DNA of 62,924 nt, filler included, from Pelomyxa schiedti (Eukaryota > Protista > Evosea), in NCBI GenBank assembly GCA_020536535.1. It is 9 parts of 9 records of this genome, joined end to end, with 100 filler letters (N's around TTAATTAATTAA, not from the genome) between each part and the next. Parts side by side here need not be neighbours in the genome. Positions count along the whole stretch, not along the records: positions 60,663 to 62,924 come from JAHLWZ010002050.1; 8 more parts are not named here. One strand, written 5' to 3'. Below are positions 1 through 62,924 of this stretch, piece after piece; positions within the stretch are counted from its first letter, which is position 1; each line of letters begins with the position of its first letter. The notes beneath the pieces were generated by a model. It was not told where the DNA came from, made no database searches, and saw only the letters and a list, made by a program, of their open reading frames with translations. Position numbers and translations under genes: made by a program.

Positions 1-93
1 GGGCCAGTCATGAGTGCCTCGCAATTAAGTGGGGTTTTCCTTGGAACAATTCGCGTTGAGAAACGTCATCATTTTTATTTTGTGATTGCCTCG

Positions 94-1394
94 TTAGAGG
101 AAGAATCTCTTCCTGGTGGTCTGGAGCTGCTTGCGGAACAAAAAGATGAACTCACCGTGTTGAGTATCAAGAGTTCCCCTTTGTAGTGACATGAGCTTGA
201 GTGCGAATCTCGGTCCTACTTCTTGCAGCCTAGTCACCACAGGTGCTTTTTTCTATGCGGTGTGGTGAGATTTTGATCTTCTGGAGTGCGGGATGACTTA
301 CCTTTTGGAACTCTGTCTCGGCCTCTGCGAACTCGTACTTGTGGTGTCTGAAGAAAATGAAATCTCTTTGCACATGGAAAGTGGCCACCCTATGTGCTCT
401 GAATGCGGGCGTCAAGCTGAACATGCTTGCAAGAAGGCGGCCAACTGAAAGTCCGAGCCTCGTGGAAAAGTTGTTAAGGATGAGCTCGCACGGAGGACCA
501 CCATTGTGCGCGTGATTCTGTGCGAAAAGCCAGCATAGTAAATTAACTAGCCCTTACAATTGGGGACAGATACCTTTATTTTTTTGGGCATAACCAGATT
601 CAGGATTTTAAATCGTGCAGTGGGCCCATCAGGCAAATGAACGAGAATCAAGTCGGCTGGAAAGTGTTGAGTTGGAAATTGCATGCAGTTGGGCTCTCAC
701 TTGTTTTCTTTCTGAATTCGTTCAGTACCAATAAATTAGTGAAATCCCGATGTTTTGCATATTTGATAATCTCCTGTATCTTGTACTTTCTTCTTGGATA
801 AAACGTAGCATTTACAAATATTTTGGAAAGACACAAGGCAACATGGATTACATGCTTCAAAGAAAGTGAGACACTTAACAAAGTAATAAGAGAAACCTAC
901 TCTCGTGGGGCCAACGTTAGTTGTGATGATCATTTTAGGAGTCGTTTGACCTCTGAAATACGAGGCGAACTCGTCTAAAGAAACTTCCTAGTGGCACGAA
1001 GCTTAGTATGCGGAGGGGTTTTAAAAAGTCTACCTCCTGGACTTCGGTGTCTCCAGGTTCTACCACAGTAGGATCTATTTCCTTCGTGTTTTCGATGGTT
1101 CGTTGGACTTTAGATGGTGGGATCTGCGAGAGTGTCAATGCACACTATTTTTCGCCACAGCGGTGCATGTATACCACATCGGCTCCCAGTTTCTTCGCCG
1201 CCCTTTTTCTCTCTGTCCTCTCTTGGTACTTTTTTTCCTTCTTGTCCCTCTTCACCTTGTCGACAAATTGTATTCCTTACAGAGCGTTACCACAAGTAGA
1301 TCTCGTTGTCGAACATACGTTTCAGTCTGTTTCTGGTTCGTTGTCGCTCCTCGCCTTCGTCCTCCCGCCCATTTTCGTGCCCGTCTCGCCCCAT
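94..1394 (-). CDS. RPF1: Ribosome production factor 1 (Brix domain), multi-exon
   Basis: Hand-spliced: MGRDGHENG..., [63 protein letters not shown]-terminus TTRKRFFL*. All introns checked are GT-AG. Confidence 0.93.
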
Positions 1395-1471
1395 TTATTT
1401 TAAACTTCGACAGGCAACTGCTGCTAAGCTAAACAATTCACATCTGCTAATTTAAATCTGGGATCTCTTCA

Positions 1472-3865
1472 TCACTCGTTGGGCGGTCCGCGGCTCAAAT
1501 GGTCCTGGAGGACGCGGTGAGCTTCCACAATCTTTTGCCTGAGGTCGGCAGCGCCCTCCTCTGTGAGCAGTGCACGGATGACGGGCACTCCTAGTGATTG
1601 CAAAAGCATGCCTGTCACTCTCCCAGCAAGGCCAGGTGCCACTAGGCTCTCAACAACGTGGAAGAGTATCTCCCCAACCTCCTGCTTCTCATCAACTACA
1701 GGCTGGAATTGCAGTGGGGTTTGCTGCAGCACTTGAGTTAGGTGGATAAAAGTGTGGAGTTTAAAAGAAGAAAGACACCAGTGGAGAAGACTGCTCGTAT
1801 CCATGTAAATGGCGGACTGTATGATCCATTGCTAGCTTGCCTGCCTTTGCTGCCTTGCCTGCCTATGTGAAGAGTTAGGGTCCTCTATTTTGGTGGTACT
1901 TACCCACGAATCTGGATGTGGGTGGTAGTATTGTGACATTTGAGCTTGGGGGTTTCTGGGATGTTGTTGCTGAGGGTATCTTTGGGGACTTGGGTATACA
2001 GGAGTTTGAATGTAGGGCATCTGGGATGGTCCTCGGTAAGTGGATACCGGACTCATTGGAGGAGGTAGCCATCCAGGAATTGGAGGATATATCGGGAGTG
2101 GCATACTAGGCACTGTCTAGATTGAAATTAAGTTATTATTTTGGGTTACTGCTTTCTTACCAAAGGGTAGCCCCAGAGAGCAGGTGGATAAATCCCCATT
2201 GGAGTAGGAAGTGCCCTTGGCTGTGAGTATGCAGCCGCCAGTTGTAATCTTCGTTGTTCCTTCCTTCTCAGGTCGTCAGTTAAATTTAGAATATGTTATA
2301 ATTAAAACTTTTGATGCATGGCGACATAGAGAGGCTTTCCTCTGAAGGCTTGGCCGTTTAGATTATGAATAGCACGTTGACACTCGTCTGCTGTGGAAAA
2401 TTTGACAAAGCCAAAGCCCTTAGACAGGCCTTTCGAGTCGCGCATCACTGTGGCGGACTGAACTGCACCATAAGGCGAAAATAGGTTGGTAAGAACTTCA
2501 TCAGTTACACTGTCGACCAAGTTCCTGACGTATAGATTGGTTCCCACATTGGGAGCAACAACTCCTGGAGTTGATGGTTCCAATTGGCGTCTCAACTCGA
2601 CAGAGCGCTCAGTCTTGATTTGGTGGCGGGCAACATATAAAAGTTCTGTCCCCGAAGTATAGCCTTCCACCGATTTCTGATTCAAACAAAGGGCCTGTTT
2701 GGCTTGTTAGTGGGAAAATATGTATGTCGGTGGTACCTTTTGTGCATCTTCATGATTTAAGAAATTGACAAAGCCAAACCCTTTCGAGTTACCAGTTTTA
2801 TCACAAGCTACAAGGCAACTGGTAATGGGCCCAAATTGTTCTGAAAGAAACGGTCATGTATTTACAAATTAATTTTGAAGGCACACCGAATAGTTTTTGC
2901 AGTTTGGATGCATCAACACTGAGATCCAACTGCTTTACATATACATTGGTAAATTTGATTTCCTTTTCGGTTCTTGGCGCTTCATTGCGTTTCACAAATG
3001 GCATCACCATTCTGAGGGAAGGTTTGTGAAGGTGCAAGCGTGAGGGAAAATGTACATGTCCTTCCCAGCAAAAGATTTCCCATTCCATTTGCCAATGGCA
3101 GATTGTGCGTCCACTACCTCTTTGAAATGGACAAAACCGTGCCCCTTTTTTTGGTGCACTTTGCACGACAAAATTGGACCTACTTCCCTGTCTTGGGCGT
3201 CACTGAAACGAATAAGGAGACAATATCCAAACCTGAAAGCCTCAAACAATTGCTGACTGGTAACAGTATCAGGAAGATTCTGGATAAACACATTACCCTC
3301 GCCAGACCGCCGTAATGATGGGTCACGGTGTATCCTGGAAGCAAGTAAGTTGTCTTGTATTTTATGTACCGAATGAACCTACCACATCAAACGGCATGGG
3401 ACATTGTGAATCTTAGTATAATTCATTGTGGTAAGAGCCTTTTCAGCTTAAAGGGTGAAATTGGGAAATGGGAGAGCGAAGCGAATTAGTGGTAATTCCA
3501 CAAGCAATGGGGAGACTCATACCGTCAGCGAAAGTTTCAAAGTTGATGTAACCATAACCCAGAGATTTCTGGGTTGACTTATCGCGACACACGTGCACAG
3601 AGCGGATCGTGATAGGAGCGAGTGCTTGGGCAAAGTGCTCTTCAATCATTTGGTCAGAGACTGCAGAGTGCAAATCACCAATATAGAGTGCTGGAAACGG
3701 GGAAACTGGTTCCTTTCCTGACGACGCCGTAGAGCTGCTGGTGGAGGTTGCCGCTGTTCCCATCGGCGAGATCTCGGTTGAGGAAGGTGATTGCGGCTGC
3801 ATCGCTTGTTCTTGTGGTTGGGCATTTATGTTCTTTCCTTGTCGTAACGCTGCTGTTGGGTCCAT
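1472..3865 (-). CDS. PABPC: Cytoplasmic poly(A)-binding protein (4 RRMs, Pro/Gln linker, MLLE domain)
   Basis: ALYIGDL...[41 protein letters not shown]...SKGFGFVKF, and C-terminal KQEVGEILF...AGRVTGMLL (MLLE). Confidence 0.92.
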
Positions 3866-4197
3866 GTTTGTGTTCTATGGTTTGTTTTTTTTTTAATGGG
3901 GCAATGATCTTGCAAGCCCTGCGCCGGGGAACTAAGATGCCAAGACTAAAATAAGACAAACAAAACCGCCCAGTGCCGCGACCAACAAAAAGGACCACGA
4001 AAACAACTTCTTAGTCATCTTCTCGCTGTTTGCTGCCCACCAGCTGAGTAAACAAGCCAGACTAAGTTGGTGCCGCCCACATCCCTGGGCTACAGGAAAA
4101 AAAACCACCTTTCGGGAGAAGAGAATCAATCGAACAAACACAAACACCAAAAAAACCTGAACATCATCACCATCGTCTGGTGTCAGCTGTGAGTTAC

Positions 4198-6150
4198 ATG
4201 TCGGACTCTGGGGACCGCAGTAGCGACAGCGAGTCGCTGCCTGTCGGCCGGAGATTGGTGTTCACGGGGAAGACGCTGACGGACTACGACGACGGCGGGG
4301 ACGGGGACGGCGACGGCGACGGCGACGCGGACGAGTTTGACGAGACGAGCAGGTTGCTGGGCGACCGCCGCCGCGAATCTGCATCCGCGTCGGGGTCGGG
4401 GTCGGCGTCGCGAAGCCACAAGGCGATGAGCTCAATTGTGGTGCACTTTGATGGCAAAAAGTCGAAGGCCGCATCGATCAACGCTATGGCGGAGGAAGGC
4501 GCGACGGAGGAGAGCATGAGAAGGACAAGGTCGCTGATGAGGCTCTCGGAGCTGCGGACCTCTATTAGATCGAGCGGCGAATGGGGCAGCTCTGGGTTCT
4601 TCGATATGATACCTGGTGCCTTCTGGTTATTCATTTCTGCCCTCTCTTTCTTTTTCTTACTTTTTTTTTTTTTTTTTTTCCCTTTATTTTTTCTTTCTTT
4701 TGTTTGTGTGTCTTACTTCTTTCGAATCACCAGACGAACTTGTTATCAAAATATTACTGTTTACGAACATTCGGACAATTGCAAAAATATCCGAAGTTCT
4801 TCCGTATTACCATTCAACACATCTCATTCATGTAGACATGCACAAGACTCTACTCTTTGGCTTGGGATCTAGGACTTTGGAATGCCATTGCCAAGACGAA
4901 AAGTTGGAGTGAAAAGCAATCGAAGTCGTATTACATATCCAAGTATAATCTTCCATGTATCTTTGTTGACACTTGAGTAATCATGCTTTTCAGATACCAG
5001 CAACATAAAGCCCAGAAGGAGGCAGATAGAAGAGCAGCGATTGCTGACCGTGAGCGGCGTAAAATGGAGGTGGGACGGGAGTACGTTACAATATAATGTG
5101 ATTATGGTGATGGGGAGGTGTATTGTATGGTGACTTACGAAAATAAGGACAAGAAACGAAGAGCAACGAATACTGTGTTATGCCTCTCGTCTCGGATATG
5201 GGAATGGTTTTACATGCTGCTGATTATCCTGTTCTTTGTAGCAACAACACTCAAGCTTGAATATGTTGTAGATTGGCCTTGGATTGCCGTAGTTTCCCCT
5301 TTATTTGCCATTTTTGCGCATACGTACCTTTTCGTGGGGGTGAGTTTTCATGGTGCAATGTGATGTAACCCTAACCAATCCTTAGGTATTTCTCTTTCTT
5401 CAAAGAAAGTACCAATTGAATGAGATTGTACCCAAGGAGTTTGAGTGTTATAGGCCTCTTTTTAACAGCCTATGGTTTCGTGGCTATGGCTTGGATGGCA
5501 GCCAACTTTGTGCCTGCTTCTCCCCTCTTATTTTGATACTGCCCTTCTTTACTCTTGTTGTGATTTACATGGTCATTGGCGACGAGTACATTCCCGCTTG
5601 GACTTTACCAATCCCGCTGCATCTCATCTCCATCTATCTTTGGGTTGTGCCCAAAGCGGCACAAGTTGGATGCGGGTGCGACGGTCCCAAGCAACTAGCG
5701 TGGCAAACTTCTCTCTGTGCCGGAACGGCCTTATCCACATTCCTAGCCCTTATGAGTGTCAAGCTAGCATGGCCAACCTCTGTCGGGTGGCTTGGAGTTA
5801 TACTGCCCCTCGTTGGACTGGAAGTTTGGATGGTTGTTCTGCCACTGCTTCTCGTCATTGGCCAGTGCTGCTGCATTGATATGGACGACGACGAGGTCGG
5901 GGCATCACTGGCCTACTTTGGAATCACAGCAGTGCTCGCCGCGCCGCTCCTGGCCTTTGAGTTCATGCTCAAAGGCCGGGTTGCCCATCGATTAATGGGC
6001 AACCCGGCCTTTGAGTTCATGGCCGCACTGACATATGACTCGTACAGGGATTACCGCTGGAGCGTGATAATGATTCCATGGTACCTCATCACCACGCTCT
6101 TCATGGTCTTCGCGACTCTGCTAAGTTTCGCCATCTTCTGTGATTGTTGA
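4198..6150 (+). CDS. F-box plus TMEM185/TMEM60-like multipass membrane protein
   Basis: Splicing 4615^4734 and the next intron gives IPDELVIKILLFTNIRTIAKISETCTRLYSLAWDLGLW (F-box pattern). It is followed by repeated LKLExxVDWPWIAVVSPL / VKLAWPTSVGWLGVILPL / YRWSVIMIPW transmembrane units. Confidence 0.7.
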
Positions 6151-6214
6151 GTTTTTGTTTAAAAAAAAAAACAATAAAAAGCGATTTGGTTTTTCCTGGA
6201 AAACTCTAACAGCG

Positions 6215-9200
6215 ATGTCCGCCACCACGGGCACTGCTAGCAGCACGACCGTAAGTTCCACAAACCTCGATTGTGGGAGCGCCACTGCAGCTGCGCCTGG
6301 GGACGGGGTGTGCGGGGTGTGCGGGGGGCGAGCGCGGGAGCCGGTGGTGCTGCAGTGCCGTGCGCCGCCGGGGCCCCACGTCGTGTGCCGCGCCCCTTGC
6401 GCGGCCATCCTCCTGCGAGCCGCCGTCGCCGCCCGCTCGTTCGCCACCGAGGTGTCGGCCTCGATCGAGGGCGACGCCAGGGCGAGAAAGAGGAGGGGAC
6501 CGCGGCGGCGCGGGGCGCGGGGCGCAGCGCCGCCCGACGAGGCCGCCGCAGACGCCAAAGGCAAGACAAAAGACGACGGGGGCCAAGCAGGGGCCCCAGT
6601 GCCGTCTTCATCGAAAACCGGGGGGACAGGAGAAAGAGGAGCAGGGGAACTCGGAAAGGGAGGTGGCGGGGGCCCAGGGTGCACTGCTACAACCGCGGCG
6701 AAAGCCAATAGCAACGCCTCGCTGTCAGCAGCAACAGCAACAACAGCAACAACAGCAGCAACAACAGTTGGGAGCACTACGACTGCCGCGGCCACACAAA
6801 CTACAACTGCTAATAACGTCGCTACCGGCACGGCAGCTGCAGTTATGGGTGGGAATGGTGGTGGTACAACTGAGGGTGCTAGGAATGCAAGGTGTATGCT
6901 CACTGATAGTTTTAAGCAAAGGTATGGTGCATGCCGCACTACCTCCTCGGCTTCTGAATCTAAAATGGGTGAAGGGCAACATGTGGTATGTTGGAAACCT
7001 GAATATTTTTTTTCCCCTGCAAGAAACCAAGTGATGCACAATTTAACATATGACAAATCAGGATTCAAGTAAGGTAGTTGTTCACTTTGCATGCCCTATT
7101 TGTGGAGATATTACTAGTATCCCTGCTGATAAAGGAGTCGATGCCCTGCAGGTTTGTGAGTAAGCTATAATTTGTGGAATTCTAATTTTTTTTGTGGAAA
7201 CTTTAAAGATGGATCTTGCGCTTCAATTGGCAATGGAGCAGAAAGAAAGGAGCCTATCTGAAGAAAGAATATGCATGTTATGCAAAAAACCTGCCAATGT
7301 TTTCTGTGATCTCTGTGGAATCATGTCCTGTGCCGAACCAACTTGTAATCTATTTTATACCCAACTTCATCGAACTATGAACCACTCTGTATGAAACAAT
7401 CTCTTCTATAATTGTCTACTTATTTTTTTTCAGTTTCATCCAACAAATCTATGCTCACCAACAGAACTCAGGTTTTTAGTTGCATCCCCCTTAACAACTC
7501 AAGTTTCTTTTGATGGGGTGGAACAGCTTTCGAAGGCAGGAGGAAGAACAGAGGGAATGTAAGGAACACAGAAAACCACTTGACTTGTTTTGTGTACAAG
7601 ACAAAGAGCCCCTGTGTTATCTGTGTCTGCTTGCCGGAAAGCACCGAGACGGCACAACTGGGATCCCTCACAAAGCAATCACCATCGAGGAGGCTGCCAA
7701 CGAATGCCGTACAGCCATCCAACTGGAACTTGACAACGCAAACAGAACAGTCAGCAGCCTGAAGGAATCGATTGACAAAATTCTCGTCACACAAGTCAAT
7801 CTGGAACAGGTGCTCTCTCATATGTCCCAAAATTATTCCCCCCTTTTTGCACGACACGTGCCTCTATCTTATTGGAAGTCGCCAACAAACCCTCTTCTTC
7901 ATTCCACCCTTGTGAGTACCAACTAACCAACCAGTCAATCAACAGAACTGCAGTTCCACAATGCACGATGTGTGTGAAAAGTTTGACAAATTGAGCAAGG
8001 AACTCGAAAAACGGAAGGAGGCACTGCTCACCGAGTGCAGTCAAATGTGTCACACAACTGGTATGAGAGTCTACCCATTGATTGTGTTAAATGTTTTTAC
8101 ACTGCCATAGCACTACATAAAACCATCACTGCATTTTTTTGGGGCACTCGGACACTCCCATCAATAACCAACCAAAGGACAACTCTTGGTTTGTCAGCAT
8201 GAAGCATTGGCAGCCCATATGAAGAAAACAGAGGCCACGATAACAGCAGCAACATCACTGATAAGGCTGAAGGATTGTCCCTTGCGAATATTCCGTTTGT
8301 TTGAGCCTACAATGAAATCTCTTGCATCTGCCAGCTCCAGTCAGGTTCCTCCCACCCTAAATGCCCCCCTCTCAAATCACACAAAAACAGATTGTGGAGC
8401 TGTCAGAGACTTGTTGCCAATCTGAAGTCTCTTTCGCGCCAACTGGTGCAATCGCCCAAGCAATTTCATCTTTTGGATCTTTCACACTTGGCTCTGGTCC
8501 AATAACAACTGGAGCTATACGAAGCCCATCAAAAATTTCTATCCCCATGCATGTACCACCATCCAGTGTGCTTTTTTCCTTCGATTTTATTTTGTCTCAC
8601 TTTCTCAGATAACCAAAAAAGAGATTTGACTTTTTCTGCAAATTCACCGGCAGCTCAACACATACTTCTTCAAGCAGGTTAGCTTTTAGTTGCTTCTTTA
8701 ACAAACATTTTTTTCTTTTGTCTTTACAGATTCCAGACAGATGTACAGTTGGGGGAAAAACGACTCTGCACAACTTGGATTTGGTGACATATTAGAGAGG
8801 AATTCTCCCGAGCATTCGCTTACTCCACTTTGCGAAGTTCACATAACCGCTCTTGCTTGTGGAGCGAACTTCTCTGTGGCTGCCTTAGGTTGGTCAACTC
8901 TCATCTCATTAAAGAGTAACCACAATTTTAACTGCAGAATCTGGGCATACTTACTCTTGGGGAGATAATAAGAATGGTCAACTTGGTTTGGGTGATAATG
9001 CTCTCAGAAACACCCCTCAGGAGATCCCGGCACTCCGAGACAGAAGGGTAATGCTCATAGCATGTGGCTGGAATCATACCATTGTTTTACTGCGTGTGTT
9101 GCCCTGTAATTCAATGCAAAAGTACTCACATTCTCTAGAATCAAATGAAGTGTTCTCATGGGGTTACAATGATCATGGTCAACTCGGTATAGGTTACACC

Positions 9201-10321
9201 ACCCAAAGGAATACACCACAGGAAATTGTATCTTTGAGAGGAAGGACTGTGGAGCATTTGGCTTGCGGTGGATATCACAGTCTGGCTGTTGTTTCATCAC
9301 TGGGCACTTCATCAACTAAAGCCAAGTCCGCAAAAAAACCTGTGGCTTCTAGTTGGCGTGTCTTTGTATGGGGATACAACAGTACTGGGCAATTAGGACT
9401 AGGTGATGTGCGCAAGAGGAAGTATCCAGAGGAGATTAAATCTCTCCGTGGAAAGAAGATTACATGCGTTTCTTGTGGTGGACGGCACACTGCTATTGCA
9501 ATGGGTAAGTTTGAAATACTTCTTCAAATTCAAAGATTTACTCTATTTTTTAGAGTCAGGTGAAATGCAAGTGTGGGGATACAACCACTATGGCCAACTT
9601 GGGCTTGGTGACAGAATCAATAAAAACAAACCAAAAGTAGTGGCATCTCTAATTGGCAAAAAGGTTACCAGCCTTGCATGTGGGTGGCACCACACTGCTG
9701 CCCTAGTCGCTGCTGGTATGTACACTTCTTGCACATTATTGAATCATTCATCCATCTTCTTTTCCATGCATCAGATGCAGATGCAAATGGACAATCCGGA
9801 GGAGGGACAGTGTGGTGCTGGGGTGCCAATGACCACGGGCAGATTGGAAGCGGCAGCGCAGCCGATTACGCTACTCCGCAGCAGCAAGTGAGTGGGTTTG
9901 ATGGCGGGGACTCTATTATTGCTGTTCTAGCTGGCTCACATCACACTACAGCTGTTTCGCGTGTGTAATTCGTTTATCATTTCCCCCAACACTCTTATGA
10001 TAAGTTGCAGAGCTTGGCAAGGTGTATGTATGGGGTGAACTGGGCAATAACAAGAACGTAAGTACTGCAGTAGCCAAGGGTACACCACAGGAAGTTATTT
10101 GCAAAGTTGCTGAGAAAAAACCTGTACCTGATAATAATAAGCCTCCTCCCGCAGTGGAAGAAAAGCCAGACACAGAGAAGAAACCCTCTGCCGGTACCAG
10201 AGAAGAAAAGAAGGAACAGAAAAGCCCAACAGGTGCGGCAAAGACACCTACCAAAAGAAGTGCAGAAACAAAGGGCAAAGAAAAGGCCAAGAAAAAACCC
10301 GTAGAAAAAAAGGGCCATTGA
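6215..10321 (+). CDS. TRIM-like RING, B-box1, B-box2, coiled-coil protein with C-terminal RCC1 repeats
   Basis: CGVC..LQC....H..C...C plus distal CPIC; CMLCKKPANVFCDLC; CKEHRKPLDLFCVQDKEPLCYLCLLAGKH; several WGxNxxGQLGLG / ACGxxHT RCC1 repeats. Confidence 0.85.
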
Positions 10322-10460
10322 TGCTTCTTCCATTAGTGGATCCCACCTCTTTGGCTACAAACAACAAAGACCCTTCCTTTTAATCCTCTTCCCTTTATTT
10401 TCTTCACACCCGAGCAAGGCACGCCCAAACACCCAACTTGTTCCATTCCTCGAAACAAAA

Positions 10461-12393
10461 ATGATGCATCATCTGAGTGAGTACCTTCACGGGGTTGGGA
10501 AGGCTGTGGTGCACGTGTGGGCTGCAGGGGCCGTGGAGAGCCACCGAAGGGAGCCGGATTGTGGGACGGCGGCGCGCGGGGGGCCGGCCATGAGGCTGTT
10601 CCGAGAGGCCAGGCGTGGGCCACAGTGCGTTGACGTGGCGTTAATGCGCGGTGGCGACCGGCGGGGAGCCATTATGGGTGAAGGCGGTGGCTACGCCGCG
10701 GCCACGAACAAGGGCGTCGACGACGTTGTTGTTGCTGTGAGGCATTTTGGGAATGATGGGACAATTGAGTGTATGCAGTGATTTTAGCTTGTAAAGTTGG
10801 TTATGTTCTTATTTTATTTTTAATTTTGTTTTTTACATTTGCGTATCACACTCTCTCGTTGCTGGCTTGTTTTCACCTTGGTATTAATTTTTCCAAAGGT
10901 GCGGAAGTTTGTATCAAGGTACCGGTGTGCCTGTTCCTTCCACAGTCAGGAGAATTTGCAACGTTGGTTACAGTGAATGATGACTGCTCTGCAATTGTAA
11001 ACAACTATTGACAACTTTGCTCCTGGGTTGGTGACTACTATGCAGGTTCAACTGCTCCTCCATCCTGATTCACGGACCGACATCACGCGGGAGATAACCC
11101 AAAACCCAGGGGGCAATTCCATTGAGACCGCGCCTATAAATGTTCTGGAATCAAATCCTTCTACGGTTACTTTGAGGTGCCGATTCTGTACCTCAAGAAT
11201 ACAGCACACCCTGTTTCTGGTTGATATACTTCACCACTTTACTTGGCTGTACACACTTTTTTCTTCTTCCAGCGCATTCGCTCTTTGCCATCTCTGTACT
11301 GGGAGGAGCTTTCTGACATGTGGTTTTGCGATCATCCTCATGCACAGTCACACCCTCACGAAACTTGCACTTCATCTCAGACGCATCATGGAATTGCTGC
11401 TCGGGGGGATTTGCTTGTTGGGGCGATGGAAGTAGTAATTAAAGGAGATTGCCTACAATCATGCGAACTTGACAGCACCGTTCTTCCTCCTCACAAGGTT
11501 AATTCTCTCTCTAAACTTTTAAGTTTACCATGTTGCCAGATGAATAGTCCCTCGAATCTCCCAGTAGCCTTACGATGTTCTGCTTGCTGGCACCTGCTTG
11601 GATTCCTATTCACTGAGTCGATGAGGGAAGCTGCTACCAACTTGAGCGAGAGTGATATCCATTTGTTCCCTCATTACCTCACAACGTCTGCTACACAAGA
11701 TATGGATGAAAATATGTTCCGGTTAGCTCCCCTTCTCATGAAATAAAACACTCAATACACATATAGAAAGTATTCCCTTGAGACCTATTGTGCCAACTTT
11801 TTGCGATCTACTACACAGTCACATGCATGTTACAAATACAGACTTGTGGATCAGAGTCTCACAAATGTGTATTCACTAGTAAGAATTCCCATTCCGTGCT
11901 TCCAGCTTACTGGCTTCCAGATCACTGTTATGAATACCAATATGAGTATACAAGCTAACAGCTTGATACCGCCATCCGACCCCCAATGTGAGCTTTTTCT
12001 CATCATTCTAAATGTAACTGCCGCTCCAAGGTGTGTTCCCATGCGTGAAGCTATTGTATCAGGTTTGTGTGCCATCAACACCTCAGGCAAGCCAGTAGTG
12101 TTCCTCCAGCGGTCTTTAATTTTCTCACACAGTAACAAACAAACAAACAACGCCAGGAATATACAACTATGGTCAGAAGGTAAAGTAGAGAACCTGGCAC
12201 TCATGGAAGAAGAATGCGTCGACCTCCTGCACATACTTCGAGGTATTATTACCGCTCATTTCCCCCAATGCATGGCATGTTACTCACTACACCCAAAAAA
12301 AATTCAGCCAGCACGGCATGCCTGCCGCCGATATGCCGTTCCTCTCCCCTCTCCGCGTCCTCGTGCGTTGGTTACCTCCGTCTCTCATTGTGA
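10461..12393 (+). CDS. UBE3D / ubiquitin-conjugating enzyme E2C-binding protein-like (HECT_2 family)
   Basis: LRCRFC, LPSLYWEELSDMWFCDH, LRCSAC, and spliced C-terminus STACLPPICR...VGYLRLSL*. Start codon uncertain. Confidence 0.75.
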
Positions 12394-12584
12394 TGGTGTG
12401 GTGCCATCTAATTTCCCAATTTTGTACTGCCTTGATCTCTTTTTTTCGGAGCAACCCCGTTTCTTCTCACAGACAACGAAAAGGAGGAAAACACACAAAA
12501 AAGTTTCGAAACAAACAGAAGAGAAAACAAAACAAAACAACAAACGAAAAACAAACAGTTTGACGACGAGCGACGATCGAGGCG

Positions 12585-13696
12585 ATGAACGCGTGGGCGA
12601 TACTCAAGAAGATCCGGGTGACGTATGTCGTAGACTGGGTGATCTGGGGAATGATTTTGGCTCTGGGTCTTGGGTATTGTCATTCCTGATCTTCACGTCT
12701 CTGTCTCACCAGTGGCTCTTTTTTTTTTTCTTTCCCCTCGTGCTTGTACGGCAGATTGGGACTGCTGAAGCCGCATGTGAACGATTTGCCGTTACCTACG
12801 GATGATCCCACTGACAACCCCAACTTTATGTACCCCTATCACGAGAATACAGTGCCGTCCTGGGCTGCCGTAGTTGTTGGCTTTGGGTAATAGCCATTTT
12901 ACATATTTTTATTTTCATGCGCTGTTTACAGTCATTTGTTAACAAAATACTTGCACAGGAGTTCAGCTGTGGCTGTGATTGCCGCCCAGGCTTTTATGAG
13001 GAGCTTGCATGATGTACACCATGGATTCCTTTCATTGCTGGAATGCGCCGGAATCCATATGTGCTTTGTTTCCGCTGGAAAAGCTTTTGCTGGCCGGTAC
13101 CGCCCCCATTACTTGGCACTGTTGGCCATGGTTCAGGCGGACCACTCCACCAGCAGCCAAGTGGCAGCGGACAAGGACTTGTGGGAAGGAATGAGGAGTT
13201 TCCCGAGTGGTCACTCTGCTGTTGCCTTTGCAGGTCTCGCTTGGCTGAGCTTGTACTTGGCAGGAAAGTTCAAGTGCGTCTATCATTCCTAACGTAATGG
13301 TGCAAAGGGACACTCATAGCCAACCCTAGGGTCTTCTCACCAAAAGGAGGAGAATCATGGAAGACAGTCATTTGCGGCCTACCACTCATGGCAGCCTGGA
13401 TTATCGCAATAACACGCACTAGGGACTACCACCATAACTTCTCGGATATTATGTGTGGTGCCTTTATTGGAATTGCTTGTGCCATAGTAGCGTACTTCAA
13501 CTTCTACCACTCTCTCCTGAGTGAAAACTGTCACCTACCCAAAGTACTTTTAGCTTCCACGGTCAAAATCAACACTAACGAACCACAGACACGGGACAAA
13601 AGACTGTGCCATAACTGGCTGAGCGAAGAAGAAAATGACGAAGAGGCAAATATCCCAATGGACCCCACAAAACGAAGCGACGAAAACGGCGCATAA
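12585..13696 (+). CDS. PAP2-family lipid phosphate phosphatase
   Basis: Catalytic motifs KAFAGRYRP, SFPSGHS and TRTRDYHHNFSDI, with transmembrane segments. Confidence 0.92.
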
Positions 13697-13725
13697 ATGT
13701 GAATAGTAAAATTGTTTTGTATTCC

Positions 13726-15027
13726 TCACAATTTGGCAAACAACAAGTCCAGTGAAGGAATAACAAAATCTGGGCACTGTAGTTGGGGTAATCCTCCTAC
13801 AAGTGATAACTGTTGAAAATGTTGGTTAAAGAAAAGGAATTGTCTGGCTACCTTTGAGATTAAATTCTGGTCATTTAGGTCATAGGAGTCAGTGGGTGCG
13901 GGTCTGTGTTGTTCGAACTTTTCTCTCAGCACGTCAAGTTCTCGTGTGGAAGTTACACCAGTAAGAACAAGCAAGCTTCGTGTTTTACACACACGAGCAA
14001 ACTGGGGATATATTAGATATTAAGTAAAAGAAGAGAAAACAAAATACTGGGATATCAGTGTGTACACTGTCACCAATAACAAGAGTCCGGGACCGTGTAG
14101 TTGCATTGTCTGGGATACCAAGCTGGGAATAGATCAGGGGAAGAATGGTCGGTAACGGTTTTCCAATAATAATAGGCTGGCGCTTAGAACCAGTGGCAAC
14201 GGCAGCTACCAGAGACCCGCTCCCTGGAAAAAGTGCCTTTTGTGTGGGGAAAACCGGATCTGTATTGGCCGCAATAAATGCTGCACGGGGATTCTGCGCA
14301 TGTATGCATGTATACGCAAGCTTATTAAATGTGGCACCACGGTATAGTCCGACTACGACTGCTTGAACTTCAGGCGAGGCAGATAGTACAGAGAGCTCTG
14401 AGAGGGGAAGTGTTGGGGGATTGAAAGGTTTGTATCCAATACTTTGAAGCTCATGGTTTAACCCTAAAAAATGTTGCATATTTTGTAAAAGGATTTTGTT
14501 AATGGATACAAAGAGTACAAACCTTCTTCCCCAAATACAAGAATTGACGAACCCATAGGAATACGTAGAACATCACGTATATACATTGCAGTTCCCCAAG
14601 CTGTGTTGTAGGCGTCCTCATACTTACAAGAAGGAATCCCAATATCGACCAAGGTTTGGTGAAGTTGTGCTCTTAGATGATTCAGGTTATTTGTAGGCAG
14701 GAATACTCAAATCATTCTCCTCTTGTGAAGGTCGAAAATAGGCGAAAAAAGGAAAGAAACAGCACTAAAGCAAACCTTGAACGTGTACTGTTGTTTGACA
14801 AAAAAATAACTTTCTTTCCGGCTCGATACAACATGTCAGTGAGATGTCTCACTCCAGGGAGTCTGTTGTTTATACAGTGAGAAAACAAACAAAAAAACAA
14901 AAAAAAAAAAAAGGGAAGACAGAATGTACATTTGTCCACCTCTCCATATCACACCATCACAGTCGAATACGAACGTGTCTATCTCCGACATAAGCTCCCG
15001 AAACCGACCACTGGACAGGAACTCCAT
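13726..15027 (-). CDS. HAD-IIA phosphoglycolate/p-nitrophenyl phosphatase
   Basis: FVFDCDGVIW, FLSNNS, IAANTD..FP..PGSG, IIGKP, IGDSVHTDI, LVLTGVT. Confidence 0.9.
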
Positions 15028-15103
15028 CACCAGAAAAGTTTTTGCGTAATGAAGGAATTATTGTTTTGGTGCTTTCTCGTTCGTACCACCTTAAGCGAAC
15101 TAA

Positions 15104-16333
15104 ATGAGCTTGGCACGCTTGGCTGGTTCACTTAAGAAATTGTTGTCGTCACCAACAACAGCAACTGCAACAGAGCCTAACACAACTGAAACAACTCAGC
15201 ATAGGTCAGAGTTGTCCCCAACTCCAGGGATACTGCAAAAAACCAAACAGCCAGTCACCTCCAGGAAAAACTGGGTTGGCGTGTGTGTGTGCGTGCTGGT
15301 CGGGTGCACGAGGGAAACAGCGATGTTTGGACCTGGCAAGTGCATGTGGGCTCTGGTGCCTGTCTTCATTGTAAAGGAAATTCTGCTCCTGATAAAACCA
15401 AACCAGGTTGGTTGTGCCAATCGCAATCAACATGGCACCTAGCCTACTATGTTGTGTCACTTCTTGGAAAAAAACAGCCGCAGGTAATTATGCAATGTTA
15501 GGAAAAATTCTGGCCAAACACGGGATTCAAACTGTCTGATGCTAAGAAATCGGCAACCAAATTGGGACCTAGTTATGGGTAATGTATCCCTCTTAAATCA
15601 CAAATCACGTATTCTATGTGCTCATTTTCTGCAGATATGGCTGGATTCTATCAGGACAATTTGACCTACCAGATGGATCAGGACTTGACCTGTCAGCACC
15701 TTCCAGCTCACTTGGCTGCGCTACTAACTGGGACATTATTCCTCCAGATAAAATCAGACCCAGAAATCCTGACAATCAAACGTTGGGGCCAGAAATGGTA
15801 TCTAGGAGGTAACTTTCCTTTGGTACCATGGTGCACACTCACAGAAAAAAGGTGCTACAAAACCATGTGGAGGGGGACTGGTGGTGCCCCAATGGGTTTG
15901 CTTGGCTGTAACAAGGTCTTCCCAAATACTTTTTCATTTTGTGGCTCTTTTGAGGACCGGCCAGAAGGTTGCCTCTACTGGGTGGTTGTGAACACTTACA
16001 CTGGGGGGTGGGGTGCAAGAAGAGATCCCTTGGTGGTAGTACCAGCACACTGTAAAAGACCAACACAACAGCTTGGAGCAGAATTCACTGTTGAGGTGGA
16101 TTTAGAGGCTGGTACTGTTGAAATATTTCTGGATGGAATTTCACTTGGTCAGCCTCTCACCCTTCCAAGGTTACTTCCAAATTCAATGATACTATGTACT
16201 CACAAGAAACAGGGTTTCACCTAAAGGTGAGAAAATATACTGGTATCATGCATGTTCCATTTGGGGTGCATCAGAAACAATCAAACTTGTTACCCACCCA
16301 CACTACTGGTCAGCTATTCGGTGGCTTTCTTAA
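15104..16333 (+). CDS. Hypothetical protein with SPRY/B30.2-like C-terminal domain
   Basis: FTVEVDLEAGTVEIFLDGISLG and spliced IYWYHACSIW..ETIKLV resemble SPRY strands. Internal exon structure partly uncertain. Confidence 0.5.
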
Positions 16334-16650
16334 TTAGAAGATACTACAAATTCAAATAGTGCCTCCCACCTCAGTCACTGTAAGAACTAGACAAAAGGCC
16401 AAATTCACATGAAAAAAAAGTAGAACCCGCAAAAAAAGCCGGAATCTTTTACCGCTCAGTGATCACAAATGACACCACAATTCCCCTGCATGTAATAGTT
16501 GATGCCAACCAGATCTCGCCTCCCTTTTTTGAGTTTTTAAATTGTCTTTATTCGCGATCTTTCCTTTCGTCGTCGGCGCGGTGCAAACCTTTGAAGGTTC
16601 TATTCGTTGAGGCCTCTGGTACAACGACACCTACAGTAGGATCATAACTT

Positions 16651-19386
16651 ATGAGTAGCGTGTGTTCGTGCGGTGCTGTTTTAGCCGGATCGTACAAGTT
16701 TTGTACTGGTGCGTTTTTCTTTTTTTTTTCCCCCCTCTTTCTCTTGTTGGTGCATGTAATCTACACGAAGCGCCGCTTGTCGCACTGACTTGAAGTTTTT
16801 CTGTAAAATAACGAATAAATAATGCCACTGTAGCATGTGGGCAGGCAAAGAAACCACCAAAGACATCCATAACAAGTGTTACATCAACCACTCCTACACC
16901 TCCACTTTCAAGCAGACCACGGAATGACAGTGGAGGTCCCCCACCAGCACCAGCACCACCACCAAGACTTCTCAAACCTGCAGAAAAACGTGCCATCCCC
17001 ACACTACCAACATCTACAGTTTCGATTACGACATCAACCACTGCCTCTTCTGGGAGGTGCACGAGCCCCGCTAGTCCTGCTCTTGCTTCTCCCCATTCAC
17101 CAAAACCATTTATTGTTCATACTGAGACCGCTTCTGTATCATCCCCAACCCCACCACACTCCCTTAGTGCTGCTCATAATGCGAGCCAGTCTGACCTCAA
17201 GAGGAACAGGGTATCTGGTTGGTTTCCTTCCTGTATTATTGCTATACTGACACCCACAACAAGCGGCGGTATCTTCTCATAAAGATTCCAACAAAGACCC
17301 CAATGGATTTGGGTGGATAGTGAACCCTTCCGAGGTTGGTGCACCTAATATAACCTCATTTTGATGGCAAAAGATGTGCCCTGTGTGCAATAAAGAAGTG
17401 TCACCTTCAGACGAGAAAGTAGTTATTGGAGGGAAAGGTACAGAAACAAACTTTATTCCAGTTCGTGACAGTACTCAGAGCACCATCGAGCTTGTTGGAA
17501 AACCAGGGATAGCCCTGAAAGTACACCAAGCCCAGAAGGTTGCAATGTAATTTACCTCTTCATTCCTGAATTCTCTCAGCACACCCCAAATTTGGTAAAC
17601 CTAGTTCGATTCGACCGCGTAGTATGAATTGCAACGCATTAGCAAATGGGGGTTCTGGGACAGGGCTATCTGGTTCCAATGGTTGTTCTTTTGATGGAAC
17701 ACTATGTCAAACTCATTTTTGATAGAGTGCATTAAACTCAAACCTGTAAAAGCCCTGCCATCTGCACCCCAACCGCATGTACAACCCACAGCTACAAGCA
17801 CGCCAACTCCTACTCCAGCACCAACCCCAGCACCACCTATTCCAACACCCACGCCATCTACCCCTATCACTGCTCCACAAACCTCATCTCCGCCTCCTGT
17901 CCTTTCAACCTCTGCAGCAGAACCCAAGGCCAAAGGGGGGTTAGGATTGGGAAAACTCACGTCATTCATACAAGGCAAGGATCCAACATATGAAGAAAAG
18001 GACAAACTGAAGGAAAAATCGTTCAAGAAAGCATTACTCTCTCCAGAAAGCATCACGTTACAGTGTATGCATATTCACCACTATTTTTGAGGTAATTTTT
18101 TTTTAGCCGTGCTTGGAGAGGGAGCCAATGGAATTGGTCAGTGCGTAAACAAACTGCATTTCTCTCTCCAGACACCACACTCTTCATAGAGACCTTTTCT
18201 TTCGCTATTACTTACTTGAGATAGTACACAAAGCTACTTACAAAGACGGAGTGGTTGCTGTCAAGATGCTAAAATATGTGGAGTATTTTACTCAAGAGCA
18301 ACGAGATGAGTTTATCCGTGAAGTGTCATTATTAAAACAAATCAAAGATGCCCACATAGTGTAAGCACGCACGCCCTTACAACCTCTGAGGCCTTCCAGA
18401 AAATTTGTGGGAATGGTTATCACTGAAGATAAGCTCTGGTTGGTAACAGAATTCGTGGGAGGTGGGACTCTTAAAAGTGCACTTCAAAGAGAACCACTTG
18501 CACTGAAAGTAAAAGTAAAAATCGCTTTGGATGCAGCAATGGGGATAGAAGCACTTCACGCTCACAAAATCATTCACAGGTTAGCCTTGTGGGTTTTTTT
18601 TTCACATTTCCTAATAGCATCAACAAAAACAGAGATGTGAAGAGTGACAATCTAGTACTTTTTCACCACTAAAAAAAAAAGTATAACACTTATTAGTTGG
18701 TTGCCTCTCTTTCAGTCGATACACCCACCACAGTCAAATTAACAGGTGCATCCTTTTTCTGTATGTTTAGTGTTTTGTAACATCATCCAGATTTCGGGGT
18801 AACTCTCACTCCCCACCATTCGTATTCGTCTCTTATCATTTGCAGACAAGTAGAGTTATGAAAAGCAACAACCAAAAAGCTTATACGAAAGGTAATTGAT
18901 ACTTCTGGTAATTCATATTCTAAGGGCATTTTAGGAATAGGAACTCCTATCTGTATGTAATTCGCACATGAGGATACTCACTAACATTTCAATTCCATTT
19001 GATGAGACATGGCTCCAGAGCTTGTAAGTAACCCCTAAGAAATGCGCACCTTTATAACGGCAAACAGATACAAAATCAAAAATACAACAAAGCGGCAGAT
19101 GTTTTCAGGTTTCCCAATGTTTAATATCCCCGTGCAGTAACACCCCTCTAGTTTTGGCATACTCCTCTGGGAGATTCTTGCTCAAAAAGAACCCTACATT
19201 GAGTTCGAGAGCCCCTGGGCAGTTGCTTCGTTTGTTGTTGCAGGCAGCCGGTTGCCAATACCGACTGGGACTCCGCCGGACTTGCAGGCCATCGTGGACG
19301 CATGCTGGGCACAGGATCCTGCAACCCGCCCTACGATGTCCAAGGTTGCTGCCATGCTGCAAGCTTGTTTGAAGTCACTTCGGTGA
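16651..19386 (+). CDS. TKL-type protein kinase with N-terminal zinc ribbon, half-LIM-like finger and Pro-rich linkers
   Basis: Spliced LGEGANGIV, VAVK, HRDVKSDN, DFG, GTPIYMAPE, DVFSFGILLWE. N-terminal CSC...CTAC and CPVC-x17-HRAC. Confidence 0.9.
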
Positions 19387-19554
19387 TCCAATAAAATACC
19401 TCTGGAGTCTACTATTCTCGCGTCTGTTACCTCTGTGACTTGCGCGTAACAATTAATTGCCACTGGTGATAATTTTCAGCTGTAAACACAGCACAGTAAA
19501 GAAAAGCAAAAATATTGTGTTCTATTAGCGCGGTAAAGACACAAGCAAGTTTCT

Positions 19555-20129
19555 CTAGTGAATCTCTTTGAGCTCTCTGAGACGGCGGATGGTGCTGCGT
19601 ACAGTGGCACCAGCGGTGGTACTATGTAAGACGTGGGGTGAGTACGTGAAGAATAAAAAGTGGTGTTGAGACTGTGAGTGAGATTTACCTTAGAATCCAT
19701 GCTCCACCGGCGATTGTTCTTCTGCAGGAATTGCAATGCCAAATGCCCAAAGCTTGTCTCTTGACGTTATCCTGGAGAATATGGTTAGCACCCAAGAGGT
19801 GGGACCAACATAAAGGAAAAGACCATACGAAGAAACAAACGAAAAATGAAGGGAAAAAACCAAAAGGTGGAGAGTTACCACAACAAAATTGTTAGGCACA
19901 AAACAAACGTAATGTATATTTAATTGATAAGGCACGGACCTTTCCGCAAAATGGGCAAGTGTATTTCGCGTGGGCGGCGGCTTCAATTTTCTTTGCCTGC
20001 TTCCTCAAACTAGCACCATATCGTGTGCCGTACTTGCCAACAATGCCTACCTTTTTTGTCCTCTTGGCCTACGAGATGTGGTTGGTCAGACCAACGCCAA
20101 TACGCCGCGAACCGTGTGGTACGTACCAT
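19555..20129 (-). CDS. RPL37A: 60S ribosomal protein L37a (eL43); 4 coding exons, the first is ATG only; absent from the ORF track
   Basis: M|[43 protein letters not shown]|[28 protein letters not shown]|[21 protein letters not shown]. Confidence 0.97.
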
Positions 20130-20796
20130 GGATGTGACTGTCTTGGGTGGTGCGAATGGGAACGGAACGACGCGCGGTGTGAGATCAAGAATTTAAAGAA
20201 AAAAAATGATTCGCCTCATTTCGGTCTTGGCAGTTGCTGGTTTAGCATTAGACCAAACGCAATTGGGCCCGGAGTTCTATTCTCCTGAGGCCTGAAACAT
20301 AAGAAGTCATTCAAACCAATATCTCGACGTTGCAAACACACTTTGTTCCTTGGTTCTTAACCCGTGTGGCACTCTCAGTGTGGCCTCTTCCCTGCTGTGG
20401 ATCTCCATCCTCTCCTTCGGGTTTCCAACACATCCACCGGAACCCGGAAAGGTTCACCTGCCTTTTCCCGAATTCCAACGGACAAGGAACTTTGTTTCGT
20501 CTAAATCAATGGAAGAAAAAAAATGTGATGTACCAACCAAATTCAACTCGGAGTTTGGACCAAAGCGGAAACAGCTCTGCATATTTTAGGGTTCTGTGTC
20601 AATGGAACTGCCCCGAAACAGTTACCCCAAATAAGATCCACCTTAACAAACAGAAGTCTCACGACTAAGAAAAATTGCAGCCTTAATCCAAAAAACAACA
20701 AAACAGACACAAACAGGCAAAAAAGAAAGAAGGGGTCACAACACAACAACATCACAACAACACCCTCAAAATACATAAAAGTAACTCTAACGAACT

Positions 20797-22200
20797 ATGA
20801 CAACGGCGGAGCTACTTGAAAAATGCAACCTTTGGGCATCAAGGGTGGGTGCTCCTTCCTCCCTTTTTTTTAAACACTACGAATATATTTATATTTTTAT
20901 TCCTTTATCGTTTAGCTTTTTTCCCTTTTTACCTTGGTATGTGTGGGCAATGAACTGAACAATAGCAGGTATCGCCCAAGACCGAGGCGTTAATGAGAAT
21001 AACGACCGAGGCCAGCAGCAGGCCCCTTACCCTGGTTGAAGTCGAACTCGCCGAGCAAGTGGCTGGGCAAGTGCTACTAGAGCTCAGGATACTCAAGACA
21101 TCATTGCTTACACTTCCAACCACCACCACGCACCTCGACAGGTCCCCTCTCTCCATTGTGGCTCAGACTCAGCAGCAGCAGGCTCAGCAGCAGCCGCAGC
21201 CCGACTTAGCAAGGCTCGCGCAGATGTACGATCAGACACACCCACCAACTGCGGCCATGATTGCTGCAGCTCTGCAGAAATTACAGCAACCCGGGAGGAA
21301 GGTAATGGAGGCGGGGACTGGTGCTGGGCCTGATTCGGACTTGGCTCTGGAGTCTAGATATATATCACAAGCACAATCATCGCACTCCAAGGCGCCTTCC
21401 TCTAGGCGCCTCTCCCACTCTCCTCGGTGCATTTCGGGACAATCGAATATACAGAGCACACCGCAGGGTTATGCAACTAATATGACTATGGCTCAGGTAG
21501 AACTATCCTCCTCCCACCTTGTAAAATGGTGCAAATAAAATAACGCCAAAAAGCAGGAGTACCTGGAGTCGAAACTTGGTGGACCAACAATAACCAAAGA
21601 ATTGTTGGAGAGTTTCATCAACTCCCTGGAACTCCTTCAACCACAAGGCTCCTCTTCGGGATTTGACACGGCACAGCTTCTCGAACTTATTCTCCCACAA
21701 AACACTCTACCTGCATCACAGAGGCACATCCACCAAGACACGCAGCAACCCAGACAGCACCAACCGAGCAGGGCTCACACCGACCAGCCAGCGATGGATT
21801 CCAGGAAACGCTGGAAGGGCACAGAAAATACACAACCCTCACCGCCATGCCTGGATTCCGTAAACAAGTAAATCCCCCTCTCTTCCGCACGACCAGCCTT
21901 TCATCGAACCTCACATACAACAGGAAGAAAAAAGCAAGAGCAGCAGCACCCACCACACCTTCATCCCGCGGAGCCAACACCATCAGCAACCTACTCAACC
22001 AAGAGGACGAATCACCAGTGCTATCCTACACATTACCAACAAATTCACCTCACAACACCAACATCCTCTCCACTTCACCGTCTTCCTCATCCACATCATC
22101 CTCATCCTCCCCATCAAGTGGCACACCCCCGTGCCCTGTATTGACACCTTGTTGTACTACAACCCTCATCCAAAAACCTTTAGTGGAAAATGGACATTAA
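20797..22200 (+). CDS. Hypothetical low-complexity (Q/S/T-rich) protein
   Basis: Chain of same-strand ORFs joined by plausible GT-AG introns; no domain recognised. Confidence 0.5.
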
Positions 22201-22251
22201 ACTTTTTTGTTTGTGTTATTCTTTTTTGTTTCTTCCCTTACGCATATACAA

Positions 22252-23929
22252 CTAATAACGAGAGGAACGGTCTCTGTCTCTATCCCGACCTCTAAACTCC
22301 CTCTCTCTATCCCTATCTCGGTTGTCTTGACGGTAACGCTCTGGCTCGCTTTCTCTGTCTCGGCTTCTATTGTGGTCCAGGTCTCTGTCACTTCTGCCGA
22401 AATCTCTTTCTGGTGTGGGACTTGGGGTGTTGGGCCTGTATCGGGGTGGGCTAAACAGAGATTAGAAACGGGAAAAAGTGTAAGAAATTATTAACCTGGG
22501 TGAACGAGAAGTTGGCACATGCTCAAGTCTTGAGGAACTAGGATAATATCCAGATGGTGGCGCGGGGCTGTATCTACTGTAATATGGAGCCGCACCATAG
22601 CCAGGAGGTGTCACATAGCCATAGGGACCAGGGTAAGGATAGCCTGAAACCATGTTCGTAACTGCAGGATACGTTGGAGCACTGCTTCGGGAAGATACAG
22701 CTGGTGTGGTAGTTAGTTTAAAGAAAAAAAAATGGTGCTACAGACAAGTCCTTGAGGAGCTGGGTCTTCTATGGATTGTATCTAGCCCAAGATAATGACC
22801 GGGTGTAGGTGAACGGGAACGGTCTCGGCGAGCCTGCAGGCAGTACAGAAAAATTGGTTATTGTCTCTGTGAGGGTGTCCTTGGGTGCTGGCGGATGGGT
22901 TTTTGTTGTTGGTTGACTGCTTTTATTTATGTGTTCGCTTGTGAGGTTGCTTATTGTTTATTTGCGGTCTTGATATTTGGTGGTTCATGTGGATGAAGCA
23001 CATTGAATTTGCAGATTGTTATTTGGGATTATGAAATCCAAGTGGAAGATCTAGGTGGCTGATTTTTGTGGTTTTTTTTTTGGTAGAGAGTTGCTGGGTA
23101 TGTGAAATTTGAAAACTGCAGGAGAAAGCGAGAAAATACAGGACAACAAAAACAATTAGGAATGCATTTGTTGTGGAGGAAGGGGATTGATTGCCACACC
23201 TTCTCTATAAGTATCTGCCTCCCATCCAACTCCGTCCTATTCATTTTTTGTATGATTTCATCGGCTTCTTCTTTGCTAGACATGGTAACAAATGCAAATC
23301 CACGAGATTCATGAGTTCGTGGATCTCTGACAAGTTTAATTCGCAAAACCTTTTACATGTTACTGCTGAATAAGGGGAAATAGAAGCTAACTGTTCCGTA
23401 ATGCTCTAGTTTGGAGCTGAGATCGGCTTCCCGAGTTTTACTTGAAAGTCCTAGAATGTTTAGAGGGGAAAAGGTTGAAAGAGGGACTAGCCTGACACAT
23501 AGAGTGCCACAGAATTCTTTGCGGAATCACGCCTCCCATACTCTCTATTGTTTCTTTGGAAGTTGAAACATAAGTGAATGAACCAAACCTCTGTGGAGAT
23601 CTTGACCGAGAGCGAGATCTCCCTTCTTTTCTGGCAGGTGAAGACTCGTTTCGTCTACTCACAACTTCTGTGCCTGTTCTTGAGTCTTTGCCATGACTTC
23701 TACTCCTCTCATCACTTTTCGTGTTCCTATCGTGATCCCTTGAGCTGTCGCGGCCACTTTCACTTGGTCGTCTTTCACGTACTGGTTGCTCTTTCGTCGG
23801 ATGTCTGTCTATGCCTCCTTTATCAGAGTCCGCACATCGGTCTGCATTCGCATCTCGAGATACACTCGTTTGTTCTTCCTTTGTCGACTCACTCGTTGTC
23901 TCACCCAAAGTACTTGCTTGCTCTGGCAT
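22252..23929 (-). CDS. Transformer-2-like RS/RRM splicing regulator
   Basis: RSRSRSRSP, RRM with VRDPRTHESRGFAFVTM, post-RRM ARRDRSRSPTPGHYLG, and RD/RS-rich tail. Confidence 0.85.
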
Positions 23930-24159
23930 TAATTTGTTAGTTAGTGACAACAAAATAATAAAACCAACGGGATAAGGCGAAAAAACTAAGGTGTTGCGGC
24001 AGGTACCTGTCATGTAAAAAAAAAAAAAATTGCTTATTGCCAGTTGCAGCAGATCAAGGGGATCTTGTTGAATTTCGTTGATTTGTTTCTTCTGTTTTCT
24101 CCTTCCCTTTTTTTTCTTTTTCAAGTTTTTGACAACAATCCCCTGATCGATCGTAAGGA

Positions 24160-25611
24160 ATGGCCACGAGCGCTAGCATGAGTCAAAACAAAGAAAAAAA
24201 ACAAGAGAAAGCGGCACTGCACTTCCTGCACTTCATTGCTGGAGGGTATGCGGAAGGACCCTCCTTTTTGTTCGGATATTGCCCTCCTCACATTGTCGTA
24301 GTATTGGTGGTGTCATTGGTGCCGTTGTCACGGCCCCTATTGACGTAGCGAAAACACGTTTGCAGGTTTGTGGTTTCCTCTTTTTGCATTTCTTTTTTTA
24401 AGACGTGCAGGCATCAACCAAGGTCACAGCACCTTTTGGTCTTCGCACAGCTTCAGCATTGCGGTATGGTGTTGTTGCAATACTAATTTGCTGTTAAAAC
24501 TCCGTCAAGGGATATTTATTACACGGATGGGTTTAAAGGCTACTTTGCTGGACTGGGACCCACTGTTTACGGGGTTTTACCCATGCGAGCTATGTTCTTT
24601 GCATCATCTTCAGTGACTGAAAAGCAGCTCGCAAAAGTTGGAGTCAAAAAGAATAGCGCTCTTTCGAACTTGATATCTTCCGTGATTGCAGGTATTGGCA
24701 ATACGTCCGCTATTGCAATTCTCACTCTCTTCCCTAGGTGCTGTAGTACAAACAGCAATGTGCCCCGTTTGGGTTGTAAAGACGCGCATGATTTTAGGCA
24801 ACAACTCCAAGGACAAAAAGGTAACATTCTTTCGGTTTTCTGTTTGATCACACAGTTTAGCCTGCAGGCACCTTTACAGTAATGAAAGAAATCTACAACA
24901 CTGAGGGTGTCCGTGGCCTCTTTGGCGGTCTTTTGCTCTCATACCTGGGTAAGGTTCCTCTTTCTAGGGGAAAAAAAGTGAAAAACACCTAGGTATTTCT
25001 GAGAATGCCATCCAATTCGTGCTTTTTGAGCAGCTGAAGCTTTCTCTCCAAGAAAAACGCAAGAAGGAAGCATTGAAGCTTCAAGCAGGTACTGCATGGT
25101 CAGTAGTAATTATTTACCTAATTTGTCGCAAAAGCCCATTCCAAGCCTGGAACAACCGTAAACACAGCTGTTTCTATCAAGCCCCAAGAGCCAACAGCAC
25201 TTGAAACTTTTGCTCTGGCCAGCTTCTCAAAACTTGTTGCCTCTGCTGTTACTTATCCTCACGAGGTACAAACTACATTCTCCTTCAGCTTGTCACGATG
25301 AGTAGGTTTTGCGGACACGGTTGCGTTCCGGCGATTCTCGTTACACAGGGTTCATACAAGTAGGAATCCACTAACTTTTTTAACGTAACTAACGTATCTT
25401 CCAGTGTGCCAAGGTTGTGTACGCTCAAGAGGGTGTGAGAGGGCTTTACGCCGGCATTGCCCCACATCTCCTCCGTGTCGTACCGAACGCGGCTGTTATG
25501 ATGCTCACACACGATTTGATTGTCAGGTTTGTTTCCTTTCGAATAGTTGAATATCTATCTCACCAAGTCAATCGTAGCTACGGAACCAAAGTACTCACAA
25601 AACGCTCATGA
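24160..25611 (+). CDS. Mitochondrial carrier family protein, Rim2/SLC25A33/36-like
   Basis: HFIAGG.GG..GAVVTAPIDVAKTRLQ, PVWVVKTRM, TYPHEVLRTRLR, EGVRGLYAG...HLLRVVPN. Confidence 0.88.
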
Positions 25612-25780
25612 AGACGATTTGTTTAGCCAACGGAAAAAAGAAGAAAATTTTAAAATTGTTTTTACAACTATTGTAGCATAATATTTGTAAATCAAGTCCT
25701 CACTTGGTTCTACACATTCATGAGTGGCTTGTTTACCTACTCTTTGTGCTTTGGTGTGTTTGCAGTCTTGTAGTTTTGCT

Positions 25781-28700
25781 CTAAGAAGGAACTGTGAGCC
25801 CAACCGTATGGTTTTTTTTGGATTTAGTGCTGTACCTGCAGACTGGAGTTCTTGGAGTTCGGCCTCAAAATCGGCATCAATGTAGAGGTCGTCCTTGTGT
25901 TTGAGCTTCTTGTGGATGTCTGATTTGGTTAATAGGAGACCACTCCAAGGAAAAAAAAGGAACCTGTGATGGGATTTGTTACTATTGTCTTGCTTTTAGA
26001 CTGGGTTTTTGAGGAGCCTTTTGGGAAATGAGAAACAAATAGAAACACTCTACATTCAAACAAAATGCAAGTGGTAAGGGAAAAAAAAAGATCACCTAAC
26101 TCTTCCCGTGGTTGACCACTAACAGGATTCAAAATTTGGTCTGGGGGAGTGTCTAGGAAATGTAAATGATTATTCCACCTTGATTGTGAGTTCAATGAAT
26201 GAATAGTACCTAACTGCTGACTGTTTGTCCCAAAGTGCCTGTGATGTTTGTGTTTCTTTGGAGACAGAGAAGCACTTGGAGAAAGAGACGCCACTGTGAT
26301 GAGGTATTGTATTAGGAAAACTAACAAGGGAATGGACATTGTTACTTGGATAACTGGTGTCCGAAGGAGGCAAGTTCAGCACTGGCACAGGGTCATCCTC
26401 TTTTTTGTGTTTGCGTCCCCTGGATACAGTGACCTCAGGTGGAGCTTCACCAGTTTTATTCGGCTGCCTCTCAGTTGGGAGGTTATCGCGGCCTCTCACA
26501 GCTGGGGCTGCTGATGACGACCTTCGTCTGTGTCCTGAAGACTCATTTTGTCGCCTATCATTAGATGTCTCACGGGAGGATGATTCTTTGAGTGGCACTT
26601 CTAAGTGCACCCTATCAGGGGAGGAGGGGACTCCCAGGTATATTTTATCTGAAGGAGGAGGCACTTCAAGGTGTGTCCTGTCAACAGAGTGATCCCGTCG
26701 GTCTATAGAGTGCTCTCGTCTATCTGCTGATGAATCTCGCCTTCGCATTCTCTCTGGGGTCTCTGGTACTGCTAAAGTGCTAGTGCTTTGAGTTTGTGCT
26801 GGTGCCTTCTCAGCGGCTTCTAAAATTGCCCTCATATCATTGTCAGGGTTGGGTCTTGGAGAGACCTCAGAAGTGGGCTTTGGTTGGTTCTCGGATCGAA
26901 AATCACCAGACAAGAGTCTTCTGTGGTGTCTGTGTGTTTTCCCTTCCTCTCGTGGAGAACGTTGCTCTGGAGGTTTTTCCACTGGGGGCTCTATTACTTT
27001 TTGAGGGAGAACGGGAGAGGCCGCGGACCGTGACCTTCTTCGTGTCTCTTGCGTTGGAGGTGATAAACCCTTAGGAGTAGAGGGGGATGGAGGTCCTGAA
27101 GGGATGGGAGACAACAAGGACGGGGGAGGGATGTCAAATGGGGGTGGTATTGGTGAAGGTAAATCATTGAGAGGTGGAGGGATTGTAGTATCAAGAGCGG
27201 GTGGTTCTATTGGGGGAATCGGATCCAGAGGAGGAGGAGGAATGGCTAAATCTCCTGGTTGCGTTGGAGATGGGGGTGGTGGTATGGTAATGCCCAAATC
27301 ATCTGGCAAAATAGGGGGAGGAGGGATTGCAATATTGGGATCCAAATGTGCTGGTGAGACTATACTGGGGGCTGGAGATGATAACGGTGTATGTGCCGCG
27401 GGAGGCGGTATGAATTTTGGTGGAACTTCTGAAAAAGCAGAAGGTGATAATGAACGTGGTCTCTGTGCAGGGATGTGTATTGTTAAAGAGGTCGCTGGCA
27501 GGAGGTTTTCGCTCCTGTGATTCTTAACTTCTGATAACGATTCTGGAATGGGTGATAGTGGTGGTGCAAAAGGAGCAGGAGGAGGTATCCTCGTTGCAAC
27601 AGGAGAGGAAGTGGGAGTGATTGGTGGCGGCCCGATAACGGGCGAAGATAATTCTTGCCTTACGGGTGGGGGAATGTCCAGATTGGGGGGTAGAATTTCT
27701 GGAGGTAATGATGGTGGTGGTACATCCACAGGAGGGGGAACATAGGGTGGAGGAAAGTCTTTAGGTGGAGGAACATCTAATTGTGGTGGAGGAACGTCGG
27801 TTTCGGGGGGCAGGGTAGGGGGAGGAATGTCTGATGGTGGAGGAACATAAATGTCTGGAGGAGGTACATCAATTGGGATTTCGATCGAACTAGCAGCAGA
27901 TTTTTGTGATAGAGCTGCAGCATTAAATGTGCCCGGCAGAAGAGTGGAAAAAACAGAGTTTGTTTGAGATGGGGACCGAAAAGGGGCTGGCGACAAAGAG
28001 ACAGATCTTCCTGAATGGGCGGAATTGCGTGCGCGTGTGGTGGGGGTAGCTGTAGCTGTAGTTGTGGGAGACGAAATCGCGGTCAAAGTGGGGCTTACAC
28101 TAGAGCTCCCTGGATCCCTTTCCGGGACTCCTTCTACTGAATCACCATCTCCACTTCCCCTCAGCTCATTTTTCCCTTCTCGCTTTTTCAGCAGCTCTTT
28201 TTTCTTCCTGTGCTCTTCTTTCCATACTTTTGTGGTCGCTAGCATTATAGCCACTTTTTCTTGCTCTATTCTTGCTAAACGTTCTTGTTCCTCTTTTTGG
28301 AGCTGTTCATCTCTTGTTCGTTTGGCGTTTGCTACATCTTCTACCATTCGTTGACGAGCTTCTTCATTGGCTCGTTGTTCTTCTTCTTCTTTTCGTCTCA
28401 TTTCTGCTTCCTTTTCCTCAAGTTCAAGTTGTTCTAACCGTGCACGCTCCTCAGCCTCAGCACGTTTGCGAGCTGCTGCTGCCTTATTGCGTTCTTTCTT
28501 TTCTGCTAGAGCTTTTAAACGAGCTTCTCGTCGTTCCCTCAGATTTTTCAATAGAACGTCTTTTGACTCACCTTTTTACTGTTTGTTGAAATGTTCTTCC
28601 CTCTTACAAAATTTATGAAGATTGAAGTGGATTGTGTGTTAAGCGGATTTGAGTGTCAATATTCATACATAGGTGGAGAGAGGTAAAGGTAAATACCTGC

Positions 28701-29241
28701 CTCAGCACGCTCATCAGCAGAGAGAGCCTTTTTATGCTAGAAACGATTAGAGGAAAAAAAAACTACTGCCTACTACTACTACTACTAATACTAATACTAC
28801 TGCAACAACAACAAAGTTAAATCAAAACAAGAAGACCCATCACAACTAAATTTAGCTAACAACAGTTAGCCCCTCTGGTCCCAAAGAAATGACACGTACC
28901 TTGGATAAAACAGGAGGCGCAAGCAGCACGCTACTCGGTTCGACGATGGGCGGCAGGCCGACCGTGTTGCGGTGCACGTGGGTGTGCACGTGGGCCGCCT
29001 TGGTGGCGACTGTGCGCGTCGACGACGACGAGGAAGGGAACATCGACGGCGAAGAGGGCGAGGAGGAGGAAGGCGGGGGAGGCGTGGCGGACGACGACGA
29101 CGGCGGCGGCGGCTCGTGTCTCGTCCTTGTGGAGGAGTGCGTGCGGGAGCGCGAGTGCGAGTGGGAGGACGAGAGGGACGACGAGGAAGAGGGAGACGAG
29201 GAGGCGGCGCCGCAATCTACTTCGACGACAACGTCACCCAT
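25781..29241 (-). CDS. Large coiled-coil and proline-rich (D[IV]PPP repeats) protein
   Basis: 793-aa open exon with an E/R/K coiled coil followed by many DxPPP motifs. Flanking exons inferred; ends uncertain. Confidence 0.65.
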
Positions 29242-29355
29242 AAGCGGTTTCGTATGCGCCCTCGCGCGGCGTGGGTGAATGTCCAGATTGGGGGGTAGAA
29301 TTTCTGGAGGTAATGATGGTGGTGGTACATCCACAGGAGGGGGAACATAGGGTGG

Positions 29356-29455
29356 NNNNNNNNNNNNNNNNNNNNNNNNNNNNNNNNNNNNNNNNNNNNT
29401 TAATTAATTAANNNNNNNNNNNNNNNNNNNNNNNNNNNNNNNNNNNNNNNNNNNN
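29356..29455. other. Artificial joining spacer 44N-TTAATTAATTAA-44N; identical spacers at 30580-30679, 31729-31828, 33834-33933, 37671-37770, 39537-39636, 40849-40948 and 60563-60662
   Basis: Identical 100-nt layout each time, with a core that gives stops in all six frames. Confidence 0.98.
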
Positions 29456-30320
29456 AAGTACTTGGGAAGACTACTGTGGGAGATCTGCAAGGGAGAAGGA
29501 GGAGAGGACTCATTTATTGGAACATTGCACTTATGTGAAGCTTCACATGAACTTGTCTCACTCTGAGTGGCATCTGTGCTCATTGCTGCAAATTCATTGA
29601 TGCAAGCTGTACCCTTGACCCCAAATTGTGCACAACCAAATGCTTCCAAGAGGCAAGGAAACATCCAAGACAAACGGATCTGCACAAGAGATGGCTGTAC
29701 ATTCTCTGTGGCTGCTAAGCTTGGCAAGTGGCTATTGGACATTTGGAAATACTACTACCAGTTAACCCTTGAACAAGAGTTGTCTAAACCAATTCAAAAG
29801 CTTGGTGTATGATCCTTTGCATTGTTTCACCAATCTTGTTTTGAACTTGTTAAAAGCCTGCCTTGGTTGCAAGGAATTCACTGTTCATCTCTTGCTGCAG
29901 CTCTATTGCAGGCAGTATCTCAGGCTTCTAATTGGCCAAAAAAGACCTTTCATTGCTCCTCAGTTGAGAGCATCTTTCACACATTGCTGGATGTGTTGAA
30001 CTTCACTTACAAATGGTTGTTCATTGAAGAGTTGACTGATACATTGCTTCAACAGTGGAAAGATACTTGTGACAATATTTTAGCTCTCTCTGCTTTATTT
30101 TCAAAGAAGTTAAAGCCTTCAGTGCATTACTGGTGTGAACACTCCTGGTGGTGCTTCAATGCTGAAGCAAGAGCTGGCTGAAGCCATGAATAAGTGGCAC
30201 AAACATCTGAAAGAAACATGTTGCAGAGGGAGAGTTTCCTCTTCTGACTCCCGCAACTCCTGGGAGTGCTTGTTGAACCAGTTGTGTGCCTTGATTTCTT
30301 TCATTCGGGGAAATCGGAGA
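29456..30320 (+). mobile_element. Decayed RAG1/Transib/Chapaev-type DDE transposase fragment
   Basis: Motifs in RAG1 order across frameshifts: VGDL (29476-29487), HCTY[C]EA (29523-29540, needs one extra T), YDPLHC (29808), PSVHYWCEH (to 30142), QELAEAMNK (30168-30194). Confidence 0.6.
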
Positions 30321-30536
30321 AATCGGAGAAGATCTGAGAAAAAAAAAATTGTTCTGCATCTCGGCGTCCGGCAATCGTGTCACCGTTGCGGGACAGCGTA
30401 AGGTGGACGTACCGTGCACCACGGGGTGGGGCTGGTGGTGCGGCGAGACGCGTGGGGGCGTGGATGACCGATGGGTCTCCATCCACGAGGTGGTGTGCTG
30501 GCGTGTGGGGGGGGGGGGGGGGGGGGGGGGGGGGGG

Positions 30537-30579
<43 letters not shown>

Positions 30580-30679
30580 NNNNNNNNNNNNNNNNNNNNN
30601 NNNNNNNNNNNNNNNNNNNNNNNTTAATTAATTAANNNNNNNNNNNNNNNNNNNNNNNNNNNNNNNNNNNNNNNNNNNN

Positions 30680-31728
30680 GTCTTCCAAAGGAAATTATTA
30701 TTCTTGTAACAAAGGTAGAGGCTTTCATACAGTTGTTCTTATCTCTGTCAAAGACATCAAAGATTGCGCGTAATACTATCTTGTTAGTGCTCCAGTGAGG
30801 TGCTACTTTGTGCACAACAGCGCAAAAAGTTTCAAAGTTGAGGAGTTTCCAAGATGGCTGGTGTACTTGAGTCGGTTCGGGATCAGTTGTGGGTCTGAGG
30901 GTGCAAACAGGTTCTAATTCTTTGCAGAGCCGTTGAAGTTCCGATCGGCTGAAGTTGGTAACTTTGGATAGTAAAACAATTTGTCTTCCAGACAGTTGTA
31001 ATCGTGTGTCAGCCATAATTGTTTTACGTGATTCCGATAACATATTGGCAAGTGTGGTATCACCAATTTTCATTGTCAAATAGTCTATCTAGAGAAAAAA
31101 GAGGTTGGTAAGGCACTGAGACCAAGTAACAGCAAACTCACCTGCCGGAAAAAGTGAGTAGTGTCAGAGTCAGCGATTGTATGTGCCAGTGTGTGGCACA
31201 CATGAGCGCACTTGAGTACGTCTTCTTCTGCCTCGCTGCATTCAAGCCCGGCCCGCTGTAACAGTGCTACGCATGCAGCATATACAGGAGTGACACTCCC
31301 AGTGGAGAGGATGCGATCCCACAAATTCCAGAGGATACTTGCAGAAAACTGATGCGCAAAACAGCATAGAACCCAGCTTGTAGTTAATAAACTGTGATGC
31401 AACTTATAGTTATTGAGTGTCACTGTCACTCCAGGAATGTGTTGGTGGATCAGTTTTTCCAGGACACCTTGGGCAACAAGGAGACCTGCAATTGTCTTAC
31501 TCAATATTAATAAGTGTGTGCCTACCAAGCATATGATCGTGGTAACAGTCCACCCCTATGACATTGACAATTCTGTTCATCACCCAAAAGGCATACTCCT
31601 CGGAGTGAGGGTCACTCGGTGAGAGAAAGCACCCACAGCCAAGAAGTGACGCCGCGGCAAGATCGTTCAGTGACTGTGTATACCCAACTGGAGAGATATA
31701 AGCAAGACAACAGTGAGAATAAACTTTT
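30680..31728 (-). CDS. Partial TBC-domain Rab-GAP with EF-hand
   Basis: YTQSLNDLAA, EEYAFWVM, SWVLCCFAHQF....WNLWDRIL, then IFDVFDRDKNN. Truncated by both spacers. Confidence 0.8.
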
Positions 31729-32213
31729 NNNNNNNNNNNNNNNNNNNNNNNNNNNNNNNNNNNNNNNNNNNNTTAATTAATTAANNNNNNNNNNNNNNNN
31801 NNNNNNNNNNNNNNNNNNNNNNNNNNNNCGCGAACTTGATTTCCTAAGATGTCAGGTCCGAGTGCTGACTCAGCAGGTCAGTCTCTCAGTCTCGGTGTTC
31901 GTGCTCGTGCTCGCAGAGAGTTTGCTTGTGTATTCTACAGAATCACACACACTCCTCCTCCTTCTTGAGATCGGAGATCAGTTCTTCTGAAAAAGCGAAA
32001 ACGAAAAGTGGTGCTACGGCGTTCCGTTCGCTGTGCGTCGTGCGTCGGCTCAGTTCATGTCCAGTGTTGCATGGCGTTGTTGTCATTGAGATGACGAAGT
32101 GGTTGGTGAGTCTGGAATGTCGAAGTGTTGATATTCGGCGTTCGGTGATTGCGGTTCTGTGATGCAAGTAGTGCGGTTGTGTACTCCTTGAGTGTGCCAA
32201 TGTACCTTTGGTG

Positions 32214-32214
<1 letters not shown>

Positions 32215-32250
<36 letters not shown>

Positions 32251-33833
32251 AATTGATGCATGTGTAATGTTAATTCGAAATTAACATGCAATAGCACATT
32301 CTGGCTATGAGCATCACAGACCTCTTGTGGGGTTTTGGCCGTTTCCCAGGTCAATGCTATGCATGAAATTCGTTTTGATCTCAGTATGCATGAATGAATG
32401 ATGTTGGAGTCTAATTAAATGCAGATGTTGGATTTGATTCGTCCAGAATGCTGTGTGATGAAGATTATGCTGTATTGGATATGCTGGGTGATTTGCAGGG
32501 TATTGGAGTACAATGTGGATTTGATTAGGTATGCCAGTGTTGTGGGATCTCTGTCTCTTAACTTGTTCAGAAAACGATGGAGATGAGCTTGTGGACTTGC
32601 TTGGTTGACTACATTGCTGCCAAAGATGCCAAATTGCCTTGCAGGTTGTTTCTGCATACAGGTATGCCTTCCTGTTGTCTTCCAGATGGCTAATTCCATT
32701 GCAGAAGCCTCGAAATGATGTGCAAAGCCTTGCAGAAGTGTTGCTGATTCCCTCAGCATTGAGTATGCAAGATATCCTTGCCTTGAAGCTAACCAATAAC
32801 CATAAATTCGCCTAACAGAGAATACTTGAATGTCAAATGACTTGGATGCCTTCCAAGTGCCAGATAGAGTTTCCAGTGTATTGGACCAGTGATTCACTGT
32901 GCAGAAAATGCTATGGCGGCCAGAGTAGAGTTGCTGCTGATTACAGGCTTGTGTGAAAGCTGCCTGATTGCACAGAAATTTCTTCAGGTTCGTATGTGAT
33001 GCAATTCTAGCTAGCATGCTAACTCAGATACAGATGTGTCATAGGGATTGATGCTGATGTCTCCTGCGCCTCAGAAAGTGCTCTGTATGCATGCCTAGAG
33101 CCTTTGGGTAAGTCCAGAATAGTTGCTGTTCTGTGTCTGACTTCTTACAGGACAAGGGACTCTTGTGGAACTGGAATTGGGCTGATTGTATTTCCAGGCT
33201 TGAAGTGACTTTGAAGCTGACTTGCCAATTCAGCTGAGAGCAGCAAGCAGATCATTGTCAACGCCAAGGCAATGGCATCTAACAGCATCAGATGATGATA
33301 CAAAGGGTAGAAGCAAACCTGATTCAGCAAAACGCAAGAAGCACATCAGCACAACTCAAAGCATGCTAGAGCATCCAAGTTGCACAAGCTAGGAGCAGTT
33401 GGCAACAACAGCAGTCTTTGCTACCTTCGCCATAAGTAAGGAATCATCCTGGAAAACGGAACCATACCTGGGAACAATTCATGCTTGCAAACTCATCCAA
33501 GCTGGAAGCTGGCAGCACATATTTCAAGGAGATCATCCAGACCAAGCACAGCAAGGAGCAGAAAGCATCTCAACAACTGCAGAACGAATTGGCAAGTCAG
33601 CTTCAAAGTCACTTCAAGCCTGGAAATACAATCAGCCCAATTCCAGTTCCACAAGAGTCCCTTGTCCTGTAAGAAGTCAGACACAGAACAGCAACTATTC
33701 TGGACTTACCCAAAGGCTCTAGGCATGCATACAGAGCACTTTCTGAGGCGCAGGAGACATCAGCATCAATCCCTATGACACATCTGTATCTGAGTTAGCA
33801 TGCTAGCTAGAATTGCATCACATACGAACCTGA
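32215..33833 (-). mobile_element. Poly(A)-tailed, degenerate non-LTR retroelement or retrocopy
   Basis: 35-nt T run at 32215-32249 lies about 165 nt downstream of an intronless 200-aa minus ORF. Sequence is CpG-poor, with a weak RT-like PYLG in the inverted part. Confidence 0.4.
32984..33833. repeat. 248-bp perfect inverted duplication (32984-33231 vs 33586-33833) ending at the contig edge
   Basis: Direct reverse-complement comparison. Confidence 0.93.
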
Positions 33834-33933
33834 NNNNNNNNNNNNNNNNNNNNNNNNNNNNNNNNNNNNNNNNNNNNTTAATTAATTAANNNNNNNNNNN
33901 NNNNNNNNNNNNNNNNNNNNNNNNNNNNNNNNN

Positions 33934-34297
33934 CATCTGAGCACCACTGCTTGTGTTGATGAATGTCATGACCTCAGGTGGTATGGTTCCAAGGTTTCCC
34001 CATGTGTTGCCTGTTGGTGTGAGGATGGTGCTGATGTTTCCTTGGTTGTCTGCATCACCACAGCCACGACATACGGTGTATACTGTGCGAATACTACTTT
34101 TGGTGTGTACCACTGTTTTACTCTGCACACACTAATGTGTTACGTTTGCCCATTTTTGCAGTTACGTTTGCCTTGGTGCATATGAGGGACACCCAGCTAG
34201 ATGCAAGAACGGGTGCTCGCTGTGGTGCTCAAGCCAGTGTGACTGCCCTGTTTGCCCCGAATGTACTGACACTGTCAAATGTGAGTATGCCTACTGA
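33934..34297 (+). CDS. 3' part of a cysteine-rich protein
   Basis: ACVDECHD...CVACWC and spliced YVCLG...CKNGCSLWCSSQCDCPVCPECTDTVKCEYAY*. Confidence 0.5.
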
Positions 34298-34509
34298 AGG
34301 GCTGTGAGTTTTTCAGTTCTACCTGTATCACTTTAATGAAAGCATAACATAACATAACCCTCCTTTTTTCCTTGTTGCGACAATTATGCAGCGAGAAACA
34401 CAAAAAAACAGTACCACATGTCCAACAGGTACTTCCTAACTAATCTCAGTACCAAATAGGTGGCTCCTATGTTGTGGTTGTGCACACAACAATTATTTTC
34501 CTTTTATGT

Positions 34510-35645
34510 TCATAAGGACACAGAGAAGTGGACAGGGACACCAGACACATTGAGGAACGTGGTTCCGCCTTGAGCGGTGGTCCCGTGTGACTCGTGAACG
34601 TGGCCAAACACGTGAACCAAAGGCATCGGCGCCATCCCGCGAAGCCGGGAGAGGAGCGCGGAGCAGCCGACTGTGGTGCCGCGGCGGGTGCGGTCCAGAA
34701 TCCCATAAGCCGGGCCGTGCGTGATCAGCACGTGGGTGTCGGCTGGGATCCGCGACCACGTGGACGTCGCCTGCGATGGATTCCTCATTTGGAAAGCGCC
34801 GACGAACGGCGGGGTCCATGGCGACCCATAAAAGTTGACTCCTGCAATTTGTGTGGTTAAATGTAACTGGAAATTAATTATGCAATGAGTGAGGGGATGC
34901 GTGTATGTAGAATTCATGAAAATGAATTGGTAACGCGGAGAGAATTATTATTGGATGGATGTGGTGAGTTTGAAATAATGGTGGAAATTTACCGCGTATT
35001 GTTACTGTCTCGTCACGCAGGTAAGTGGCACCCACAGCAGCGAACTTTGTGCGCACATCATCGGGCCTAAATTCTGCAATCATGTCGGAGTTTCCCGCTA
35101 TTATCAGTTTGTGCTTGTATGGCAGCGCACCAACCCACCTGTACTAGTTTTGTTCCCTACTACATCATCAATGTCACTTTATTAATACATCCATCCCCCA
35201 AATAAGAAAAAAAAACGATAGACAAATTCCTCCATTATTATCCTATTTGCCTAAAATTTTCATTTAAAATAATGACACAATACTGTACAATACGCGCGCA
35301 ACGCGATTTTAGGTAGTTGAGACCCAACAACCAACACACAGGGTACGGTACGCACTGCACAAAATCGTCGAGGTGGGCACCGGACCAGTCCCCTGCGTGT
35401 ATAAACACCTCCTCCTCCTCTTCGTGTGCCCTCTCCCCGTCCCCATCCCCATCCTCTCCCTCATTTACGCGCTCCTCTTCCTCCTCCTCCTCGTCGTGGC
35501 GCCTCGACGCATCATCCACTTCGACACCCACATGCACCTGCACGCCGGTTGTCATGTCCAAATCGCGGTGGGCACCGTGCGTGTCACTCACACCCACGCA
35601 CCGAATCCGCGTCCGCATCGCCCCGCCGTGTCGTACAGCTGCCAT
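34510..35645 (-). CDS. Calcineurin-like metallophosphoesterase (MPPED1/2-like)
   Basis: VSDTH, IHAGD, IAGNSD, FYGSPW, LITHGP, HVFGHVHE. Confidence 0.88.
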
Positions 35646-35785
35646 TCGACGATTTCGCCGGAAGTGAGTGTCTGGGACAAGTATGGCGCTCCAGAGCGAA
35701 ACTCCACAGCCGTTTAGAAAGAGAACAGTAGATGGAGTGACGGTAATTTTATGAGCTCATTGAGGCCACTTCACGACTGTGTTTT

Positions 35786-36999
35786 TTAACATTGGGATGA
35801 GGGTGGAATAGCTACTTCAGTGGAACTCCAATCCAATGTGTCAGTGATTTGGTGTGGCAAAAACCTCGCGGTGAGCACAGTCGTTCCTGACCACGGATCA
35901 CAGAACAGCACCACAAGTGCGTTTGATGCACCCTTCTCAGTCATCCCAAAAGTGACAAGGCTGCCCATTCCACCACTCACCCTGTCAATTGGGAAATCTG
36001 GCATCAACAGGGACACAACCGAACAGGGCTGTGTTGGCTGGCTGAGCTTGAACAAGTGAACATGCGTGCTGTCGGCAATGCAAGCAAAGTGAGTCTGGTC
36101 AACCAACCAAGGCTTGCTTGGCAACGTGACCACAACATCACCAGATGGCGCAAGAAGCTCGTTCTTGTCAGTCAGAAGCAGGCCACTCCAAAACACACGT
36201 GCCTTCTTCTCCCTCAGATTGGAAGCCGCTGCTTCCCAATCCCATTTGGCCACCACCCTGCTGACCAGCACACCAGTCTCAAGTGACTCCGCGATATCAA
36301 CCTCTATCCACACCAAATCACAGTGCGGTGTATGGTCCACCTCACACATGACTCACCTTTCAAATCTTCAATGGATACTACGCCATGTAGGTCCAAACTG
36401 CTGAGCGAAGAAGCAGGCACCTTCCACAAGTGGAGTGTGTTCTTCTTTGGGCCTCCCACAATCACAACCCACTTGCTGTTGCAGTCGTAGAGGTTGACGC
36501 CCAAGTGCCCCATCCCACAATCCACCCTCCTGTGCGGAAAACAGCCGCGTCTCGAACTCGGGTCAGATGTCATTATCTGCACGACCTGCCCGCCCGCTAC
36601 GTCCCGCACGCAGAACCGGCGGGCGGCCCTGAGTCCCCGGCTCGATATCCTCCACGCGGGGCCCACCCACTCGCGGTCATGCGAGTAGTCGTCCTGGTAC
36701 TCGCTGGTGGCGCGCACCACGGGGTCGCGGAGGGCGCCGAGGGTGTGGGAGACCAGCACCGCGAGGTACCCGCAGCCCCGCGGCTCGCTGGTGGACGCGG
36801 GCACGGGGGTGACGCGGGCGCAGAGCCACGAGGCGGGGCGCAGGACCCATGGGCGGGCAAGCGAGTCCCGCAGCAGGGGCCCGCACGACGCTGCGAGCCT
36901 CGCTGGGCTCCCCGCCCCGCATCTTAATGACGAACTCATCGCGATCGCCATGAACTGATCCTTCGCTTGTGCCACCGTCGAGACGATTTGCACTTCCAT
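35786..36999 (-). CDS. Lineage-specific protein with N-terminal A[KR]DQF...RCG..SP motif
   Basis: AKDQFMAIAMSSSLRCGAGSPAR; one 53-nt intron joins the two ORFs; related to 46340-47746. Confidence 0.7.
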
Positions 37000-37206
37000 C
37001 TTTTGATGGATTCTGCACTACATCTTTTTGATGGTTTATGCAGAAAAACATTTCTGTTCCTTTTTTTGTTTAACTGTTGAGAGTGACGGAAATCTCAGCG
37101 GCGCTCCAGTTCATTTTGTTGGTGGGCAGGTGCGGTAAAAACCTTGCTTTGAGCACAGGAATCCCTCTCAGACTCACGGTTTTCGTTTCGATCGTTTGGG
37201 TTTTTG

Positions 37207-37670
37207 ATGGACTACAAAGAGGGTGCTGTGGTGGCAGGAGTTTTAGCAACGGCGGGCGTCCTGAGGGACCACCCCCGGGAGCAGGAGGTCCCCATAGCGT
37301 TATTGCCGGGTAATAATGTCTCTGTTTCCCCCACCATTGTTAAGAGATCCTCTGAGGCCTCGCCTGGTTTGTCTGGTTCTGAAGGTAGCCGTACTAACCT
37401 GATGTGATTACAACTCACATATATATTTATATATCAATCAGGAGAAAAAGAGACTGCTGCAGCCGGGTGGAGAAGGAAGGTGCTGAGGGAGAGACAGGTG
37501 CTTCGTGACAAGAGGAGAGCTGAGAGGGAGCTCGCAAGAAGGGCTGCTCAGCTGGCTGAAAGAGACATACAAGCTGCCGCTGTGGCCGCTGCTGCAGAAC
37601 TGGTACAGAATAAATCGGTGAGTGGAGAGCAAGAGTCACAACCTTCTGTTGTTCCCACAACCACTACACC
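37207..37670 (+). CDS. Partial hypothetical coiled-coil protein
   Basis: ORF fragments with an E/R/A-rich helix, truncated by the spacer. Confidence 0.35.
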
Positions 37671-37770
37671 NNNNNNNNNNNNNNNNNNNNNNNNNNNNNN
37701 NNNNNNNNNNNNNNTTAATTAATTAANNNNNNNNNNNNNNNNNNNNNNNNNNNNNNNNNNNNNNNNNNNN

Positions 37771-38057
37771 GCGATCAGTGAAATGACAGAAATACTGATT
37801 GATGTTTGGGTGTGGGTCCAATGTTGAAGATATAAGGTATTCATTCTTGAAGAAGGGAAAGTAAAAGTTCGAAACAAGACGAAAACAAAAAGTCAGACAC
37901 CTCAAAGCGCATCTGTAATTGTGGAACTTTCTTTGTGGTTTGTTGTTGGAACGTTCCAAAACCAAGAGGATATATAACCTCGAGTGTTTGTGTGTAAAAA
38001 CTTGGAGCTTTACCTCAGTTCCTTCCTTTGCTCCTTCAATCTCCCCGGCAGTTTCTA
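37771..38057 (-). CDS. Fragment of a protein kinase N-lobe
   Basis: Spliced ...MRFE|NEYLISSTLDPHPNINQYFCHFTDR resembles kinase alphaC-HPNI subdomains III-IV. Truncated. Confidence 0.45.
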
Positions 38058-38963
38058 AGTAACAACATTATTATGGATGGTGTAAAAAAGAGGTAACACA
38101 CATGCATGTGTGCCTGCAGCGGAAATCAAAACTTTGTTGTCGAATCCTATTGACTTGCTGGGGTTTAAATTGGCCTCATAGCAGAGGCTGCTCGTGAATA
38201 TATAAAGGAAATCATTCCCGCGAGTGACTGTGATGTGGGGTCTCCGTCATAATTTAGAACGAGAGGAAAACGCACCCCCCCCCTATTTTCCTCACTTGTG
38301 AGTGGCTGTGTTCCTTTGTTCAGAGATATCCTCATAGTGTGTTCAAATTTCATCTTGAAACCGCGAGATGCATCTGGGAAAACTTGTGTGGAACCACAGG
38401 CATCAAAGGGAGGAATACTTGGAGATTCCCACCTTGTTCTCCATTTCGAACTGCTTGAGTTTTGCCATTTTTCTCTGGTTACACTGTGTGAGCTGCACTT
38501 GGGAAGGTGAAATAAAGGTATGTCTGCCACACACAGCACATCACGAATTGCTTAGATTTGCACAATTGGAAAACAAGCGGCGTGTGTGTGGTGACTGTTG
38601 AAGTCAGTCATTTTGCGTGCTGTGCGCATAACACATACACATGTTGTCTACGCCACAACAGCGAGAGATCCAGATCCAGATCGCGCAGCTGTGACCACGC
38701 TGCATGCATGGTGTCACACCGCTCGGCCCGCCGCACGACTCGACTGCTGCTGCTGCTGACTTGTGTTGTGCAGGTTGTTTTTTCGAAATTGTGGCCAAAA
38801 CGCGCACACACACAAGGATGCTGGGCTTTGTTGTCACACCCCCCACAAGTCAAAAAAGAAAAAAAGAAAAATCATGTGGAAGAAGAAAAATTTATTATTC
38901 GATTGTATTGTCCGCAGCCGGTTACCCTGCAATGCAGTTATACGAAGGAAAAACCAAACAAAA

Positions 38964-39156
38964 GGGGGGTAGCATTCCCAGTGCAGGGTAACACTCCCCA
39001 CGAAACGAGAAGAAAAACAAAACAAAACTAAAAAAGAAAAAAAGGGGGTAGCATTCCCAGTGCAGGGTAACACTCCCCACGAAACGAGAAAACGAGAGGA
39101 AAAACAAAAGGGGGTAGCATTCCCAGTGCAGGGTAACACTCCCCACGAAACGAGAA
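38964..39156 (-). repeat. Three identical ~47-nt hairpin repeats separated by variable A-rich spacers
   Basis: GGGGGTAGCATTCCCAGTGCAGGGTAACACTCCCCACGAAACGAGAA starting at 38965, 39044 and 39110. Confidence 0.95.
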
Positions 39157-39220
39157 GAAAGAAAAAAACCACAAAACAAAAAAAAAGATGGGAAGAACAG
39201 TGCCTTGCTTGTTGTTGCTA

Positions 39221-39320
<100 letters not shown>

Positions 39321-39650
39321 GTTGGCTGCCCTCTTATGACGCACACTGCATTCCACACTCACTCTCCCTCCAGCCCCCGTATTCCTTTACTCTTAACTTT
39401 GAGTGCCCCTTGCGCAACAACCGAAACTCCTGGTTGATTGAAAGGTTTTTTAATTCCAAGAGGGGGAGTTAAGAAGCCGTAGTGACACAAAGTACTGGAA
39501 ACATGTGCAGATGTAATCACTATGACTATGACGGGGNNNNNNNNNNNNNNNNNNNNNNNNNNNNNNNNNNNNNNNNNNNNTTAATTAATTAANNNNNNNN
39601 NNNNNNNNNNNNNNNNNNNNNNNNNNNNNNNNNNNNTCTTTTTTCCACTT

Positions 39651-40848
39651 GCACTGGGTGGGTGCAGTGAAAACATCTTGGATTAACAGGTTCAGGGTCG
39701 ACTACAGTCATTATTTGAAGGACATAGTAGTAAAAATAATTACCTGGTATCTGAACCAAGAGCGGGATATTCAAAGCAAAGGATCACAGTCACGAAAAAA
39801 GGAGGCAGAATATGTTGGCGACGATTGGTGACAATGTCGGCGACAATCAACGGAAATGGTGGGCACTGTTGGCTACTGTCGTGGCAACAATCGTGGCAAC
39901 AGTGAAACCACAATCGCCAAGAATCACAGACACCATCATCGTAGAGTCGATGAATCCAACAGTGCAGACAACAGTGAAAGGACGGCATTGTACAACAGTT
40001 TCCAAAGCAATACAGAGGTCGGACAATGTGGCAACTACAAAAAATAAAATAAGAAAAAAATGTGAAGGTGCCACCGACATACACTGGTGTGCGTTTGCTC
40101 GTGGAATGAACCAGATTTTTGAACAAAACATGTTCGGAAAACAGTTTCCAACGAAGCAAACATGTTTGCGAAGTTCGTTTGCAAAGTTTGTGTGCAAAGT
40201 TTGTTTGCAAGCGGTTGGGAAGTAAAAAAAACCAAAAAAACCCCAAGTGACGGGCGTTGGTATGTCGGTGCCACCTTCACATTTTTTTCTTATTTTATTT
40301 TTTGTAATTGCCACATTGTTTGACCTCTGTTGTCTGTATTGCTTTGGAAACTGTTGTACAATGCCGTCCTTTCACTGTTGTCTGCACATCGACTCTACGA
40401 TGATGGTGTCTGTGATTCTTGGCGATTGTGGTTTCACTGTTACCATGATTGTTGCCACGACAGTAGCCAACAGTGCCTGCCATTTCCGTCGATCGTCGCC
40501 GACATTGTCACTGATCGTCGCCAACATTGTCACTGATCGTCGCCAACATTGTCACCAATCGTCGCCAACATATTCTGCCTCCTTTTTTCGTGACTGTGAC
40601 CCTTTGCTTTGATTATCCCGCTCTTGATTGGCTTTGTTGTTAGTTGCTTGTCACACTTTCGCGGACTCTGTGATAATCTATCATTGCATCCATGTCAAGG
40701 AGAAGAAACAGTAGGACTATAAGTAAGACAAACCCTAAGGAGGTTCAGATACCAGGTAATTATTTTTACTACTATGTCCTTCAAATAATGACTGTAGTCG
40801 ACCCTGAACCTGTTAATCCAAGATGTTTTCACTGCACCCACCCAGTGC
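39651..40848. mobile_element. Foldback/MITE-like element with long imperfect inverted arms
   Basis: Inner arms 39757-40082 and 40260-40626 are diverged and differ in copy number of a 22-nt unit. Outer arms 39651-39757 and 40742-40848 are identical. Confidence 0.6.
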
Positions 40849-40962
40849 NNNNNNNNNNNNNNNNNNNNNNNNNNNNNNNNNNNNNNNNNNNNTTAATTAA
40901 TTAANNNNNNNNNNNNNNNNNNNNNNNNNNNNNNNNNNNNNNNNNNNNACTATTGCCGAAGG

Positions 40963-42624
40963 GTGCTGATGTTGGCTGCCAACAGTGTGCTGGTGACACC
41001 ACCACCCCTGATGCCACAAACACAACAAGTTCACGAAGAGAAGAAAGCCGAGGAAACGGTGATGAGTGTCGCACAAGAGTGGGAGGAACTCATTGCCTCG
41101 GTATTCGCCATGAGTGATTTTGGTGACACACCCGCAAAGGGGTGCGGCAGACAGGGGGCATGCCAATATTTTGTTGCTTTGTGGACAGCCTGCTGTGGTT
41201 TGGAGAAGACAACAGCATGTGTTCTCCCTCAGATCGTGGGCTGTTGTGTGACACACAACGAACCAACCACACTCTGGTGGGCTTCCACGATGTCACTTGT
41301 TGGTGCATGTTTTGTTGCTGGAATTGCTGTGGACAGGGACACCAGCAAAGCTGCATCACTTTTCAGAAGGGCTTCCGATGCCGGAAATGCCTCTGCAATG
41401 AACAGCCTTGGTGTGTGTTACAAAAATGGCTGTGGTGTTGACAAGGACTTGAACGAGGCTGTGTCACTTTACAGGAGGGCTGCTGATGCTGGAAATATCG
41501 TAGCAATGAACAACCTTGGTTGGTGTTACGAAAGTGGCAATGGTGTTGGCAAGGACATGAACGAGGCTGTGTCACTTTACAGGAGGGCTGCTGATGCTGG
41601 AAGTGCCGATGCAATGTTCAACCTTGGTTTGTGTTACGACACTGGCAATGGTGTTGAGAAGGATATGAACGAGGCTGTTTCACTTTTCAGGAAGGCTGCC
41701 GATGCTGGAAGTGCCTATGCAATGTTCAACCTTGGTTTGTGTTACAAAAATGGCGATGGTGTTGACAAGGATATGAACGAGGCTGTGTCACTTTACAGGA
41801 GGGCTGCTGATGCTGGATGTGCCTCTGCAATGAACAGCCTTGGTTTGTGTTACCACAATGGCAATGGTGTTGAGAAGGATATGAACGAGGCTGTTTCACT
41901 TTTCAGGAAGGCTGCTGATGCTGGAGATACCGATGCAATGTTCAACCTTGGTTGGTGTTACGAAAGTGGCGATGGTGTTTACAAGGATATGAACGAGGCT
42001 GTGTCACTTTTCAGGAAGGCTGCTGATGCTGGAAGTGCCTCTGCAATGAACAGCCTTGGTTTGTGTTACCAAAATGGCAATGGTGTTGAGAAGGACATGA
42101 AGAAGGCTGTGTCACTTTTCAGGAAGGCTGCTGATGCTGGAAATATCGTTGCAATGTTCAACCTTGGTTGGTGTTACCAAAATGGCAATGGTGTTGAGAA
42201 GGACATGAACGAGGCTGTGTCACTTTACAGGAAGGCTGCTGATGCTGGAGATTCCGATGCAATGTTCAACCTTGGTGTGTGTTACGAAAATGGCGATGGT
42301 GTTTACAAGGATATGAACGAGGCTGTGTCACTTTACAGGAGGGCTGCTGATGCTGGAAATATTGTTGCAATGGTCAACCTTGGTTCGTGTTACCACAATG
42401 GGAATGGTGTCGACAAGGACATGAACGAGGCTGTGTCACTTTTCAGGAAGGCTGCTGATGCTGGAGATACCGATGCAATGTTCAACCTTGGTGTGTGTTA
42501 CGAATACGGCAATGGTGTGAAGATGGATGTTGGGGTAGCGAACACCTTTTACCGTCGGGCAGCTGCTGAGGGGTGTCCGGCTGCTCTGGCCGGTCTATCG
42601 AAACGACCCACCCAGACGAGCTAA
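40963..42624 (+). CDS. Sel1-like repeat protein, 12 x 36-aa repeats, intronless
   Basis: AMxNLGxCYxxGxGVxKDMNEAVSLxRxAADAG, with a 108-bp DNA period. Start uncertain because it lies next to a spacer. Confidence 0.93.
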   Translation: MLMLAANSVLVTPPPLMPQTQQVHEEKKAEETVMSVAQEWEELIASVFAMSDFGDTPAKGCGRQGACQYFVALWTACCGLEKTTACVLPQIVGCCVTHNEPTTLWWASTMSLVGACFVAGIAVDRDTSKAASLFRRASDAGNASAMNSLGVCYKNGCGVDKDLNEAVSLYRRAADAGNIVAMNNLGWCYESGNGVGKDMNEAVSLYRRAADAGSADAMFNLGLCYDTGNGVEKDMNEAVSLFRKAADAGSAYAMFNLGLCYKNGDGVDKDMNEAVSLYRRAADAGCASAMNSLGLCYHNGNGVEKDMNEAVSLFRKAADAGDTDAMFNLGWCYESGDGVYKDMNEAVSLFRKAADAGSASAMNSLGLCYQNGNGVEKDMKKAVSLFRKAADAGNIVAMFNLGWCYQNGNGVEKDMNEAVSLYRKAADAGDSDAMFNLGVCYENGDGVYKDMNEAVSLYRRAADAGNIVAMVNLGSCYHNGNGVDKDMNEAVSLFRKAADAGDTDAMFNLGVCYEYGNGVKMDVGVANTFYRRAAAEGCPAALAGLSKRPTQTS

Positions 42625-42701
42625 CATCAGCCTCATCTATTTTTCTTTACCGCAGTTGCGAGTCTTTAATTAAAACTCATTTTTCAGACGCGTCTACGGA
42701 G

Positions 42702-45700
42702 ATGGGTGACTTGCGTCGGTCTCTGCACAAGCTCGGAATCGACGGCGAGGGACTCGGGGACCTCGCCCGGCCCGTGGCCTCCAACAACGACAACAGGCGA
42801 GGCGGCACCTCGTCCCGCGCCCGCGGGCGCGGCTTTGGGCGGGGACCCAGAGGCGGGCGAGGAGGGGCCAAGGCAACCGGCAAGGCGCCGGCCGAAGGAG
42901 CCGAAGGCGGTGCGGTCGGCGACGGCGCCGCCGACCAAGCGGGGGTTCCGCAGATGGAAGACGACAAGAAGAAGCGCTCCTGGGGGGTCCTGATGGAGGG
43001 CGTGCGGGAGAAGGACCGCGACGAGCGGCGCGCCGCCCGGGCCAGGGCCAGGGGGGGGCCGGCCGAGGGGGCCGAAGAGGGCGCGGAGGGGGGCGACGGC
43101 AGCGGGGGGGACGAAAGCGAAAGCGAGAGCGACGACGAGGCGGTGGGGCCGGCGGGGAGGAGGACGAGCAGGGACGGGAGGAGGATCGGGTGCACGAGGG
43201 TGTTTATCAAGAACCTACCAAAGCACACGACGTCGGAGAGGCTGAGGAAGCACTTGGAGACTGTGGCTGAGCACATCACCGACTGCAAAGTTATGTACTC
43301 TAGGTGTGTGTCTCTCTCTCTCTTTTTTTTTCTTTTTCACATTTCGTTTGGCACGTTTTTGGTTTCTTGTTTTTGGTTGATAAACTAAACTCCAATTTAT
43401 AAATGAAGGGACCTCGCCATGTAGTGCGTTGGCGTGGCACTAACTGTTTGTAGCTCTGGCAAATCACGTTTGTTTGCGTATGCTGGCTTCAAAACAGCAC
43501 ACGATGCAAAGAATGTCATCAAAAAACTAAATAAGACTTATCTTGACACATCATTAATCACTTTAGAGAGAGCAAAGCCGGTTTTTTATCACGTCAATCT
43601 CCCTTACCGCAGTCTAACCCTAAATCAGTTCGGTGACACAACTCTCCCTCGTCCCTGGAGCAGATATTCTGTGGGGAGCTCAGCCTACCTGAAGCAGCAC
43701 CCAAACCTAAAATTCACAACAAAGAAGACCGAACACACCCCTGCGAACAGGCCCACAATAAAGCCTCCCGCTGACGGTAATTTCCATCTGTGAACACAAA
43801 CAATGAGAGCAGCATTCACATTCTCACCTCTTCCAGTAAAAGTGGCTGATCCCACAACCAAGCAACTTCTTGAGAAGTTCTTGAAAGCCATGGCTCCTGC
43901 AAACGGGCAAACTTGGTCCAATGAACCAGATGCACAACGCGTGGAAAATTGGGGCGGCATTGGCAAAGAAGAGAAAAAAGAAGCTCCGGAGAGCACTCCA
44001 GAAGTGACTACAGACGTATCTACCACTACATCTGAAACCTCCTCTGCGTCTACCACCACCACTCCTGTAACACCAAGTGCAGAAACAACAGCCACTGGAA
44101 AACGTGCTCCTCCAGGGCCGGCAGATGCCAGTGCCCCAGGTCGGAAAGTCCCCAGACTTGTATGTTGGCCCTCCGTAATCAAACCGCAATCAATTGATTT
44201 GGTAATGTTAACTAGGCAGGGAAAGTTGCAAAGGAAGTTCAGTGGGACACGGGGCGCCTTTTCATTAGAAATCTCCCCTTCACCATGACGGAAGACGAGC
44301 TCACTCACTTATGTTCGCCATATGGCAAAGTGATGAGTGTGCACATCCCTGTTGACATTCAGTCCAAAGTCTCCAAGGGGTTTGCCTTTGTTCGCTTTGA
44401 GTCATTGGAAGAATCCCTACGAGTATATATTTCCACACATTTTTTGCGTGTGCCACATCAATTTCTCACAGGCGTACAATGCACTGGATGCCAGTATTGT
44501 TCAAGGGAGGCTGTTGCATGTTCTTCCAGCAGCTCCAGAAGAAAAGACCACCAAGGTCGGCGATGACCCTAAGCACAAAGTGGAAGGTTCTTCGTCGGCG
44601 TACAAAAGAGAGCACCAAAAGGACCTCGAAAACACTGCTGGATATTCATTCAACTGGAATTCGATGTTTTTACGGGTGAGCCATTTATGCAACCGGACTT
44701 GAGTAGAATTACTAACCGTGGTGAAGCAAGATGCTGTTGCATCCGCAATGTCACACAAGATGTCCATGTCCAAGTCAGACCTTCTAGATAAAGCAGCAAG
44801 TAACCTGGCAGTGAGGATGTCGCTTGCGGAAACAAATATCATTACTGAGACAAAGAACTATCTCAAGGAAGTAGGTCACATCCCAGTCTAGATGACACAC
44901 TCTTATCTAAAAAACAAAGAATGGCGTCAATGTGAGTTCTTTGGAGCAGGGACCCCGTTGTGCGAGGTCAGGCACAACGATCCTCGTTAAAAACTTGCCC
45001 GCAACCACCGAAATCCCAGAGTTGCAAAGCATGTTCGAAAAGTATGGAGGCATAAGTCGGGTATCTAGTTTAGCATCCATCGTTTCAAATCCCTCTTTTT
45101 TTTTCCCTTGTTGCTTAACTCCTCCAGGTTCTCGTTCCTCCCAGCAAAGCGTTAGCTGTTGTTGAGTACAATGCCCCAACAGATGCGCGCACAGCGTTTA
45201 AATCTCTTGCCTACACAAGATATCATGTATTTATGGTGCATTTTTGCATAAATTTTGACTTGGTTGTAGGCATCACCACTGTTTTTGGAGTGGGCACCAA
45301 AAGACATTTTTACTCTGCCCAATGAAATGGATGCGGCACAAGCAATTGGTCACTTTGCGCTTTTTAGAGAGTCGACTTCTTTGAAGTACCAACCAAAATT
45401 GCAGATTCTCGTGAGGAGCCTGAACCCGAACCTGAAAAAACAGATGCAACAGAGGAAAATGAAGATCCCAATGACCCCTCTAAGATTTGCACCGTGATGG
45501 TTAAAAACCTTAGCTTCGAAACCACGGAGGATGATTTATTTTCCGTTTTTGGCAAAGTAAGTCAAGTAATGTTCGGGTATCCATCACCACTCACCATTGT
45601 TTACAGTATGGAGTTGTCAAAAGTGCGAAAATTGCCAAAACCTCTGGTGGAGACGGCAACGAACAGAAGTCTCTTGGCTTTGGCTTCGTCGAATACGCGG

Positions 45701-46274
45701 ACCACTTATTTGCTGTTGAAGCGTTGAAACAAGGACAAGTATCCGCCCTTCCCAGGAGCGTCTTATCGCTGACCAACTCTGTAGGGAATCAACGTAGACG
45801 GGAGATCCCTGTCCCTGGAGTTTGCCAGGAAAAGAATCAAAGGTGGAGAAGCAGCCGCTGCAGCTTCCCTTGCCAAGAGGAAAGAAACTGCTGATGTACC
45901 CAAGTCACCAAAGGTATAAAGCCAACCTCTCTGAAGAGGGGTGGACAAACCAAGACTCAACTCACAAATCCTGCTAGATTATCATTAGGAATGTTGCCTT
46001 CCAAGCAACCGAGAAGGAACTCACCGACCTTGTTGGGTATCACTCCTCACCACTTAACCGCGTTCATTCACTTCGTGTTCTAACTCTGATTCTTTCTCCC
46101 AGTGCCATTGCCCAAGTGAAGAGTGTGAGGTTACCAAGGAAGTTTGATGGCAGCCACAGAGGATTTGCCTTTGTGGAGTTCCTCTCCACAGCGGAGGCTT
46201 CTACCGCCGTCGAGGCACTCAAGGACACTCACTTCTACGGCAGGCACTTGAGCATAGAATACGCCAAGGCATAA
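42702..46274 (+). CDS. MRD1: Multiple-RRM ribosome biogenesis protein MRD1/RBM19
   Basis: TRVFIKNLP, GKSRLFAYAGF, LPRPWSRYS, DTGRLFIRNLPF, QGRLLHVLPA, NWNSMF, AVRMSLAET, PLFLEWAP, IIRNVAFQAT, HFYGRHL. Confidence 0.93.
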
Positions 46275-46339
46275 CCAGTACCCCACGTGTAAAAAAAAAA
46301 CCCTCTTCTTGTTCTCAGCATTGAACATTTACGGGAACA

Positions 46340-47746
46340 ATGGAGGGACGAAACGAGAGGGCGCACGAAGGTGACGACGAAACAGCCCCATCACAACGAC
46401 CCTCAAAAAGAAGCAGGGTGTCAAGTTCGGACAATGAATCGAGGCCCACAGGAAATTGTACGCAACGGCAACAACGACCACGACCAGCGGGTCTAGTGGC
46501 CAGTGTTTCACTTTGTGCCCGTGACCAATTCGTTGCAGTGCTGATTATGGGACACCCTCGCTGCGGGCGATTGTCCGCCTCGCCAGGCTTGGCACTGCAA
46601 CTCAACCAACAACGACAACAACAACAGCAGCAGGAGGCACACTGCTCGTCGCTGTTTCTGGCTATGAGGCTTGTGTGGGGGTACTGCCGCGAGCTTCTGA
46701 GGTTCTTTTCTGTGTCGATCATGAACTGGCCGACAAGCTGGGTGGTTGCGTTCAACGTGTCGCCGCTGCTGAGTTCGATTATGGGTCATGTGCAGTGGCA
46801 CTGGACTGACCTGCAAAGCCAAAACCACTACTTGGTGGCTGTGAATGTGCACAATGCAGTGGAAATGTGGGGCAGGAGGGACGAGGATTCGTTCTATCTA
46901 AGGAACATCGAGAGTGGAACGACCCGGCCCTTGGTGTATGGGGATAAGCTCGTGAGACAACATGTCACTAATGGCAAGTGGTTTGTATATGTAACTGAAA
47001 GCCTGTCATCCCTTATAATTGCAAATGTGTGGGAGCGGGATATTCAGGGAGGACCTGTTGCATGTGACGTTAGCTTGCCAGTTCGTCAGCACTCGGGTAG
47101 AAGACTTATCTGCAACCGCGTGTGCCTTGATGAAGTACTTTTATGCACTGTTGGCTATGAAAGCAGTTCCACTGTCGAACTGACCCTGCTTCAAGTTGAG
47201 CAAACCTGGGAAACAAAAAAATTAACAGTACTGAGTTCTACTAGATTCCGGGCCCAAAGTCCGGATCTTTGGAATGCCTTGGTGCTCTACAAAAGCAGTG
47301 GTGCACGCACTTTTGTTGTAATTTGGCAAGAAACCACACGAGGGCCCACTTTAATTCGCATAGTTGAAGAGGGCACTGAATCAACAAAGGATACTGATGC
47401 TCAATTTCTGCAAACCGGACTTGAGAGTCCCAGCCGGATATGGCAGATTAGCAGCTCTCTTTTTTGTGTTGTATCTCAGACCCAGATTGGGAACCCACCA
47501 ATACTCGAAGTCTGGGACATAAACAGAATCACACGTGGATCCCAGAAGTTGATAAATTGCAGTGATGACACTGTGGATGTGATGGCTGAATGTTGGTTTC
47601 TTTTCAGCACTCTTGGCTCTGATCGCTCCAAAGTTGAAGTCATTGATGCATCAACTGGGGGGAAGATCCTAACTCTGTCAAACCACAACATGGGGTTCCC
47701 CATTAGCGTCCATGGCTTGTTTTCATTTTATTGTGATTCATTCTAG
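46340..47746 (+). CDS. Lineage-specific protein with ARDQF...HPRCG..S motif, intronless
   Basis: 468-aa ORF. Shares the N-terminal motif, N[GS]KW and a C-terminal DxxxGxxxL segment with 35786-36999. Confidence 0.75.
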   Translation: MEGRNERAHEGDDETAPSQRPSKRSRVSSSDNESRPTGNCTQRQQRPRPAGLVASVSLCARDQFVAVLIMGHPRCGRLSASPGLALQLNQQRQQQQQQEAHCSSLFLAMRLVWGYCRELLRFFSVSIMNWPTSWVVAFNVSPLLSSIMGHVQWHWTDLQSQNHYLVAVNVHNAVEMWGRRDEDSFYLRNIESGTTRPLVYGDKLVRQHVTNGKWFVYVTESLSSLIIANVWERDIQGGPVACDVSLPVRQHSGRRLICNRVCLDEVLLCTVGYESSSTVELTLLQVEQTWETKKLTVLSSTRFRAQSPDLWNALVLYKSSGARTFVVIWQETTRGPTLIRIVEEGTESTKDTDAQFLQTGLESPSRIWQISSSLFCVVSQTQIGNPPILEVWDINRITRGSQKLINCSDDTVDVMAECWFLFSTLGSDRSKVEVIDASTGGKILTLSNHNMGFPISVHGLFSFYCDSF

Positions 47747-47796
47747 GTTGAAAAGAAAAAGAAGAATTCGTTGCTTCTTTTTACATTCCTTCTGGT

Positions 47797-48673
47797 TTAT
47801 GGGAAGAACTTTGTGTGCAGACCCCAAGCAATGAGTTCAAAGGATGAAACGAAGTGTTCTTGTGCGGGGTTTTCCACAGACCCAGTTCGAGCTGCCCTGA
47901 TGACTGCAATTGCCTTCTGTCCATTGAACCCACCTTCAGGCCCGCGTAGAGCCAGAAGCACGCATGCAGCCAGTGTGCCGGTCCTGCCGAGTCCCCCAAG
48001 GCAGTGTATGACCACAGTCCTGCCGTCCTTGAGGTGCTGGATGATGGACGAGACCAGTTCCACGTAGCCTGGAAGGGTTTGGCTTGTGGGCGCTGAGCCG
48101 TCGGGAAGGGGCCAGTGGATGCTTTTGATTCCTGTGCGGGAATTAGCATGATAAGGAGGAGATGGAGTATGAAGAAAGGAGGACTGAAGAGGGGTTTGTG
48201 TATTGTTTTTTTTTTCAAGGATGATATGGGAAGGAGTGGCATACCGATGGATTCGGCTGTTGTGAAAAGATGGGAGATTTTTATGTTGGCCATTTCGAAA
48301 GGCTCCATCAGTGTGACTAGAACAGAGGTGCCATATGCATTCTTCAAAGTGGTAAGGTCCTTGAGTACATCACGCTCCCAGTTAACTCCGGTCATAGACC
48401 CAGTTTGGACTTTGCCAGGTGCCAAACTTCATATTTGATTGTGAAAATGCAGAATGCATGAAACAAAAGTGATAGTAACGAAAGAAGGTATAAGTAAAAA
48501 AAAAAAGAAGAAAGGAAAAAAGTACGTGAGACCTAAGGGTGTCAATAAACAAAAATAGGAAGAACCCAAGCAAAAAAAGGGGGGAAAAAGGTACCCATTT
48601 TTCCACTGACATTGGCAGGCAGAGGAACCAAGTTGGCGTAGATTGGGTGTGTGTCGGACGTCCTCGTCGTCAT
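47797..48673 (-). CDS. CDKN3-family (cysteine-based) protein phosphatase
   Basis: MTTRTSDTHPI..., MG|LT|LAPGK via a 7-nt exon, WERDVLKDL, HWPLPDG, HCLGGLGRTG, RTGSVEN. Confidence 0.88.
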
Positions 48674-48804
48674 TCGTGTGAGGTTTGGTTTTTTTTCTTC
48701 TTCGTGGCAGTTTTCAGGAAACGCTTCGATCTTATCTCCAACTATTGATGGGTTTTTTTTTTCCGCCTTTGTTTTCGTAAACCCTTTCTATTCTAAAGAA
48801 ACGA

Positions 48805-51800
48805 ATGGCTAGTAACAAGACTGCAGCGGCTACGACAACTACGGCGAGTTCGACGACAACGGCACCCACACGCAGTACCGCCGAAACTTCGGCCGCAACG
48901 TCCGCTGCGAAAAAGCCGACTGATTCGGTGTGCCAATACGCGTATTACTTTTTTTTTTTGTTGTTTTTGTTTTCTTTCTTCAAGCTGTTTGGTGTATGCG
49001 GTTTTGAGTGTGGGTGAGAGTTTTTCGTTTTGGGAAGGATGCTCATTTTGTGTGCAGACACCAATGTGGAAGAAAGTCATGAAGCAGGAAGGTGTCGATG
49101 ATATGACAATGTTGGCAAAAGTCACCCACGAACAAATCGTGGAAAATTTAAAACGACGGTACATCAGTGACATCATCTATGTGCGTAAAATAACCCCTTT
49201 GGAGTGTTTTTCCTGGTTTTGACACTCCTTATCAGACAACAATTGGTGATGTGTTAGTTAGTGTCAATCCTTACAAAACTCTTCCGATTTATAATACTAC
49301 GATAGCGCATGAATACCATGGCAAGAGTACATACGAACTGCCGCCACATGTGTGCCCTTTCAATACCTTTATCATCCTATTTTAATTTGGTGGCCTCTAG
49401 ATTTTCACGATAGCAGAATCTGCCTACAATAATCTCAAAGTTCACAATGAAAGCCAATGTGTTCTCATAACGTAATGTCCTCAGGTTTCCAGAAACTTCC
49501 TCAGGAAATAATACAGGGGTGAAAGTGGTTCTGGTAAAACTGAGTCCGCGAAGTTTGTGTTACAATATCTGGCTGATATTACTGGTGCAGCAAATGAACA
49601 CATTCACAATATTAAGAAAGTTCTCTTGGATTCTAACCCTCTGTTGGAAGCCTTTGGTAATTTCTCCCTTTCCTGTGAATCTTATTTACAGACAATAGGT
49701 AACGCCAAAACACTGCACAACAATAATTCCTCCAGATTTGTGAGTCTACCTTACTTAGTTTCAGAAATACTCAATAGTGACCCAAAAAACGTAGGGAAAA
49801 TACTTTGAAGTTTCATTTGAAAATGCACAACCTGCTGGTGGCCGTGTTGTTACATGTATTTCCCGTTCTTTGGGTATTTGCAGTACTCTAATGCATCCTA
49901 GATTTACTTGAAAAAGTAGTATCCTTTTTACTTTTATGACTTCGTAAAATTTTCACAGTCAAGAGTCGTGAAACAAATCACTGGGGAAAGAAGTTTTCAT
50001 TTCTTCTATCAATTATGTGCTGGTGCCCCTGACGACCTTAGGAGTATGCAAGCAGTCATCAGAAACAAAAATGATAATGATAAAAATAAAGAGGACTTCA
50101 GCATACAAACGGCTACTAGCTACAAGTATCTGTCGAACGGGGATTGCATTGAAGTACCTGGATTGGATGACAAGGCTGGTTATGAAAACACTGTAGTAAG
50201 TTTTATCCTCGCCTTGATCCTGTCTCAAGGGACTAGACAGCAATGAAAAGCATGGGCATCACCGATGAAGAATACAGAAATATTGTTCAACTTGTTTCAT
50301 CAATTTTGTGGCTTGGAAATCTTGAACTGGAGGAAGGAGAGGAAGGGTGCAGAATAAAAGACTCCTCTGGTGTGCACTCCTCTCTCGGTTCTCTCCCTTC
50401 ATAAACCTTTTGCAGTTCCCGTTCTTGAGAAAATTTCCACTCTTTTACAAGTGCCAAAGCAATTTCTTAGTGCTTCCCTTACCTTCAAGCTCATGGAAAC
50501 GAGCCATGGTGCCCACAGAGGAACCACATATAGTATTCCACTTCACTTGGCACAAGTAAATACTACTACAAACTGTAGAGAAAGGGATTTTTTATTCACC
50601 TTTTCACAGGGAATTTCTGGTCGTGATGGCCTTGCCAAAGCAATATACTCTGCACTTTTTGACTGGCTTGTTGCCCGAGTCAACAAGGCTCTCACAACCA
50701 CGTCAAAAGGGCCAGTAATAGGAATTTTAGACATTTATGGATTTGAAGTCTTTCCTGTGAGTTTCTACATCATTCCTTTTCTTTTTTCCCCACGTTCCTC
50801 TCTGACTTTCCTGAGTAGACAAACTTGTTTGAGCAACTCTGTATTAATTATGTGAATGAAAAAGTATGTTTTCAGTCAATAACCATTTATTCATGATCTT
50901 CACAAGTTGCAACACATATTCATAAATTTTACACTCTTCCGAGAGCAAGAAGAATACAAGCAGGAGGGAATTAGATGGTTTTCATTCCAACACATACATC
51001 CAAGTGACAAACCTTCAGGAATGATGTGGAATATTTTGATAACAAGGCTGTATGTGAGCTCATAGAAGGAAAGGTAGCCCATAGTCTCACCAAAGTTTGC
51101 TTATTTCAGTAGAGAGGGATTTTTTCTGTACTTGATGATGTTTGTAAAACTTCACAAGTCGAAGACACGAGCTCCAATCAAGCAGTTGTACAGGTTTGTT
51201 CTCATATCAACATATGTTGTCTTCCAACTTGTCCTCTTAGGGGCTCCAAGGGTCTTGCAGTGGAAACAAATACTTTGACCTCCGAACAACCAACTTTTTG
51301 ATAAGGCACTACGCGGGATCAGTATTCCTCTTCCCTTTTACTTCCAATTCCAACATACTTCTAGGTTAATTATAGCACCACTGGAATGGCTGAGACAAAT
51401 AAGGATACCCTAGTCAGAGACCTTTTTGAAGTGGTTCAGACATCAACTAATCAGTTATAATCACCACAAAACTCACTGTTCCTCACTATCATTCAGGTAT
51501 CTCCTAGAATTGTTCCCTTACGACGCAGTAAATGACAAAAAATTATCTAGAACAGCTGCACAAAAAATAAAAGTATCCCTTTCCGTTTTGGCTCCTTTTT
51601 TAAGGAAAAACCCCAAGGCTTCTTGCGCTGACCTTGTGAAAGTACTATCAGCGTGCTCTCCTCATTACGTCCGTTGCCTTAAGCCCAATGATAACAAACT
51701 ACCAGATGAATACAATTCATCTATCATATCTACACAGACAAAGTGTGTCATTTCCCTTTTAAAACTTGCAAACACCCAAAAGATACCTTGGGTTATTGGA

Positions 51801-54146
51801 CAACCTAAAAGTTAGACGAGCTGGCTATGCTTACCGAGCTCCCTACTCTAGATTTCTGGAACGGTGAGTTCTCTTTATTTGTAGTTCCATTCACATGTTG
51901 CATGGCCACCAGCTATTATTTATGCTGTCCACAAATGTGTAAAAATGCCAAGATTGCTTGGACTGGAGATGCGAAGTCAGGCTGCAAAACCATTATGACA
52001 GAGTGTGGGATAACCACCAGTGAATATGCTTTGGGGCACACTAAGATCTTTGTCCAAAGTCCTGAAACGGTATCTCCCGCAGCGTTTACATAATTCTGAC
52101 GGTTTGTAAGATAACGGAAATGGATACTCTGAGGGAACACTTTTGGAGAAATATGGCATTTAGGTATAATGCGGTGACATTTTCCTACTCCTTGACTGTT
52201 GACAGAGTCGTTCAGTTTTCAAGAAATTACAATAAATTTCTGGAGAGCAGTGCCACGGCCATTCAAAAAGCCTACAGGTACAACACTTAGGTTGTCATTA
52301 CCCAAAAATTCTGAACAATAAAACAACCAAAATTCAATTAGTGAATGGAAAGAATATGCACCGTTTCTCATTTTTCGATTACAGTCTGAAGCACTATTTA
52401 AGAATAAAAAAGAGAGAAAAAGGATGAGTATGATAAGGTTACAAGAGCTCCCGTTTTGTCAATAACTAAACAAAAAAAAAGTTTCCGTCAATACTATGGG
52501 GACTACCTGGATATCAATACCAATGAAGCTCTTAAAACTCTTTTGTTCAAACACTATCCCCGTATCTTCCTGAAAATCATGCCCCGTTGTATTAAGTATT
52601 CCTTCAGATCCCCAAGCGGTGGTGTTTTCCAGCAAATGCTCTGTTGTTGCACACAACGGGATTTTGCATGAGGCTGTGCTATCTCCAAGAATGATAATTT
52701 TGACAAAGAAGGTTTTCAATATCCAAGTTCCACTACAATTAATAACTTTTCGCTAGTTTTTGTACCTGATAAAAGTAACACGAGAAAAAAATCTTATTGA
52801 ACACAAACAAGATCGTGTCATTCTCCTTTCACAACTGAGGTTTTGTTGATTTGTTGAAAATGTCGGTTCATTATGTTCAGACTTGTTTCCCTGAGTCCTC
52901 TTGCTGATCCTTTCATTGTAATAACTGTTCCTAATGATTATGACTGTGTCTTGTGCTGTGATTTCAACACAGAGCTTGCCTCGCACCTTTATCAAATTTC
53001 TGGGTCACCACTCTGCTTCTCTGAGAAGTACCCACCCTGTTGAATCCAACCTTTTTTTCTAACAACTGTTAGAATTGAATATAAAAGGAAAGGAGGCTCC
53101 AAAGCAGTTCTATCATTTGAAAGATTGGACTCTCCAATAGATCAACCATATCTTTTCAAGAAAGGTACAGTGAGTGTTCCTACTGGATTGCCAGCCGACA
53201 GTGGTAAGTTTGTTAGTACTTCCAATGGTCCTAACAAAACAAAGTACCTCTCGATGCTTCTCAAGAAGAGCAAAACAAGACTGGGAAAGTTGATGAAGCA
53301 GCCGATGCACTACAGGATGAGTCTTCCTCCTCTTCTTCTGAAGACTCAGACAACGACAGAGCCGATAACGGCGCCTCCACACCAACAAGACCCTCTCTAA
53401 CGGCATCAGAGAGGGAGGAATCACCCATTATTTCCCACACATCAACACAAAGGCACCACAACCGGCACCACCGCCACCAGCACCATCACCGCCACCATCA
53501 CCACCAGCAGCGCCACCACGGCCACCACAGCTCCACCGCGGCCGCGGACCCATCACCCCCACCCCCGCCTTTCCCCCCTCCTTCCACAGCAACAGTCACG
53601 ATAACACCCAGCTCCCCGGTTCTCTCCTCGTCCCCAGTCCAAACCTCACACACACCGGCACACATAGCAGCACACCCAGTAGCACACAACAAAACGCCTT
53701 CTTCCGACAGCAACAGCAACAGCACACCACCCACTCAGCACCATGCCGCCTCTCCCCAAACCACATTCACACCACACCCACCATCACAACCACCCAGCTC
53801 CGCAGCTCCAGGCACGTGGCACACACAGAGAGTGCCTGGGCAGCGGCCTTCAATCCACAGTGTATTTACTCCTGAACAATCCAACACACCCACATCGTCT
53901 TCTTCCTCTGCTGCGGCTCACGGCACGGGCTCATCAAGTACACACAGCGCCAGCAACTCCGATTCAACTTCTCCATCACCCTCAGCAACAACATCATCAA
54001 GATCAAGCACTGCCACGTCGTCAAATCCACCAACGAATAGCACACCAGAACCCCCTCCCAGAGGGAAACCAGCACAAATACCAGTATCACCCACTACAGG
54101 CACGGCCTCAGTGAGGTCACGCACATACCTAAGTAGTCACCATTGA
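48805..54146 (+). CDS. Class I myosin (motor, IQ, TH1, long His/Ser/Thr/Pro tail, no SH3 seen)
   Basis: [63 protein letters not shown], and TH1-start YYGDYL. Confidence 0.93.
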
Positions 54147-54603
54147 GCCACCTGAGGTACGTCTGTTGGCTGGTGTAACACTAAGAGATAACACAACTAG
54201 TCTTTTGTTTTTTTGTTTTCAAAGAACTTGTCTTTCTACCTCTACTATTGTGCTCGTAAAGAAAAACACAACGCCGAGGCTGGAGTCGCAGCATTGACAA
54301 AGTGCCAGCTAATGCCGGGAGACCGAACCATCAATGCCTAGTGCCGGTGTTTCCAGGGTCTCAGACAAAACATCGACCTGGGGCCTTGACGGGAGCTAGC
54401 TTGGGTATCCTTCTGTGGAAACTGGGTTCCACCGGTGGTGCGGAGTCAACACGTGGGCTCATTGTTTGTGAGTCCACACTCATGGAGGAGTAGTGGGCCC
54501 GAGCGAGTTGGATCCAACTTAGTTGTTCCTGGTAAGTGGAAATCCAAGGCGAGAACAAGAAAATACAAAAAGAAAAAAAATTAACAACCAACACTACACA
54601 CGT

Positions 54604-55942
54604 ATGAACAACCGGATAAGCGACAACGGGCAACTCGGAGGGATGTATGATGCAAATGCCAACGGCATTCATGTGGGCCTGTGGCAAATCAACTCTACTC
54701 CGCCCGAGTGGCCTTTTTCCTACGAGTTTGTGCCTCCTCCACCGCTGTTTCCCTACGACGAGGGCTCTACGTCGGGCTCTGCGTTGCAGGAGCCTATGTG
54801 CTATTCGCCGAGGAGACGTGGGCAACCCTGCGAGTACGAAATGGACGAGCGACATGGGACTGTTGTTTGCATTTACTGCGGCTCGGTGGCTCAAGGTATC
54901 GATTATTAGAAGAAATACATTGCTTTCCTGTTTCATGTTTATAACATTTCAAAGAAAACGCCGTTGACTGGGGAAAAGAGTGGCGGGACTTCGAGGGCGA
55001 GGCCTCAAAGAGTCGCCTTACAATTGAAGACCCTCTTTTACCTGAGCTGGGAACGCACGTTGGTGTTGTACACACCGCTGGAAACACTGTAAAGACGGGG
55101 CCCTCTGAGGTACTTGTGACTTTTTCTTATCTTTACACTACAGACAAACATCTATGCAGAGTCCAACAACAATGAAAACACGGGCAGCACTTAATAAACT
55201 TGGCGCATTCTGCGATGCTTTGAACGTACTTCAACGTACACAGACGGCGGCAAAAGAGCTTTTTGTGCAATATTCCTCCAAAAGCACAGGGGTGACCAAT
55301 GCCACCGACCCATTTCTTTGCGCTATTTTATATACCGCGTGTAAACGAGAAAGAACTCCTCGTACTCTCAAAGGTATAGTTGTGGTTATTGAGAATTTGC
55401 TGATAAATTCAGATATTGCTGAAGGAATTTGCGTTCCACAAGATAAGATTAGGAAGGCATATTCACAACTCTGTAAAGTCATTCCTGAGCACTCCGAAAA
55501 TTTACGTGCACACGACCTTGTGGTAGTTTCGGTACGCCATTTCCCTCAGTAAATTTAATTTTCTCAGGAATCCCTTTGCCATGCACTCGGTCTTGAGTAT
55601 GTAATTATAAAAAAAGCACAAGCAACTGTGCTTGAAATATCCTCCAAATTGGAAGGACGTAAACCTACAACAATTGCGGCAACCGCAGTTCTTGTAGCCT
55701 GCAAAAGTCCTCCAGTTAATTATACTGGGTATGGAAATTTACACATTTTACATCACAAGTGGTGTACTTTAACTCTTCTCAAAACTCAATGCGATTCATC
55801 ACCCCTGTTACCGTGAGACTAAAATCCTCCCCCTCCCCCTCCCCCTCTCCATAGCAAAGCTTTGTCTCTAACAAGCAAAACCATTGCCGCTGCGGCCAAA
55901 TTATCCCCACAGACACTTTCTAAATGCTACTCCTTACTGTAA
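54604..55942 (+). CDS. TFIIB-family transcription factor (divergent)
   Basis: GTVVCIYCGSV...VDWGKEWRDF, and two cyclin folds (AILYTACKRERTPRTLKDI; GRKPTTIAATAV). Confidence 0.85.
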
Positions 55943-56045
55943 TTTTCACCAACACAACCATTTGTTGAAAAAAACAAATGAATTCCCTTTTTCTATCTAG
56001 CTTTCTTTTTTATTGCCTTGGTAACAGAAGGGCAAAAAGTACAGT

Positions 56046-57587
56046 TTAAATCAGCTCCACGAAATTTGATGGGAAGGTGCCGCGTACGCCGTTGAGCTCT
56101 CCTTGCCACCATCCACTGGGATCATTGCGGTCCACAACCATGATGAGGTCACCTTCTTTGAACTGAAGATCACTAGGTTCCTCACTGGAATAGTCATAGA
56201 GGGCCCTGGCTTGCAGCGCTTCTCCACCGTCCAATGGCTGTTCTGGAGCGGTTTCTGTGGGTTGTGGCTCGGGTTCTGGTTCTGGTTCGGGTGCCGGTTC
56301 GGGTGCTGGCTCTGCCTCTGGTTGGGGTTCGGGCTCTGGCTCTGGTACAGGTTCTGGTTTAGGTGCTGGTTTTGCTGCGGGTGTGGACGCTGGTTTAGCT
56401 GTGGTAGTGGCGGGCTTGGCTGTTGTAGTTGCTGGAGTTGTCTTTACAGCGGTACCACGACCTGTCGAACGGGGGGGAGGAGCGGAGCTTGGAGCTAAAG
56501 GGCCGCGTAAATAAATCTAGTTCTGAAGGAAAAGACTTACTTGCTGCAGTGGCATCAGCATGTGTCTCTGTAGCTGCTCTGCGGGCCTCAACATTGGCAA
56601 AGACTTTAGCTTTCTGTAGGAGTGAGATTTCTTACACTTAAATGAAGGACCTACTTCCGCTTCTAGGCGCTGCTGCTCTGCGGTAGTTCGCTCAGCTTGT
56701 TCTCTACGGAACGCATCAGCTTGGGCCTGTCGTTCCGTGTCTTTAGCTGAAAGCCTGTGTTGAAATTTGTGAGAAAATAGAGGAGTTGGACTGGCTCACA
56801 GTTCACTTGCTTGCCCTGCAAGCCTGTCAGCATGCATAGCTCTTGACCTGGCCAGTTCCTCTTCCTTTTCTTTCTGGTGCCGTGCTACCTCCTCTTTGTG
56901 AGCCGCATCTCGTGCTGTTTGCTCTCTCCAGAACTACATTAGTTTAGTCAGAACGCAGTGTAAAATTGTCTGTAATACCGAGTCGCGGGTGTCTCGGATA
57001 GATTCAGTGGGTTTGGCAGCCGTTGACTTGGCGCGGATAAAAGTGGATGTTTTGTTAAGAGCTTTGATAATTTCTGCTTCCTTCAAGTCCTTTTCATTTC
57101 GGCCATTGATTTGAACAGCATAGTTGAAGGCATTTTTCTACAAACCAGTAAGTAAGGAAGCATAAGTGGTGAAAAAATAAAATAAAAAAACGGTGCAGGG
57201 TAATCAAAACCACCTTCAAGTAGTCATCAAAGTCAGCAGTATGACTGGCCAGGAGCCCTTTGCTTGTGCCAGGGACACCCTCTCCACAGTACGTGATGAA
57301 AACGTACTTCCACACCTCACTCATTTCGTACCTCAAGTAACCATAGAAGATCTTTTTATCCCCAGTTAGAGCCTCAAAATGCGAAACCAAAAAAAAAAAA
57401 AAGGTACCTTTGAGTCAGTGAGATCATCAATAAGCTCGTCCACATGGCCGGTGCCGGTACTGGCCAGTTTAATTTTGTTTGTGCGGGGGACGTATGTGAA
57501 CAGAGCCCAGTTTGTTTCCGTTTTGTCGTTCCTCACATCGCGTATGCTGTCCACAATGTCACCATCCGATAGATCCAAATGATTCAT
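56046..57587 (-). CDS. ABP1/drebrin-like actin-binding protein (ADF-H, coiled coil, (EP)n, SH3)
   Basis: NWALFTY..KLASTGTG, KYVFITYCGEGVP, and SH3 ARALYDY...WWQGELNGVRGTFPSNFVELI*. Confidence 0.9.
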
Positions 57588-58038
57588 TTGTTTTTCACTT
57601 CGACTGTTAGACAGGTGTCGCCTTGGGTTTTTTTTTTTGTTGTTTTTGTTTTGATTTTTAAACGGGAACGAAGCAGCACAAAGAGGAAGAGCAACAAAAA
57701 ACAAAAAAAAATCAACGCGAAGCGGGAGTTATTTTTGGCTCTTCGTCGGTGAATCGCCACAGTTGCGCCGTTGGTAGCCGTTTGTAGCACGTAGTCGTCG
57801 TACCGAGATCTCCTCGTAGTTGTCAAACAACCCCGGCGTACTTTTTTTCCCCCCCCCGCTCGCCACCAATTCAACCTAGCCGCCGCCCACTTGGACAGCA
57901 ATTTTTTTTTTTTGTGTTTGTGCGCGATTGGGTGAGAGTTTGTCTGGGAGTCACAATCGAATCACCACCATCATCGGCTTCATCACCACACATTGAGCTC
58001 ACGTCGATAGTATTGACGATATATTGGCTGGTTCTGGA

Positions 58039-59572
58039 ATGTCAATAAATTCTGACCCTGATGATGGTGCAAAAATGGAGACGGCGTCCACTGCATCGAC
58101 GCCAACCACGTCGACTACCACAAGTACTACGGCCACGGCCACGACCACGGCTACCACTACAGCCACAAGCACCCCTAAATCAGGCACTGGGAAAAAAGAT
58201 TCATCTGAACCTGCAACTGTGAATGCCAAGGAATCAAAGACCAACCCCACATTAAAAAAAATGAAAGAGAGAGGAGCAAGGGTGGTGAATTGTATGTTCA
58301 TATCATCTAATGCCTGTTCTACTGCTTTTTATAATTTTGGATCCTGCTTCCATTTGTTTTATTTGATTCTTAATTACGGCCACATTAGCCCATTATATTA
58401 TACTCTGAAAATAAGAATAATCAAGAAAAGTGCAACCTAAGTTCTAACACAAAATAAATAGTCCTTCTTGGAGACTCTTTGAAGCAACAGACTATGAAAC
58501 AATGGCAACCACTTCTTCTTCCTCTCTCTGTGATCCTCTTCTTGTTGCTTTCTGGGCTTCTTCTTGCTGCCATTGGCGTTATTTTGGTGGCCACTGACAA
58601 AGCTCAGACATACGAGGCAGAGTATGCAGAGAACTGTGGTGCTACACCAAGTTTATGCAACGTTACAATAAACGTTGAGGAGAACATGGATACACCTGTT
58701 TTTGTGTACTATAAGTTGACTTCATTCTACCAAAATCACCGGCGATATGCACTTTCACGTAGCGAAACCCAACTGGATGGGGAGGTTTGTCCACTCAACT
58801 ACTGCAATCGCTCTTCTATACATTTTGGTTTGAACTGACAAATAAAAGGTAATAGATAAACATGGGGATTTATCTGACTGTGACCCTGTAATTTCCCTTG
58901 ATGATAGGAAAACAATAGAGTTCTTTTATAAACCTTGTGGGCTTGGTGCTTGGAGCACCTTCAATGGTTTGCTGGAGGAGGCTCTCTTTGGTAGAGCTCT
59001 AATGTTCCTACAGACTCGATCAGAATGTTGGACCCGAATGGAGTGGAAGTGGTCCTAAGCTCTGATCATGTTGCCATTCCCTCTGACCGAGGCATGTTCA
59101 CACTTCCAGACAAGAAAATGCCGGGTATAGTTACTGCGGATGTTGAATCAGAACCATTTGTGGTGTGGATGAGGACCGCGGCTCTTCCCACCTTCAAGAA
59201 ACTATTTCGCCGAATAGAGTCTCCAGAAACTCTAGAAGCTGGGACATACACCCTTATTGTACAAAATAGTGAGTAGCCACCAACTCAATTGTCACACTCT
59301 CAAAATTCAATAGATTTCCCGGTGCTGTCCTTTGATGGCACGAAGTCCATTGTTATGGCCACAACAACAAGAATGGGAGGCAAGAATCCAGTACTTGGTT
59401 GGGCCTACATAGGCAGTGGGGGAGCTTCTATCCTTTGTGCATTCATTTTCCTCCTCAAACAGCTTCTATTCCCACGGTATCTCTATTTTAAACTTGTTAC
59501 TTTGTCCCTGATTCCTCTCAACAAAGAAAACTTGGAGATGAAAAGTACTTTGATTGGGCTCAATCTGATTAA
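58039..59572 (+). CDS. CDC50/LEM3 P4-ATPase beta subunit
   Basis: [58 protein letters not shown]. Confidence 0.93.
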
Positions 59573-59816
59573 AGCACCACCACACCCACGCACCAACAAA
59601 ATCTGGACTTGTACAAAAAAGACTTGTTTTTGATCACAACAAAAAGAAATCTTGATTTTTGGAGCTCCAAAAAAAATGGCCCCCGGCAGTCGAGTTGTAA
59701 AGTGATGTCGTAACGGCGAAGTGCCTTTCCTTTTTGTTGTGTGGGAAAAAAAGGGGAAAAAAAGACATTTCAACTGTAATTCCACACATCGGAACTCCTC
59801 GATTTTTCCACACGCA

Positions 59817-60562
59817 ATGGGCAACACCGTAGCAACGCCAAACAAGGAAGCCGACACAGAGGAGGAACCCTACAAGCACCCCAAGATCGTGCTCACCGAA
59901 TCCCAGCAGGAGCGTCACGACACCATGAGGGACTTTTACCTCAGTTTCGTCCGACACAGCCCCTACGACGATTCAGACAGGAAGTTGGCCGTGAAGCTCC
60001 TCAGAAACGTCATCAAGGGCGGGCGCGTGCCCTCGGTCCTCAAGTCCGCACGAGCCACCACTGGCGGCAAGGAGGAGGCAGCCTCGTGGGACTCGCCGGC
60101 CCACAACTTCAGCGCCCTGCACATGGGCGCGACGCTCGGCCGCGCGGAGGAGATGGACGCGATCCTGCGCACGTGGGCGCAGAGGCGGACCATAGTCGCG
60201 CTTCCCGAGTGGCAGGCCGTGAGCTGGCTCGTGGACGCCGTGGGGAAAAGGCACCAGCTCACGGCGCTGATGGAGGCGGCCAAGGGGGACCAACCGGCGG
60301 CGGTGGAGTGCCTCGCGGGCAAGTGGCGGGCCAACCCGCTGGTCTTCCTCGAGTTCTCGGGGGGCGAGGGCTGGGGGACGGCGCTGCACATTTGCGCGAG
60401 GCTCTCCAGGGTGGCTTGCGGGGAGGCGATACTGTCTGCGTGTGTCAGCGACGAGCATCGCGCCCAGGTCGTTGCTTATGGCGGTCCTGAGAGGCATTCT
60501 CTCGATACTGCCTTTGATGTGGCACTTGGGTCTGGGCATTTGGAGTTCGCGAAGATGTTGAC
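59817..60562 (+). CDS. Partial ankyrin-repeat protein with possible N-myristoylation site
   Basis: MGNTVA start; SALHMGA, TALMEAAK, TALHICA, TAFDVA. Truncated by the spacer. Confidence 0.75.
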
Positions 60563-60965
60563 NNNNNNNNNNNNNNNNNNNNNNNNNNNNNNNNNNNNNN
60601 NNNNNNTTAATTAATTAANNNNNNNNNNNNNNNNNNNNNNNNNNNNNNNNNNNNNNNNNNNNAGTAACTTGGGGTGCGCCGATAGGGGGCATCGGCGTGA
60701 AAAACATGAAAAAACGTCCAAATTTCGTCCCCGTTAGGCGCCCCGGCAACGAGCGGATTGTGCCGTACAACGCAAAGAGATATCAAGGCTTTGATATCGG
60801 TTTGTTCCGCTTTGACCACAAAAACAAAACTACTCAGGGGAAAAAAAAAGAAGTTCGGTAAAGGGTTGTGTGTGCCTTGTCGAGATTGAAGCAAAGCACA
60901 CCAATGAAACAAATGGACCCCAAGAGCAGAAGCAAGGCATGTGACCATGACGAAAAAAAAAAGAA

Positions 60966-61061
60966 GCTCGGTAGCCCCGGCAAGATCCGATGAAGGACCC
61001 CCTAGACTTACACATTTTGCGTGTGTTGCTCAACCTCACGGCTGAACAAGCGCGCCCGAAC
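60966..61061 (-). ncRNA. Candidate structured small RNA, copy B (96 nt)
   Basis: Closing stem GUUCGG/CCGAGC, three hairpins (one with a GUGA GNRA loop), downstream T run, and upstream ACCCATAA at about -60. Confidence 0.6.
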
Positions 61062-61120
61062 CCGATCGTCCCATCCACTTTTGCTCTATTTCTGGGTAAA
61101 AAGTTCGGCCTCCGTTGCAA

Positions 61121-61128
61121 TTATGGGT
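61121..61128 (-). promoter_or_regulatory. DUSE-like upstream element ACCCATAA
   Basis: Matches the Dictyostelium ncRNA upstream element WCCCAYAA in sequence and in spacing (about 60 nt). Present for copy B only. Confidence 0.35.
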
Positions 61129-61264
61129 TCCAAAAAAATGAAAAAAAGTCTTTGCGGGGCCGTGGTTGCAGCCACGGTGGACCTTATGCTTGGATGTTGA
61201 CATACGTAGAATCCTCCCATCTGCCCTCCTACATGGGGGGAAAAAAAAGAAAAGAAAACAAAAA

Positions 61265-61359
61265 GTTCAGTAGCCCCACAGGATTTCGATCCCCTAGACT
61301 TACGCATTTTGCGTGTGTTGTTCAGACGCGTTGAACGCCCAAACAAGCGCAACCCGAAC
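61265..61359 (-). ncRNA. Candidate structured small RNA, copy A (95 nt)
   Basis: Closing stem GUUCGG/CUGAAC, the same three hairpins with different sequence, then TTTTT. Confidence 0.6.
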
Positions 61360-61384
61360 AATTGAAACTAGATGGGGGTGATGT

Positions 61385-61894
61385 CTATCCATGCAACCTA
61401 TTTGCAGCAGGTACCAAGACGCTTCCCCGCAGTGTGATGTCCCTTGTCTGCCAGTTATGCAATGTCCATTCTGTGTTTGCTGGTGGTACCCACCCTAAAT
61501 CCACCTGACCGTTGCATGATTGTAACACCACACTGTAAGGGCCCAATACACAGTACAGTGCAATACAGTTTAATGCATGATAAGTAAGTGGTAAGGGAAT
61601 GATAGTCAAAATCGCAGGTCGGTCCCGAGCCAATTGTGGGCCCCTCACAGTCACAATAGTCCTCACCTTGTTCTTGAAGGCGTACTCCTGGCTGTCCACC
61701 ATCACGACTCGCCCCCCACCCCCAGGCGAGCCACACGAAAATGACAACGAGAAAGGAGTCGCTGGCGCTGTGGTGTCTCGTACAGGCGGCGCCGGGGGGC
61801 GTGCGCCGCACTTGGCGAGTAGTGTGTGCGAAACGGCATGTGCGACGAGGATGATGAGAAAAGTCCCAAGGATGGCGAGGGCGACGCCGAACAT
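61385..61894 (-). CDS. Hypothetical protein with N-terminal hydrophobic segment
   Basis: ORF with a TM-like stretch and a probable intron; start unclear. Confidence 0.3.
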   Translation of the reverse strand: MFGVALAILGTFLIILVAHAVSHTLLAKCGARPPAPPVRDTTAPATPFSLSFSCGSPGGGGRVVMVDSQEYAFKNKVRTIVTVRGPQLARDRPAILTIIPLPLTYHALNCIALYCVLGPYSVVLQSCNGQVDLGWVPPANTEWTLHNWQTRDITLRGSVLVPAANRLHG

Positions 61895-62924
61895 TTCGCT
61901 GGTGGTGTTATTCCCAATTTGTGACTGACTGACCTCCGCAGGGTGGCCTGTGATCAGTGCCGGGAATTAACAGCCATCCCTTTCTTTTTGTGTGTAAGAC
62001 GAATGGGTGCCAGCTCCTGTCGAGGAGACCAAGCCCGACCACGCCGAAACCGCGAACACCTCCTACGACCAGTAGTGCACTCGACGAACAGGCACCACCT
62101 GGATTAGTTGCTCTCACTGCGTCGGCAGTGGGCATACAAGACTTCCCGGACGCACCTACATCATTTACCGTCCCTGGGCTACTCTTGAGACCGTTACAAA
62201 TGGAGTGAAGCAATTCATCAAGTTCTCGCTTTCACAGTAATTTAACAAACGGTTTGGAAAGCAGAATCCAAACGCGTCGCAGACAAGAACAGCACCATTT
62301 TTGGGGGTCAAATAACTCTAATTTCCTTTTTTTTTTCGACACCACCAAAAATCGTACTTTTGTTGTTGACAACAGATTGTACTTTTTACTGGAATCTGTT
62401 CCGAAGGATAAGGAAAAAAAATGTTTAGAACCGGATCGACGGAAAGAAAAGGTGATTCCATGTATTTTGAAACAGGAAACTGTTAGACCTAACAGTCAAT
62501 TCGTATTTTTTATGGTGTGTTTTTGTGTTATACCTAGTTGTAGCACTGGGTGGTTTGATAATTTTGTTTCTATGTTTTTTGTATACAACATGTTAGAGTT
62601 TTGTGTTGTATTCGGACTTTTTCTATGGTGCCATAAATTGTTGTGGTAATACTTTTGAAAGGTTATTTCAACAACCATGCTTAAAGCACAGTAGAAGGTG
62701 TGTTGTAACAACACCTTCTTCTCTTCTCTACCAGACACAAGCACTTGCTTGTGTTTCTGTTGGTTGTTTTATGGGAAAAGTACAATCTGTCCAGTGGTGA
62801 CCAGTAAAACTCAGATTTATCTGCTGAAATTGACCGGTTACCACCAACTTTTGTATTTTCAACCTTCCTCAGACTCAGTTTTGAATGGGAACCAGGGGAA
62901 ACCTTGACCACAACCACAAGCTAC

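Follow-up and report, generated by a model that had tools for sequence, protein, structure and literature searches.

Copies A and B, a paralogous pair of neighbouring 95-96-nt units on the minus strand of DNA from Pelomyxa schiedti, may represent a new family of small RNA genes that are terminated by T runs and probably transcribed by RNA polymerase III (Pol III), a reading to which we give a probability of roughly one half. The window, i.e. the whole stretch of DNA that was analysed, comprises 62,924 nucleotides (filler included), and both copies lie in the piece from 60663 to 62924 (JAHLWZ010002050.1; all positions are those of the window). A new non-coding RNA family had already been proposed in the first-pass annotation of this DNA, and it is still the best reading because units under structural constraint that end in T runs match no entry of ARAGORN or Rfam 15; homology that is bounded to the units and constraint of minus-strand polarity point the same way. 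A strand-specific structural constraint on two paralogous units is supported by the analyses below, from which we infer transcription, the polymerase, the exact ends of the RNAs and any function they have.

Results

Two paralogous units on the minus strand

All features listed in the first-pass annotation are present and correctly placed (Table 1). These include the closing stem, formed by GUUCGG with CUGAAC in A or with CCGAGC in B, hairpin 1 with its 12 pairs in A and 10 pairs in B, hairpin 2 (ACGCA-AAA-UGYGU) together with the invariant AAGUCUAG, hairpin 3, and finally GGGGCUAC, after which the T run begins. GUAAGU, too, is found in both copies as had been claimed (61298-61303 in A and 61006-61011 in B, minus strand) and is part of an invariant 30-nt core, in which A and B differ by one C/U exchange. 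Homology between the copies extends from the GUUCGG 5' end to the T run only (local alignment limits 61359/61263 and 61061/60964). Over 120 nt, the upstream flanks of A and B are unrelated, with 69% of shuffles scoring as high, and the T run is the sole significant similarity between the downstream flanks.

Table 1. Positions of the two RNA units, their parts and the signals around them.
Feature	Position	Strand	Remarks
Copy A	61265-61359	minus	95-nt RNA unit
Copy A, P1	61354-61359 with 61265-61270		terminal stem
Copy A, H1	61318-61346		hairpin
Copy A, H2	61302-61314		hairpin
Copy A, P4	61296-61300 with 61272-61276		predicted helix
Copy A, H3	61280-61293		hairpin
Copy A, invariant 30-nt core	61291-61320	minus	last H1 bases, CAC, H2, GUAAGUCUAG, first G's of H3
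T-rich run after A's terminal stem	61241-61264	minus	T5 G T4 C T4 C T8; putative terminator
CCCCCATCTAG	61368-61378	minus	direct repeat, 9-19 nt upstream of A
CCCCCATGTAG	61229-61239	minus	partner of CCCCCATCTAG, directly after A's T run
Copy B	60966-61061	minus	96-nt RNA unit
Copy B, P1	61056-61061 with 60966-60971		terminal stem
Copy B, H1	61026-61049		hairpin
Copy B, H2	61010-61022		hairpin
Copy B, P4	61004-61008 with 60973-60977		predicted helix
Copy B, H3	60982-61001		hairpin
Copy B, invariant 30-nt core	60999-61028	minus	based on alignments
T-rich run after B's terminal stem	60953-60965	minus	TTC T10; putative terminator
ACCCATAA, DUSE-like	61121-61128	minus	60-67 nt upstream of B
Solo 3'-end motif C	60841-60858	minus	CCGAAC then UUC U9; CYGARCTTYTT match at 60848-60858
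Solo 3'-end motif D2	61098-61108	minus	CCGAAC then U5; between A and B

Predicted fold

Manual structural alignment and RNAalifold agree on a consensus fold common to A and B, which is a four-way junction. The two ends of the RNA meet in the terminal stem P1, which has 6 bp. Of the three arms, H1 is a hairpin with 12 bp in A and 10 bp in B, H2 is a hairpin of 5 bp whose loop is AAA, and the third consists of helix P4, in which AGUCU is matched with GGGCU in both copies, and of hairpin H3 enclosed by it, with 5 bp in A and 7 bp in B. The three-hairpin arrangement proposed earlier holds as far as the hairpins themselves are concerned, but what had been taken for a linker is largely one strand of P4, and because this AGUCU pairs with GGGCU, the hairpins do not simply stand in a row but form part of a four-way junction. 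Since P4 is invariant between A and B, this helix is to be regarded as a prediction only. In each copy, the consensus fold lies at most 2 kcal/mol from the minimum free energy (-33.5 kcal/mol for A, -38.7 kcal/mol for B). Relative to shuffles, folding of the minus strand yields z-scores of -3.0 (A) and -2.4 (B), while the plus strand (-0.4 for A, +0.1 for B) folds no better than shuffled sequence.

Retention of base pairing

All 31 gap-free pairs that the copies share are standard pairs in A as well as in B. Ten of them vary and none is broken: in nine, one side has undergone a transition via G-U, and in the tenth, which belongs to H1, both partners have changed (from G-U to C-G). Insertions and deletions are neutral to structure as well, with B lacking the two top pairs of H1 and having two extra pairs in H3. 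Altogether, 11 substitutions fall into paired columns without breaking a pair, whereas a neutral simulation expects five broken pairs. In this simulation, which started from A and placed 9 transitions plus 2 transversions randomly in paired columns (200,000 trials), all pairs stayed intact in 2.6e-4 of the trials, i.e. about 3 in 10,000; with 19 substitutions spread over all alignable columns, the corresponding value is 4e-5. Both figures are to be read with the stems tested having been defined on copies A and B themselves. The earlier description of the stems as covarying captures the fact that pairing is kept at 10 of 10 variable pairs, yet is too strong as only one pair changes on both sides; a check on covariation returned this one double change, which 243 of 500 shuffles equal, and with two sequences this control is without power.

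Every non-Watson-Crick pair is a G-U on the minus strand. When read from the plus strand, 7 of the 31 pairs in A and 9 of the 31 in B become A-C mismatches, and the constraint therefore acts on minus-strand RNA. Together with fold z-scores that depart from shuffles on the minus strand only, this bears out the polarity that had been assigned to the RNA on first inspection. The share of G-U is high (7-9 of 31 pairs), and a mutation bias linked to transcription could have inflated the number of one-sided transitions. If the sense strand accumulated C-to-U and A-to-G changes in excess, this would act in the same direction as retention of pairing, but would hardly be expected to account for nine out of nine.

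Two other candidates for what is encoded here were rejected. An RNA read from the plus strand (e.g. a U1-like one that uses ACUUAC) would fold at shuffle level and carry A-C at 7-9 of its pairs. A protein-coding exon is at odds with a 1-nt indel that follows GUUCGGG: owing to this indel, the open frames that cross A and B do not read the conserved GCGCUUGUU in the same frame, and the units are therefore not coding.

Flanking signals

As the first-pass annotation had it, both units end in T runs, with T5 (A) and TTC T10 (B) adjoining the terminal stem, and so both show a generic feature of Pol III genes, namely at least 4-5 T directly after the 3' end. The run of B was also recovered in a simple terminator-like scan. 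On the 5' side, the situation is less uniform. ACCCATAA, which resembles the DUSE element (WCCCAYAA), is indeed present 60-67 nt upstream of B, but the link drawn from it to the RNA units is unsupported: no WCCCAYAA is found upstream of A, and its two matches in the piece are a chance-level count that 10 of 100 shuffles reach. The sole upstream word common to both copies at a similar offset is ATAGA (at -29 in A and -28 in B), which would make a poor TATA box. No box A (TRGCNNAGTGG) was found in A or B when up to 2 mismatches were allowed; a word like box B (GGTTCGANNCC), with 2 mismatches, occurs in the third arm of A only and at chance frequency, and it is not kept at the equivalent place in B. 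A convincing promoter shared by A and B is thus not seen.

The word formed by CYGARC and a T run (CYGARCTTYTT) is found four times on the minus strand, where 0.02 are expected, with a spacing of 113-162 nt. Two of the four are the ends of A and B, and the other two, the solo 3'-end motifs C and D2, come without a recognisable RNA body. The 100 nt upstream of motif C show no significant similarity to A or B (p 0.08 and 0.42) and an ordinary fold (z -0.9), and the covariance model derived from A has no match at either solo motif. Consequently, a third full copy at C (60853-60952) was rejected on all three counts: similarity, fold and covariance model. The solo words may be relics of truncated copies or, alternatively, may be a word with a role of its own; a simple gene model leaves them unexplained. 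Just upstream of motif C, a hairpin of about 10 bp (GGUGUGCUUUG with CAAGGCACAC) is found at 60870-60903 on the minus strand.

On either side of copy A lie CCCCCATCTAG and CCCCCATGTAG, an 11-nt direct repeat with 1 mismatch that 7 of 500 shuffles match in quality, and CCCCTGAGTAG, which is similar, comes after the solo motif C (60830-60840, minus strand). The two words could flank A in the manner of a target-site duplication, and they could equally be signals like those of 3' splice sites.

Searches for known families and relatives

The statement that the units match no known RNA has withstood the searches: ARAGORN calls no tRNA gene and cmscan with Rfam 15 finds no match in the whole piece, nor in a short slice around copy A (slices of 131-136 nt, E up to 10), and the slice around copy B, at E up to 10, gives only chance fragments of 7-12 bits, as opposed to thresholds of 33-70 bits. 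The families covered in this way include the U snRNAs, U7, 5S, SRP, Y_RNA, Vault, SL1/SL2 and ribozymes. A presumed likeness to U6 and U6atac in their 3' parts, and another to the Sm-like sites of U4atac and U7, gained no support from computation and were set aside.

When a covariance model was derived from the sequence of A alone and the consensus fold, it recovered B in full length with 49.4 bits (E about 1e-11; A itself scores 117 bits, by construction) and had no further match in the rest of the piece (60663-62924). Outside this piece, a 23-base pattern of the core is without match in metagenome and prokaryote-genome collections, and so is a 20-base core pattern in viral contigs. A gapped pattern (GTAAGTCTAGGGG, gap, GGGGCTAC) is likewise without match in the prokaryote-genome collection and has two matches in metagenomes (L001, L002), which were rejected as relatives and put down to chance on account of their unrelated contexts, the missing T run and their being missed by the covariance model. 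In full-text papers, 12-14-mers in DNA and RNA spelling retrieved only unrelated primer and guide sequences.

Surrounding DNA

The piece that carries the two copies has about 47% G+C (31 to 61% in 200-nt windows), CpG that is not depleted (observed/expected 0.83) and many homopolymers of A or T, and it looks like eukaryotic, largely non-coding DNA. Its open reading frames gave no Pfam match (5 ORFs) and no exact entry in protein collections (11 ORFs). The one that lies at 61385-61894 on the minus strand, within a G+C-rich block (up to 61% G+C), would encode 169 aa with a hydrophobic N-terminus; with neither a Pfam match nor a homolog nor an exact entry in protein collections, it is probably no real gene or else an orphan first exon.

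Repeats are found at several places. The word GAC(T/G)TTTTTTCAT(T/G)TTTTT occurs twice on the minus strand (61132-61150 and 60700-60718), 432 nt apart, and may be the trace of an old duplication of larger extent, although what lies between the two words cannot be aligned. A higher-order repeat of about 430 bp, with A plus spacer set against C plus spacer, was rejected, for it is only T-rich words that align. Within the right end of the piece, which is rich in A+T, an inverted repeat with perfect 15-nt arms (62372-62386 and 62776-62790, 389 nt apart) could mark the ends of a small transposon-like element, where no obvious target-site duplication is apparent by eye. Imperfect inverted repeats are seen at 62283-62366 and 62682-62730 (26-nt arms with 81% and 20-nt arms with 80% complementarity), a short palindrome surrounds a GATATC site at 60773-60804, and a G+C-rich hairpin (GCGCCGAT ... 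ATCGGCG) lies at about 60674-60699 near the left end.

Discussion

Our preferred reading, that A and B are genes of a new small RNA family, would see them as paralogous genes for a non-coding RNA of about 95 nt read off the minus strand. Its terminal stem would carry three arms, the long H1, the short H2 and a composite one in which P4 encloses H3, and its transcription would most simply stop in the T run after the terminal stem so as to leave an oligo-U tail beside the stem. Such a T run is a normal terminator for RNA polymerase III. H1 and H3 may serve as structural spacers since their sequences have drifted while pairing was kept; the 30-nt core (H2, GUAAGUCUAG and flanking bases), in turn, hardly differs between the copies, is a likely working surface for the binding of protein or RNA, and includes a perfect GUAAGU that resembles a 5' splice site.

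It is this GUAAGU from which an alternative view may be developed, according to which the units are structured modules in a longer Pol II transcript, each composed of a non-coding exon and a short spliceosomal intron. The exon would run from GUUCGG to AAAAUGY and would be followed by GUAAGU, a branch-like CYGARC, a pyrimidine tract and UAG, so that the T runs would be polypyrimidine tracts rather than terminators, and P4 and P1 would bring donor and branch together. In line with this, GUAAGU is perfect in A and B, the CYGARC plus pyrimidine run is far in excess on the minus strand (four against 0.02 expected) and occurs two times without an RNA body, and the tract of A ends in CCCCCCAUGUAG, with a similar CCCC..UAG upstream of A and after motif C. 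The would-be intron of A measures 75 nt and includes CUGAAC, a 30-nt pyrimidine tract and UAG. The homology, however, has a sharp onset some 56 nt before the donor, and this onset is not a splice acceptor but a base with its pairing partner at the 3' end; P1 would, moreover, sequester the putative branch site, no AG follows the tract of B for about 80 nt, and an AG soon after a T run is to be expected by chance. Because the 'exons' would be non-coding, and those implied between the units only about 23 nt long, the view has further difficulties, and to our minds it is unlikely.

Slightly less probable in our judgement is a scenario in which A and B are copies of a repeat or mobile element, e.g. 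a SINE of tRNA origin that ends in a T-rich tail, or a local tandem array in decay, whose fold is inherited from a source RNA rather than functionally maintained at this locus. Discrete unit boundaries amid unrelated flanks would be expected of such an element, the direct repeat around A (11 nt, one mismatch, 7 of 500 shuffles) is reminiscent of a target-site duplication, the solo 3' ends resemble 5'-truncated copies and the topology is cloverleaf-like. SINEs are recognised by target-site duplications together with an A-rich or simple-repeat tail on every copy. At this locus, with its two copies, A has the 11-nt repeat with 1 mismatch, the 5' part of which stands 8 nt off the unit, while B has no flanking repeat, and there is no A-rich tail, the tail being T-rich on the structured strand. 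Neither box A nor a conserved box B is present, similarity to tRNA is found neither by ARAGORN nor by the Rfam tRNA model, and pairing has survived the substitutions far better than would be the case under neutral decay. For the same reasons (no tRNA call, box A absent, a box-B-like word in A that is not kept in B), the tRNA-derived or vault-like origin that the first-pass annotation had offered as an option was not borne out.

Could the two copies instead be genes for spliced-leader (SL) RNAs? On this account, the first 50-56 nt, ending in AAAAUGY, would be donated in trans from GUAAGU, the donor would be held in hairpin 2 and the T run would end transcription. GUAAGU is invariant and, through its G and U, is paired in H2 with bases of the 'exon' that precedes it; the putative junction of exon and intron falls within the most conserved block, and several copies are found side by side. 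Protist SL RNA genes end at pyrimidine or poly(T) stretches, just as T-run termination would have it here, and their Sm sites can diverge highly (PMC6053224). Known leaders, by contrast, are 15-52 nt long and end in G, and the Sm site AAU3-6GG/U lies in the single-stranded part of the intron (PMC6053224). The leaders proposed here, at 56 nt (A) and 50 nt (B), would be at or beyond this range and would end in C or U; no canonical Sm site is seen between GUAAGU and the 3' end, and a relaxed Sm rule is fitted only by A-CUUUUU-G at the terminator of A and not by B. The 5' 40 nt of the 'leader' also differ strongly between A and B, its words are without match in full-text papers, and its 5' end would be locked in the terminal stem with the 3' end. 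SL RNAs are not known to have their capped 5' end tied to the 3' end in a terminal stem. The motif behind this account is GUAAGU, and a 6-mer of this kind is met in a 95-nt RNA by chance at about 2%, with many 'famous' motifs there to be noticed. Both the idea that A and B are SL RNA genes and its corollary, an atypical SL system with a long structured leader that ends in AUG plus pyrimidine, with no canonical Sm site and with GUAAGU as its working donor, therefore strike us as quite improbable.

More doubtful still is that A and B specify a highly diverged RNA of a known Pol III ribonucleoprotein (vault or Y RNA) missed by current models, which would fit their size (95-96 nt), a terminal stem that joins the ends with the oligo-T terminator directly after it, variable interior arms and the fact that the Rfam models Vault and Y_RNA were built mostly from animals, but not the failure of short slices to match Rfam at E up to 10, a terminal stem of just 6 bp without a bulged helix of the Ro-binding type, the absence of box A or a box-B-like word that is confined to A.

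Should the preferred genes be expressed, they would add an undescribed family of structured small RNAs with an invariant core that includes a perfect 5'-splice-site sequence. New small RNA families turn up regularly in little-studied eukaryotes and are not surprising per se. Yet Y RNAs, vault RNAs and Class I RNAs, all of them lineage-specific Pol III RNAs, each opened the way to a new ribonucleoprotein, and a pair that is cleanly bounded and conserves structure would seem a reasonable entry point. Stakes would be higher only if GUAAGU were functional, be it as a donor in trans-splicing or as a decoy for U1.

Comparison with known small RNAs

With SL RNAs, copies A and B have in common a consensus 5' splice site sequence (here, GUAAGU) that is placed in a short stem with upstream bases, clustered copies and, as in SL genes of protists, a T run that would end transcription (PMC6053224). 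They differ in that there is no canonical Sm site, a leader would be variable between the copies and the two ends of the RNA are paired with each other.

The likeness to tRNA lies in a cloverleaf-like shape, with a terminal stem plus three arms and a T run downstream, and in the third arm of A, which holds a T-loop-like GAUCGAAA that is not kept in B. A tRNA has a 7-bp acceptor stem, a D arm, an anticodon arm with a 7-nt loop and a T arm, whereas in A and B the first arm has 10-12 bp and the middle arm a 3-nt loop.

Y and vault RNAs, at about 80-115 nt, are of similar size and share the terminal stem followed by an oligo-U tail as well as a variable interior. Y RNAs have a long terminal stem with a bulged Ro60 helix, as opposed to 6 bp and no bulge in A and B, and the conserved A and B boxes of vault RNAs are absent from the two copies. 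In addition, the interior of A and B, a four-way junction with an invariant core, is unlike that of either class, and neither copy gives an Rfam match.

Dictyostelid genomes are far more A+T-rich than the piece with A and B, which has about 47% G+C. The Class I RNAs of dictyostelids measure 42-65 nt, with AAG at the start and CUGU at the end, have an 11-nt motif that adjoins the 5' stem and need a DUSE, which is placed about 60 nt upstream of each expressed gene (PMC7919456). The units described here are 95-96 nt long, start with GUUCGG and end with GAAC or GAGC; the 11-nt motif of Class I RNAs (CCTTACAGCAA) has 0 matches with up to 2 mismatches allowed, and a DUSE-like word precedes B only, at chance level. 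Alike are the multiple copies, the short terminal stem, the maintenance of structure over sequence and the T run downstream, and in both cases a conserved block is combined with a variable interior (PMC7919456).
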